A stretch of 64,000 nt of DNA from Chrysomallon squamiferum (GCA_012295275.1 CM022674.1:4216001-4280000), one strand, 5' to 3'; positions 1 through 64,000 are shown, counted from the stretch's first letter. Notes: generated by a model from the letters alone, not told the origin. Made by a program: numbers and translations.

Positions 1-1042
1 ATGAAAAAAAAGAGTGAGGGAGAAGAAGAAAAAAGAAACATAATAAAAAAGATGAAATGGATATGGATCCAACGAAAGATAATGAAAAAATTATTTTGCG
101 TCAAGCGATATTTCATCCGTTATCGGGGATTATATGTTTTGTTATAATTTGTATATGACACATTATCGCCTTGCCTACTGAATAAGGGTAATACGTGGGA
201 AAATGAAAAAAAAAAAAAAAAAAAAAATCTACAACAGAAGGTGGAAAAGATGCACTAGAAAAAAAAGAAAAAAAGATGATAATAAAGAACGTTACAGAAC
301 AACAACGCTGATAAGAAAAAAACAAAACAAAAGAAAGAAATAAACAAAAAAGAACAATAAAAAATCGAAACAAATCTGAAAAAAGGACACAGATGAAGAA
401 AAAGAAAACAAAGACGTAGAATAAAATAAAAATACTGAAGAAGGTATATATGTATAAAGTATATACGGAAGAAGGAGAAGAAGAAAAAGAAGAAAATAAG
501 AAAGAAGAAGACACAAGCGACACCTTAAGTTTCTCACAGTGACTTCGAAGCTTATTTAGAATTATTCAGAATGTTTTTTTTATCTACGACTTTGCATCAC
601 TATTCATTTCTTTTGTTAACGACTTCATGAAACCACTCACGTAAAAGCAAACACATTTAATTACAGCGCATGTTATGATAGTCATTGTTATGATAGTCAT
701 TGCATAATAATAATAAAAAAATAATAATAAATGACAGTAACCAAAAATGACAATAAAAGAACAAAAAAGCAACAAAACATAATATCGGTACTATTGCAAC
801 TACCACTACAACTACTACTGCAACTAATATTACTGTTACTGCTGATACTGCTACTACTACTACTCCATGATAACTCCATGACAACATAAAGATGGCAAGA
901 TGACGAACAACAACAATAGCACCAACACCATCATCTCTAACAGTAGTAACATACAGAGAAAAGAAGAAGAAGAAAAACAACAAGAAAAACAACAACAAAA
1001 CCACCACCACCACCAACAACAACAACGACGACGACGACGACG

Positions 1043-1090
<48 letters not shown>

Positions 1091-1110
1091 CCAACAACAA
1101 CAACAACAAC

Positions 1111-1151
<41 letters not shown>

Positions 1152-1649
1152 TAATAACAAAATAAATAAACGAAACGGAATGAAAACGACAAAAGAACAA
1201 ACAAAAATCCAGATACAATTTGCCGGCAGCCAAGAACGCGAATATCTCAACCAGCAGAGCATTCACCGAGGTGTCATCGAGACATGTTAGGAGATAATAA
1301 TAACGGATATGAGGTCAGATGCTACGTCATTCACCCCGACCTTATCAATGGCAGACGGCAACGAAGCGTATTAAAAAATTACTTCGAGTACAACGCCACG
1401 CTCTGCCAGCTAGTTCGTCTAAACTGCTTCAGTGAACAACACGAATCAATCAAGCCGCCATGACAGGGCCTCGGCGGTCGTATTCGAACGTGACGCCCGT
1501 GCAAACAGTGCAAGACAAAAGTGACTGGAATAAAACCGCGAATAATTTGATGGTGCTGCTGCTGCTTAAAGGCCGGATTAGAGTTTTTGTAAGCACGGTT
1601 TAAGAAGATAACGGATTTACCTGATCCGGTTTTATCTCTCTGGTGAAAG

Positions 1650-1690
1650 TCAGAGGTTTCTGGCAACGACAGATGTGTCGAACTCATTGT
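1650..1690 (-). CDS. candidate alternative terminal exon (D)NEFDTSVVARNL*
   Basis: ctacattcag|AC acceptor is phase-compatible with a possible donor GAC G|gtacgt (exon end 4486) and lies in a non-repetitive, GC-richer island. No transcript evidence. Confidence 0.3.
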
Positions 1691-1770
1691 CTGAATGTAG
1701 TATGAAATATAACTTCCATCAAAATCCATACAAAAAAGTATTAGAGACATTTAAAGAAGAAAATGACAAA

Positions 1771-1802
<32 letters not shown>

Positions 1803-1889
1803 ACCAAAAAATGAAAGAAAAAAAGAAGAAGTTTAGGATTTCAGAAAAAAGAAGAAATGCCTTCCATATATATAAAATTAAATATTTTT

Positions 1890-1973
<84 letters not shown>

Positions 1974-4254
1974 GTCTGTATATACTCACACGCACAAACA
2001 CCCCACCCCCACACACACACATCCACGTATGTATAAATTGAATAATAAAATGAATAAGATATAAACGAATTATCGGCAAAGAAAACAATTCTTCGCTACA
2101 TTTACCTTTTAATTTGCGGCTTCGTCGACTTACGCATGCGATGTTTGCTTCCTGCAAGCAGGATTTGACCTTTCCGAGCTCTTCAAACGACTATCCTAGG
2201 GGTACAGACAGACACACAGACACAATATCACAGACGATTTATCAGTCACCTCGCTCATATGTTGTGATTTGAAATTCTGAACCAACGTCTTGAACTTACG
2301 TTGTCCGTTTCGTCACTTATTTTATACATTCAATAAATTCGTGTTCGTGGTGATGATTTACAGATGGGAGTGGTTTCACGTGAAAATGTTTCAGTCTATG
2401 CACGTATCTATTATATACGCATACCCATGTATAACCCATGAGTTCAAGTCTGGTAAAAAGCTATGTGTCGAAACAATTTATAAATAATAATGATTACGTA
2501 TACTTTACTATTTTGTTTGTTTGACTTTCGTTTTACCATTCTTTAGCTCTTTGGATACATTTGCCTCACATTCAAACACAAGTTGTTACCATATAGATAG
2601 ATACAAAGTGATATCAAAGTTGTCGGTTACTTAGGGATACAGTTCATTAGATAATTATAGCTAACAGTTCTTTTCTAACTCAACACAGTAACTAATAACA
2701 CATATTATTTAATGCAGATTTTTTATGGTTTGATTTTGTTATAATGAGGTTATCTATCTATCATATCTATCTATCTATCTATCTATCTATCTGTCTGTCT
2801 GTCAGTCTATCTATCGATATATATATATCGATAGATATATAGATACATACATACATACATACATACATACATAAATATATATTTATGAGGAGACTATTTT
2901 TATTTTTAATGACACTGTTAGTGCAGACATTCTAATTATAACGTGATAAAATATCGCCTAACTTTAATATTCTAATTTTTACAGTCTTTTAAGAGCCATA
3001 TTCTGACCATTTTATATAAACCTTTGATTCGCAATTCGCCTGTTGGTCACTGAAATAACTATTAACGTTTGACAGCAGTGCATTAAAAAAACGCTTTCAG
3101 TTATAATTCATTCTTGGGTCATTTATTTTTTGAGCAGTATACACACTACAAATCATAATTTGTCCTTGCTCTTTGAAATGGCTTTGAACTTTTTTTTCCC
3201 TTAAAAACAGCATAATTAAAAATCATTAGTTAATATTTATCTTTCGTCTCAGAAATACTTGTTAATGAAACAGTGTAAATTAACAAATTGATAATTTAAC
3301 CTTGTACTTTGAAATAACTATGCAACTGTGTCAGCTGTACAACCAGATGACGTCATTTCACTTTCTGTAACCATCTAACTTATTAATACTAATTTTTTTT
3401 TTTTTTTTCAAATTTTGTTATAGGGCATTCATTTCAATATGCTTGGCCTTTGAAATACAGCTGTTGCTAGCAGTACATTTAAATTAACATTACGATTTTC
3501 TCACCAACCCTTTGATTACATACGCTGACCGTAACACTGTTTTTGTTGCAAAGGGTAACCTACGCTCCGGTTTTGCAAGAGAATAAATCACATGTACTTT
3601 AATACAGCCGTCTCTGATTAGGTCATTTATTTATTTTTTCCAATACAAACCATGCTTTTTTTTTTGTTGTTGCTTTTTTTGCTTCTTTTTTTTATCATCG
3701 TTACAAATGTCGTTGCTATTTGTTTTAATGCTTATTAAATCTAATATGGAACATGGATTGATTTTTCTTTTGTTTTTATTAGGTTCTTATCGGATTAAAG
3801 ATAAATAGTTTATTTATAATGTCAAGGTCGAATTCGAGGTTACGACATCAAGAAGATGAAGTAACAGGGAAATAAGAATGAAATGATGTGATACTGAACA
3901 CTGCAGTTTTATTCGTGTGCGTGTATGTGCGTGAATGTATGTTATATATGACTGTGCGATGTATGCATGTGTGTTTGTATGCGTGTATGTATGTAGATGA
4001 GCACGTACAAACGTACCTATGCATATATCGAGTAGTTAGTGAAGTATTCTATAGAAACTTAATATTCCACACACAGATATACACAAACACTTATACACAC
4101 ATAAACACACACTTACACAAATACACACACATATATACATATATATATATATATATAATGAGAAAAGTATATTCATTTCTACCGATCTGAAAGGTGCACA
4201 CCTAAAACAAAAAGTTTTGTACATACAACTAAACTGCAGGGCGGTTAAATGGGG

Positions 4255-4349
<95 letters not shown>

Positions 4350-4420
4350 TGAGACATGGGTTTGAAAAGACAAACTTACACCTACAACTTTTTTTTTTTT
4401 TTTTTTTTAAAAACCCAGGG

Positions 4421-5609
4421 TCACAGAGCCGTGCGTGGCCCCGACGAAAGGTCAAGGTCAAGGTCAAGGTCGTCAAACAACGTACCGTCAGACTGCGTAC
4501 CGGAATCGACGCGAAAGGCCGCCGAGGCGTTGTTCAGTTTGTTGGAGCAGGCGGCGCCGCTTTTGGCCAGCATGCTCTGTCGCACGTTGCGCTCCGGGTG
4601 GAGCACGATGATGTGGAGCTTGGGCGCGAACATGCAGACGAGGACGACGGTGGCGCTGAGGCTGATGGAGAAGCACATCGTCGCCTGGCGCATCTGGATG
4701 TTGCTGGCCGTCGTGAAGTAGATGACGACGAAGGCGAGCCAGATGATGCACGTCGTGTACATCGTGAAGCCGATGTACTTGGACTCGTTGAACGCCTCCG
4801 GGATTTTCCGCGTCAGCACGGCGTACACCGTGCACACGACGACCAGCAGGATCGGGTAGCTGAATCCGATCATGTACGAGCTGCCCAGCGCCGATCTGCA
4901 CACGAGCTGGTGATCGTCCCGGTTGGCGAAGTAGGACATGGCTTCGGGCGGACTGACCAGCAGCCAGATGAGTCCTATGACGAGCTGCAGCCCCACCAAA
5001 GCGCCGCATATGATCAGCTGCGACTCCGGGCTGATGAATTTGGGTCGCTTCACCGTGCGCTTGCCCGCTCGGAATATCCTCGAGATGCGGTTGGTCTTCG
5101 TGAGGATCGCAGAGTAGCAGATCGTGAAGCAGAGTCCCATCCCCATCTTCAGGATGCCGCACAGAACTAACGAAGGTCTGGACACGAGGACGAAGGTCGT
5201 TCCGTAGCACAGCATGATCCCGACCAGCAGGACGAAGCTGAGCTCTCTGCCCGAAGCCTTCACGACCGGAGTCTCCTTGTACACGATGAACACGAACATG
5301 ACGAGGCTGGAAGCGCATATCCCCAGGGAAGCGAACGCCATGGCTCCTATGGCGATCCCGTTCGAGTATTGGAGGTATCGCTTCGGAATCTCGATGCAGC
5401 GCGTCTTGGTGAACGACGGAAGCGTGCCCATGGGACACTCGACGCATGCGTTCTTCGTCGGGAGGTACTCGTACTGGTTGCACGCCTCGCACGTCCAGCA
5501 GCACGGGTTGCCTAGGAACGGCTTCCGGCGCTCGTAGAACTTGCAGGGTCTTGTTGCACATCGAGGAAGGGTGTTCGGGTTCGTCCTGGCGGAACACCAG
5601 AGGCGAAAT
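4421..5609 (-). CDS. mtt: exon H: cysteine-rich domain + complete 7TM + C-tail ending ...SSGPRTAL*; contains a +1 frameshift within 5549-5555
   Basis: tttttcag|ATT acceptor. ISPLVFRQDEPEHPSSMC is in one frame; PCKFYERR..CCWTCEAC..CVECPMGTLP..TPVVKASGRELS..KTNRISRIF..RKIPEAFNESKYIGFTMYTTCIIWLAF..PKLHIIVLHPERN is in the next. The 3' end may instead be spliced at 4486. Confidence 0.93.
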
Positions 5610-5844
5610 CTGAAAAAAAAGAAAATAAAAAGAAAGAAGAAATGAAAAGAGAAAATAAATTCAGAATTATTTTTATTTTTTTTTTTTTTTTTTTAAAAAA
5701 ATATTAAAATGAAATTACATTTCGGTAGCGACAGATTCCAAAAAACCGGATTTTGAAATAAGGTAAATTTCAAAAACAAACAAAAAAAAAAAAAAAAAAT
5801 AAAAAAAATAAAAAAAAAAAAAAAGAAAGAAAAGAAAATTGATA

Positions 5845-6235
5845 CGTTTCTATGAAATTAGGTTTAGGTCAGGTACCAAAATCTTTTTAACATGAATAAA
5901 ATCTGAAAAAAAAAAAAAAAACAAAAAAAAAAAAAAACTAAATAACTGATAAGGTATTCTATGAAATTTTGTTTACGTCAGGTACTAATACCGAATTTTT
6001 AACATAAACTAAAATCTGAATTAAAAAAACAACCAAAAAACAACAAAAACAACTAAATAATTGATAAGGCATTCTATGAAAATTTTTGTTTACGTCAGGT
6101 ACTAATACCGAATTTTGACATAAGCTAAATCTGAAAAAAAAAAAAAAAAAGTAGGAAAGAAATAATAAAAAGGAGAGCTTTCTAAGAAATTAGCTTTACG
6201 TCGTGTATTAACACTGGATTTTGACACAAACTGAA
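5845..6235. repeat. ~110-bp tandem repeat (3-4 copies) just upstream of exon H
   Basis: ttcta(t/a)gaaa...gtcaggtac...aaatctgaa recurs at ~5848, 5957, 6072 and 6180. Confidence 0.85.
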
Positions 6236-6543
6236 CTGGCTATAGCTAAGGATCGCGTTGTTTGAAAGTGCTTCTGATAATTTCATTTAGGCAGCCCTAC
6301 GCCCTGCTAACTAACACTTACCAGATAGAGTATCTAATGTTTCGGTTGCCTAACACAGTTCTAACACGACTGGATTTAGTTTGTGAGAACCAAGTTAGAC
6401 AGACCCTATTTGGCAAACCTTAATATATATATATATTTTTGGTTCAATGACCTATTTTCGTGATGGAATACCAGAACTGAAAGACAGACAGACGGATAAA
6501 AATAAAATAAAAATAAAAAATAAATAAAAATACGAACTGCCTT

Positions 6544-6598
<55 letters not shown>

Positions 6599-6982
6599 TG
6601 AAACAATAAAATAAAACAAAAATATGACTACTAAAAACGACGATCGCACTTTTATATGCATTCTCTTTGGTTTGATATCTATTTCTGTCTCTTAATAAAA
6701 CAAATATTACCTCGACGGCAACTGGATTAATTTTTCGCTGGATATCCTTATCGTAAAACAAGTTTTCTTTTCATTTGCCTAATGCCTTTATCAATATTTT
6801 CTTACAGCCAATTATTGATTGGGAAAGGAGTTTTTAGAAACATACACACACACGCAGAAAGAAAGAAAGAAAAAGGTACAGAAAGACGCCGAAATACAGG
6901 ATTCTTTGTAGTTTATACATTTGTAAATAAAACAGATTTCGTTTGAGAAAGAAATGAGAGAATATTATTAAGGTGCGCACTC

Positions 6983-7032
<50 letters not shown>

Positions 7033-7039
7033 ATGTTGT

Positions 7040-7196
7040 TTGTTTTTTTGTAAGTTTATTTATACATACATACGTTGATACATACTGCTGTACTTACACA
7101 TAGATATATACATATACATTATATATATAGCTATATAAATGTGTGTACGTATAGAAAAGTATGTGTTATTATTACAACTGTATCCACAGATATTAT

Positions 7197-7242
<46 letters not shown>

Positions 7243-7345
7243 GTTACTACTCCTACTGCTACTTCTACTATTACTATACCACTACTACTGCCTTTACTAC
7301 TACCACTATTACTACTACCATATTATTACTACTAATGTCACTACT
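7040..7345. repeat. left arm of long-range inverted repeat (partner 32650-32945)
   Basis: atatagctatataaatgtgtgtacgtatagaaaagtatgtgttattattaca at ~7125-7175 is nearly the reverse complement of 32810-32860, and the flanks also align. Confidence 0.88.
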
Positions 7346-8037
7346 ACTACTACTACTGTCACTACTACTACTACTAATGTCACTACTACTACTACTACTG
7401 CTACTGCTACTACTACTATTACTATACTACTACTCTACAACTACTACTACAGCTACTACTTCTATTACTACTAATAATAATCACATGTCGCAATCTATAT
7501 AGAAGGTCTCATGCATTTTTTTTCGAAACACGATCTATTGTTCTTTTCTTCACCGTGTAGCTGTTAGTTTTGATTCCTAAACGTTCTGTGTTTATTTCAA
7601 GCGGAAGTCTGTCCCATAAATTCTGCCATTCTAAACCAATTTCACATACCACAGAACAGATTGTTATAAAAGACGTCAATTAAATAATCAATTATTTAAA
7701 CAAAAAAAAAGAGTACAATTATAATCGATCATTGTTAATGCTGAGTTAATAAAATTAAAGAAAAATAAATTAATTTGAAAATCGCTGTCCACAAATTCAT
7801 CATTTTATCAGAATGTTAATTATATTTATATTAGTTCATGCCATAGTTTTGTTAGATAACAAAAGATAACGCAATCTCCCGTAGCAACGACGGCATTAAT
7901 AACTGCAACAGCAGCATGGGCAGCAACTATAATAATAATAATTGCTACCATCACGACTACTACAACAACAACTGCATTTTTTTTCATACTCAACAATTTC
8001 TCCGTTACTGCTGTTATTACTATTACTATTATTATTA

Positions 8038-8080
<43 letters not shown>

Positions 8081-8175
8081 GATAAAAATATGCTGACATC
8101 TTTTGGCCAGTTAATTTTACTGAAAAGTAACATCGAACCAAACCAAGTGCGGAAGAAGAGCAAGAAATCGAATAC

Positions 8176-8360
8176 GAAGAAGAAGAAGAAGAAGAAGAAG
8201 AAGAAGATAAAGAAGAAGAAGAAGAAGATTAAGAAGAAGAAGAAGAAGATAAAGAAGAAGAAGAAGAAGAAGAAGAAGAAGAAAAAGAAGAAGAAAAGAA
8301 GAAGAAGAAGAGAAAAAGTAGAAGAGAAAAAGAAGAAGAAGAAGAAGAAGAAGAAGGAGA
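8176..8360. repeat. (AAG)n microsatellite
   Basis: Direct reading. Confidence 0.96.
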
Positions 8361-8850
8361 TGAAGAAAAAATAATCAAAAAAGAAGATGAAAGAAAGAAA
8401 GAAAGAAAAAAAAAAAGAAATAGCACGTTCTTATCTGAAAACCGAAAAAAAAAAAAAATAAAAAAAATTATTTTCAAAAATTTACTGACATCGTTGTTAC
8501 AACAGCGCACATTTCTAGTGACGACCTCGAAGAAAAAATAAAAAAAAAAAAAAAAAAAAAAAATACGAAAAAAAAAAGTATAGGAGAGAAAGAAGGAAAG
8601 ACGTAACATGTTCGTATCTGGAAATGGAAATAAACCTTTCCACGAAGTCGTGATATCAGTGTCACAGCAGCGCGGACTCCTACTGTCGAGCACTTTATCG
8701 AATTAGCAGACACAGGCCTGTCACGGAAAAGGGCCGCCATCGAAAACACGCTATAAAATTGACTATATTGTATTAAGTTATCGCTTTGAATTTTTCTTCG
8801 GGCGCTCTTTTCCTTATAGCTATCCATTCGTTATGACCATTTTCTGCGAC

Positions 8851-8886
<36 letters not shown>

Positions 8887-9064
8887 AAATAGAATAAAAT
8901 AAAATAATAATGGAGAATTTTTGCCAATGGCAGTTTTTTTTTACGTTTCATTTACCAAGATGTGACCGAAATGGAAAAAGGTCGGTTTTCCGGCGACGTT
9001 TTTTTTGGCGTTACGTGAATATTTGTTTTTCTTTTGTTACCGGTTTTCTTCTTCTTCTTCTTCA

Positions 9065-9095
<31 letters not shown>

Positions 9096-9404
9096 CTTCT
9101 TCTTCTTCTTCTCTATAACTTAAGTTTACAACAGTTGTGACTCTGGTAACGGCATTGCTGATGTGAAATACAGATCAGCTTTCAGAGATGTAGACATTCT
9201 ACTATTTTCTTCATTTGCAAGAACTTAGGAAGTGGTTAAGGGTAAATGCTTACCACTGAATAATGACCTAAATTGCTAGTATATTTCGTATATTTATTAA
9301 TCAATGTATATGTTACGTTTATAAATAAAAATAAATTTATGACAAGATTGTCTTTAACAAAATAATCACATAAAGCAAGATAGTACAAGAAGAATATCTA
9401 CCAT

Positions 9405-9435
<31 letters not shown>

Positions 9436-11469
9436 ACTACTACTACTACTACTACTACTACTGCTACTACTACTACTACTACTACCATTCCTCCTTCTAC
9501 TACTACTAAGGCTACTATATTATTATTATTACTACGGCTTTATTATTACTATTACTGTTATTATTACTGCTGTTGGTCCTAGCAATACTACGACTGATAC
9601 CATTCTTTTTTTTTATTATTACTGTTACTAATACTATTATTTCGACTATTATTACCATTGCTGCTACTACTTCTACTACTGCTTATCATTATCATCATAA
9701 TCATCATCATCACTATAAGACAGACATATTTCTTTTTTTTTTTAAATAAAAAAAAAAACTAGACAAAACTTCAGTGATGCATACAAAATCCTCTTTCTTT
9801 CTTTCCCAGCTACGTCATTTTTTTTTTTCATTTTTTTTTTTTTTCTTTTTTTTTTGTCGTCAATCTATTTTTACATTTATAAAATCTAATTTCATGCCAC
9901 AGAGCTTCCGATAACGAGCATTAAACGAAATAGTTCTGAAGAGAAATGGCGTATCAAATTACGTCACGAGCGATAGCGGTGAGTCCCCAAACGCGGACGT
10001 CTTAGTGACAAGCCCGGCACTGGACGCGTACTAATATTTTTCCGATTGAAGCGTGTGGAGTGGCGTTTAATTCGCATTTTATGCCTTTCCATTACTTCCG
10101 GTGGAGCCGTCATGCGCACAGTGGCTGGGTTTAAAGGTTTAGTTATAAGGGGCTTAGCATTCAACGATTGTAACTTAATATGCACAAACGTAGTCTGGTG
10201 GTGGTGCACAAAATTAACTCAATAAAATGAAATAATAATAATAAAAAAAATAAAAATAAAAAATAAAAAAAATATTATATAACGACTTTTCAGGATTATG
10301 TGGAGTTTTGTCCTTTTATTATGATTTTCAAAAATAAAAATAAAAAATAAAAAGTAATAGTAATAAAAAACGATAATAAAGCTAGAAATAACGTCGTCTG
10401 GTTTTCCTTTCTTTTTCTTCATCTTTCATTATTCATAAAAAGAAAATTTCCGATTTTTGTTACATCATTTCGTCTGCAGAAGTCTAATAATTATGTCACT
10501 GACATTTGACCTTATTTAATTTATTTGTATACAATTAACCAAATAAATATCTCATTTTCATATATTTTCCACGACACGGAGCTTTCACAGACGTACTTGG
10601 AAAAGACGTTAGCGCACAAGAATGATGTGTCAATAAATTGATATCAAGTAAGGTTATTAAAGATTATGAATTAATTACGTTCTTACTACAACTTATATGA
10701 ATTTAGTTGTATCTTTACTAAAGGTTACATAAAAACTAAGCGATTAATTCAGCACGTTATGAAAATGTATTGCTCATCAATCGACAAATTCATACTTTAC
10801 AAATTAGATGTCCACGAAGTTAGAGATATTTGTGTGTTTGTCTGTCTGTCTGTGTGTATCTATGTAAATATATATGATATGATATATGTATATGTGTATA
10901 TATATGTGTCGATGAATGTATGCATGTATGTATGTATAAATGTATATATATATGCATGTATTATGTATGTGTGTGTATGAGTGTGTGTGTATGTATGTGT
11001 GTGTATGTATGTGTTTATATATGCATTTAAGAACGTATTTAAATGTACATATTTACATGAGTGCATGCATGTTTACATGTAGAATCTGTAGGTATTAATT
11101 AGATATGTATCTATGTGTGCATGTCTTTATATATGCACATATGTATGTATTTGTTAATCGGTCAAAGCAGACTGTCTACAATATAATCTTTTCGTACATT
11201 ACAATATTTTAATAGAATTTCTCTAGAAAATAATTACAAAAAAGAAAAATTGATATAAATGCACATTATAAATTACTAAGAAATAATTTTTATCATTACT
11301 GTCCATTGCTTAATAAAGCTATTTCTACGTTAGTAATAAATCGTATAAAATAATTATTATGCAATATAAAACGAAAAGTATTATAACTGGTACGACAGTA
11401 TCCCATAATCTGATACTGTACGTATTTTTCTTGATACGATAAGGGACAGAAATGTGATACAATACGTAC

Positions 11470-11609
11470 TATGGTTAAGTTGCCATCTCGAAAAAATCCT
11501 ACAGTGTGCCATTCAAATTCGCCGAACTGGTTTCTCCGGAAATTCAAAATTCGGTATCGTGAAGGTCCGTCACCATTCGCCAGGAATCGGAAATCTTGTC
11601 CGGAAAGAC
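11470..11609 (-). CDS. mtt: exon G (end of VFT): (G)LSGQDFRFLANGDGPSRYRILNFRRNQFGEFEWHTVGFFRDGNLTI
   Basis: ttaccag|GT acceptor, ATA|gtacgt donor; 140 nt, phase 1 to 0; NGDGPxRY motif. Confidence 0.92.
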
Positions 11610-11819
11610 CTGGTAAACAAGAATGAAACTAAATTTGGGATTTACGTTTTGCTGGAACGAACTGAATCCTAATCGCATCGCTTAAATTGTGTAATGAATA
11701 ATACTATTAATATAATATATATTGTAAAATATTTAAAACAGACAGAAGTAGCATACGGAGTTCATTAATATACTGGAAACGTCATCAACACAATAAGTTA
11801 ATCTCCATTTTTACACTTT

Positions 11820-12052
11820 ACCAAAATGGGTCAAACAGAATTTTGAAAACAAAAATAATTCAGTCTAAGTTTTGATTACAGTGGGTCAAACTTAACATCG
11901 ACTACAACTGGTTAAACTGAATTTCGACCAAAATGGGTAAAACTGAATTTTAAACATCCAAAAAAATGAATTCTGATCGAACTGTGAATTACAAAACTTA
12001 CTTAAACCATGCCAAACATTTGTTTGTGATTTTACACATTTGTTTGTGATTT
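11820..12052. repeat. degenerate ~28-bp tandem repeat (tgggtcaaactgaattt) plus a 20-bp duplication in intron F-G
   Basis: Four to five imperfect copies; acatttgtttgtgattt occurs twice. Confidence 0.6.
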
Positions 12053-12165
12053 CACTAAATATTATAAAAATAAAAATAAAAATTAAAAAAAAATTCTTCG
12101 AAAACGTATTACAGGAAAGAATACAATGATTAAAAATAATAGGTAACTTAAACTGTTACGTGAAC

Positions 12166-12207
<42 letters not shown>

Positions 12208-12208
<1 letters not shown>

Positions 12209-12316
12209 TTTGAAGTGAACTCTGAGAAGCTGATGTCGAAGTCGATCCCCGTTTGGCGTTTCCATGCCAGCACAGAGTCCATAGTGATCTTTTCCACACA
12301 GCTGATTGTGTATTCT
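12208..12316 (-). CDS. mtt: exon F (VFT): RIHNQLCGKDHYGLCAGMETPNGDRLRHQLLRVHFK(G)
   Basis: ttacag|AGA acceptor, AAAG|gtaaaa donor; 109 nt, phase 0 to 1; H..LC...GLC..M motif. Confidence 0.92.
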
Positions 12317-12318
12317 CT

Positions 12319-12355
12319 GTAACAATAACAACAATACTAATAATAATACTAATAC

Positions 12356-12419
<64 letters not shown>

Positions 12420-12477
12420 ACGACGACGACGACGAATAACAATAATGGTAATAATAATTATAATGAAGGTAATGATG

Positions 12478-12564
<87 letters not shown>

Positions 12565-12610
12565 GTGATGATGATGATGATGATAATAATAATTATGATG
12601 ATGATGGTGA
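12319..12610. repeat. compound (AAT)n/(AAG)n/(GAT)n microsatellite abutting the exon F acceptor
   Basis: Direct reading. Confidence 0.95.
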
Positions 12611-12685
12611 AAAAAAAAATCAAATAACTATAATAATAATAGTAATTTTAGTAGTAATAAAATATTTCTATCAAAATTTTATAGC

Positions 12686-12722
12686 AGCAGACACCAGGGT
12701 TTGATCGGGGACCTGTTGATCT
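12686..12722 (-). pseudogene. possible relic of a tRNA 3' half (tRNA-Cys-like / SINE head)
   Basis: AGATCAACAGGTCCCCGATCAAACCCTGGTG resembles metazoan tRNA-Cys AGATCAAGAGGTCCCCGGTTCAAATCCGGGTG. There is no 5' half. Confidence 0.3.
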
Positions 12723-12886
12723 CGAAAATTGACAAAAATTTAAAACACATGCAACAAAATGTCACCAAAAATCAAATCCCCAAAAACAATTGAAACAATG
12801 TAAATTCAAAAAAAAAAAAAAAATATAAGAAAAAAAATATAAGAAAAATATAATTGACAAAAGAGTTCAGATTTCAAAGAAAAAAA

Positions 12887-12919
<33 letters not shown>

Positions 12920-13675
12920 TAAAAAAAAAACAAGGAAAGAAAACGATAAAAAAAAAATGTCGCGGCATTAATTTAGAATGATTTGCGTGAGTAATCTGAC
13001 AGGTTTTTTTTAATTGTACGTCTAGACAAAGAAGGTTATTTTTTTTTGTTTTCGAGTTAGGTAAACTGGATCACAAATTTATCTATCGCTAAGTGAAATG
13101 TTGCCTAATTTTGTCGTATAATTTGATCTTTACGCTAAATGATTGAATCGTTGTTAATAACGCCCAAAGCTCTGAATTAAACTGCTATTTGGTGATAAAC
13201 GTTTTTCTCACGATAAAGAAGGCAGAATTTTTTTTTTTTTTTTGTACGAACCCTTTACGAGGTGTCCTCGTGTCAATCTGTTTGTCTACCTGTCTCTTTC
13301 TCTTTGCAAGAGTATGTATATGTTGTGTGTGTGTGTATGTGTGTGTGTTTGTGTATACACATAAACACATATATATATATGTATGTGTGTGTGTGTGTAT
13401 GTATGTATGTAGATAAATATATGTATGTATGTATGTATGTATGTATATATGTATGTATGTGTATATGACATGTAAATATATATATATATATAAAAATAAA
13501 TAAGCACCGACACACATACATCTAAATATATCTATTTATCTATCTACCTATCTATATGTGTCTGTGTGTAGGTAGGTAGATAGAGAAAGAGAGAAAAACA
13601 AACAGTGAGAGAAAGAGACAAACAGAACGAAAGAGAAAGAGAGAGAGAGAGGGAGCGAGAGAGAGAAAAAAACAA

Positions 13676-13713
<38 letters not shown>

Positions 13714-14617
13714 GTAATTTTCAAATACGGATTAATTATCACTTTGTAATCACCTCTCCTTATTCACTCTTCTTCTTCGTTCCATACAATTTTTTTTTTC
13801 AGAAACTGTAGACATTCACCACGTTATAATAAATCTTTATTTACATCACCGAACCAGCGCGTATCACAAGAACACAATTATATCAGATATTAACTCCCTT
13901 GCAGCCTTTTTTTTTCTTCTTATTTTTTTTTAAAGTCACTTGTATCAGTTTAATAATAAGAAACTATTGATCATCGACACTTTTGAGTTCGTCGTACAAA
14001 AGAGACAAATTATAGACGGAACATATGTTCTCGACAAAACGTGACCGTCACGGCTTTTCAAAGCGGTTTGTTTTGTTACTCAGCTTGAAGAGAAAAATTC
14101 ACGTGGGGAGTGGGTGAGGGGAGGATGTCCTTGTTGCTCAGCTGGTAATTTTCAATGAAAGCTAGCTCCTTGTTAGATAGATGATGTAAACCCTGTAAGA
14201 TTAGTTAGTGTCTGTCGCTAAGGATTGTGGGATAGATTAGAGTCGACGGATATAAATCTGTCAGCGAAGTGATAGTAAGTCCAGATGTGTGTGTATGGGT
14301 GTGTTTATGTACGTGTGTCTGTGTGTGGACAGGTGCGCATTTTTGCGATCCCCCCTCTCAATTCGCACGTGTTTTGGCTGTATTCAGATATCGTTGTATT
14401 ATTTATGCAGACAAGAGAGAGAGAAGACTTCAAAAATATTTTTTTAATTTCGACTGAACTGGTCGTTGTTGGGTCGTGTTCTTTTTCGCGAAGGTTGATA
14501 TAAAAAAAAATGAGTTGCATGAAAAGAAAAGAAATGGGGAAAAATTTATGATGCTATTTTGTTGCCATTATTTTCATGTGTATATATCTGGTGTTTGGTC
14601 TGTGGTATATGTGAGAG

Positions 14618-14652
<35 letters not shown>

Positions 14653-15189
14653 TGATGTGTTATAGTGTAGAGTATGTTTGCTTGTGACTGTTCGTATTGT
14701 ATTTGTTATTGGAACAGAATTGTTGTGTTTTTCATGTCACCTTCTACATCAGGTTGAAAGAATATTGGAGCATCTCAAACACCATTTTCAAAACTGGAAC
14801 AGTTAATTCCATAGACTCTCTTCAAGATAATTCCTAACTGTTACAGTGTTGCGTGTTTTTCATCCACAAACAAATACACAATATCACAGAAGTGCAATAA
14901 ACGCTTCGAGCCATTTTAGAATGAGTACGTCTTTCTATTGTTTCCTTATTTTTCGATATCAAACAAAATCTCAAAATGTTCTATTCATTTATCGCTTCGG
15001 GACCCGCTTTCAGATGTAAAACAATACGCAATTTTTTTTTCTCTCTAACTTCCATTTAGTTCAATTCGTGAACACGAAAGTGCGAGATTAACCTGAAAAT
15101 TAACACTTCAAAAAAATTATCTCTCTCTCCAAGCGTAGGTATTGGATTTGTTTTTATTACCGAAGACAATACAGGTTTCTTTTTTTCTT

Positions 15190-15552
<363 letters not shown>

Positions 15553-16024
15553 ATTTTTTTAATTTCGTCTCATTTTACTGGAAATTCACAGCTCTGACGG
15601 TGCCCATCTAACCAAAGTTAACACACATCTCGTGTTTTGATTACGTTTGTAATGCAGCTGTTTGCCGCGAAACAAGAAGAATGCTCATTTAATACCCAGT
15701 GGACCAAAAAAATATCCGTCACCGCTTATTAGATGTCAAACGAAACAATTTTGATATGTTAAAGTTTACTCAATGACACGCTTCGGCATCATTTAGATTG
15801 CGTAGGTTTCGAGTCCCGAGAGATTCCCCCATTGATATCTGATCAGTGTTTAGAATAATTGTGTATTTTTAGAATTATACGCAGATGGATTGTACAGTGG
15901 TGTTGTTAAGGATAATACATATTTATAAAAAAATGAAAGAAAAGAATAAATACATAAATAAATAAATAGAGAAAGATAGATAGATATGTGTGTGTGTGTG
16001 TATGTGTGTATGTATGTATGTATG

Positions 16025-16068
<44 letters not shown>

Positions 16069-17108
16069 TACACACATACACATACACGCATACATACGTA
16101 CAGATATAGACAGAGAGACAGACAGATAGATAGATATAACCATGTATCTATATACTACAGATTATACCAATACCCATAACGATAATTTAACAAAAAAAAC
16201 CCCATAATTACACTTAACATTTATTACTGCTAACATTAAAACACATTAGCTGAAATTTATACAAATTATTAATTCTTTCATTGAAAATAAGCTAACGAAA
16301 TAACATTATCTAACTGAAAAAATAAAAAAAAAAAAAAATAAAAAAAATAAAAACATTTAACAAATGTTAGTGGGATTTTTTTTTTCTTCCGCGTCCTGTT
16401 ATTTATTATTTAACAAACTTGGCCTTTATCAAACAGCGAACACAAATCTTTCGACCTTTTCCGTGATTCACGTGACGTCGCTTAGCGGCCGAAAACCGAA
16501 AACGGAATAAAACGAAGCGGCTTAGAAAACATAATTGCTACGGTTTTAGCTAACACGACAGATCAGAGTGGTAATACCAGAGGTCTGGGAAGACAATGCA
16601 AGTAAATGATTAGTTTTTCGTAATCTCGACTCCGAGTGCATCAGACACAGTTAATGAAAATAAATTGCACGGGCAAACAATATCATTGTTCCAGCAATCC
16701 AGATATCGCTGTCTGTGTTTGTTCTGCCAGTAAATATGGGCTTGTTTGGAAGACTGCGCAGGTTGCTAGTATCGTTGCTGTCTGCAATGACGATGTTGAT
16801 GGTGCTGTCGATGATGATGACGATAATGTTAACGAAAATAATAATCACATGATGACGATGATGATGATGATGATGATGATAATAATAATAGTAATAATAA
16901 TAATAATAATATGAATAAGAAGAAGAAGAAGAAGAAGACGAAGGAAACGGTACAAAGACATGCACAAATATTTATTTTAAAACTGGATAATTAATCCACA
17001 ACAGTAATTTTTACAAGTATACTTTCCTGAACTTTTAAAAATCATTATGAAGTGTACAGCAGAAGGAATTACAAAAAGAAGAACAAAAAAAAAAAAAAAG
17101 AAAAAAAA

Positions 17109-17140
<32 letters not shown>

Positions 17141-17178
17141 TGATGATGATGATGATGAAGATGAGGATAATAATAATG

Positions 17179-17243
<65 letters not shown>

Positions 17244-17355
17244 GAAATAAAAAAGAAAAGGTATAACTATTTATTATCATAATTACTCATGAACCCAAAC
17301 GAACCACATCCCCTTTCATAACAACGTCAAACCAACAGCAACTCGTAGTCCTTAC

Positions 17356-17640
17356 CTTAAACGCATGCGCGTAAGCCAAAACCGCGTCACTAACGAACTG
17401 GAGTTGTCCTTCCAGCTCGAAGTTGTCTTCCGTTAGCGTTTCGCTTCCGGTACATGCGCGCTTGTAGTTCTCGTTATATGGAGTCCACGGACTTCCGGGA
17501 TACTTGCAACTGAACACCTCCTCCCAGTATTCTATAAACCAGGGATTCCTCGTGTTTGTCCGTGGACGCAGGTTTATAAAGTATTCCTTGAAGCCCTGAA
17601 CTTCGTTAGCTAACGGCTGGACAGTGACCGCACCCTCAAC
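17356..17640 (-). CDS. mtt: exon E (VFT): VEGAVTVQPLANEVQGFKEYF...NTRNPWFIEYWEEVFSC...EGQLQFVSDAVLAYAHAFK
   Basis: ttgcag|GTT acceptor, AAG|gtaagg donor; 285 nt, phase 0-0; RNPWFxExW motif. Confidence 0.96.
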
Positions 17641-18309
17641 CTGCAATGTGAACACGTGATCTCTTAGTCGTGTGTGGGGTGAAGACGCTAATAACAGTTA
17701 TTATTATTAGTATTATTGTTACTTCTGCTGATGATGATCTTATTGGTACTGCTGCTACTATTGCTATTACTATTAATATTGCTACTACTACTACAACTAC
17801 TACTATTATTTATACTGTTATTATTCTACTGCTGTTACTACTGCTATTGCTGCTACTCTGTTACCATACTACTACTACTGTTACTACTGCCACTATTACT
17901 ACTACTAATACAACTACTACAACTACTTCTTGTCTTCTTGTTATTATTATTATTATTATTAGTAGTAGTAGTACTAGTAGTGGTAGTAGTAGTAATAGTA
18001 ATAGTAGTAGCAGAAGTAGTACTAGTATTAATACTATTATTATTATAATATTATTATTATTATGATTATTATAGTTGTTGTTGTTATCGTTTTCTTATTA
18101 TCATTATATAACTATTCTGTTGATAAGCATGTACATATATGTAAATAATTATATAGTGCATACATAATTAGAGACACAAAGATATAGAAACAGTAATAAA
18201 AGCACACAAGATAAATGCATACATACATATACGCAAACACACACACACCGACCCCCCCAGCCATACACACATATACACTCACACGTACATACATACATAG
18301 ATACATACG

Positions 18310-18341
<32 letters not shown>

Positions 18342-18395
18342 TATATATACACACATACATGCATATACATATACTCACACACATACATAATACAG

Positions 18396-18535
<140 letters not shown>

Positions 18536-18683
18536 TAGATAGATAGATATACACAGAAAAAACACACACATATACATACACTACAAATACCACACAGAAC
18601 GTAATATTTGTCAAGATAATTCGTGCATGTATTTCTACCATACACTAACACTGCATCTGTCCTGCTTAGACAAAGACACTCAC

Positions 18684-18826
18684 CACTTGCTCCATTCCTC
18701 GAAATGCTAGCCCTCTCCCGCCCCACCCGTCACTCCCTATCCAGGCGAATGTCCCTGTCTGTCCCTGTCTCTTGACAGCTTTCATCAGCTGTCCCACTTC
18801 TTGGTCTGAGCCGAATATTATAACAC
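18684..18826 (-). CDS. mtt: exon D (VFT): (G)VIIFGSDQEVGQLMKAVKRQGQTGTFAWIGSDGWGGRGLAFRGMEQV
   Basis: tttcag|GT acceptor, GTG|gtgagt donor; 143 nt, phase 1 to 0; WIGSDGW motif. Confidence 0.94.
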
Positions 18827-19197
18827 CTGAAAATAGTAGTTTAACAGAGGTGGTATTAAACATCAGTTGTTAGTTTTCATACGTGTGTATAGAATAAAAA
18901 TAATAATAATTTCGAGAGTCAGTGTTTTGAGATGCAGAAAAACACGTATACGTGTATGTGTATGTACACACAAACACACACACACACGCACACACATACA
19001 TACAGAGACACACATATACAAATATATAGATAGATATATGTGTGTATGTTCTATCTCTCTCTGTTTTATATATATAAATACACATACACACATATACACA
19101 TATCACATGCATACACATTCATAGACAGACATGCACATTATATACATGTGTATACAATATGAGAGTGACTGGTCTCTTTTTTATTTATTTATTTTTA

Positions 19198-19233
<36 letters not shown>

Positions 19234-19504
19234 GATTATTATCTTTGTGTGTGGGTCTATCTATATCTATCTATAAATTAACGGTTTCAGTGCTACATCT
19301 GGTGTAAATGGAATATGGAGACGGTCGATAAGGGCATATCAAATTCTTAATGTTATCAAACAGATCGTCATAATCAACAATCATGTTTGATAGTTAATAA
19401 CAACAGTAATAATGATAAAGATGAAGGCGATAATGACGATGCTATTGATAATAACAGTAACAAAGAATAGTATCAGAGACAACGACAACAGTAACAACGT
19501 CAGC

Positions 19505-19541
<37 letters not shown>

Positions 19542-19919
19542 TCCATAATGGACATATTGCGTAATTGGAAATCTTCACAAAAATGTACGTAAAAGCGAGA
19601 AAATAAGCTGTTACAGAGCTGTCAAGGCCTCTTTGATTTACGAAAAACTATTTGATAATAAATATTCCTCGTTTTAATGTGGTTGCTATTTATGAGACAC
19701 GGTAATAGGAGCACTTGATTATACGGATATTGAGTAACAAAGTGGATGCGAAAAAAGAAATAGAGACAGAGAGAAAAAAAGAAGAGATAATTCAGAAGAA
19801 AAATACAACAACAAAAAAACAACGAAGAAAGGTAATATAATATAATTACTGAGAGAGAGAGGGAGAAAGAGAGAGAGAGAAAGCAAGAGAGTGACAGGGA
19901 AGTAGATAGAGACAAAGAC

Positions 19920-20567
<648 letters not shown>

Positions 20568-21589
20568 CCAGCTGAGCGAAAACAACAGGGAGACAGAGAG
20601 TGGAGAATAACAATGGATATTTCACCATTAATCTCTATAATACGTCAGATCGTTGATGCGTTCGTAGGAAACGATTCCGAGAGCGCGACCACACGAAGAT
20701 GGAATCTGGCGCCTGTGGAGAAAAGCTGTTGTCATCAATTTCGTATTACACGTCATCGCAGTAGCAGAGTGGCAAGGATATTACGTTAGAGTCGTCGTCG
20801 TAGTAGTAGGAAGGAAATAAAAAATGATTACCCCGAACTGCAGCGATGAATAATAATATATGACTTTTAAAACCGTAGTTTGGGGAAAAAAAAAAAATAT
20901 ATATATATATCACATTGCTGTAATGTAGATTGAGCATAGTGTTTTATAAATCAAATGTTACGTTTAAAGGCATAATTTGAGAAGAATAAAGATTATTTAC
21001 ACGTTAATGTAGTGTTGAAGGCTATATGACTTCATAACTGTAGTTTAGGAGGTAATAACACATGCAATAACCGTGTAGTAAAGGATGTTATGTTATAGCA
21101 ATGCAGAAGAAAAAAATATTTCATTATAAATGGAATGTTACGTTAGTTAGCGGCATGGTTTGAGGAAAATAAAAATTATCACACGTTATTACTGTTATAA
21201 GGAATCATTACGTTATTACCGAGGTTCGAAGGAAATGTTATTTCATAGTAACTTGAAGAAAAAGCTAATTATAAAGGTGTTGAGACGTGTAAGAAATATA
21301 TCATGTAAAGGTTATGCATAAAGGTAATTATTGCACAGTGTAATTGTTTTAAATAAAATATCAAAGTTAAGGCCCCGAAGAAGATAATATTACCGTGTAG
21401 AGAAAATATTACACTTGATGTCCATTCGTGAAGAAAAATATTACCTCTCTGATGTTAATATAGGAAAAAAGTAACTTTTTTTTTTTATTGTTGTTTGTTT
21501 TTGCTCTTTATTTAACGACTTTGTTTGAGCAATTCTTTGCTCGCTTTATTACACAGTAATAACGATATGTCTGTGCTACATTTTCTTTG

Positions 21590-21684
<95 letters not shown>

Positions 21685-21985
21685 TTGTGTGTATGTGTGT
21701 GTGTGTGTGTGTGAGTTTGTGTGTGTAGGTCTAAAGCATTTTTTTTTTTTAAATGCCGATGTCAAGAGAAAAAAAAAAGACAAAGATAAAAGAAAACGAA
21801 AATAGGGACGTGAGAAAAAATAATGAGGATCAAAGAAATATGAAAAAAGAATAACAAGAAGATGCAAAAGAAGAAAAACAACAAGAAGAGAAGACAGGAA
21901 TACCAAGCAAGAATCAAAGATAAACCAAACAAACAAATAAATAAATAAACAAACAAACAAACAAACAAACAAACAAACAAATAAA

Positions 21986-22085
<100 letters not shown>

Positions 22086-22224
22086 CAACAATAATAATAA
22101 TAATAATCACATTATGAAGACTGATAATAAGAATAAGATAAATTTAGTTTTTTTTCTTTTTCTTTCTTTCTTTCTTTCTTTCTTTATTTATTTATATTTA
22201 TTTTTATATTCATTTATTTATTAC

Positions 22225-22366
22225 CTCTGGCATTTGTTTTGAGGAGGTTTTTCACGATCTGATCATAGGCCTCATCTGGTGCTACACCTGAGTCTTTTAA
22301 CAACGTTTCTGTAGCAGCCTTGCAAATCCCGTTCTCATTGAGTAACTTAGACAGCTCGTTAAACCC
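22225..22366 (-). CDS. mtt: exon C (VFT): GFNELSKLLNENGICKAATETLLKDSGVAPDEAYDQIVKNLLKTNAR(G)
   Basis: ttacag|GGG acceptor, AGAG|gtaata donor; 142 nt, phase 0 to 1. Confidence 0.93.
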
Positions 22367-22440
22367 CTGTAATAACAATAACAATAACAATAATAATAAC
22401 AATAACAATAATAATAATAATAATAATAATAACATTAGTA

Positions 22441-22480
<40 letters not shown>

Positions 22481-22932
22481 TGATGATGATAATGATTATG
22501 ATGATGAATATGGTTAATGAAAAGTAAAAGAACAAAACTATATTTAAGTAATGTAAAATATCGTAACACTAAGTAAAATAACGTACAATAACACAACAAA
22601 TACAGTAACGTAAAATAACGTAACTGATGGTAAAATGTAAATATTACGAAACAATGTGTAATATGACGTAAAATAACGTAACAAATGTCAAATTATCGTA
22701 AATATGACGTAGCACAATGTAATATAACGTACTTTAACATAACAGAAAATAATATAAGGTGAAATAACGTAAGTGTCATACAATAATATAAAAAATAATA
22801 TAATCCTGTATGATAAAATATAATTTTGGTACAAAAAATTTAATATACTTCTAAATGAATATAAAACACGAAACGAATACAGAAAAAACTAATAGAATTC
22901 AGACTTAATAATCAGATGAAGTACTAACTTAA

Positions 22933-23022
<90 letters not shown>

Positions 23023-23108
23023 GCCAAATGAAACATCTGGTGACATACCCTATACTAGAATTAATTAAAATACTACACGTGTTTCGCCTGTATATACAAG
23101 ATACAAAT

Positions 23109-23153
<45 letters not shown>

Positions 23154-24429
23154 AATAATGACTGTAAAGAAAAAATGTAATTAACAAAAGTGACAGGTGT
23201 GGTTTCTTATTTACACACACATCGTTAAATCTATCCGAAATCATTATTATTATTATTTTTTTCTATCAGAATACTAAATATAGCAACAAATCATAATGCA
23301 ATAAAAAAGAAAAAAAAAAAAAAAAAAAAAAAGAAAAGAAAAATATATTTACGAGTAACACGCCCAATTATTCCAATCTCCTTAAAGGTTCTCAACAACA
23401 GCGAATGTTTCTTCGTCAGATATTCGACAAGTGTATTTAAGTTATTACGTGTATATATATTTATATAGCTATTGCAAGATTATATAAGCACCGAATGACT
23501 CTGAAATATCGTCAAAGTATACTGCAAATGTGTCTACGGTCAGAGGTACTTATAACACTGGCAGCCAAAAAGACGTAGCAATTAATTTTTGTTAACAGGA
23601 GGCCTTTGTACTTACACGAAAATAGCGAGCTTTAGCTGTTTGTTCTAGACTGGTGGGTGATATAAATAAAAATGACGTCCACAAAAGCGTGAAAGGCATT
23701 TTATTAATCCTTAATTTGTTTGCACTCGGAAAACAAATGATTGCGTTGGGTCGATATTACATTATCCCAAAATCAGACTCGAGTCCAAACCAAACAAGGG
23801 ACTGCAGTTCAGAAGAAAGGTTTTACTGGACTTTGGCGACTTAGGTATGCAGGATCAAACCTCTTCGGTACTAGCGTTGTTCTGACGTTGTCCAGGGTTT
23901 GAGATATTCCATAATTTTCGATGAAGCAAACAAATACAATGAAAATAGAGTTGTGATAAATCTACACTATCACAGAGCTGTAAGTGGTGAGTTTGAAGGA
24001 TTACTGGTTTCACTAAACTCAACAAATACTCAATCTGAAGTATATCTGATACAAACTAAACTGCATAAGTATGAAAGGATAAATTTTTGAAACTTGTTTT
24101 GGTAACAGGAAATGGAAATTGAAATTATAGGTGTAATAAATGTAAAATAATAATAATAATAATAAGCAGAGAGAAATTCGAAGTATACCTAATAATAAAA
24201 TATATGGCAGTACGACATGAATTTTTGTAAACTTGAATCAATAGACTGAACAGTATGTATGATTGGTAAAGCATAATATACAGAAAAAAACGATTGAATA
24301 AAAAATAATAAAAAAACATTTGAAAATAACCTAACAACAACAAAAGACAATAAATATTGCAGAATATCTAATGATTATATACATATGAACAACAGTGAAT
24401 AATGAATTTGATGTATACCACATTAACAA

Positions 24430-25238
24430 TACCGAATTTGATGAACAACAATAAACAAAGTTCATGATGTACAACAGATAATACCATTATGTATTAAATA
24501 ATAAGTATAAGGTATTCATTTTAACAGTAGACACACCAGAGAGGTAACATATTTAAGAACTGAATTTGACGTAGTACAAACACAAATAATACAAAACACA
24601 GATAATAACAATGTGCATTAAATACTTAAATAACGAATTTGGCCTACATTCTTTATAAAATCACATGCGTAAGACAACAGTACGAAATACTGAATTTGAA
24701 GTATACCAGACAATAACAATGTACGTTAAACACTAAAAATGAAGCATTGTTAAATATTCAAATACTGTATTTTGTAAAATCACGTACCAGACAAAATAAA
24801 CTTGAAGTATACAATATACATTAAACACCAAATACGAAGCATGCCTGTTAAACACTCAAATACTGAATTTGACGTACTTTTTGTAAAACCACACACATCA
24901 GTCAGTAGTTGCGAAATACTGAATTTGAAGTATACCAGACAATAACAATATACATTAAATACTAAATATAAAGCATTCAAATACTGAATTTGACGTGCTT
25001 TTTGTACTTTTTGTAAAACCACATACGTCAGTCAGTAGTTGCGAAATACTGAACTTGAAGTATACCAGACAATAACAATATACGTTAAACACTAAATATG
25101 AAGCATGCCTGTTAAATATTCAAATACTGAATCTGACGTACTTTTTGTAAAATCACGTAAACATTTAGTCAAAATCACGTAATGAAATACTGAATTTGAC
25201 GTTACCTTCAGTCAGTAATGAAATGAATTCGACGTTAC
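24430..25238. repeat. degenerate ~130-bp tandem repeat abutting the exon B donor
   Basis: Recurrent aaatactgaatttga(a/c)gta, ccagacaataacaata and tcagtcagtagttgcg blocks. Confidence 0.85.
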
Positions 25239-25409
25239 CTGTATTCCGTAACTGGATTCTTCGTAGACCAGGGACACGTACGTCCATTTCAGCATCTTGA
25301 CGAGTTCCACGATGGCCTGCGCCTGGTTCACGTCAGAGGGGATGGTTCTGAGAAAATAGGGAAATCTCTCTCTGTTACTGAGCACGGAACTTGTGGAAAA
25401 GAAACTAAT
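25239..25409 (-). CDS. mtt: exon B (VFT ligand pocket): ISFFSTSSVLSNRERFPYFLRTIPSDVNQAQAIVELVKMLKWTYVSLVYEESSYGIQ
   Basis: ctttcag|ATT acceptor, CAG|gtaacg donor; 171 nt, phase 0-0; continues IPQ|IS..ST..LS...F.YF.RT.P.D. Not in the ORF track; read from the sequence. Confidence 0.95.
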
Positions 25410-27775
25410 CTGAAAGTGCGAAGAAGAGCTGAGGTTACTTTTAGTTTTACTTACGAATGGATTTTTAGCGATATATATTTTTTTTTTACCTTTTAATTGT
25501 TTTTTTTAGATGTTAGACGTTAGACGTAATTATTATTATTATTATTATTATAATTATTATTATTATTATTACTAGTAGTAGTAGTAGCAGTAGTAGTAGT
25601 AGTAATAATAGTAATAGTAATAGTAGTATTATTAATAATAAGAATAATAAGAACGATAATCGTGATATCAAACAAACAAACAAACAAACAAATAAATAAA
25701 TAAATAAAAATATTAAGATTAATCTTCTATTATTAGAATGCATTCAAAACTAATTGATGCTAAAATATAGAATAAAAAAAAAAAAAAAAAACACTCAGTC
25801 GAAATTCTCTCTATCATAGTTAAGAATATTATATATATATATAACCGAAAAGATAAATAAAAAAAAAAAAAAAAATAATAATAATAAAAAAAAAGCAATA
25901 ATAATAATATATGAAATAATGTTATCACAATTATGCTTCTTGGTTGATTAGCTTGCATATGTTTGTATTAATTTATTATACTGAAAGTGTTCATTACAAC
26001 GCCGCTAATCTTTAGATTTTTCTAAGGAAGGTATTATCTACGACTCTACGTCATTGTTCGTTGAAAACTGATATTGACTGAACGTCGCATTTCGTTGTCG
26101 CAAACTCCCTTTACGTCGCATTTTGTTAACGTAAGCAGGCGATGTGTCGCAGTTTGTTTGTGCAGTTGTTGTTGTTGCTGCTTTAGCTTAACGTTAAATA
26201 TAAAGTCTTACTTCATTTTATTAGTTAAGAAGTAGATTTTTCTACAAAAAAAAAAAAAACAAACAAACAACATATTTTTTCGTCTTATTTACAAAATTAA
26301 TTAAAATTCAACCTTCATTATTAGAATTATTTTCTTCTATTTTATTTCGTTTTTTTGTTTGTTTTTTTCTAATAATAAATTATATGTTAACTTCTAGATT
26401 CATACTATTTTTGGTTTTCACTTAAAAACATACACACACAGACAGATAGATACCTACGTACGTACGCACACACACACACACATACACGTACATACATCCA
26501 TACGTAACAAATGCACACATACTCATCCATACATTGTATACGTTATATATGATATATGAGAGGTTATTCAGCCAAATACAATTTCATAGACTCTTCCTTT
26601 ACGATCTACGCAAATCTGCAAATGTTAATAGAATATTTACGCAAATCGCTGGACTTACGTCTATTTTTCTTTAAAAATTACGGGCTTATATGAGACATTT
26701 ATACGTCTAAATAAAAGGTTTAGTGAAATGACGACTAACAAATCCAATGATAACATAATTGCAGTATCAGTAGCGAAAAATTAGAGTCGTTATTTATTCC
26801 GAGGAAAACACGAGATCGATAACGCAGTTAGTTGTATTTGCTACGTTTGAAATTTAACTACTCACGTGAAAATTGTTCTTTGTTATAAGACGTAAGAGAT
26901 TAATTCCAGGTCAATCCATTGGGAGTTGCTTATTAGGACACAGAATATTACAAAATGCTGAAAGCGTGGTAGTTAGGAAATAAAAAAACAAATACAAAAA
27001 CAAATTAAAAAACAAACAAATAAAACAAAAACAGAAGATTAGACGAAATAAGGATTACATAAAAAAAAAAAAATTAATATTAAAGGTTATATCAAAAATA
27101 AAGATGTCAGATTAAATGAATTAAGGATTATAGAAAAACAAATATACGTGTGGGTAAATTAAGTAAATTAAAGATTATAAGCCAAAATTAAAAACTGCAA
27201 AGACAAATCTAATTACGATTACAAGAAAATAAAGATTGCTTAGATTAAACGAAACGAGAATTATATGAAAATGAAGAAAAAAAGCGTAGAACGAATTAAA
27301 GACTATACGGAAATAAAGACGACACGGTTATAAAAAAAAGATAACTAGGAATTATGTGGATTTTTGCTAAGGCTGAGAACAACTTTATTTTTAATGACTG
27401 TTCTAGACGGGATAAATTTCTAAATGATTGTTAGGGACCTGCTACTTAACATCACTTCTTTGTAAAGAAGAAATTTTATTTCTTTCGGATTGTAAACGAT
27501 AAAAGCCTGTATGAATTAAAAACTGAAGCCTGTGGCATAATAATTAACAAACTCGAAGAATAAAACGCGATTTTTATTGCAGTCGCTGGATAAGTGCGCT
27601 TATTGTAAAATAAAACGTAACACAATAACTCCAAGAATTGTCCTCTGTAGCGAAAGATTCTATTTTTGCGGGATCTGTGAATAATAAAAGTTTCTCTTAA
27701 CAAAAACCCCGTTAATGACGAAGCTAGACGGAAGAAGAATCACGTTTTTATTGAACTTCGAGATAGCGGAGGTTA

Positions 27776-27811
<36 letters not shown>

Positions 27812-28105
27812 TCTTCTTTGCGGTCGATATAAAAAAAAAAAAAAAAAAAAAATGTCGACAGCGGTTATGTCGAAGACAGTGTCATAAAAATGATAAAGGA
27901 AACAACGGGAGGGAATTCAAAACAAACTAATCATGATATCTGAACCGTGAAAGTGTTTCAGCCTGATCCCTGGGTACTCATATCGTGGTGACAAAAAATA
28001 ACAAATTCTCTTTTGTAACTATAACGAGCCTGGTTCATATGTACCCAAAGTACAAACGATAAAGTTAGTACAGTTGAGTCGGAGGGGGGGGAAAGAGAGA
28101 GAGAG

Positions 28106-28199
<94 letters not shown>

Positions 28200-28342
28200 A
28201 TTCAGGCATGAAGAGAGATAGAGAAACAGTGACATACAGAGCTTGTGAGATAGACAATAGAGAGAGAGAGAGAGAAAGAGAGACTGAAATGCAGATGGAC
28301 AGATAGATATGCAAAGAGATAGATAAAGATATATATATATAT

Positions 28343-28452
28343 CATCTAAAACCCATTAAAAGGTAAAAAAAAATATATCGCTAAAAATCCATTCGTAAGT
28401 AAAACTAAAAGTAACCTCAGCTCTTCTTCGCACTTTCAGATAAGTTTCTTTT
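28343..28452. repeat. inverted copy of exon B 3' splice-site region (partner 25397-25512)
   Basis: 28379-28441 (cgctaaaaatcc...gcactttcagat) is the exact reverse complement of 25408-25470. The match continues with one mismatch into the exon and with small indels outward. Confidence 0.95.
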
Positions 28453-28454
28453 TT

Positions 28455-28570
28455 ATATATTTTTTATTTTTTTATTTTTTTATCCTTCTTTTTGCCTGCC
28501 TTTTCAGACGGTCTATCTCACTGTATATATATATCTCTCTCTGTATCATTCTGTTTATCTCTCTATTTAT

Positions 28571-28601
<31 letters not shown>

Positions 28602-28649
28602 TTATATATATATATATATATATATCTATTTATTCTGTCTATCTGTCTG

Positions 28650-28706
<57 letters not shown>

Positions 28707-28782
28707 ATATCTATCTATCTTTATATATATGTATATAGATAGAGAGACAGACAGAATAAATAGAAAGATAAACAGACTGACA

Positions 28783-28814
<32 letters not shown>

Positions 28815-28860
28815 AATAGACAATGAGACAAATCGCCTGAGAAGGCAGACAAAAAGAAGG

Positions 28861-28908
<48 letters not shown>
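28455..28908. repeat. fold-back (palindromic) element, arms ~28455-28610 and ~28720-28908
   Basis: tatccttctttttgcctgccttttcagacggtctatctcactg vs reverse complement tatccttctttttgtctgccttctcaggcgatttgtctcattg; T-rich and poly-A ends; (TATC)n/(TA)n centre. Confidence 0.9.
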
Positions 28909-28910
<2 letters not shown>

Positions 28911-29293
28911 GTGTCGTCACCATGACTACAAAAGAGAATTAACTCTACGTTGTCCAAGACAAATGGGAACCGCCTCGCTCTTATTAACGCCGAAATCCAA
29001 AGTAGCCAGATAAATTCCGCCGAGCTCTCTTACGTCACAGTGTCGACACGGCGGTCATTTATTCCGTTATTTCAATTTTCTTTTCTAAATTAGATGTCGC
29101 GTGTTTCGTTCGGGGTTCGCGTGGCCAGGCCAGAGTCGTGACATGATTGAAATATGATCAATAGAGAGGTGAAGAGCCAAAGTGAAAACCGTGATTCCAA
29201 CCTGATGGTGAATTATGTTTTTTTTTTTATTTAATGTTTTTTGTTTTTTTTATAATTTTTTTCTGTCCCTTCGATTCAAATTTTCTTTTCTTG

Positions 29294-29571
<278 letters not shown>

Positions 29572-29965
29572 TGTGTTAAATTTCGTTTATTAATATTGAC
29601 TGAAATACAGGGTAAAAATGTAGAACAGTGGTGCCGAACCTCTGATTCATAAAGCTTGTACATTAAGACAGTCGTAAACGAAGTTCAAGACTTGCGAGTA
29701 AAACTGATATCCGAAATAAAAAGCAGACGTGATTGGTGACGGATGATTGTAATTAAACACAACTTACACGAACACTGAATTTTTAACATGATTAGTACAT
29801 ATTTTCCCAGCATTTTCTATGTACGGTCATAATTTAAATAACATTTACTTCAGAAATAATCAGTAAATGTTGTTAGTTTGTGAGTTTTATACATAAATAC
29901 AAACATACATATATATATATACGTTTGTTTATGTATATCTATCTATCTATGTATCTATGCGTGTA

Positions 29966-29996
<31 letters not shown>

Positions 29997-30157
29997 AGTA
30001 GTAGTAGTAGTAATAGAAATAGTAGAGCAGTAGCAGCAGTAGGAAGAGTAGTAATAGTATTATTTATAATATACAGACACACATACACACAAAAGTGTAT
30101 ATTTTAATGCAGCCATTTAAATATTTCTAGCACTAGTAGTAGTTTTAGTGGTGGTAG

Positions 30158-30193
<36 letters not shown>

Positions 30194-30745
30194 ATAGTAG
30201 TAATTATAAAAAAATTATGGCGTCAGTGATAAATTTAACTGAAACAAAAAGCATGAAGAAAATTAATATGTTTATAGTCGAAATATCACCGACGCCATTT
30301 CGTCTAATTAGAAATTCATTAAACAAAACGGAACAAAAAGTTAGCAGTTTAACATCATAAAATCCTCATATAACAAACATAACCTGTGATGATAGGCAAT
30401 AATATTCATATCAAAACAACATTTTACAAAATGATTGATTATAACACAGTTAAGGTTTCTTCATAGGAATTAATAACCGTAATTTCTTCATAGAAATTAA
30501 TAACCGTAATTGATTAAATACTCATTTTAATATTGTTTAAATAAACATCTAAAACTTTTTGGAAACGAAAGAGAGAAATAATTAGTCGAAAGAGCCAACG
30601 CCCTGTGACATTTGATGCATTTTGCGTGACGTCAGAAAGAGATTAATGGAAATGAGGCAACATTACTAAAGATAATGTCATTTGTAAGTGTTTCTCAAAG
30701 GCATTATAATGAAGTGAAATATAAACATAACTTGTTTTACATTCT

Positions 30746-30818
<73 letters not shown>

Positions 30819-31057
30819 GTTATAAAACAGTAGTCGTTGTTGCATCAGTTCTAGCAGTAACAGTAGTAGTAGCAGTAATAATGATGATGGCAACGATGAT
30901 GAAGATGATAATAAGTAATAATAGTAGCAGATGTAGGAATAATAATGGTAATCGGAATAATAGTAACAATTATAATAAAAACAACAACTGTAGTAAAAGC
31001 AGTAGTATTAGTTTTAGTCGCAGTACAGCAGCAGCAGCAGCAGCAGTAGTAATAGTC

Positions 31058-31098
<41 letters not shown>

Positions 31099-31236
31099 CG
31101 TAAGAAGAAATAGCTAAACCGCCAACAACAATAATTACAGAATGTTGTTTTGTTTCATCGATTGTTAATGATTATAGTTTATAGTAGCTAGGTACACCGT
31201 AAAACCACCACAACCATCAACAACAACAGCAACAAC

Positions 31237-31286
<50 letters not shown>

Positions 31287-31659
31287 TAATAACAATAACA
31301 ATATCTTTAGGCATACGTTCTATCGATTGTTACTTATGGCTGTTCACGGTAATCAACCAGACCGGAAACTGGACATATTACTTCCTGTTTGCTTAGATTT
31401 CATAAATGTTATTTTTTTCCCACGTTGCTTTGTTGCAGTTTTTGTGTAATTACATGCTATTGTCACGTACAGGGCGAGTGCATTGTTTTCAAAACAATAA
31501 CCAGTGTTATATTGCCGTTCCCTTTTTACATCAGATATCAGTGTAAATTTGCTTGTTAGGCTGTTGTTTACATTTTTTTGTCTCTGCCCCTCGTCTATTG
31601 TTTTCTTTTAGACGAAGGTCCTTAGTGTAATTAGATGTTATATGCATGTATGTGTCTAC

Positions 31660-31690
<31 letters not shown>

Positions 31691-32649
31691 ATGGATGTCT
31701 ATATATATAAGCACCCGCATTCCCGCTCATACACATGTATATATATATGTATATATATATATATAGGTATATTATTTATGTATGTGTGTTCTTATGCACA
31801 CACACACACACACACACATACACACACACACACACATATATATTTTGTATTTATGTCAAATCTCAATATGGTTTCTACCTAGATATCTTCCTTTACTGTG
31901 ATCAATATCAAATTTTCAGCAGATATTAAATATCAGTAATAATCTCTCAAAGGGCTTGTCATCTATTTTACGAGTAGTAAATTTCTCCTGTGGTTATTGA
32001 CTGATTGGTCATCGAGGTCACTTCAGTGGTCAGTTCGTGACAGCGATGTTGCTGGACAGTGTCCAAGATGACACAGGTTTTAACAGATGGCTGAAGTCAT
32101 GCAGTGCATTTTGCTTTCTTTTCGACTAGCCAAGAATTTTTTAGTTTTGTTTCCGTTTATCTGTTTGTGTTGCTGTTTGTCTGTCTGTGACGTTCTCCCT
32201 TCTATCTGTATGTCCATCCAGCTGTTAACTTGTAAAACTGAATTTGGGAAAATTTGTGCAGTCTCTTTAACTTTTATAATTCTCTCTTTAATTCGTGTAC
32301 ATACAATCATACATACAAACACATAGGCATAAACGCACTCTCGTAGAAAAGTCATACAAACGCACACACGCAAGCACGCGTACACACAAAAAATATACAA
32401 TCAGAATGACTGATGGAAATCAAAATAAAATAAAATTAAGTGTTTTTGTACCAGCATATGTTAGATAATCCCACCCACCACCAAAAAAACCCAACAAATT
32501 CAAACGAAACACAACAAAAAAACAACAACAACACAAAACAACATCTGTTATTATTACTGCAATAATAGTAGAGGTAGTAGTAGTGGTAGTACTAGTAGTA
32601 GCAGCCGTTGCGGAAGACGTACCAAGACTACTAATGGTTGTGGTGGTAG

Positions 32650-32945
32650 TATTAGTGACATTAGTAGTAATAGTATGGTAGTATTAACAGTCGTAGTAGT
32701 AACTGCAGTAGTAGTGGTATAGTAATAGTAGTAGTAGCAGTAGGAGAAGTAACAGTAGTTGTAGTAGTATAGTAGCAGCAGTAGTAGTAATAATATCAGT
32801 GGTAACAGCTGTAATAATAACACATACTTTTCTATACGTACACATATTTATATAGCTATATATATAAAATGTATATGTATGTATCTATGTATAAGTATTG
32901 CAGTATGTATGAATGTATGTATGTATACATAAACTTACAAAATAA
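32650..32945. repeat. right arm of long-range inverted repeat (partner 7040-7345)
   Basis: Manual alignment over ~300 bp, including non-microsatellite sequence. Confidence 0.88.
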
Positions 32946-33786
32946 ACAAAAACAAAATAATCATAATAATAGTGGCAGTAGTACTTGCAGTAATAGTTGT
33001 AGTAATAGTAACAATATTAGCAGCAGTAACAGTTGAAATACTAGTAATAACAGAAGAAGAAAAATCATAAGAAGAAAATAAAAACGTGAAGAAAGAAACT
33101 AAGATGACGTAACAACTCAATTGCGGTTAACGTCTACAAGAAACTCTCTGGTATCGTTATCCACTGGTTTTCGTCTCAGCTTTTGTCCATTTGACATTTT
33201 CATCTAATCAGCAAATTCCCAATTTCTATTTCCCGGCAATGCGACCCGTGAAATAGTCTATTAATATAATTGAAATCGGATGCACCATTGGTTTCCAATA
33301 TACAGCTTTAGCTTCACCTTTGCGATAAATCGATGGTGTAACGTAGTGTGGGTTTTATGCATTTTGTGTTTTTCTTCGTGTTATTGTGTGGTGTTTTTTC
33401 TTTTTTTATTACTATTGCTGCTATTATTTTTGTTGTTGTCGTTATTATTGCTTATTATTTATTTATTTATTATGTATTTATTTATTTATTCGTTTATTTA
33501 TTTATTTATTATTTATTATTATTGTTGTTGTAGTTGTTGTTGTAGTTGTAGTCATGTTTTTGCTGCTGCTGTTGCTGCTGCTGTTGTTGCTGTTGTTGAC
33601 TACTACCCTTGCTGCTGCTGCTGCTGTTCTTGCTATCGTTGTTGTCGTTGTTAATATCCTCTGTTTGTTTTCCTCAGTTCCTCACATTATTCATTCTTCT
33701 TTCATTTATCCATCTCATTCAAACCTTTGTCCATTCCTTCAGTTATTGCTTTCCTCGTTCATTCTGTGTTTCCAATATACGATTAT

Positions 33787-33828
<42 letters not shown>

Positions 33829-34836
33829 TACATCTTAATTAAAGTAATACGCTCTTTCCATTCAATCATTCTCTGAGTTTGAAAACTATACAAGTAAAAA
33901 TAACATTATTAAACTTTACTGGACACCTTCAGATCCACGCATTTCAGGATCTGTTTCCTTTCACTCATTGACGTATTCTTCATCTTTAAGGCCAAAAATA
34001 CTCATAAAAACGTCCACGCTATTTTTGCCCTCAAAAGTCTTTGGTGTTAAAGTGAGCGTATTAGAAATTTGCGATTTATCATCTTTAACTGAAAACTTTC
34101 AACGCTGACTGCCATTTGCAAGATTGCGTCGAGTCTTCATTCTACTGATTTTCGCATTCTTTAAGGGGGAAAAAAAAAGAAGAAAAACGTCCAAGAAAGC
34201 TTTCGTCACCTGACTGCGTTCATTTCTCTCGCTTGCCCACCAAAGCTCAGCCAAAAAAAACCATGATTAATACTTCTTCTTTTTTCCGCAAATTTATTAC
34301 GACATTTCTTTTGATTCAGCCTGTGTGCAAGATGAATTGTATTTGGCTAGAGCATTTTTTTGTGTGTGTGTTCATTTTTGTTCTTGTTTTATTTGTTGCT
34401 GTTGTCGGGTTTTCTCCGTATTCTTGTTGTGTCTATAAGGTCTTCTTCTACTGCATTTTCTCGACATTTTTCTTGTTCTTGAAAATCATGAACATCATCA
34501 TATTTATTATTATCATCAGTAATGTCATAGGCTGCATCTTTTCTTCGTGTTCTGTTTAATCTTGTTTATTTAATATTATTGCTACTTTTTTTATCATTAT
34601 TTTTCTTCTTCGTCTTCTTGTCCTTTATTTCTTGTTTTGTGTTTCTTTAGCAAGGTTGTTCTTTTATTCGTCTTAATCTTGAGTTCATCTTTTGTTATTC
34701 TTGTTCTGATTTTTAATGCAATATCTTTCTGTATCAGTCACTAGTATCATCGAATACAGAAGAATATCAGAACAGTGTATTATTAATTGTTAATATAATA
34801 AAAATAGTGTTGTAGTAGTAGTAGTAGTAATACTAC

Positions 34837-34880
<44 letters not shown>

Positions 34881-35454
34881 ATAATAATAATAATAATATT
34901 TTTCTTTATTATTATTCATTTCTAGCATTATTCCTGAAATATAATAACTGAACATTCCTGTCACAGGTTTAACCGTTTAACTGAGCTGAACATTTTGTCC
35001 AGTTCAAGTATTATGTCACGTGACACCTCTGTTTCTGACATCACGTCACAAAGTAATATCGTGTCCAGTCTGGCCTCTTATGGCAGGCATACATTCTTCT
35101 CCTCCTGTACGCCATTTGCAAACAGCTTCAGAGCTGAGAAAGATTGTCAAAGGGAAAAACGTTGCTGCTATTTCCAACGCGTATTCCTCGCAACAGAGCT
35201 TTGCAGAGACCAGCGCCATTATCACGAAATGACGGTTAATGAAAAAAAAAAAAAAAAAAAAACGTATCTCTGCGCCTACCGCAAATTGTGTTTTATTTAT
35301 CGGATGCCGAATATAACGTGGACGAGACGGAGACTGTTTGAAAGCTTGTAGTGTGACGTGGGGAAACTTCGAGAATTTGTTCTTGGTTATTTTTAAAAAT
35401 GAAAAAAGAGGACTTGAACAGAGAGCGAAAGGGAAAGAAAGAGCGTGAGATAAA

Positions 35455-35545
35455 CGGAGAGGGGGGAAGAAAAAAAGAGAGAGAGAGAGAGGATGAGAGG
35501 GAGGGAGGGAGGGATGGAGGGAGAGAGGGAGGGGGAGAGAGGAGA

Positions 35546-35599
<54 letters not shown>

Positions 35600-35734
35600 G
35601 GAGGGGGAGGGAGGGAGAGGGAGGGAGGGATAGAGAGAGAGAGAGGGAGAGAGAGAGAGAGAAAGAAAGAGAGAAAGACAGATCGAGAGAGAGAGAGAAG
35701 AAGAGAGAGAGAATTAGAGAGAGAGAGAGGGAGG

Positions 35735-35774
<40 letters not shown>

Positions 35775-35796
35775 TTGTGAGTGAGAGAAAGAGAAT

Positions 35797-35830
<34 letters not shown>
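35455..35830. repeat. long polypurine (GA/GGGA) tract
   Basis: Direct reading. Confidence 0.95.
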
Positions 35831-35838
<8 letters not shown>

Positions 35839-36862
35839 CAGACAAACAGACAGGGAGAGAGAGAGAGTCAGAAAGTCAAATGAGGAGAAAGTATTAAGTG
35901 AAAGAAACAGAAATTGACAGAAAAAAAAGAGAAAGAAAACAAATCAGTGAAGTAAATAACGAAAAACAATAACACACAGAGTCAAGACTAATGATTTAAA
36001 GTACAAGCTTGTGACGCAGTTTCTTACGAGGTGTTACGAAAATACACGAATTAATTAGGAGTCTTCCCATAGCTGAAGTCGTTAATTTCTGGTAATGCTC
36101 CGCGGGGTCGTTAAAACAGAGACAATAAAGACGCAAACGTGTCGTCTCCCAGAAATGTTCGCTATTCTGAGCGGACGTCAACGGAAGTTAACGAAGTTTA
36201 TTTTTAGAAACGGTAACTGCGAAATATGTGTTGACTTCTCGCGTACTGCGTAGCCAGATTCAGTCTGCTTGTCAAGGTGTATGTTTCCTTCTGTTCTAAA
36301 CACACTCATACACATACACATACACACATATACAAATACACACTTTACAGGCAATTACGTACACAGATATACATAAATATACAAATACATATACAAACAC
36401 ACAGAGAAAAACATAAACTGATATATATGTATATATAACACAAAACACACACATACACATATACACGCCCACCCACACCCATCCACACCTACATACATAC
36501 ATACATCTCTCACTCTTTTTCTCTTTTTCTCGTTTAATTACCAGGGTGAGGAAGCAAACACGTTTTTCTACCCGGCTCCAGTTTCTTTGCCCGCAGCTAC
36601 AGAAGTTTAATTTTGTCCACCTTTCATCGCAGACAAATACAAGAATCTTTTAAAAACGTCGCCATTTTCTTGTTTTTCTTTTTTTTTTGTTATCCATTAA
36701 TATCTTCCCTTGAAGGCAGATTGGCTATGACTTGACTAAGAAGATCGGCTTTATTAACAAAGAGTCTCTCGTTTACATCATTTGCAGTGTTCTTTTAAAG
36801 CAGTTCTCGTTTCCAAGGTGATGGGAAGATGGGTAATTTGGAGTGACTGGTTGTTGTTATTG

Positions 36863-36912
<50 letters not shown>

Positions 36913-37399
36913 GTACGTTTGCTCATTTGTATGTTTGAGTTATCTGTTGTAGAAAGAATGGGTATGTATGAATGTGTGTATATCTGTGTATATGTGTGTT
37001 ACTGTGTGTGTTGTGTATGTATGTATGTATTTAGGATTTGAACATTCTCTGTCTTATGTACGTCTGATTAGACTCTGCACTTAGACAATAATATTCACAA
37101 ACACACTGGTGCAGGAGGACAAAGTCCAATAACGACCTCGCAATGAATGTTTGTGTACGTATATAATATTTATCTACGTGCATACAAGTGTATTAAATCT
37201 ACATGTATCTAACATCTCTAAATGAATGTTTTGTACGTAGGTTCTTATGTCTGTATCTATCTACGTATGTATCAATCTGTGTATGCAAAGCACACGCCAC
37301 CACCTATTCATCCATCTATCCATCCATCCATCCATCCATCCATTTGTCAGTTCATCAATCTATCATTTCTAAGCTCTTCAAACAATCATTCTCACGATC

Positions 37400-37437
<38 letters not shown>

Positions 37438-37530
37438 AATTACAAAAAAAAAGTAAAATCAACATTTAGAAAGTGCTCATGAACAGAGCAAAACGTAGTC
37501 GTAAATTTACGTAATAAAAGATCTGAATAC

Positions 37531-37564
<34 letters not shown>

Positions 37565-38599
37565 GCTGACAGAGAGACTGACAGCTTAGCGAGAAAAGGG
37601 AGACGAGTCCAGTCTTTGAACTCAAACATTAACTTAATAACTCAATTTGATTTGTGCAAATACCCGACATCGATAACGGCTCGGCGAAATCTATTTGTAA
37701 TCTCGTTACCTTACTGCTCGGAAATCATCTTAACACTGCGGAAAATGTGTCTGTAATGAGCCGGAGGAGAGGTCCATGTGAGAAGAATGTTGGTGGCTGT
37801 GGTAGTAGTAGTGGTGGTCGTGATGGTGATGGTGATGGTGATGTGGTGGGGTGGTGGTGGTTGGTGTGGTGGTGACGATTGTGAGATGATGGTGTAGTAG
37901 TTTAGTTGTTGTTTATGTTGGTGGTGATGGTGGTTATGGTGAATGCAGTAGCGTTTATTTGTTTATTAATATTTCATGCCTGTTTCTACGTAATTTGTAT
38001 ATTTTTTAAAAATATCATATGCCTGTTTCTACGTCATATTTTTTTATATTAATAATATATAATCTATTTCTGCACCATTTATGTCTTTAGTAATATCTGA
38101 TGGCCTACCACTGCGTTATTTGTTCGTTAATACTTGTGTTTTGATTCTCTACCATTTTTGATATTTGTATCTACGTCATATTTTTCTCTTTTTTTTTCTT
38201 ATTTTTTTTCTTCTTCTTCTTCTTCTTATTATTATTTGCTTTCTGGTCTGTTTTTTTTATTATTATTTTTTTTTTATTTTTAATATCATTCGTTTGTCAA
38301 TTATTGCTCGCTGTTATTACGTAATTTATCTCAATGTTATTTCTGGCTTCTCGCTCTTCGCACAAGACGACTGTTCCCTATTCGCGCAAAACATTTCTGT
38401 TTAAGTAATTACCTCATAACAGGCAAAGGATTCGCCCGTCAGTTGATGTCGTCAGTGTCAAAGAACACGGATGGAGATCGTAAATCATTTTTTTGTCAGC
38501 TAAAAGAAAACGACGTCAGAGAAAAACTGAATTACACTGTGCAGTAGTTTTCAACAATTTCTGTGGTTTAGCAATCGTTACATCACAGTTTAATATATC

Positions 38600-39585
38600 G
38601 TTTATGTTTAACACCGGTCGATAGTATATCGTTATATTTAATAATCGATCGATATTCTGTCCTTTATATGTTAATGTTTAAAATCGATCGGTAATGTATC
38701 GTTTATTTTAATGTTTAATATCGATCGATAATATATCGTTTTATAATAACGTTTAATATCGATCGATATTATATCGCCTGTATTGATGCTTAATTTCGAT
38801 CGATGGTATCATTGTTTTTATATGCTTAACGTTACTGCTTTGGTCAATAATATAGTTAGTATGACTGCGTGAATGTCCATTGCATCACTGAGTTTTGTTT
38901 TGTATCGTTAATGTTCTCGTTTTATATCGTCGATATTACTGTATTCTAAATCATTATTATCGATTATATAGTTAATATTCATAATAGCTTTGTGTTTAAT
39001 GATGTCGTTTTATATATCCTGTATATTACTTTATATCCTTAATATTATATTTGATTGTTTAATTGTAGAAATACTGATAGTGTGGCTACGGGCAATTTCA
39101 TGTTGATATCGATAATATGATCATGATTAATATCACTTTAATATCGTTAATATTAGTGATTTTCAATTTGCTAAGACCAATGTGTTCATTTATATCAGTA
39201 TGGTTAACATTAATATCGCTTAATTTGATGTCGATAACAACAGTGAGTTCTAATACAATTAATATCATTGTGAAGAATCGACATTAGCACTCTGTATTTT
39301 AATATCGATATTATCCCTACTGTTAATATAATTAATTTAACTGCCTTTATATCGTTAACAGAATATGTTTTAACGGAGAAAATATGAACGACTAATATTA
39401 TCCATGCATCTAATTATTGTTGGTTAATATCGTTAATATTACTGAGGCATCTGTTAATATTAACAAACTAAGTATCATCACTATAGCCATAAGATATTAT
39501 TTCCACATTCAATAACATCGCGATGTTTAGTATCGATAACATCGGCTTGATATCGATAATATCGGCTTGATATCGATAACATCGT
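38600..39585. repeat. ATCGAT-rich degenerate satellite (~38-bp units at 38644-38805; 20-bp units at 39531-39585)
   Basis: tcgatcg core at ~38644, 38683, 38720, 38758 and 38796; tatcgataa(c/t)atcg three times. Confidence 0.75.
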
Positions 39586-40113
39586 TGTAAACGTCACTGA
39601 CATCCAGAGAGACGACTAATAACAAAATGGCGTTCAGTTCTGTCTGCGGGTGAAAATTAGCGAGTTTAGTGTCTTAAATATTTCTTTTGTCACTGTGTGA
39701 TGTATCGTGCTAGTGTCATAGCAACGTTAATTTACTTAACTCAGTAACCCACTTACTTAAATAAGTGTAGAGGTTGACTGTGTAAGCGTGCTCACAGATA
39801 ATTCATAAATAGAGCATATTCACTGACTTTTTCCTTACACACACTTGTCTCTCTCTCTCTGTGTGTGTGTGTGTGTAAATGTGTATGTATGAACGTATCT
39901 ATATTCACACATGCACAAACAAACACACATTAAGACATGCACAAACACACACGTTCACACATACATACACACACGCACATCTCCCACACATTATCAGTAG
40001 TAGTAGATGGTTGGCGACATATAGATGGATGGTTTTATGTATATATATGTATACATGTACGTATGTATGTATGTATGCATGTATGTATGTTTGTATGTAT
40101 GTATGTATGTATG

Positions 40114-40144
<31 letters not shown>

Positions 40145-40835
40145 GTATGTATGTATGTATGTATGTATATGTGTGTGTTTGTGTGTGTGTTTCTATATAT
40201 ATACCTATATATATAGAGATAGATAAACAGACAGATAGAAAGATAGATAGAAAGATAGATAGATAGATAGACATAATTACATGAATGAATGGATCGATGA
40301 ATGGATATATAAATAGACAGAGAATAGACTCAAAAATACACCGAAAAACAAAAATCGTACACCAGTGTATATTCTGACCCATTTAGTAAGACTTCTTCGG
40401 TTTGATATATCATCGGCAACGATCTACTTCGTCGTGAGTTTTCTAAATATATGACAGTCTCTGTATTTGGCATGTTATAAGTCTTCTTCATCGTGCGTGC
40501 TAAGGTCAATACAGAACGCTGTTGGAAGATGTGTATAAACAAAGTAACTTTGAACCAGTTTTACAACAATATGACAGTTGAGTAATCAGAGGTGCTGCCC
40601 AGGACAAGCTTGTTTTAACCTAAATATTCCGATTGCGACGGAGTTTAATATGATTAATGTTGCTGTTCTGTTAGCGTGTGATGTATCGGGACAGTGTCAT
40701 CCTAGCATTTATCTGATGAACTCAGTAACCTAGTTGTATATGCCTCTTTTGAACTGGTTGTTTAATATATATATATATATATATATATACGCTTAGGTAG
40801 TATGCAAATAAAGACATGTTTACTTCTACTACTAT

Positions 40836-40871
<36 letters not shown>

Positions 40872-41176
40872 GTAACAAGAAATGCATTTAAGAGGAATTC
40901 AGAAGCAAAGAAGGATTTATACAGGGCGGTACGGATGGATTAATGAACAGACAGCATGTACACTTTGGCTGATAGATATACATGTATTGAAATGCCGGGG
41001 GTAGTATGTATCTAGATAAACAGATGTTCAATGATCAATGAATATACTATATACGTAGAGATAAATGACATTTAAAAAAAAATATAAATATATATATATT
41101 TTTTAATTTTTTAATTATTTTATTGCTATTATTTTTTTATCACAATGATAAAAAGGTCACTTATACCCTATTAAAC

Positions 41177-41270
<94 letters not shown>

Positions 41271-41305
41271 CTGTCTGTCTCTCTCTCTGTCTCTCTGTGT
41301 GTTTG

Positions 41306-41432
<127 letters not shown>

Positions 41433-41831
41433 ATTTGTAACAGTATTACACAAGTGTTTTGTCAGATTAATAAGAACATCACTGCATCTTCAGGTTTCCA
41501 TACAACGTATGCGTAGTTCAGATGACAGAAATGTGACTTAAAGTAAAAGCTGATCAACAAAACACCAAGACAACAACAAACAAACGTCAAGAGAAAGTTT
41601 TTCATTAGGAAATACTGTGAAAGAGATGAGGAATCAGAGATAGGGCCAGACACTGGATGAAAGGACATTACACTGTGCCACTTGTAAGAACTTAATTAAA
41701 CATTCCACTTGCCTTTGCATTTGTCACTAATGATATATTAACAGTGTGTCTACATCTGTAATAATTTAATATAAGTTTTTTGTGTGTATGTGAGTTTCTA
41801 TACATACTTACGTACGTACGTACACACATGA

Positions 41832-41864
<33 letters not shown>

Positions 41865-42440
41865 TATATTATATATACACACATACACACATACATACAT
41901 AGATGCACAGATATATACAGACACACATACATGCATACATACATATATACAAACACATACATATATACATACATTCAGAGACCCGTACAGACAGACAGAC
42001 TCACAGACAGACACGAAATAAGCGTGTATCTTCTTTTTTTGAGAAGAGATTGTTCAATTTATCAGCAAGGTCATTTGTTCTGTCTGATTAAAGAAAAACT
42101 AATATTTGTTTTTTTGTTCCCATTTTCAAAACGTGTTTTATCTCTCATGGACAAAAAAACCCAAACTGATTCCGGTAAAAGATGAGACACATATTTAATT
42201 CAGAGAAAGAAAGAAAACGAGAACAAAAACCAAACCAAACAAATCAGAATGAATGAAAAAATGGTGAAAAGAAAAACAGAAGAAAAATGAAGAAAAATAA
42301 AAGAAAATAAAGAACAAGAAATTTTTTTCTTTTGATAATAACATATGAATTAATAAAAAATAATTAAAACAGAATGTTTAAAAAAAAAAAAAAAAAAAAA
42401 AATCAAAAAGTTGGTTATAAAAAAAATCAATAAATAGGTT

Positions 42441-42442
42441 AA

Positions 42443-42497
<55 letters not shown>

Positions 42498-42504
42498 ACA
42501 AAAA

Positions 42505-42563
<59 letters not shown>

Positions 42564-42578
42564 ACAAATAAACAAAAA

Positions 42579-42649
<71 letters not shown>

Positions 42650-42680
42650 ACAAATAAAAAAATAAATAAATAAATAAATA
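42441..42680. repeat. (AAAT)n microsatellite
   Basis: Direct reading. Confidence 0.97.
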
Positions 42681-43981
42681 TTAATAATAATAATAAATAA
42701 AAAAGTTAAATAACAAAAAAAGTTTAAAAAACCCAAATCACACACACACACAAAAAAAACACACACCAAAAAACAAAAATCGCTTTAGAATCTCTTGACT
42801 AAATTCCGCAATCATTTAATTATTACAACTCATTTTTTTTTTTTTTTTTTACTTCACTGAGGCCTGAGGCCAAAGTACGGAATGTCAATATTATTTTGAC
42901 GTGGCTGAGAAGACGTTTGCAACCGTGGACAATATCTGACGAAAGACGTTGTCTCTTTTAACATAGTTAAAACAGCTTCAAGGCTCTTTCCAGCAGATTC
43001 ACAAAGGAAACAGCAGGTCAGAACTTGAAGTAAATTGGGAGCGAGGGGAAATGACGAGAACGACAAGGAATAAAGAGAAAAAAAAAAAAAAAAAAAAAAA
43101 AAAATCGAGGTTATGTCTTTTGACAGTCTTTTCAGAAGTGATATTCTAACCAGAGGCTCTGAAGAGTCATTTTTCAATCTTTGCGTCTTTGTTTCTTTTT
43201 AATTTCTATTTCTTTTTTTCTTTCTTTCTCTCTTCATTTAGATAATCTGTTATGACATAAAAAAAAAGAAAGAAAAAAGAAAAAGAGTTAAATCTTTTTC
43301 TATTTTTCTTCTTCTTTCTTCTTCTGAGAAATGTCATGTATGTTCTATAGTTTTTGTGCAAATAGGTTATGTGTTTTGTTTGTAGAATATAGATCGAGAG
43401 GCATGGATGGAGAAAACTGGGGAGATAAAACAACATTTGCTGTTCAGTATTTGATTATGTGGACCATCAAAGATTCAGTTTTTGTAAGTTCCTCGTGAAC
43501 TTGAAAAAGAGATTTACTTCCTTTCGCCACGTGAATGCAGTGTTTGATTTTCGCTTTCTCTCTGTTTCTCTCTGATTCTGTCAATCTTTTTTTTCTTTTT
43601 CCTTGTGTTTCAAATACTGACGGCATAAAACAGAGTACGAATTACAAACCAAATAAAAACGAACGGACGAACGAACGAATGAATGAACGAACGATTGAAT
43701 GAACGAACGGTTGAATGAATGAATAAATAAGTAAACAGGCAAGTAAATAAATAAAATAAAAATTTGTTAAAAGTGTACAATAATCTTTTTTTTCTTTTTA
43801 GTAAATAAAATTATTCACCACAATCACTGACACCGTAGTGTTGACCATTTTACATTCATCTTCATCATCATCATCATCATCATCATAATTATCATTATCA
43901 CATAATAGTCTGTATTTCGCCATTATTATCATTTTAATTCAGATATCATTACTATTATCATCATCGTAATACTATTATTAC

Positions 43982-44026
<45 letters not shown>

Positions 44027-44866
44027 TACTATTATTATTATACTATTATTATTAAAATTAAAATAACTGTTGTTGTTGCTGCTGCTGTTGTTGCTATTTT
44101 GCTGTTTGTCTTTCGTCATTCGTTTAAAAGAGTTGTTACGACTCGGAAGTTTGAAATCAGTGTCGGAAACTAAGACTGCATTACGCGATGCCATCAAATT
44201 AGCTCAACCAGAGAATTATCAGGCATTTTGCGGCGTCTACGCACTCAAAATAGTCGAAATAGTTACCATTCTGAACGCCATTTTAAATGGGTCGTTCAAA
44301 TTAGAACTATTACGATCCCCGAAAAGATCTCGAGAGCTGTAAAGAAGTATCGATTTAAGCGTGTTCGAGTTAACTTCGGTTCTTTGTGTAAATTTGTTTT
44401 AACGTTTTAGACTTTAAGAACGAAAGATTTTAGTGAAATAGGTGGGGATTTTTTTATTTTTATTTCTCTGTGTGTTATTTATTTTCTTATTTTTTTTTTT
44501 TTTTTTTTTGAATTGTATATGTTTTTTTCCGTTCTAGAAAGACTGTATATTTTGGTTTTGGTTTTTTTGTTCGATATTAACAGTGGCAGTAACGTAATGA
44601 AAAAGATGACAGAAATAGAAGTAAACAACAACGTCAAGAAGAAGAAGAACAACAACAAAACTAAAACCAATAAATCAGCAACAACAATATCACAACAACA
44701 ACAACAACAACAACAATAATCAAAATAACAGTAAAGTAATAATAACATTAATTAAAAAAAAAAAAAACAGCCAAATTAAAGTTTGAACCAGTAAATGGAA
44801 AAGAAGGTGGAAAATAAAGATTAAAAGCAAAAAAAATATTCTAAGAAAGAAAGAAAACAGAAAATA

Positions 44867-44946
<80 letters not shown>

Positions 44947-45071
44947 GAAAGTTTGCATGTAAAGTTGTAAAGTTTCAGGGACTATAGAATATAATATAAC
45001 GTCATAAGATAATTATAATAACAATAATATTTCGGTTAATATCCTTGCTTTTCAGGTAAACTGGAATGGTT

Positions 45072-45159
<88 letters not shown>

Positions 45160-45219
45160 CAGAAAGAGAAAAAAAATAAACTACTGGCTCACAAACACTG
45201 CGTTCTAAACATCATTATT

Positions 45220-45770
45220 ATCTTTTAACACCGGGTGATTCTCCGTGAAGACAAACAAGGTGATAAAAAAGGGGCTTGTTTTAGTATTACAAATATCGCC
45301 GACGTTTCTGCGTTTAATGCTCGCGTTCATTAACGGCGCTGCTAAAGCTACAGCGCTCGTCCTTCGTTTTATTACCAGAGGGCCATTACAACGAGTCTGA
45401 CTTGCGATAATCTGTAACACAATTCATTACAATTTTGTGAGTCTTGCACCGCGGCGAAATCGGTCCGGTAGAAACACAGCATAATAAAAAATATATAATT
45501 TTATGACGCATTACAATTTTTATGACTTGTTTCTTCTCGGAAAATGCCATGAAAATTTTCTTCCCCCCTTTTCGACGATGAAAAAAATTTCGGAGAGTTT
45601 TCCGCGCCTGGTTTTACGATCAGAAGCGACAAGACGGGGTTATATGACGTCACGAGGCGAGGGTGTGCGTGTCAGTTGACGTCATAGTTTTTGTCGTGTC
45701 GTGTAAGCGACCAGTAGTTGCCAGAAATATGACCTCATAGATGAATGACGTAATAACGACTGACGAATTA
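45220..45770. promoter_or_regulatory. CpG-rich intronic island with CRE cluster
   Basis: Perfect TGACGTCA at 45645 and 45677, TGACCTCA at 45730, TGACGTAA at 45746. Confidence 0.4.
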
Positions 45771-46011
45771 AATATTTACAAAGACAGAGAAAGGTGGAAA
45801 TATCAAAGACTGTCTGAATGTGCGTATGTGCGTTAAAACAGAGTTACAAAAGAAAAAGAAAAAAGAGAACTTGATAGAGAGAGAGAGGGAGAAGAGATAC
45901 AAAGAAACATATAAGGAGTATATAAAGATAGAGAGCAAGAAAGAGACAGACATATATAGATATACATACGTTGATAACATAAAGAAGAAAAAAGGTCCAG
46001 AATCAAACACA

Positions 46012-46081
<70 letters not shown>

Positions 46082-46783
46082 GTGAGTGAGAGATAGAGAG
46101 ATAAACAGATAGATAATTCTGTTATGTAAAGAAACATATAAAGATTAGAGAGAAACAAAGAAACAGACATATATAGACATAGATATATTGACCAAAAAAA
46201 AAAAAAAAAAAAAAATAAAAATATATAATAATAAAAAAAATAAATTAAAAAGGTTCATAATCTAACAATGTAAAATACTTTTCTTCTGACAAACTCCAGC
46301 AACTCGTATTTTTTTTTTTTTTTTTTTTTTTTTTGTTTTTTAACCCAGGCCCTGGACGCAAAGCAACGAAGCAGGGAAAACGTTAATAATCAGGTTTGAA
46401 CGAAACATCATCTGAAGATGGAAGAGATTCCCCTCGGAGAAAAGCTTTTACGAAAGAAACTGGCTGCAGGTTATTTTTGCAAAAGTAAGCCAGTCATTTA
46501 TTAAATTGTAACCTACCTCTGCTTCAAAGTCTTAAGTGATATAATGCCTTCCACTAATTTGATTTAAAATAGACCTGCGGTGATGTTGGAAGAATTTGGT
46601 AATAAAAAAATGATTTTTAATTCTTTTTTTTTTTTTTTTAATCAGTAATTGTTATGTTTGTTTGGTTAAAGTTTATATGTGTATGAAACAAAATGTGCGA
46701 AATTTTTTTTTTTTTTTTTTTTTTTTGTGTATTTACTTATTAGATTATTTATTTATTTGTTTATTTATTTATTTATTTAGTTA

Positions 46784-46826
<43 letters not shown>

Positions 46827-47121
46827 GTCTATCCATTTTATTTATAATCTGAATATCACATTTAATTTTATTTTATTTCCATCGGGATTGACAATAGGAA
46901 CTGTAGTTTCTATTCTTGTGTATTTCTGGCGACTAATCTTTAATAATAAAGTTTTACAGTAACAAGATGAACGCCGTCATTTTCTGTATTCATACGTGAA
47001 CTAATCGTAGCGTCGTCAATTCTGCACAAATGAAAATATTTTATAAAATGTCGTATTTAGTGACGTGTTTTCAATATTTACTGAGCAATTTTTTATATCT
47101 TTAACTTTTACTTAAAAGCAA

Positions 47122-47154
<33 letters not shown>

Positions 47155-47911
47155 AAAAATAAAATAAAAAATAAAATAAATAAATAAAATAAAAACATAA
47201 AAAATAAATAATAAAAGTAAATAAATAAATAAATCAATCAATAAATAAAAAAAAAAAAAAATAAATGAAATAAGTTAATAAATAAAAAAAAAAAAAAAAA
47301 AAAATAAAAAAAAAAAAAAAAAAAATAAAATAAAATAAAATAAAATAAATAAATAAATAAAAAACATAAAAATAAATAACCAAAATTTTTTTTAAAATCG
47401 CTTCACCTACATTTTTACAATGCACATTCTCTTCCACTTTTTAGAAAACTATTTCCTGAAGCTCGTACAATCGTAGGAAACCAAATTAAGTTAATTACTA
47501 GAAAAAAAAAGAAGAAAGAAAAACTTCTTTCTTAAGTATTACTATCTTAAAACTAATCATATCTGAAGTATTCACAGCACTTCAGATGACAGCTGCGTTG
47601 GTAAGTTTCACTTCTAGATGCCAGCCTAGAATCAACAATGATTTATAAGGATTTGCTAACGTTTTCTCTGTTTCTAGCTACTCATTTTGAAATTCCGTTT
47701 AATTGCGATCTCTACAGGTTTGGAGAGGCGCTAACATGGAGTTAATGGTCGTAATGGACCCTCGTAAAAAAATGTTGATGATGAGCATACGGATGTAGGT
47801 AATGAACGATTTAGTCTCACCTTGGTTTCGTTTAATCCGAGTTTGCCACAGTAATTATATAATACAGCAACATTAAAAATAATGACAGAGAGAGAGAGAG
47901 GGGAAGGGAGG

Positions 47912-48005
<94 letters not shown>

Positions 48006-48037
48006 CAGAGAGACAGAGAGAGAGAGACAGAGAGAGA

Positions 48038-48256
48038 TATGTATGTATGTATGTTTGAATGTGTATATGCATATTTATTACATTATTATTTTTAAATATC
48101 TTTATTGTTATATAATAATTCATTGTTACATAATGTCTGTAGGAAAATATTCTCTTTAAATATTCTGCGCAAACATTGAGATATACAGGTGAACTAATTC
48201 AATTACCAGAATTACATAGCACGTACATTTTCAAATAGATTTGTAAGTGTAATAAT

Positions 48257-48287
<31 letters not shown>

Positions 48288-48382
48288 TAAATAAATAAAT
48301 AAGAGAGAAAAAAAAAAAGAGAGAGAGAAAAATCGTTATACCCCCCAAAAATTAAATAAATTAAAAAAAAAAAAAAAAAAAA

Positions 48383-48419
<37 letters not shown>

Positions 48420-49796
48420 AAATACATATAAATAAAAATGAATAAATAAAAACAAATAATAATACAAACAAATACGTACTTAACGGGTTTTAACACGTAC
48501 AACACACAGAGCGTTAGTTACGTTTCTGGTCGTTTTAAAAAAACAACAACAGCTGAAATGGAAGTTAACTTCGTACGTTTACAAAATTACCCGCGTTCGC
48601 TGGAGCGTAAAAAAGTACCGTTTCAAGCGTGGCCAATTTGTTCAATAGCGAAGAGTTCCCTTGATCGATTGGTTTGGCCTGACCTTCCGCGAACGTGGCT
48701 CTTCTGCGTTGGAGGTAATAAGAAGCATTGAACGCTTTCTTTTGAGGAAATAATGACTCGCCATTATTGTAACTTATTGAAATTAGTATGCCGTCGCCGT
48801 TGCTGTTAATTAAAAGTTTTGGGGGAGACGCAGTATGAATTCACGTGGCGTAGAGGCCGAAACCTCGTTGCCCTGCAAACAACGAAAGATTGATGTCGTC
48901 TTCGGAGGAGAGAAAAAAAAAAAAAAAAAAAGCTGACACGATAAACGACGGGATTTTTTAAGTGGGATTTTTGTCGAATTTTCATATTTCATTAAGTAGT
49001 TAATCAGTCTGTTGGGGTAGTTAGGTGAGTGGGTGGTGTACAGAATTCATTTTGTTTAATTGTTTTTTGTTTTTTTTTTGAGGAAAATTTTGTTCTTTCT
49101 GAAAAAGTCTTTGTACAGAATTCTGTAGTCTTGGTTTCACATTTCACTAAGCATATGATCGGTTTAATTAATTAGTGTAAAAAGATTTTTTTTTTTTTTT
49201 TTTTTTTTGATTTATAATTTTCTGACATGGTGCTAAAATGTCTGCTTCGCTGATAATTTCATGTAAGAAAAAAAAATTAAAAAATAGGAAAGAGCGAAAA
49301 AACGTAACAGAATAGAAATAAAAAAAAATAGAAAAATATTAATTAGAATACCGAAAAAAAAAAAACATTTGTATATATATAATAAAAATAAAAATAATAA
49401 ATTACTGTTGCTGTTATTACTATTAATACTTCTGCTGTTACGTCAATACTACTTTATTACTAGTACAACTAATATATTATATTTATTACAATGACTTATT
49501 ACTATGACTACTATTGCAATTAATACCTTTACTACTGCTGCCTAGTACTGTTACTGATGCAGCTATTAATACAGTTACTACTACTAGTACAGTTACTACA
49601 ACTACTAAGCAACTATTATTACTATTAATTTTACTGCTACTACTACTACTGCCACCACCGCTGCTACTACTACTGCTACATTACTATTACTCTACTACTA
49701 CAATTACTACTACTACTTTTCCTAATAGCACTACTTTTTCTATTTTTACTATTGCAATTACTATTAACACTTTATTAGTATTACTATTGTCCATTC

Positions 49797-49858
<62 letters not shown>

Positions 49859-50110
49859 TCTCTTTTTTTTTTTTTTACTTATTTATATTTATTTTTATTA
49901 CATTTACAAATTTATTTGAAAATTTACGTGTTATGTAATTCTCGTAATTAACTTAGGTCACCTGTCTATCTCAATTTATGCGCAGAATATTTAAAGAGAA
50001 CATTTTCCTACAGACATTATGTAACAATAAATTATTATATAATAATAAAAATATTTTAAAATAATAATAGTAATACACATGCATACATACATAGATACAT
50101 ACATACATAC
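48038..50110. repeat. inverted repeat pair, arms ~48038-48260 and ~49893-50110 (possible long-TIR/fold-back element)
   Basis: attgttacataatgtctgtaggaaaa.ttctctttaaatattctgcgca... is present in opposite orientations; about 15 differences in a ~160-nt core by hand count. Flanked outward by (AG)n on the left and (CT)n on the right. Confidence 0.92.
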
Positions 50111-50175
50111 ATACATGCATGCATACATACACACAAACACACACACACACACACATATATATATATTACTTTCTT

Positions 50176-50292
<117 letters not shown>

Positions 50293-51016
50293 GTCTATCT
50301 GCTCTAACTCTGAGCATTCATGAGTGTGTATGTATGTTGGTTTATACTAGCTGCAAAAGGACAAATCTCCACAAAACCATTTTCAATTACTCCGGCTGAC
50401 TATTTATCCATAGCAAACAGAAACATTCCTCCAATTATCCGTTTTCTATTGTTGTCAGTTGAAGATTGCGGTCAGAGTTTAGTAAATTCGATAACCACCA
50501 ATGGTAATACTAATAGTGTTCAGTTATGTTCAGTACATTCAGAAATATTATAATTAAATCTTCGTGTATTCACTTCGTGGCGAAAATTGTCAATTACAAT
50601 GCTGGTTGTATGTTCTGTGGAATTCTTCAGTGAAAGATTCATATGTGTTTTTGAGTCTATGTCTCATTTCTTTGTCTCTGTTTTGTACGTATATGTGTAT
50701 GTGTGTGTTGTGTGTGTGTGTGTGGTAGACAGATACAGAGAGAGAGAGAGAGACAGCGATATAAAGAGAGACAGAGAGAGAGAAAGCGAGAGAGATGTGT
50801 AAAGACACAGAGAGAGAGAAGGAGAGAGAAATACAGAAAACGCAAGGGATAATAAGGACAAAAGAATGAATGAATAACAAAGAACAAAAGAGAAAGGACA
50901 TAGATACTAACAACAGTTACACACAGAGAGTTTGTTACCTACAGTATCACTCAACAACTACGACAAAACTCACATCCATAACGTAACACATAACTAACGA
51001 CCACCTCTTAAAAATT

Positions 51017-51048
<32 letters not shown>

Positions 51049-51922
51049 CAAAAACTTATAACACAACCTTTGACATAGGGCAATTCATAAAACTGACGAA
51101 GGCCAAAATGTCTGTGAATCTGTTTACAAATTCTGCTAATTATTTTCGAGCCGTCGTTGAAAGGAATCTGGGTAAGGAAGCAAGACTTTGAGCCAGAGGT
51201 GTAATAGCAAACGCTCTCCAGGGAAATGAAACTGCAGCTTCTTTCTTCGCGTTATCTGCGGCCTGGGAAATTACAACAGCATGAAGGCCGTTACAGAGAA
51301 AAATTTATCGTGACAGCCGAAACGTGCCTAAATGTTTGAAAACGATTTAATTTACACAACTGTTTGTTCGGTGATAATAAAACATAAGAAATTTTATACT
51401 TTTGGTGATAAATATATATTTTTTTTTTTTTCCTACTCATTTCGTAGGTAGAGTTAGAGTTGCGATCTGCTTTGAGATTTGTGTTGTCAAGCATTTATGA
51501 GTTTGTTTGCTTTGTGTTTTTTTGTATGTTTAATTAGACTGGGTATGGAAACAGAAATACCGCTGAAGATTATCTCAAAACCCAACGATAAGTAATCACC
51601 TTCAATGAGACTGCGCAAAATGATGATGTGTGAGTATCGTGTTAAAAAAAAAGAAGCTTAAAAGTAATATATTTCCTTTGCTAGTAGTTAATTTTATACG
51701 AGAATAAAAGAAGAAGAAGAAAACAAAGAAGGAATATAAGTTCTGAATATTTTAAAATATAAATATAGAATTATGTCCAATGTTTCTGTTTGTTGCGTCT
51801 TTTTGTCTCGGTTTTATAAATAAATAGAAAGTGAAGTGAAGAAAATATATAAGTAAGTTCAATAACTATTTCTTTAAATTCGTAATTTCATAAAATATTA
51901 ATTTAGAATTATGCCCTATGTT

Positions 51923-51960
<38 letters not shown>

Positions 51961-52216
51961 CCCCGATTTTATAAATAAAGAAAAAATGCGGTAAAAATAC
52001 AATGCAGATGAAAATATGTAAGTGAGTGCGTGCACTATGTCTTTCCTCGGAGTGGAAAGGGTGTGAAAAGGCAATAATGCAAAAGCGACAAATTTCTCTG
52101 AGCACATCTGGTTTGATCAAAAAAAAAAAAAAAAAAAAGTTTTTTTCGTTCTCTAATCTTAAATAACATCTGTGACTTTTACTATGGAAAAAAATAGAAG
52201 AAAAATCCCAGAAACA

Positions 52217-52299
<83 letters not shown>

Positions 52300-52574
52300 A
52301 GAGACATATATATATATATATATATAAAATATATAAAATAATAAAAATAATAAAAACAGTTTTCAGGTCGTACACGCATTCGCTTATTCTTAATGGTTCA
52401 GTTATTTTTATTACCAATATCCTTAAAATTTAGAATTAAAATTAAATCAAATTTAATTTAAATAAATGCAGTTTGAGATTAGTGAACATTTCGAAAATTA
52501 AAACTGCTTTACGTGGGAGAATATTGATTTTTGTCATTTAATTTTAAATTTAAAAGCACACACGAAGATAGAAT

Positions 52575-52665
52575 CGGATTACCAGGCTGCATGATATTCA
52601 GATGAGGTCTAATGAATGCATAAACAAATCAATGAACAAATAAATTCAAAAACATTTGAAGATAT
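52575..52665 (-). mobile_element. decayed CR1/L2-like LINE ORF2 fragment
   Basis: Minus strand reads, with frameshifts, FKC..LFIDLF..FIRPH(L)EYHAAW, resembling the conserved LY..LVRPHLEY...W motif downstream of the RT domain. Confidence 0.4.
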
Positions 52666-53002
52666 AAATAATTTTAATTTTAGAAATGTTCTTTAAACAA
52701 TGGCGCTCCAATAACTGACAAAAATTTAACCTTAAAAAATTAATATTGAATATTTGAGAGAATAAATTATTACTGCAATTCTTTGTAGTCCCGACTGTTA
52801 ACAATAGTTATTTTATATAAAAAAATGTCTTTACGCACTGGACATATCACTAATTACAGACATAGGTTGTTCTAGAATAAAGAACAAAATGTAGAAGAAG
52901 AAAAAGAAAGAAAGAAAGAAAAAGACCCTTAACAAAAATGGCGTATTGGAAAGATTCCATTTGAATGGACCTATCAGTAACCACCGATATACATTATTGC
53001 AA

Positions 53003-53043
<41 letters not shown>

Positions 53044-53080
53044 TAATAATAATATAATAATAATAATAATAGTAATAATA

Positions 53081-53127
<47 letters not shown>

Positions 53128-53147
53128 TAATAATAATAAATAAATAA

Positions 53148-53207
<60 letters not shown>

Positions 53208-53644
53208 AACAAAACAAAAAAATATATATAAATATATATAAAATTTTGCTCCTCTGAAGACTTCATTTGAATGTAAAAATCATGTATTCCGTGTTTGAAC
53301 TGAAAACACAGTTTTCAGCTCTGTCTGTCAAATTTCATTTGGACGTTTTTGCGACTGAACTTTCTTTCTCGTTTTTGTTTTTTGTTTGTTTTTTATTTCT
53401 TCTACTGTGTGTGGTGTGTTTGGAATACAAACAATTTAAAATGGGAAAATCAGGATCCAATGGGGTTTGTGTTTTCTCGTAAAACAACTGTGGCTTGAAA
53501 CCATTAACCTAAACAGCGTGGAAGGGTTCGTAGAGAGAGAGAGAGAGAGAGAAAAAAAAAAAAAAAAAAAAACCCAGAAAAAACCCAGAAAAAAAAGAAG
53601 ATGATGAATTGAGGACATCATTGGGACAGTCGTAAAATAGATGA

Positions 53645-53700
<56 letters not shown>

Positions 53701-53952
53701 AGTTAGAGTATGGGTCGTAAATACTAAAGAGTGTAATTTTGTCTTTCTTTCTTTCTTGTTTTTGTCTTCTTTTTTTTGATGAAGAAAATAAAAGAAAGAA
53801 GAAAAGAAGAAGAAAAACAAAAGGAAAGAAGAAGAAAAACAGAAGGAAAGATTAATGACAGTTGATTAATAGAAGAAAACATTAATTAATTAATTAAATT
53901 ATTTATTTATTATTATTGCTATAGATAACGATGTAATCACTGTGCATGTAAG

Positions 53953-54355
53953 TATGTATGTATGTATTTATTTTGAGGTGTATTTATGTATGTATGTATG
54001 TATGTATTTATGTATGTATGTATGTATATATTTATGTATGTTTGTATGTATGTATTTATGTATGTATGTATGTATGTATTTATGTATGTATGTATGTATA
54101 TATTTATGCATGTTTGTATGTATGTATGTATTTATGTATGTTTGTATGTATGTATGTATGTATTTATGTATGTATGTATGTATTTATGTATGTTTGTATG
54201 TATGTATGTATTTATGTATGTTTGTATGTATTTATGTATTTATGTATTTATGTATGTATGTATGTATGTATGTATGTATGTATGTATGTATGTATGTATG
54301 TATGTTTGTGTATGTAAATATGTATGTCTGTACGTAAGTATGTGTGTATGTATGT
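53953..54355. repeat. (TATG)n microsatellite with TATT/TTTG variants
   Basis: Direct reading. Confidence 0.97.
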
Positions 54356-55457
54356 ACGGACAGTAACATATACGTACAGACATATACACCGCAGACAGCT
54401 ATTTACATTTGATTTCATACAAAAATGAAAAAAGAAAACAAACAAAGAAAAAGAAAAAGAAAAAAGAAAAATCTTCCTCAACTGTCAATATTTTAAATAA
54501 ATGAATTGTATCTCTTCCGTTTATCTCAAATTCCAAAACTGTTTGTGCAGAATTTTATCGATAATTTAATTTACTAAAATCAATAAGACTTTTGAGACTG
54601 GCAGAAAAAAATAAATAAGAATAAGAATAAGAAGAATAAAAAAAAAAAAAAAAAAATTAAAAATAAAAAAAAAAAATAAAATAAAAATAAAAATAAAAAC
54701 AAAAATAAAAATAAAAATAAAAATAAAAATAAAAACAAAATAAAAATAAAAATTAAATTAAATAAAATTAAATTAAATAAAAGTGAATGTTTAAAAATAA
54801 TAAAAAAAATATCGTCTGAAAAATATTCTTATATTTTTAGCTTATTTCAAGACTAAAATATTTCAGTTTCTAAAATATTTGTTTTCAGGAATGTTTCATA
54901 AACCCTAACTTATATTGATTTTATATATGTGTATATATATATATGTGTGTGTGTATATGTCTGTGTCTGTGTCTGTGTGTGTATGTGTGTTTGGTCAGAC
55001 AGACTAAAAAAAAAAAAAAAACCTCAAAAACCCCACACAACAAACCCAATAAATAAACATAAAAACCGAAACCTCTGAAAACCATTCCTAACAGTTCCCT
55101 CAGACGTCTACATCCAACATAAACAGCTCACTCTCGCCAAAAGCAATTATATTCGTGCGCTTTTCTCAAACACTGTTTTTAAATTAAATTTGTTTTACGA
55201 GTCATCTTTTTCAATTAAATCTTCTGACGTGTCTGTTTAAATTCGACATTTCTGTAATCGCCGTCTTTCTCGGCTGATATCTACGGCCGCATGACACCGT
55301 ACTGTAATTAATATGTCAATATTTGAAGTCCGGAGAACTCCGATGTAACACCAGATTGAAGAACGCCATTAAAGTCCAAGTCTAACAGTCCTGTCCATTT
55401 AAGGATTGACACCACACACAAGAAAGATCTGTCTAGCTATCTATCTATCTATATATA

Positions 55458-55544
<87 letters not shown>

Positions 55545-55599
55545 AAGAGATAGACAGACAGACATATATATATATATATAGATATATATATATATATAT

Positions 55600-55760
55600 A
55601 TAGAGACAGACAGAGAGATAGACAGACAGAAAGACAGATATATATGCATACACACATACATTCACAGATAGAGACACGCAGATATAAACACATACGCACA
55701 CATACACACACGCACACACACATATATTGGCAAAGATTTAAATAAATATATATATGTGTG

Positions 55761-55792
<32 letters not shown>

Positions 55793-56184
55793 AACACAGA
55801 GAGAGAGAGATATATTGGGGGGGAAATTTAAAGACAGAAGAGAAATGATATACAGGGTGTCCCAGAAAACAACACCATGAAGATATTTATATATATATAT
55901 ATATAAAAATATATAATAATAATCATAACAAATGCTCAAATTGAGAGCATTGATACATACTTCAATTCTCTTTATAAAACTGTTTTTTAGTTGAGGGTTT
56001 CAGACAGACAGAATTTATGTGTATCTAAATAAAAATCTTCATGGTGAGTGACTTCTGGGACACCCTATATATGCATACATACATTCATAGATAGAGACAC
56101 ACAGATATATACAAACACACACACACACACATATATACACACATATTGCAAAGATTTAAATAAATAAATTCAAAACAACGATAT

Positions 56185-56230
<46 letters not shown>

Positions 56231-56241
56231 CAAAGAGAACG

Positions 56242-56284
<43 letters not shown>

Positions 56285-56430
56285 TATAAACAGTGACCGA
56301 GACACAGAGAGAGAGAGAGAGACAGAGACAGAGAGATAGACAGACAGAGAGACAGATATATATGCATACACACACACATTCACAGATAGAGACACATATA
56401 TATATTGGCAAAGATATAAATAAATAAATC
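55600..56430. repeat. three degenerate direct copies of a microsatellite-rich unit (tatatgcatac..cattcacagatagagacac..tattggcaaagat) surrounding the MITE
   Basis: Unit recurs at ~55640, ~56068 and ~56358. Confidence 0.7.
55853..56067. mobile_element. non-autonomous Tc1/mariner-type MITE (~215 bp)
   Basis: TA+CAGGGTGTCCCAGAA..CACCATGAAGAT at the left end and ATCTTCATGGTG..TTCTGGGACACCCT(A)+TA at the right: imperfect TIRs with a TA target-site duplication and no ORF. Confidence 0.8.
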
Positions 56431-56759
56431 GAAATAACGTCTGACGCAATTTCACAGCATTATGTAATATATTAAAACACGTTTTTTTTTTGTAAACCTT
56501 ACACATTTCGTATAATGTATCTAACACACAAAACCCGTTTTCTTCCACAATGCATGTAATTATGTTACGGGCTAATATTCTTTAAGAGGAATGCCACTCA
56601 GGAAAATGGTGAAAAGTTATTTCAAGCGAAAAATAATAACGCTTGAGGGTCTTCAAAATCAACACACTGCAGAATCTGAAGAAGAGCTTTACTTCGTCTG
56701 TAATGGTGGTATTTATGAAGAAGAAAAAAAATGATGAGAATAAAACAACGAATATCTGT

Positions 56760-59390
<2,631 letters not shown>

Positions 59391-59783
59391 TTAATTTTCT
59401 ATGGATCTCTGTGCTCTCTCACAGAGATAGAAGACATACATTACAAAACCGCGCCTTATACCAATGAGAGAACCCATTTCAAAAACATCTTCAGATTATG
59501 AAATATTTATCAGAAACACTCTGCACTTGCACTAAACAAATATTTCACCTGCTAATAATTATAATTTCATCAACATAATTTGATGTGGTGTTTTTTTTTG
59601 TTATTTTTTTTCTAATAGATCACAAATGATTAAATATGTAGATAGCTGTTCCCTTTTGATTAATTTTATATAAATATTTCGTATTTACACACAGAGATAG
59701 AAGACATAGTTATAAACACATGGGTTGTGCTGATGGCAATTATCATCATCATCATCATTATTATTATTATTATCATTATCATC

Positions 59784-59855
<72 letters not shown>

Positions 59856-60459
59856 GCCCTTTTTTTATTATCATTTCTCTCTCGCTCACAATTTCCTCTT
59901 CCCGAGTAACGTGCGTGATTCATCAACGCTTGCAACAGTAGCGCGATGCATGACGGGAACGTTCAGTACGGCAACTGTGAAGACTTCATAAACGTCTGTC
60001 ATTACGTCGTCCTTGTTATGTCCTAAACTGTTCACGAGCAATTTTATTTTTTTTATTTTTTTTAATATTTTTTATTTTTTATTTTTATTTTTATCATCTT
60101 GACAAGTTTCTTTTCATCTCGTCGTATTGGACGCTTATTAAATCAGAGTACACGAAAAGAGTTTTTACTCGCGATGTCAAAGCGTTTATTTGATTTGTCC
60201 AGATGCTCCACACGAACTGGGTATAAAAGTTTTTTTTAACGGAGGGACGGGTCGGAGAGAAATCGTTATGGAGCTAGGTTCAACAGTAGGCGGGTCAGTC
60301 GAGTACAGAATGCAAGATATATATGTAAGCCACTCGATGCAGAGATATTTATTGACTACAAATGCACCTGTATGTCATCAGTGGCAGTCCTCTTAATGTG
60401 TCTGGGTGTATGAAAACTCCAATGAATCTCGCTTTGGTTTGTAGTTCTCTTTCCCTGTC

Positions 60460-60539
<80 letters not shown>

Positions 60540-60698
60540 GCTATCTATCTCACTTTCTATCTCTCTCTCTCTACAAAAACAACTCTCCCCAAGAGAGCCA
60601 ACCAAAGACACTAAAGAAACGAGACTTAATAATGATAAGAACGATAAACCACATACTACTACTACTACTACTACTACTACTAATAATAATAATAATAA

Positions 60699-60759
<61 letters not shown>

Positions 60760-60828
60760 AAGAATAAGAATAAGAAGAAGAATAACAAAAATAATCAAAA
60801 CAAGAAGTAGCAGAATTATTGTTATTAC

Positions 60829-60864
<36 letters not shown>

Positions 60865-61746
60865 CATCATCATATTCATCATCATCATCGTCATCGTCAT
60901 CATCATCATTATTAAAACACTTACACAAACTGACGTTTGTATCTACTCACTCATCTCTGTTTAACGTAACTCTCATAACACGGAAGACGAGACACATTTT
61001 TGCTTTTTCTTTATTGTCAGAATTTACACGTCTTAAATTCTTTTCTTTCCCCTTCCTCGTTGTAATCAGTATTTGTTTACTTTAAATCCTGCCAGGTTCC
61101 GGCGCATTCAGACTTCATTCTTTTTGTGTCTTCATAAACAGCTCTACGGACTTTATCAAGCGGCTCGCATTTCGTTCCTGCATGAGAGAGCCTGAAAACA
61201 GCCACGTGATGAACTTCCGACGCGAAATAAGATTTTCATTATTTCGAGAGAGTGACAGTTTTGTTAACGTAGTTTTTCAAAACGTAGCGTAATTCAGCAG
61301 TTGATGACAAGACTTCTTAACAAAGATTATAGTTGTGGGGATGGGGGTTTGGAGGAAGTTTTTTTTGTTGTTTGAATCACTTGAATATGCTGTTTTCGTG
61401 AATACTTTCTCTGTAGATGGTTTCGTAAGTGTAATTATATACAGAGAACACTGCAATGCTTTTATTTACTGAATGTGTACAGAGAACATAATCGTTTAAT
61501 GATTCATTTACAGAGTCAGATAGATAGACAGATAGACAGATAGACAGATAAATAGATACATAGATATACAGATAGACAGGTAGACAGATAGACAGATAGA
61601 TAGACTGATAGAGAGAGATAGAAACAGAGAGAGAAAGAAGAAAGAATTTGAAAAGACGTACGTAGGATAACAAATAATTATAGCGCTCAAATCTCCAATG
61701 ATTTAAATAGATTATATATTTATATGTGTATATGATATATATGTAT

Positions 61747-61854
<108 letters not shown>

Positions 61855-62103
61855 TTATATATAAATCTCAATGTATATAATAGATATATATGTATATGTA
61901 TATATATATGTGTGTGTTTGTGTTTGTGTATTAATTTTCCATTTTATTACATATTATGCTTTTTCATTACCAGCTTTGACATGCTTTATCAATTTTTTTA
62001 TTATCGATTATCTGTTAATTAATAAAAAAAAAAAAATAATAAGTAAGACTATTTAAATCGGTTTCGATTGTATCAACAGTTTCCAATTTCTCTTGGCTGA
62101 CAC

Positions 62104-62165
<62 letters not shown>

Positions 62166-62508
62166 AAAAAAAAAAGAAATGCTTTCAATTCCCTGCAGTC
62201 TGTTTTTCCCGTTGCATTACTGAAACGAAGGTTATAAAAGCCTGCGAACAACTCTTCGTTTTGTTTATCGCCGTCGTTTTATATCGGTGAAGAAATTAGC
62301 TGTAAAAACAGTCGTCATTAAAGGCACTGAGACAATTTCCTACCGCTAATTAAAGTTAATGTCGTCATTAGTGTTTAGTGGAATAAAGAATGAAGCAGCA
62401 GCACATACATAAATGATAAGAATGACGTATGGTTCGTTAGATGCTAACAGGTAGTCGTTATGTCCTGCACTTGTTAACACAAGTTTTTCTAACGTGTCCC
62501 TACGTCTT

Positions 62509-62937
62509 TGATCTCTGTATGAATAAACACAAAATGTAGTCATGTTTGTAACGTACGTGCATTCTTAATAGGCTGTCCCTGTGTGTTGATCTCTGTATGA
62601 ATAAACACAAAATGTAGTCGTGTTTGTAACGCACGTGCATTCTTAATAGTCTGTGTCTTGATCTCTGTATGAATGAACACAAAATGTAGTCGTGTTTGTA
62701 ACGTACGTGCATTCTTAATAGTCTGTGTCTTGATCTCTGTATGAATGAACACAAAATGTAGTCGTGTTTGTAACGTACGTGCATTCTTAATAGTCTGTGA
62801 CTTGATCTCTGTATGAATGAACACAAAATGTAGTCGTGTTTGTAACGTACGTGCATTCTTAATATCCTGTCCCTGTGTCTTGATAGGTATATGAATAAAC
62901 ACAAAATGTAGTCGTGTTGATCTCTGTATGAATGAAA
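62509..62937. repeat. 72-bp minisatellite, ~5.5 copies
   Basis: atctctgtatgaat.aacacaaaatgtagtcgtgtttgtaacgtacgtgcattcttaat recurs at 62511, 62589, 62661, 62733 and 62805, plus partial copies. Confidence 0.95.
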
Positions 62938-63022
62938 CAGGATTCAGTTGTGTTTGTCTCATTCCCTATCTCTTTCTTCATCTATCTCTGTATATATCTC
63001 TCTCTCTGTCTCTATCTGTCTA

Positions 63023-63120
<98 letters not shown>

Positions 63121-63430
63121 GCCTTTCTGTCTTTTCATGACTGCCCAGTCGACCATTCTCTCTTAAATATTATTGATACATTCCTTATAATTAAAGTGTA
63201 TATCTGTTCTTCAGCTTATGAAATTTACTTTTATGGTCTTTACATGTGGGTGTATTTGTATAAAGTGTGTATGTATCTTCAGCAATTAAACTATATCAAT
63301 GTATCTTCAGCAATTAAACTATATCACTGGTGTATGACCTCAATAGCCTACGTCATTAATGTACAATTACGTCATCAACAAAGGAAATATACCAACCACA
63401 GTCAGTGCGAAAAAGTCAACAATAACGAAA

Positions 63431-63518
63431 ATACGTCAGTTAAATTTTAATTACGTCAGTTAAGTTGTGATCACGTCAGCTAAATTGTGATTACGTCACT
63501 TAAATTTTGATTACGTCA
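63431..63518. promoter_or_regulatory. 20-bp tandem array of five ACGTCA (CRE half-site / TGACGTAA) motifs
   Basis: (t/c)acgtca at an exact 20-bp period (units start 63431, 63451, 63471, 63491, 63511). Function is inferred only. Confidence 0.4.
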
Positions 63519-64000
63519 AAAGTGCGATAATGTAGATTCGTTAGTGATGCCGATAACGCATCAGCGACCAGGTTTAACACGTTGAGAACACACATGAACG
63601 TCTCTAAGTTCGTCACAATACAAGCAGAAACAATTATTCTTAAACAACGTCCAATCAAATTTAATTGTCCCTCCAGAAGAGAAGAGCATCCATGCTAAAA
63701 TTAGCTGCAGATGTTTCAAATTAGCGGGAAAGAGACGCTTCGTTCTCTTTCCACTAGAGATGAAAAGACAATTGTGTGCATGGAGAATTTGGCTTAATAC
63801 GTCAGTTTAACACCCAGGCCTGATAGGTCCTCAGGATGAAGATATTTTTATGAATCGACCGCAAAAAAAAAAAAAAAAAAAAAAAATGTATATATATATA
63901 TATGATCATTTGATTATTCTTGTCTTGATCGCTCATCTATGTTTATTGCTTAAAAGATTGAAAAAAAAGAAGAAAAAAATTGTCATAATTATTAGGAACA

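What the first reader, a model, noticed from the sequence alone, without database searches (positions are those of the whole stretch)
25397..28452. Intronic antisense copy of the 3' splice site and first codons of the ligand-pocket exon: candidate editing-complementary sequence or splice switch
Seen: 28343-28452 is the reverse complement of 25397-25512. The 63-nt non-repetitive core has no substitutions, and a single mismatch falls at the third base of the first codon. In the pre-mRNA this copy lies ~2.9 kb upstream. It could pair over the likely branch-point region, pyrimidine tract, acceptor AG and the first 13 exon bases (ATT AGT TTC TTT T, I-S-F-F). Established: intronic complementary sequences direct ADAR A-to-I recoding of neural receptors (e.g. 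the GRIA2 Q/R ECS), ADAR favours UAG context, and recoding is extensive in coleoid cephalopods. Inference: the duplex could recode AGT Ser to Gly (its A is in UAG context) or ATT Ile to Val beside the amino-acid-binding Thr. It could also edit or mask the acceptor. Exon B is 171 nt, phase 0-0, so skipping it would give an in-frame receptor lacking pocket residues. The core is less diverged than the other inverted pairs here, which suggests recent origin or maintenance.
Basis: partly seen in the sequence, partly recalled or inferred. Interest (0 to 1): 0.82.

Follow-up and report, generated by a model that had tools for sequence, protein, structure and literature searches.

The report
Backwards splice-site copy in snail receptor
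A snail glutamate-receptor-like gene carries, 2.8 kb upstream in the same intron, a real backwards copy of one exon's splice acceptor that is predicted to pair with it in the RNA, but the copy matches letters that other individuals still carry at that acceptor, so it is likely a recent DNA-copying accident rather than a tuned editing switch, and its effect on splicing is untested.

Summary
In detail: 28343-28452 is the reverse complement of 25397-25512 (69-nt exact run). Contigs of three public runs from two studies hold the copy, so it is no assembly artefact. The host is a mangetout/mXR-type class C GPCR of a snail whose nearest named relative is Gigantopelta aegis, not a coleoid. A low-depth contig of a third run matches the copy distally too. 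The copy therefore matches a still-segregating allele, which points to recent origin (or conversion), not maintenance. Ser is invariant in 112 of 112 homologues; Ile-to-Val is the commonest residue; none of 90 homologue models lacks the exon. The one RNA run laid has no cover, so editing and skipping are untested. Best reading: a young templated inverted insertion, predicted to form a ~100-bp duplex with at most leaky effects. The scan noted similar copies in other genomes; human CHM and MANBA cases show such copies can force skipping. One loose end: no substitution in 154 nt among four carriers leaves a sweep open.

The parts
28343..28452 (+). Inverted intronic copy of the exon B acceptor region (about 97-103 intron bases plus the first 13 exon bases). 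In the minus-strand pre-mRNA it is antisense to the acceptor and is made 2.83 kb before it.
   Evidence: Alignment; held by contigs of X1, X2, X3
25397..25512 (-). Source: likely branch region (candidate A at 25435 or 25441; motif recalled), pyrimidine tract, acceptor AG (25411-25410) and exon bases 25409-25397
   Evidence: Sequence; predicted 97-bp helix with the copy; AG paired with probability 1.00 at equilibrium
25239..25409 (-). Exon B, 171 nt, phase 0-0, 57 aa of the Venus-flytrap domain
   Evidence: Hits to mGluR structures, best E 2.2e-12; 57/57 identical to the Gigantopelta aegis protein
25407..25407 (-). The window's single core mismatch: a synonymous allele (Ile either way); X1 and X4 carry the copy's letter
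28329..28342 (.). (TA)n tract at the left junction. The right junction is a T-run/TA-rich tract (28449-28483). Together they are the likely break site; microhomology about 3 nt on the left (with the X3 allele) and up to 4 T on the right.
   Evidence: Junction print-out; X3 loose end
28445..28899 (.). Older, decayed foldback abutting the copy (arms 28450-28624 and 28722-28894); context, shows earlier inversion-type events at the same spot
58308..58463 (-). Upstream exon A (donor at 58308; its upper boundary is approximate); the 32.9-kb intron between it and exon B holds the copy
   Evidence: tblastn; translation
22225..22366 (-). Downstream exon C; a skip would join 58308 to 22366 in frame

Best explanation
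The copy is likely a recent DNA-copying accident, a templated inverted insertion of about 110 bases from the acceptor 2.8 kb away into an AT-rich tract, that is predicted to pair with the acceptor in the pre-mRNA but likely has only a leaky, unselected effect on splicing and editing. Mechanism. (1) Inferred: a stalled or broken strand at the (TA)n/T tract near 28343 annealed by a few bases to the opposite strand near the exon B acceptor, copied about 110 nt, and returned. (2) Shown: the product matches, without substitution, acceptor letters found in other individuals. (3) Computed: in the finished RNA the two arms form a helix of about 97 bp that buries the AG. (4) Inferred: with a 2.8-kb loop, most transcripts commit to splicing before the helix forms. 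The minority that pair would be edited non-selectively, mostly at intronic As, or would skip exon B and give a dead receptor.
For: The copy equals a segregating allele: exon-linked contigs of X1 (depth 39) and X4 (depth 14) carry the copy's letter at 25407. An X3 contig joins the acceptor's own flank to copy-type distal letters, differing only in A-run length (depth 2.9). The junctions sit in TA/T tracts with short microhomology, next to an older foldback. The same intron has a second, purely intronic local inverted duplication (47886-48328/49829-50289, core 91%), and the window has several local tandem duplications. A random 113-nt source covers one of 8 acceptors in 667 of 37,710 placements (1.8%), so such events should recur across a scan, and one search lists 7 similar notes from other genomes. 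Exon B is under strong purifying selection: 4 of 4 exonic differences are synonymous, it is 57/57 identical to Gigantopelta, and 0 of 90 models lack it. Germline templated insertions with microhomology are described (PMC8421209 passages). Editing of inverted Alu pairs falls with distance from about 16% at 300-400 nt to a plateau near 1% (PMC526178 section).
Against: At equilibrium the duplex wins by 97 kcal/mol and the AG is fully paired. Inverted duplications force skipping in CHM and MANBA, and a 220-297-nt reverse-complement insert does so in mouse Tbxt, so 'leaky' is an inference. The copy is present in all 4 haplotypes with cover and shows 0 substitutions over 154 nt. Coalescent P of that is 0.003-0.10 with theta from exon B synonymous sites and 0.08-0.24 with theta from all sites, which fits youth but also a sweep or constraint. 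No copy-less allele was seen. The microhomologies are short and lie in low-complexity DNA. No RNA evidence either way.
Confidence: 0.68

Rival explanations
1. Young accident with a real effect: the duplex masks the acceptor in a sizeable share of transcripts (directly, or through AG-to-IG editing). This lowers the dose of full-length receptor, and the allele rose to high frequency by drift or selection.
For: AG paired with probability 1.00 and a 97 kcal/mol gain. Human and mouse precedents; editing of acceptor AGs alters splicing (PMC5991522 passages). Copy in 4 of 4 covered haplotypes with no substitution in 154 nt while exon B nearby is polymorphic. X1 depth on the shared contig (74) against exon B (39) is nearer a homozygous than a heterozygous copy; weak, since contig depth is no copy number.
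Against: Loop of 2.8 kb against 274 nt in CHM. In human genes, conserved complementary regions are depleted at active splice sites (PMC8052449 passage). The diversity test rests on 4 SNPs, and only X1 and X3 were laid on both arms. Exon B shows no relaxed constraint.
Confidence: 0.16
2. An older copy that is kept alike by gene conversion between the two arms, again without function.
For: The window's acceptor allele differs from the copy by 3 substitutions and 2 gaps, whereas X1, X3 and X4 match it where covered; conversion of the acceptor by the copy would give the same pattern.
Against: The copy's unduplicated left flank (28291-28342) also shows no substitution among carriers, which conversion between arms does not explain.
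Confidence: 0.09
3. A selected editing-complementary sequence that directs site-specific recoding (Ser to Gly, Ile to Val or Met) of the ligand pocket.
For: Intronic complement to exon bases in the same pre-mRNA; the exonic As lie 10-13 nt inside the helix end and are predicted paired.
Against: The host is a gastropod; Nautilus and Aplysia lack extensive recoding. Gly is never found: Ser in 112 of 112 motif matches; Val is the majority residue, 94 of 112. The UAG context is allele-specific. Only 13 of about 110 paired bases are exonic. A long substitution-free duplex favours non-selective editing (PMC526178 section; bulge-dependent selectivity recalled). The copy looks too young to have been tuned.
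Confidence: 0.05
4. Assembly artefact.
For: The window has a 1-nt frame break in the last exon near 5551, so the assembly likely holds small errors.
Against: The left junction is spanned in X1, X2 and X3, and the right junction is seen in X3, in two studies.
Confidence: 0.01

Closest known systems
Microhomology-mediated templated insertions (MMB-TI / MMBIR, FoSTeS; PMC8421209, passages read)
   Same: Short insertion copied from a nearby template in inverted orientation, short junction microhomology, carried as a germline variant.
   Different: The template is 2.8 kb away (the yeast events cited there lie within 100 bp) and happens to be a splice acceptor; the pre-insertion allele was not seen here.
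Human CHM exon-12 and MANBA intragenic inverted duplications (PMC8756506 passages; PMC6549551 first part and passages)
   Same: Inverted copy that includes splice sites of the same gene, microhomology at junctions, predicted pre-mRNA hairpin.
   Different: Those are 1.75 kb and 13.1 kb, cover whole exons, have a short loop (274 nt in CHM), are private disease alleles and have observed skipping. This copy is 110 nt, covers only the acceptor, has a 2.8-kb loop, is shared by several individuals and has no RNA evidence.
GRIA2 Q/R-type editing-complementary sequences (recalled, not read here)
   Same: Intronic sequence complementary to exon bases of a neural-type receptor in one pre-mRNA.
   Different: Known ECSs are old, conserved and imperfect, pair mainly with the exon, and have a proven edited site. 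This one is young, near-perfect, pairs mainly with intron, and has no edited site shown.
Drosophila DmXR / mangetout (mtt) (PMC2695807 passages)
   Same: The host protein groups with proteins named mangetout, apart from the two Arg-motif mGluRs in the tree (100 support), and shares the (V/I)SFFSTS motif.
   Different: That 2009 paper knew orthologues only from insects. Databases already label a Mytilus member 'metabotropic X receptor'. The ligand in snails is unknown.

Membership tests
ADAR editing-complementary sequence (GRIA2 Q/R type) | Intronic sequence complementary to the exonic target within one pre-mRNA | tested here: met
ADAR editing-complementary sequence (GRIA2 Q/R type) | A-to-I editing observed at the target | tested here: inconclusive
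   RNA run X9 has no cover of exon B; all runs are contigs
ADAR editing-complementary sequence (GRIA2 Q/R type) | Conserved between species with compensatory changes | not testable with these tools
   No genome held; the metagenome scan gave one unrelated 40% locus; no relative's intron was obtainable
ADAR editing-complementary sequence (GRIA2 Q/R type) | Imperfect duplex that selects one or few sites (feature recalled) | tested here: not met
   No substitution between arms over 25397-25426 in X1 and 25397-25475 in X4; the window's one core mismatch is an allele
ADAR editing-complementary sequence (GRIA2 Q/R type) | Recoding yields a distinct, tolerated protein variant | tested here: inconclusive
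   Gly in 0 of 112 homologues; Val in 94 of 112, so tolerated but unlikely to be distinct
Templated inverted insertion (MMB-TI / FoSTeS) | Inserted sequence is an inverted copy of a unique nearby template | tested here: met
   (uniqueness tested within the window only)
Templated inverted insertion (MMB-TI / FoSTeS) | Microhomology at the junctions | tested here: inconclusive
   About 3 nt on the left (with the X3 allele) and up to 4 T on the right, both in low-complexity DNA where chance matches are common
Templated inverted insertion (MMB-TI / FoSTeS) | Pre-insertion (empty) allele identifiable | tested here: inconclusive
   Flanks were largely skipped as repeats; no joint across the site in 4 runs
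Skip-inducing intragenic inverted duplication (CHM/MANBA type) | Predicted hairpin buries a splice site | tested here: met
   AG paired with probability 1.00 at equilibrium
Skip-inducing intragenic inverted duplication (CHM/MANBA type) | Skipped transcript observed | tested here: inconclusive
   No RNA cover; 0 of 90 homologue models lack the exon, but these are other species
mXR / mangetout receptors (host gene) | Groups with mangetout apart from glutamate-binding mGluRs | tested here: met
   FastTree, 20 rows, only two Arg-motif outgroups
mXR / mangetout receptors (host gene) | Diverged distal pocket (loss of the glutamate-binding Arg; position recalled) | tested here: inconclusive
   That exon was not found in the window; Gigantopelta and Haliotis have Ala in the motif where the two outgroups have Arg

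The most novel reading that the evidence does not exclude
A splice-dampening element caught at birth: a copy younger than the alleles of the acceptor it masks has swept through a snail population because it turns down, by skipping or AG editing, an orphan amino-acid receptor. Individuals or populations with and without the copy would give a natural experiment on how long-range RNA duplexes and editing-complementary sequences arise from DNA-repair scars.
Probability: 0.08. Interest if true: 0.65.

Novelty: new member of a known kind. Interest (0 to 1): 0.22.

Why it matters
As an accident it is ordinary, but it is a clean example of the raw material from which RNA-structure regulators could evolve, and here population data date it: the copy matches an allele that still segregates. 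It also warns that window-specific alleles can create an apparent ADAR motif, and that a DNA allele in this exon (25257) would read as A-to-G editing without matched DNA. If RNA showed real skipping or a sweep, it would be a rare natural case of a new long-range splice regulator at its origin.

Tried and rejected
No whole genome is held, so genome-wide copy number and the rate of such events could not be counted. RNA run X9 gave only a low-complexity hit and no cover of exon B; X6 did not cover the copy; neither is evidence of absence. The metagenome scan with the exon B peptide gave one 40% locus, not followed. Rfam over 25000-29300 gave 11 matches, all below gathering score; none lies on either arm. 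My first guess of a decapod host, from microsatellite richness, was dropped. The first tree had exon A out of frame and is replaced. Two Pfam scans failed on frame slips and were not rerun; domain calls rest. Literature searches for an inverted-duplication origin of an ECS (0 papers) and for mangetout in crustaceans (0 papers) were empty; one paper was not held; the search on ADAR duplex-end rules gave one irrelevant listing, so those rules are recalled. No supplements were read. Sequence and 'near' look-ups of earlier findings were empty.

Full report
OBSERVATION. Local alignment confirms that 28343-28452 is the reverse complement of 25397-25512, with three substitutions and two 3-nt gaps (self-BLASTN E 1.9e-41). 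The exact run is 69 nt, 25408-25476 = 28373-28441. After masking simple repeats (30% of the window), the next-longest exact inverted matches are 34 and 27 nt. A 25-nt core occurs twice in the window and in none of 100 shuffles. The source covers about 100 intron bases, the AG at 25411-25410 and the first 13 bases of a 171-nt phase 0-0 exon, 25239-25409.

HOST GENE AND ORGANISM. The exon matches mGluR structures (best E 2.2e-12). tblastn with the Haliotis protein maps eight exons on the minus strand between about 58460 and 4421. The last exon's best single-domain hits are molluscan: Haliotis 74%, Lottia 68%, Octopus 66%. A second search found an 86% relative that clusters with a Gigantopelta aegis protein. 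The window is 92% identical to that protein and sister to it with support 100, then to Haliotis (FastTree, 15 rows). The clade groups with proteins named mangetout, apart from the two Arg-motif mGluRs included. The host is thus an mXR/mangetout-type receptor of a gastropod. DmXR is an orphan receptor that keeps the amino-acid-binding residues and needs Thr176 (PMC2695807 passages). By recalled mGluR1 numbering, exon B holds the equivalents of T188, D208 and Y236, so skipping it would likely kill the receptor rather than tune it. Nautilus and Aplysia 'do not exhibit extensive recoding' (PMC8382921 passage); coleoids edit far more than other animals (PMC9068888 passages).

IS THE COPY REAL? Eleven runs were listed, all contigs, one on record as RNA. 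On 28196-28523 I laid X1, X2, X3 and X6. One contig spans 28291-28444 with no other letter in X1 (depth 74) and in X2 (depth 9). X3 covers it in two pieces with no substitution. X6 has no cover. The tool skipped both flanks as repeats, but an X3 contig laid on the acceptor continues into the copy's right flank. So 3 of 4 runs laid, from two studies, hold the copy, and it is not an assembly artefact.

THE MISMATCH IS AN ALLELE. On 25140-25528 I laid X1, X3, X4 and X9. The contigs that carry exon B in X1 (25207-25426, depth 39) and X4 (25207-25475, depth 14) both have the copy's letter at 25407. X3's row at that place comes from the copy's own contig and does not count. Codon 1 is then ATA, still Ile, and the Ser codon's A sits in AAG, not UAG. 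An 89-nt X3 contig joins the acceptor's own flank to distal letters that match the copy apart from A-run lengths, while differing from the window's acceptor by 2 letters and 4 gap positions (depth 2.9, so weaker). All four exonic differences seen (25257, 25266, 25395, 25407) are synonymous third positions, as expected for real alleles under purifying selection. The differences between arms in the window are therefore differences between acceptor alleles, and the copy matches an allele that still segregates. This indicates recent origin, or conversion between arms, not long maintenance. The allele at 25257 is T>C on the + strand in DNA and would mimic A-to-G editing.

BACKGROUND RATE AND ORIGIN. 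The copy sits between a (TA)n tract and a T/TA-rich tract, with about 3 nt and up to 4 nt of possible microhomology, and abuts an older 450-bp foldback. The same intron holds another local inverted duplication of purely intronic DNA, 47886-48328 and 49829-50289, with a 91% core (it could be a repeat-family pair, which I could not test without a genome). Local tandem duplications lie at about 5791-6235, 24618-25206, 55566-56439 and 62495-62918. A random 113-nt source in low-repeat DNA covers one of eight acceptors in 667 of 37,710 placements, 1.8% (one acceptor position approximate). Germline templated insertions with microhomology are described (PMC8421209 passages). The scan's notes list seven similar cases in other genomes (unchecked AI notes, used as leads only).

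WHAT THE RNA WOULD DO. The arms alone give -155 kcal/mol, and the fold of 25230-28950 contains a 97-bp helix between them. In the ensemble of 25300-28560 the AG and A25409 are paired with probability 1.00 and A25406 with 0.93; forbidding the acceptor arm to pair costs 97 kcal/mol. These are equilibrium values at 37 C, without proteins or kinetics. For an effect: inverted duplications cause skipping in CHM (1,752 bp, 274-nt loop; PMC8756506 passages) and MANBA (13.1 kb; PMC6549551 first part and passages). A 220-297-nt reverse-complement insert flanking mouse Tbxt exon 6 induces skipping (PMC10901737 passages). Editing of acceptor AGs alters splicing (PMC5991522 passages), and inverted repeats can induce editing nearby (PMC4053975 abstract). 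Against a large effect: the loop is 2.8 kb, and editing of inverted Alu pairs falls from about 16% at 300-400 nt to a plateau near 1% with distance (PMC526178 passages and section 3 part 4). Conserved complementary regions are depleted at active splice sites (PMC8052449 passages), and exon B shows no relaxed constraint.

RECODING. The possible edits are Ile to Val, Ile to Met (ATA allele) and Ser to Gly, 10-13 nt from the helix end. Among 170 proteins held, 112 have the motif: Ser in 112, Val in 94, Ile in 18 (93 of the first 120; the other 27 were mostly truncated models). Ser aligns with Ala in mGluR5, four residues before the Thr. Of 162 proteins, 90 had both flanking anchors and none was shorter than the full spacing (85 at 119 residues), so no skip form is on record in relatives. 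RNA run X9 does not cover the exon: editing and skipping are untested.

RESULT AGAINST MY READING. The copy is in all four haplotypes with cover and shows no substitution over 154 nt, while exon B has four synonymous differences at about 37 sites among three haplotypes. The coalescent probability of no segregating site is 0.003 to 0.013 at the synonymous estimate, 0.05 to 0.10 at its lower bound, and 0.08 to 0.24 with an all-site estimate. A young insertion gives this pattern among carriers, but a young allele found in every carrier sampled could also have swept. The samples are few, not matched across both stretches, and contigs drop minor alleles.

VERDICT. A real, young, templated inverted copy over a splice acceptor: a new member of a known kind. 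Probabilities: unselected accident with leaky effects 0.68; substantial splice dampening 0.16; older converted copy 0.09; selected recoding ECS 0.05; artefact 0.01. Searches for a published inverted-duplication origin of an ECS and for editing in gastropods (four listings, none on this gene) found nothing on this locus; subscription papers and supplements were not seen. GRIA2 ECS properties, ADAR neighbour and duplex-end preferences, the branch-point motif and mGluR1 residue numbers are recalled.

Noticed in passing
window 5545-5556 (minus strand, last exon 4421-5609): One extra base breaks the reading frame between two well-conserved stretches; the closest relative (P0163) reads through in frame. 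Likely an assembly error; if real, this allele is null and the intronic copy would matter less.
   Followed up: partly
window 47886-48328 and 49829-50289: Second local inverted duplication in the same 33-kb intron, 1.5 kb apart, complex core 91% identical; a possible intronic dsRNA and a matched control for the mutational process.
   Followed up: partly
window 28445-28899: Decayed foldback of about 450 bp directly abutting the copy, predicted to give about 150 bp of helix in the pre-mRNA; it could recruit ADAR beside the copy.
   Followed up: partly
window 24618-25236: Imperfect tandem duplications just downstream of exon B's donor, including a second donor-like motif about 33 nt into the intron; X1 diverges from the window below 25207, and X1 and X4 have a 5-nt deletion at 25217.
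   Followed up: no
window 5791-6148: About three 115-bp tandem units upstream of the last exon's acceptor, each with a T-rich tract ending in an acceptor-like motif; possible cryptic acceptors.
   Followed up: no
window 25257: DNA allele T>C on the + strand (A>G in the transcript, synonymous) in X1 and X4; it would be miscalled as RNA editing against this reference.
   Followed up: yes
window 4421-58463 (minus strand): The host gene belongs to a mangetout/mXR-type clade present across molluscs, an annelid and a nemertean, though a 2009 paper knew it only from insects; its ligand in snails is unknown.
   Followed up: partly
window 62495-62918: Young tandem array with a 72-78-bp unit, about 91% identical.
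   Followed up: no
window 7028-7434 and 32567-32963: Inverted pair 25 kb apart, 83% identical including microsatellite parts; probably a dispersed repeat.
   Followed up: no
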